A DNA stretch of 12,657 nt from an uncultured archaeon (GCA_964426185.1 CAYRPF010000086.1:1-12657), one strand, 5' to 3'; positions 1-12,657 are shown, counted from the stretch's first letter. Program-made: numbers and translations. Notes: generated by a model not told the origin, from the letters alone.

Positions 1-81
1 ATATATAGTGTTTACACTATATGCTTAATTAATCAACTAATTTTTCGAATTATTTTCTTAAACCAACAAAGGGATTCGACT

Positions 82-942
82 ATGGATTTATTGGCAGAAT
101 TGGAGCGAAACAGTGCCTACGCCCAAAAAATGAATGATGTTAAGCAGATTTTAAGTCAAAAAAAGGTCATTGTTGCTTTTTCCGGTGGCCGAGATAGTGC
201 TTTGTTGTCATATCTTTCATCAAAATATGCAAAAAAGACATTATCGGTATTTTTACGATCTGAGCTGTCATCCAGCATCGAAGCTCGCCAAGCGGAAAAT
301 TTCTGCAAATATTACAAAATAAAATTCAAAAATATTCCAATTAAGCTGCTAAATATCCAAATGGTGCAAGAAAACAGCACACAACGATGCTACTACTGCA
401 AGCAATTATCTCTAAGCAACTTGGAGGAAATAGCCGATGAGAAAGGCTATGATTTGGTGGTTGATGGAACCAACTATTCAGATTTAAATCAATTTCGCCC
501 TGGATTACAAGCCTTAAAAGAAAGTAAGGTGGAGTCTCCCTTAGCTTTAGCATCTATAACAAAAAGGGATATCATTGAAATCAGCCGTCTATTGAATCTA
601 ATCTCCCAAAATTACTCATCTCAAGCTTGTCTTGCTTCCAGGATTCCCTTCGGAATTCCGATTACTAATGAAATCCTTCAGAAAATTGATAAAAGTGAAA
701 ACTTCATTCGTAGCTTATTACCGAATAAGCACTCCCCGATGCGTGTTAGAATTCAAAAACTACTACCCACAGAACAATTGTTAGCTCGGATAGAAGTCGA
801 TTCGGAGATTTATAAAGTGCTTTCCAGTACCGAAACTCGCGCAAAAATTGTAAAAAAGCTGCATGAATACGGGTTCACCTATATCACTGTGGATCTGGAA
901 GGCTTTCAAAGCGGCTCCATGCACCGCATGCTGAAAAAATAA
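82..942 (+). CDS. larE: ATP-dependent sulfur transferase LarE (PP-loop family, nickel-pincer nucleotide cofactor biosynthesis)
   Basis: PP-loop FSGGRDS, RCYYCK, DGTNxSDLxxFRPGLQA, ACLASRIPFG and C-terminal GFTYITVDLEGFQSGSM are characteristic LarE motifs. 286 aa. Confidence 0.92.
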   Translation: MDLLAELERNSAYAQKMNDVKQILSQKKVIVAFSGGRDSALLSYLSSKYAKKTLSVFLRSELSSSIEARQAENFCKYYKIKFKNIPIKLLNIQMVQENSTQRCYYCKQLSLSNLEEIADEKGYDLVVDGTNYSDLNQFRPGLQALKESKVESPLALASITKRDIIEISRLLNLISQNYSSQACLASRIPFGIPITNEILQKIDKSENFIRSLLPNKHSPMRVRIQKLLPTEQLLARIEVDSEIYKVLSSTETRAKIVKKLHEYGFTYITVDLEGFQSGSMHRMLKK

Positions 943-959
943 GATTGAAATAGAAAACG

Positions 960-969
960 AAAAAAAAAA
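960..969 (-). terminator. Oligo-U terminator candidate after the SECIS of the HesB-like selenoprotein
   Basis: A10 on + (U10 on -), 5 nt past the 3' arm of the SECIS stem. Archaeal terminators are typically U-tracts. Confidence 0.55.
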
Positions 970-974
970 GGTTG

Positions 975-1056
975 CCAATCGTTCATTAAGAGAAACTCAT
1001 GCCGAGTTTGTCCAGTTTCCACGAAGTTTATTGAAAACCTTCATCCTCACGATTGG
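975..1056 (-). promoter_or_regulatory. Eukaryote-like SECIS element in the 3' UTR of the HesB-like selenoprotein
   Basis: Minus-strand RNA. Outer helix CCAAUCGU (1056-1049)/ACGAUUGG (982-975). Core AUGAA (1044-1040). Helix GGUUUUCA/UGGAAACU. Loop AUAAACUUCG with AAA 11 nt after AUGA. 3' core GGAC (1013-1010). Starts 9 nt after the stop codon. Confidence 0.8.
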
Positions 1057-1065
1057 TTTTCACGC

Positions 1066-1365
1066 TTAATTCTCAACCAATACTAAGCGCTTGAAGGCAG
1101 CCCATCCGGCTAAATCGATTTTGGCCTGTCCCCAAAGATGACCGATGCGTTTATCGATGTAAATCGGGAATTTGCACTCTTCAGTTTTTTTTACCTCGAA
1201 CGCATCTTTATCTTGGATCATTTCCTCATCAGCCGGAGCTACCACATTCACGACTTCTGTACCACATCAACCTCGATATACTCGCTGAAACACCACTAAA
1301 ATGGGATTAGCGAATTCTTTGGCTTGTTCTTGCAAGTAGGCACAAGCTTCGTTTGTGATATTCAT
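1066..1365 (-). CDS. HesB/IscA-like selenoprotein, 99 aa, Sec33 (UGA at 1269-1267) in a G-U-C-G motif
   Basis: ATG at 1365 reads MNITNEACAYLQEQAKEFANPILVVFQRVYRG-UGA-CGTEVVNVV... in frame with the 61-aa track ORF, ending TAA at 1068-1066. N-terminal 'ITxxAxxYL', 'RGxCG' and 'IYID' resemble the HesB/IscA fold. A SECIS follows in the 3' UTR. Confidence 0.85.
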
Positions 1366-1628
1366 TGATGATCATATAGTTCAAGGAAACTAAATATTTT
1401 AAGTTGTGCATTTTATTTGAACAGTTATAGTAGAAAAGTGGATGATTTTTAAAATTCAAGGATTAATTTGGATACTTATTTTTTTTATTCTATTTTCTTA
1501 ATTTTCATTTTATTTATGTATTGAAGAATATTATCTGTTAAAACGAAGAATAAGTTGTCTTTGTACATAAGAATCTTCTTTTAGATATTTTCCACAAAGT
1601 TTTTATCACATTAAAAATTCGAATTTAT

Positions 1629-1995
1629 ATGGTAGGTCGCCATTTAAAGCCCCAAACCAAGATCTTTCGAGATTTTGAGATAGAAACACCTTCTGGTGAT
1701 GTGAAAGGGATTTCGTATCGTATTTGACAAAGCGAAACGGGGCTATGCAAAAATTGATCCGTACCGAAAAACGGTACGAGTTGGTAAAGAAATTTCTCCT
1801 GCTGTTGGCGCAGCGTTGGGAGAAGTCATACTTCTTTACGCATCTAAATACATCCAAAATAATTTAGCAGAACATAAAAATAGTTTGCTTTCGAATTCTC
1901 TTGTATTAACAGGGTCGAAAACAGTCGAAAAAATCGAGAAGCGAATTCGAGCTTGTATCATCTGTCAAAATAGTCCGACGATATTGCTTAGATGA
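1629..1995 (+). pseudogene. Possible frameshifted gene of unknown function (about 121 aa if repaired)
   Basis: The ATG1629 frame (MVGRHLKPQTKIFRDFEIETPSGDVKG...) stops at 1725-1727. The +1 frame is open 1705-1995 (KGFRIVFDKAKRGYAKIDPYRK...RACIICQNSPTILLR). Removing one base in AAAGGGATTT (1704-1713) joins them. Confidence 0.4.
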
Positions 1996-2200
1996 GGGAA
2001 TTCACCTTAGATATAACCTCAGATAAACGATCTTATTTACCACAATTCTGTGGAAAGATACCTTTATCCTTCATGTTTTGCAAGCAATCTGGCAAAATTG
2101 AATGTTTTATGGGGTTTCAACTTATATTTACAAAGAATCTTATTGAAATTGGTTACAATTTAGAATATAATCAAAATTTCACCTTTAAGCTTGATAGAGA

Positions 2201-2212
2201 GAGAATTATAAA
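2201..2212 (+). promoter_or_regulatory. Putative BRE/TATA promoter of ferritin
   Basis: Purine run GAGAA followed by TTATAAA (2206-2212), about 80-100 nt upstream of the ferritin start. Confidence 0.45.
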
Positions 2213-2291
2213 TCATCACAGCTAATTCATTATTGGACTTCTCAAGTTTTAGGATTTTGGGGAGTAAAATATTAAGAAAAATTGCAGTGAA

Positions 2292-2789
2292 GTGAAAAAA
2301 GTGCCTGAAATGATTGGTTCTGAGTTAAATCAAGAATTTAACAAACAGATTGTTGAAGAATTGCGCTCTGGTTATATCTATTTAGCTATGAGTGCATGGG
2401 CAGATGAAAGGAATCTGCATAATTTTGCCGCATTTATGAAAACCCATGCTGAAAAAGAAGAATATAAGCATGCCATGAAATTCGTCAAATTTATCCAAGA
2501 AGCTGGAGGTAAAGTAGAATACGGCGCCATTGGAGAGGCAAAGGCGGATTGGGCAGACACTGAAACAGTCCTAAAGGAAGCTATAAAACACGAGCAACAT
2601 ATTACCGCTCGGATTAAATTGCTTTGGGATTTAGCCCAGAAAAACGGTGAAGTATACGCCTATGATATGTTATCTTGGTTCTTAGAAGAACAAATGGAAG
2701 AAGAAAATTTATTCGAAGATTTACTCCGCCAGTACGAATTAGTGGGAAAAAGAGATGGTTATTGGGACCATCTCGTAAAGCATCCCTAA
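2292..2789 (+). CDS. ftnA: Non-heme ferritin (start may be ATG at 2310)
   Basis: LNQEFNKQIVEELRSGYIYLAMSAW, EEYKHAMK, HEQHIT and WFLEEQMEEE carry the ferroxidase-centre residues of prokaryotic ferritin. Confidence 0.93.
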   Translation: MKKVPEMIGSELNQEFNKQIVEELRSGYIYLAMSAWADERNLHNFAAFMKTHAEKEEYKHAMKFVKFIQEAGGKVEYGAIGEAKADWADTETVLKEAIKHEQHITARIKLLWDLAQKNGEVYAYDMLSWFLEEQMEEENLFEDLLRQYELVGKRDGYWDHLVKHP

Positions 2790-2855
2790 TTCCATTAATT
2801 CCTTTTTTTTAGATTTCATTTTTATATCCAATAATTGATAAAGAAATGGGATTAG

Positions 2856-3104
2856 ATGTCACCGATCTTTCCTGCGGTTATATTTAAAGCTCAACAAATG
2901 TTGCAGAAATTCGAAGAAGATGCTATTTATGCCTTTTTGGTAGGCGCTATGATTGGAGCGATCATTGGGAATATAGCTATTCTTTCAGGCAACGAAGGTG
3001 GATTTCAAGTAGAAGTTGGAGTAGGTTCTGCTATAGCTGCTGCATCTATTATTTATTTAGCAGGAGGCTGTCTGCTTAAAGAATGTAATGGGATTAATTT
3101 TTAA
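2856..3104 (+). CDS. Small hypothetical membrane protein (2 predicted TM helices)
   Basis: 82 aa with two hydrophobic Gly/Ala-rich stretches (FLVGAMIGAIIGNIAIL; VGVGSAIAAASIIYLAGG). Fills the gap between ferritin and a convergent gene. Confidence 0.6.
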   Translation: MSPIFPAVIFKAQQMLQKFEEDAIYAFLVGAMIGAIIGNIAILSGNEGGFQVEVGVGSAIAAASIIYLAGGCLLKECNGINF

Positions 3105-3144
3105 CATAACATAGCGATACTAAGCGATAAGAAGGAAAAAAATA

Positions 3145-3561
3145 TTAATACCAGAAAGATTTGGAATAACGCTCTTTTTCTATTTTACATTTGATCCAGT
3201 CTTTGGTTCGGTGAATTTCTTCCAAAGTTGATGGTGTGATAAAGTATAAGGTGGGAACTGCATATGCTTGGAGTAAAAGTTTATCTGATTTTTCAAAACT
3301 CTCTTCAAGTTTTCCCTCGACAGCCATATTTTTGGTTAATTCATTCTCGGCTAGCAGCCTAAGGTTATTCCTGCAGATTTCTTCCAAATCAGCAATTTGT
3401 TCTGTGAGTTTTTGGTATCTGGAAAGTTCAATCCTAACTGGAAGTTCTTCAATCTTTTCCAAAGCTTTCTGGAAATATTGGTGCATTATTAATTCTCTTA
3501 GTTCCATTACTGTTTGATTTATTTCTTGTTCGGTTTTCCAGACGGATGCATTGGAATTCAT
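3145..3561 (-). CDS. Hypothetical helical protein
   Basis: 138-aa ORF, ATG start, Glu/Lys/Leu-rich protein-like composition, co-oriented with the upstream regulator. Confidence 0.7.
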   Translation of the reverse strand: MNSNASVWKTEQEINQTVMELRELIMHQYFQKALEKIEELPVRIELSRYQKLTEQIADLEEICRNNLRLLAENELTKNMAVEGKLEESFEKSDKLLLQAYAVPTLYFITPSTLEEIHRTKDWIKCKIEKERYSKSFWY

Positions 3562-3626
3562 ATATTTTACCTATGATTTTTTATGAAAAAATAGGATACT
3601 ACATTAATTTTAATAAATTGGACTAT

Positions 3627-4649
3627 TTATTTGTTCTTATTTTCTATTTCACGAATTAATCGACATAAGATACTGTGCAACCAAGGAAAACCTCTGATTT
3701 TTAACCAGTTGTTTTGGGGGTTTTCCAATTCTATTAAAAGTTTTTTGAATGTTTTTAACCAAATAGATAATTCTTCGGCAAATCTTGCAGAATAAGGCTT
3801 ATTAGGTAATGAAAAAGGGCTTAAACAGTAGAGTCTTTTCCCATTCCAGCGTTTTTCTTTGATTTCGATGTATTTCTGGTCCACCAAAACTTGAAGATGA
3901 CGGGAAACTGTACTTTGGGATATATCTAAAACGCTGGAAAGGAAATTTTGTGTGACGCTTGTTCCCAAAAAAAACCAACTCAAAATTATATCTCGCTTTT
4001 CATCCCCGGTGGTAAAAATGTAGTAATTCTTCAAAACTGTGATGATTTCACTAATTATCGGAGGAATTTGCAGTTTATCCAATAAAGCACTGGTACCGGT
4101 AATAGACCAGGCTTGTGTTTTTTCTATGGGAAATTGTTTGGGGAGTTCTTTGTCTGGTAAATTTTGCGGATTAGTGTCTTTTGATAATAAATTTAATCGG
4201 GCTTCTAAGAAGGAACATAAATCTTTAATTCGTGTTGGGATCGCTGAAAAAGGACCTTTTAAGGAATTAATCTTCGGTGAGGTGATTAATCGCAGCAATT
4301 CTTGTTTCAAGGTTAAAGTTCTTTGAAAAATCTCTTGATATGGATAATTCAATCCTAAATCATAATTTACCAGAGTATATTTATAGGTGTGGGTTTTGGG
4401 AATCATTTCCCTGTTAATCCAACCACGGATAAGATAAGATTGAAGTTTCTCGGAAATTAAACCGGTAGAATATCCAGTGATTTTTTTTAGCTCTTTTTGA
4501 GTAAGGCAGTGGTATATCTGGAAATACATAAGAAAAATTATATCTGACTCTTCTTTCTGCTGAATTCTGCCGATTTTAATAAAAAAATCACGAATCAGGG
4601 TAAATTTAGCTGCAAATTCGGCTTCAAGGGAATTTGGATGAACGTATAT
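3627..4649 (-). CDS. Tandem winged-HTH (GbsR/MarR-like) transcriptional regulator; likely ATA start at 4649 (340 aa) rather than ATG 4529
   Basis: Two wHTH units: LTQKELKKITGYSTGLISEKL and VTQNFLSSVLDISQSTVSRHL. The frame stays open upstream of 4529 to TAG at 4655-4653. SD GGAGGG (4661-4656) lies 6 nt before ATA. Confidence 0.8.
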   Translation of the reverse strand: MYVHPNSLEAEFAAKFTLIRDFFIKIGRIQQKEESDIIFLMYFQIYHCLTQKELKKITGYSTGLISEKLQSYLIRGWINREMIPKTHTYKYTLVNYDLGLNYPYQEIFQRTLTLKQELLRLITSPKINSLKGPFSAIPTRIKDLCSFLEARLNLLSKDTNPQNLPDKELPKQFPIEKTQAWSITGTSALLDKLQIPPIISEIITVLKNYYIFTTGDEKRDIILSWFFLGTSVTQNFLSSVLDISQSTVSRHLQVLVDQKYIEIKEKRWNGKRLYCLSPFSLPNKPYSARFAEELSIWLKTFKKLLIELENPQNNWLKIRGFPWLHSILCRLIREIENKNK

Positions 4650-4684
4650 TTTCTACCCTCCAAATATATCGATTTTTTAATTTA

Positions 4685-4798
4685 TTCATACATATGAAAC
4701 TCTAAAAATACCAATTATATAAATTTAACTGCTTACAATCCGTAATAATACGGATTTATGGAGCTAAAAAATATGAATTTAAAATTCACCAAAATGAA
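4685..4798. promoter_or_regulatory. Palindromic operator candidates in the divergent regulator/dppB promoter region
   Basis: TTCA-N6-TGAA at 4685-4698 and 4785-4798. AATCCGTA-ATAA-TACGGATT at 4737-4756. TATA-like boxes at about 4716-4723 (-) and 4802-4809 (+). Confidence 0.5.
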
Positions 4799-4834
4799 TA
4801 TTTTAAATATGAAGCTTTTCCTTTAATTATTATA

Positions 4835-5860
4835 ATGAATATTTTTACCTACATTCTCCGGCGTCTTCTACAGATTATTCCTATCTATTTTTTGATAATT
4901 ACATTAGTTTTTGTGGGTGTTAGACTCTTTCCGGGAGACCCCTTCCTGTTTCAAATAAAAAGAATCACTGATTATCAACTTCAACTCTATTTAGAACGTG
5001 TGAGATTGCACGGATTAGATCAACCCATATGGGAACAATATAAAATATATTTAAAGAATTTGTTCACCGGAAACTGGGGGGACAGCTGGTATTTGGCAAA
5101 TGGTGCCCCTGTTTGGCCATTGATAAAGTTTTCCATAAAAAATAGCTTAGAATTCTTGTTATTGACCTTGACTGGTTCTTATTTTATTGGAACGCGCTTA
5201 GGAAAGTGGGCGGCGGGTAAAAAAAACCGTTATTTAACTGGTTCCATGCGCTGGGGAATAGTTTTTATGTCTGCCATTCCAATTTTACTGGTAGCGATGA
5301 TCTCGCAGTATTACATGGGTCAATCCTTGATTTTCTATAAATATACAAGAGGAATAAAATCTGCCTTGATGGGAGATCCCACATATGTCACTGGAATGCG
5401 TTTAATCGATTGCATCTTGGATTTAAGATTTGATTTGGCTTGGGATACGCTCTTGCATTATTTAGTTCCAGGGATTACCTTCACCCTTCCGATTATCGCG
5501 TTAGTTTCCAATCATACCCGCTCAAGTATGTTGGATGTACTTCAAACTGATTACATCCGCACTGCACAAGCCAAGGGGTGCCCACCGAACTATCTTTTAA
5601 AGAAACATGCATTTAGAAATTCTATTATTCCGGTTGTTTCAATTATGGGTATGAGTTTTCCTCTTTTCATTTCAAATTTAATTTTGGTGGAATATCTATA
5701 TTCATTACCCGGATTTGGAGCTCTCTTTTATTTAGCCTTTAAATTTCTGGATTATAATGTGCTTATAGCCATTACGTGCATGTCGGTAACCATTTCTGTA
5801 GCGGGAAATTTCATTGCCGATGTCCTTTATGCCATAGTAGATCCACGAATTAGGTATTAA
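4835..5860 (+). CDS. dppB: Peptide/nickel ABC transporter permease, DppB/OppB family
   Basis: YILRRLLQIIP, PGDP, GLDQPIWEQY, GNWGDS, EAA-like loop RSSMLDVLQTDYIRTAQAKG, KHAFRNSIIP, C-terminal DVLYAIVDPRIRY. Confidence 0.92.
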   Translation: MNIFTYILRRLLQIIPIYFLIITLVFVGVRLFPGDPFLFQIKRITDYQLQLYLERVRLHGLDQPIWEQYKIYLKNLFTGNWGDSWYLANGAPVWPLIKFSIKNSLEFLLLTLTGSYFIGTRLGKWAAGKKNRYLTGSMRWGIVFMSAIPILLVAMISQYYMGQSLIFYKYTRGIKSALMGDPTYVTGMRLIDCILDLRFDLAWDTLLHYLVPGITFTLPIIALVSNHTRSSMLDVLQTDYIRTAQAKGCPPNYLLKKHAFRNSIIPVVSIMGMSFPLFISNLILVEYLYSLPGFGALFYLAFKFLDYNVLIAITCMSVTISVAGNFIADVLYAIVDPRIRY

Positions 5861-5908
5861 TGAAATGAAAACTGACTTGAATGTTTACTAGGTAGAGGAA
5901 AAGGAAGA

Positions 5909-5981
5909 TGGGACGTAAGCGATTTGAACGCTTGATCAAAGGGTCTGGAGCCCTTCATCCTAGCCACTAGACGAACGTCCC
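5909..5981 (-). tRNA. trnW: tRNA-Trp (CCA), intronless, 3' CCA not encoded
   Basis: Reverse complement GGGACGT TC GTCT AGTGGCTA GGAT G AAGGG CT-CCA-GA CCCTT TGATC AAGCG TTCAAAT CGCTT ACGTCCC A folds into a full cloverleaf. Confidence 0.95.
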
Positions 5982-6033
5982 TGTGTTATGGAATCATTCT
6001 TGGTCATTATAAGTTCAGAACCAAGAATGGAAC

Positions 6034-6174
6034 ATGAAAAAAAAGGTGTGATGACATTAAAGTTTTTGGTGTTTCATACGTATTCCATAAAAGGAATTAA
6101 TGACAAAATACTTAGAGTGACGGAAGCACTTTCGATGGAAGGTGTCAAAATCTGCGTTATCACAGCTGTTTCAT
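6034..6174 (+). ncRNA. Candidate structured RNA of unknown class
   Basis: Nested helices 6047-6055/6156-6164 and 6064-6077/6135-6150 enclose hairpins 6082-6097 and 6114-6132. Many G-U pairs favour the + strand. T-tract follows at about 6187-6193. Confidence 0.35.
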
Positions 6175-6247
6175 TATTAAGAATAGTTTTTTTCTTGTTA
6201 ATTCTAATAATCCGAAGATATAATAAATTAAGCGATGAAAGAGTATT

Positions 6248-6466
6248 ATGGTTGATATTGTTATGCAGAGTGCAATAACCTGTCCCTACTGTGGAAACAA
6301 AAAAACTTACCCGCTTTCTGAGACACTTTGAACCCAGCACTTAGAATGTGAGTTCTGCGGTAAATTGATCAAAGGCCATATGAACCCGCATGGTTGACCT
6401 TGAGTGTTCTGTACTTACGGAGATGTGCCTTGAATTGCAATTCAACGGAAAGCTCAAAGTTTTTAA
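6248..6466 (+). CDS. GDCCVxC-family (seleno)protein with four selenocysteines (U28, U50, U52, U62), 72 aa
   Basis: MVDIVMQSAITCPYCGNKKTYPLSETL-U-TQHLECEFCGKLIKGHMNPHG-U-P-U-VFCTYGDVP-U-IAIQRKAQSF*. UGA at 6329, 6395, 6401 and 6431. Matches the family pattern S.ITCP.CG...C....C..CG......GDCCVFCSYG.VPCPPIQ. SECIS downstream. Confidence 0.9.
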
Positions 6467-6482
6467 TATATTGTACAGAAGT

Positions 6483-6564
6483 GATGCGTATTCTAATGTA
6501 ATCATCTGATGAAGAGAAATCTGAAACCCACCTATTGGGAAGTTTCTTTGAGGGAATGCCCATT
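6483..6564 (+). promoter_or_regulatory. Eukaryote-like type II SECIS element in the 3' UTR of the 4-Sec protein
   Basis: AUGAA (6509-6513), helix GAGAAAUCU/AGUUUCUU, AAA (6524-6526) 11 nt after AUGA, apical mini-stem CCCA/UGGG, 3' core UGAG (6549-6552). Possible lower helix GAUG-C-GUAUUCU/GGAAUGC-C-CAUU. Confidence 0.88.
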
Positions 6565-6575
6565 CGGATTATATA

Positions 6576-12657: not shown

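Follow-up and report, generated by a model that had tools for sequence, protein, structure and literature searches.

A probable vicinal Sec-Cys selenoprotein with a predicted IscA-like fold in Lokiarchaeial Asgard archaea

The minus-strand segment 1066-1365 of the stretch of DNA analysed here (12,657 nucleotides from an uncultured archaeon, hereafter the window) almost certainly encodes a true selenoprotein in an Asgard archaeon of the Lokiarchaeia. Judging from sequence comparison, selenocysteine (Sec, U) is inserted at the UGA (1267-1269) through archaeal/eukaryote-type machinery and a SECIS element. To go by its predicted structure, the 99-residue product very probably has the IscA/SufA fold, with G-U33-C34-G at the tip of the hairpin that carries IscA's first ligand, Cys35, and with the C-terminal CxC missing. 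For the pair itself we tentatively propose a thioredoxin-cycled vicinal selenenylsulfide relay for sulfur or electrons, a mechanism drawn by analogy to which we give slightly less than an even chance. The whole account (Sec gene, IscA fold and selenenylsulfide relay) is our preferred explanation, held with moderate confidence. The features of the locus are:

82..942, plus strand: convergent LarE sulfur insertase with SGGRDS, CYYC and ACLASR (TIGR00268, 230 bits against a cut-off of 150, and sequence)
960..969, minus strand: run of ten T, presumably an archaeal oligo-T terminator common to the gene and the convergent larE (sequence; role from general knowledge of archaeal termination)
975..1056, minus strand: a helix pairing 1049-1056 with 975-982 may surround the SECIS hairpin together with a second, small one (weakly indicated, by the MFE fold)
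1011..1044, minus strand: Asgard eSECIS-like element, type I (pattern scans, covariation and the same grammar behind VhuD and SelD)
1066..1365, minus strand: putative full selenoprotein CDS, 99 codons and a TAA stop (translation with TGA as U, full-length homologues, a pN well under pS both before and after the UGA)
1066-1068 and 1363-1365, minus strand: TAA stop and ATG start, respectively
1264..1266, minus strand: Cys34 codon, TGT (sole invariant column of the family alignment; synonymous TGT/TGC variation in orthologues)
1267..1269, minus strand: in-frame UGA, predicted Sec33 (TGA in 8 of 8 aligned orthologues; TGC in the same column of homologue P0008)
1391..1400, minus strand: A/T-rich TATA-like box, 26-35 nt upstream of the ATG at 1365 (sequence alone)

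Under translation table 11 the locus yields a 61-aa ORF with a GTG start (1066-1251), and its frame runs on upstream through a single TGA to the ATG. The original prediction, that this ORF extends to a 99-codon gene containing R-G-U-C-G, is thus accurate; the motif reads V-Y-R31-G32-U33-C34-G35-T-E in context. The TATA-like box is placed where it could serve an mRNA with a short leader or none. Gene finders truncate the gene because of its internal UGA, and among named proteins the closest, from Candidatus Harpocratesius sp., has 62 aa and is annotated as hypothetical.

The UGA could also be an ordinary stop, with the 61-aa ORF as the true product or the locus a decaying pseudogene. This reading, which we consider very improbable, agrees with public annotation, where the 62-aa Harpocratesius piece is all that is recorded, and with the many database entries that are fragments of 55-63 aa. 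However, a 61-aa piece would be without half of the IscA fold, and the codons upstream of the UGA behave as coding sequence. Between the window and a congener, the 32 codons before the UGA have a pS of 0.71 and a pN of 0.14, and the codons after it a pS of 0.88 and a pN of 0.13; on these rates the upstream codons are under purifying selection, as a stop codon would not lead one to expect. The TGA is kept in all eight orthologues compared and followed by TGT or TGC, remaining constant across genera though the flanking codons vary.

Natural homologues also have Cys in place of the TGA, which again speaks against a stop: Cys-Cys stands at the U-C column in P0008, P0009, P0016, P0017, P0022 and a paralogue in the same genome. 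P0008, a homologue of the U-C gene of MK-D1 type (gene 117-422 of L047, an ENA metagenome contig), has the codons TGC-TGT, and its 3' UTR retains a near-intact SECIS hairpin in which the AUGA core has changed to UUGA. Together, the Cys codons and the near-intact hairpin point to an apparently recent Sec-to-Cys conversion, caught mid-course. Elsewhere, database homologues seem to have Trp at the motif. This 'W' is TGA read as Trp by gene callers; P0023, for example, has a TGA at the motif codon and no translation under table 11. The original prediction had named Trp at position 33, or a segment before the UGA that is unconserved in homologues, as grounds for giving it up. The apparent Trp being TGA, the first does not arise, and the segment before the UGA evolves as coding sequence.

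The host genome (an assembly of 3.26 Mb in 155 contigs, 92% complete) encodes tRNA-Sec, SepSecS (439 bits) and a SelD gene that itself has an in-frame TGA (Sec-SelD). We also considered and rejected a genome-wide reassignment of UGA, because TGA terminates 290 of the 1585 long ORFs (18%) in this genome. The conserved UGA, the Cys in its column, the coding conservation before it, the SECIS and the Sec machinery bear out the original claim of a hidden selenoprotein. The public annotation of genes in this family as hypothetical proteins of 55-63 aa is wrong.

A SECIS and a U10 run had been predicted behind the gene, and both are present (the hairpin at 1011-1044 and the ten T at 960-969). Read from the gene, the element consists of AUGA (1041-1044), one nucleotide, an 8-bp stem (1032-1039 with 1014-1021; no mismatches, two G-U pairs) closed by a 10-nt apical loop (1022-1031; AUAAACUUCG), one nucleotide, and GA (1011-1012). 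The AUGA starts 24 nt after the stop codon, and the UGA within it 25 nt after. Type I eSECIS-like elements of Asgard archaea are described as having the core GA_[G/A]A, a 7-15 bp upper stem that tolerates up to 2 mismatches, and an 8-20 nt apical loop in which adenines are left unpaired (Huang et al., 2024, PMC11227280); the element agrees with this description in core, stem and loop.

Using a pattern built after the same paper (UGA, 1 nt, a 7-12 bp stem, a loop of 8-20 nt, the stem's other strand, 1 nt, GA; PMC11227280), we found that 25 of 30 Sec-bearing homologues have a match 0-51 nt 3' of the stop, almost always with AUGA and zero mismatches. The strict pattern occurs 74 times in 6.5 Mb (both strands), against 26-48 times in shuffles, giving a chance expectation of about 0.3% per 265-nt UTR; by this count, its presence behind 25 of 30 homologues is above chance. 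The original prediction had proposed checking whether the SECIS is conserved across Asgard orthologues, and these homologues share the same grammar. In an alignment of 20 homologous UTRs, the AUGA, the AAA of the loop and the GA are invariant, and double compensatory changes are seen in all seven predicted stem pairs (7/7). A covarying SECIS 3' of the gene is a further point against a terminating UGA. The vhuD and selD genes of the host, both established selenoprotein genes, follow the same grammar and have the same loop signature, [A/G]UAAACUU.

An RNAfold z-score of -0.28 for the whole 3' UTR means that thermodynamics alone fails to flag the SECIS. A scan of the window with Rfam at E <= 10 returned zero matches to SECIS families, so the Rfam models evidently miss the element at 1011-1044. 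Some thirty further eukaryote-like Asgard SECIS examples with covariation, as gathered here, should be useful for models of SECIS evolution. On another contig of the host, a SECIS at C42 2550-2583 (plus strand) follows a candidate selenoprotein with a C-U-U motif; the element behind the window gene has the identical apical loop, AUAAACUUCG.

Searching the host genome in six frames with a profile gave five paralogues, the window gene included, with the motifs UC, UC, UU, UU and CC. The second U-C gene (C16:15353-15655) terminates in a UGA 27 nt before its SECIS. At C15:29762-30444 (L003 1130-1791, minus strand), a C-C gene is followed in tandem by one in which two TGA codons stand side by side (T-S-Q-U-U-G) and whose SECIS is perfect, while C43:5685-6008 (L048 4186-4509, plus strand) is a G-U-U-G gene of the G-U-U-G-I subfamily, likewise with two adjacent Sec codons. 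The G-U-U-G form with a perfect SECIS is present in six other genomes (L050-L055), including those of MK-D1 and L. ossiferum. Neither a vicinal Sec-Sec pair nor a vicinal diselenide redox centre is known to us from a characterised protein. The search for motif variants suggested in the original prediction turned up UC, UU and CC forms.

At the paralogue loci L002, L026-L030 and L032, the gene's own UGA stop lies 5-27 nt before the SECIS core and the Sec UGA more than 200 nt upstream. With the near UGA as stop and the far one as Sec, this arrangement fits a minimum-distance rule for Sec decoding.

Across the family alignment only the [U/C]-C pair is conserved, and there is no other conserved Cys. 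Distant relatives from the same order keep the Sec and have the Cys moved (U-S-G-x-x-C, U-T-x-x-F-C), and some relatives without Sec carry C-P-K-C. The family profile matches in 22 of 61 related genomes, nearly all with one or two in-frame TGA codons in the same place; the family is present in 12 of the 13 genomes of the window's own taxonomic family, and in 7 genomes of a 201-genome sample of the phylum. Named orthologues are those of Promethearchaeum syntrophicum MK-D1 (NZ_CP042905.2) and Candidatus Lokiarchaeum ossiferum (CP104013.1).

Three further observations were made in passing. P0014, a metagenomic protein of 4323 residues, matches query residues 20-62 in four separate stretches (E 4e-9), which suggests repeated copies of the hairpin region within a giant protein. 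An open frame at C5:61404-61949 (plus strand) contains C-T-L-G-U-S; it had no family-profile match, and the 150 nt that follow its TAA showed no SECIS. Within the window, 6248-6583 is another candidate hidden selenoprotein, a Cys-rich mini-protein of 72 codons with four UGA.

An AlphaFold2 model built with a 17-row family alignment has a mean pLDDT of 93.3, and consists in part of a helix (residues 5-15) and a long beta-hairpin (21-32/35-46) with U33-C34 as its two-residue tip. The top 12 PDB matches from Foldseek were all to IscA, SufA, AQ_1857, HI1723, DsrR and two 'Fe-S biosynthesis' proteins of Lactobacillus, with an E of 5.9e-5 and TM of 0.59-0.64. VIA-align gave Z 10.2 against E. coli IscA (1s98; 90 residues, rmsd 2.9), 9.7 for SufA and 8.6 for DsrR, and then values down to 3 for unrelated chains. 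Because the VIA alignment starts with model residue 1 on IscA residue 3, U33 falls on IscA Cys35; by this offset and motif matching, G-U-C-G corresponds to G-C35-S-G of IscA. The originally proposed equivalence of Sec33 with the first IscA Cys is consistent with the model, on the strength of the start offset and the motif match rather than of a residue-by-residue alignment. The other two traits that had been claimed, an adjacent U-C pair and the absence of the C-terminal CxC, can be read directly from the sequence: E. coli IscA ends in ...DECGCGESFHV (C99-x-C101), and the window protein, which has no counterpart to this, ends in ...KRLVLVEN with zero Cys.

Sequence profiles place the protein at a distance from the named families. 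It scores 12.5 bits against PF01521 (Fe-S_biosyn; cut-off 26.3), which 3 of 17 family members match at E <= 1, and TIGR01911 had no match at E <= 1 either in the genome or among the 17 members. Against NF041239 it scores 30.1 bits (E 3.9e-7; cut-off 40) over its full length, residues 2-95 lying on profile positions 4-87 of 91. This profile matches 16 of the 17 family members, also at full length and with every score under the 40-bit cut-off; the best paralogue in the same genome reaches 32.7 bits. By profile score, NF041239 is thus the nearest curated family, below threshold, and the window protein is outside TIGR01911. The original description of the protein as HesB/IscA-like therefore stands as regards its fold (the Foldseek top 12 and the VIA Z of 10.2), but not as regards sequence thresholds or the named HesB-like family, TIGR01911. 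The fold and the sub-threshold NF041239 match together suggest an archaeal protein distantly related to a bacterial selenoprotein family within the IscA/HesB fold superfamily.

Profile searching of a set of 5.8 billion proteins brought up no bacterial member with a name, and cluster look-ups yielded hardly any names. In sequence searches of the PDB neither the family profile nor the CC paralogue matched IscA, and hhalign gave no meaningful alignment between the family profile and the single E. coli IscA sequence. An atlas feature search with a CC homologue yielded leads all below 0.9, to PF01521-like clusters of Bacillota. Homodimer prediction for a natural CC homologue scored 0.01, which speaks neither for nor against a dimer.

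The conserved neighbours of the window gene and its eight orthologues are LarE and ferritin. The LarE motifs at 82-942 make up a CXXC-C signature, of the [4Fe-4S] type; LarE proteins with this signature form a [4Fe-4S]-dependent class that requires an external sulfane-sulfur donor (PMC9283937). LarE adjoins a window-type orthologue in 8 loci from 3 genera. However, all eight loci belong to a single taxonomic family, and common descent may account for the conserved gene order; since the genes are also convergent, we regard the link as modest. Genes of the sister subfamilies are instead adjoined by a thioredoxin gene with an N-terminal extension (12 loci, 6 genera, 2 families), either head-to-head or in tandem downstream of the SECIS; the conserved neighbour of the window subfamily is the convergent LarE, not thioredoxin. 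A different setting is that of the C-C/U-U pair on C15, which ends an operon of an ArsR regulator, an unknown gene, a ferredoxin, a DGC-GcvH-like fusion (with an in-frame TGA) and two further DGC genes. For this one paralogue pair, the operon points to metals or metalloids rather than thioredoxin.

The ferritin gene of the window is at 2292-2789. Just past it on the plus strand, an orphan 82-aa ORF (2856-3104) matches positions 105-178 alone of the 260 in PF03313 and is probably a fragment of a gene for the serine dehydratase alpha chain.

How might a vicinal Sec-Cys pair on this fold work? In the relay that we favour, the exposed selenolate of Sec33 would be the attacking nucleophile and Cys34 would resolve, forming a vicinal eight-membered selenenylsulfide ring. 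A ring of this size is possible in the C-terminal Gly-Cys-Sec-Gly of mammalian thioredoxin reductase, a centre of which the one proposed here would be the mirror image. Thioredoxin would re-reduce the ring, and the cycle would pass on either electrons or sulfane sulfur held as a Se-S-S adduct; for the window subfamily, the likely acceptor would be the neighbouring LarE of [4Fe-4S] type. We lean towards this reading because the chalcogen pair is the only conserved feature and its spacing is variable, as in redox pairs, because thioredoxin genes are conserved neighbours of the sister subfamilies, and because the motif mirrors that of thioredoxin reductase. The redox or S/Se-carrier role that the original prediction put forward as a possibility fits the thioredoxin and LarE neighbours.

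The IscA fold with Sec at a cluster-ligand position would suit a ligand for Fe-S clusters or metals equally well. Two monomers, each contributing Sec33 and Cys34, might bridge a [2Fe-2S] cluster, making the protein a Sec-based stand-in for the A-type carriers. Such an Fe-S or iron carrier, which we consider unlikely, would account for the IscA/SufA fold with Sec at the Cys35 position, for a LarE neighbour that is itself a [4Fe-4S] enzyme, and for the finding that 41 genomes from the window's order gave no PF01521 match at E <= 1e-5, the Sec/Cys family hence being the only IscA-fold protein detected in them. It can also draw on the CopZ-like selenoproteins with UC/CU motifs, which are listed as binding [2Fe-2S] (PMC13188914). 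Yet the C-terminal CxC, two of the three ligands of A-type carriers, is absent and no other Cys is conserved; the chalcogen spacing varies among distant relatives, a variability uncommon in fixed cluster sites, and the thioredoxin adjacency is left without an obvious role.

Less likely again, in our estimate, is a chaperone or buffer for soft metals or metalloids (Hg, As, Cd, Cu or similar), to which selenolate and thiolate would offer a bidentate ligand. The operon of the CC and UU pair, with its ArsR-family regulator, ferredoxin and three DGC-domain proteins, inclines this way, as do the candidate four-Sec, Cys-rich mini-protein in the same window and the ties of many recent prokaryotic selenoproteins to heavy-metal handling (PMC13188914). 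However, the window gene and its eight orthologues have LarE and ferritin as conserved neighbours and are flanked by no gene for metal transport or resistance, and the sister subfamilies pair with thioredoxin. We retain the selenenylsulfide relay. A bolder version of it, which we think doubtful, is that the family is a Lokiarchaeia-specific chalcogen relay replacing missing A-type and persulfide carriers, with the G-U-U-G form working via a vicinal diselenide and the U-C form delivering sulfane sulfur to LarE.

Published work lists five selenoprotein families in Lokiarchaea (Mariotti et al., 2016, PMC4989117), seven in Asgard archaea (Huang et al., 2024, PMC11227280) and eleven in archaea (a 2026 review, PMC13188914). 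None of the families listed there is of the U-C IscA-fold kind, so the genes described here add an unreported, multi-copy family; our literature search found no paper joining 'selenoprotein' with 'Promethearchaeum'. We see the family as an archaeal variant of the IscA/HesB-superfamily selenoproteins that is absent from the published archaeal lists, and whose function we infer. New here are the census of UC, UU and CC forms, the SECIS covariation, the LarE and thioredoxin neighbours, the lack of a canonical IscA among the genomes searched and the decaying SECIS behind a gene converted to Cys. Vicinal U-C and U-U pairs on an IscA scaffold, in a lineage whose searched genomes gave no canonical IscA, bear on the traffic of sulfur, selenium or electrons in these anaerobes. 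As MK-D1 and L. ossiferum, the only cultured Asgard archaea named among the matches, both have orthologues, existing cultures and proteomes can be used to test the family, and the Lokiarchaeia-specific relay, if true, would be directly testable in them.

The nearest curated family, NF041239 (Moor_selen_rel, the CC/Se motif family of Moorella thermoacetica and other bacteria), likewise has members of about 90-100 aa and alternates Sec with Cys at a Cys-rich motif. Its genes have a bacterial SECIS within the ORF, whereas the window gene is archaeal with a eukaryote-like SECIS in its 3' UTR. Its reference motif is CxxU and it is listed as bacterial alone (PMC13188914), in contrast to the vicinal U-C, and also U-U and C-C, of the window family. 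HesB-like selenoproteins of TIGR01911 (e.g. Methanococcus maripaludis MMJJ_08070) are likewise small members of the IscA/HesB superfamily with Sec near a Gly-rich turn, and their function is described as unknown (PMC11097638). Their motif is UxGP (PMC13188914), and some window-family members read U-C-G-P, but in the window family the second residue is an invariant Cys. The (2Fe-2S)-binding CopZ-family selenoproteins (cd10141; GxUC and CU motifs, PMC13188914) are small prokaryotic proteins that share the vicinal Sec-Cys pair, although their fold and family are unrelated and their hosts bacterial.

Closest in predicted structure are IscA, SufA and ErpA (PF01521; 1s98, 1r94, 2d2a, 1x0g), which share the fold over 90 of 99 residues and a Gly-flanked chalcogen at the Cys35 hairpin. 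The window protein differs from them in being without the C-terminal C-x-C, and in having Sec for Cys with a second Cys adjacent. Closest in the motif itself is mammalian thioredoxin reductase, with an adjacent Cys and Sec between glycines and a tie to thioredoxin, which on the window side consists of the motif and the gene adjacency of the sister subfamilies. The two are not homologous; thioredoxin reductase carries C-U on the flexible tail of a flavoenzyme, whereas the window protein would present U-C at the hairpin tip of an IscA fold.
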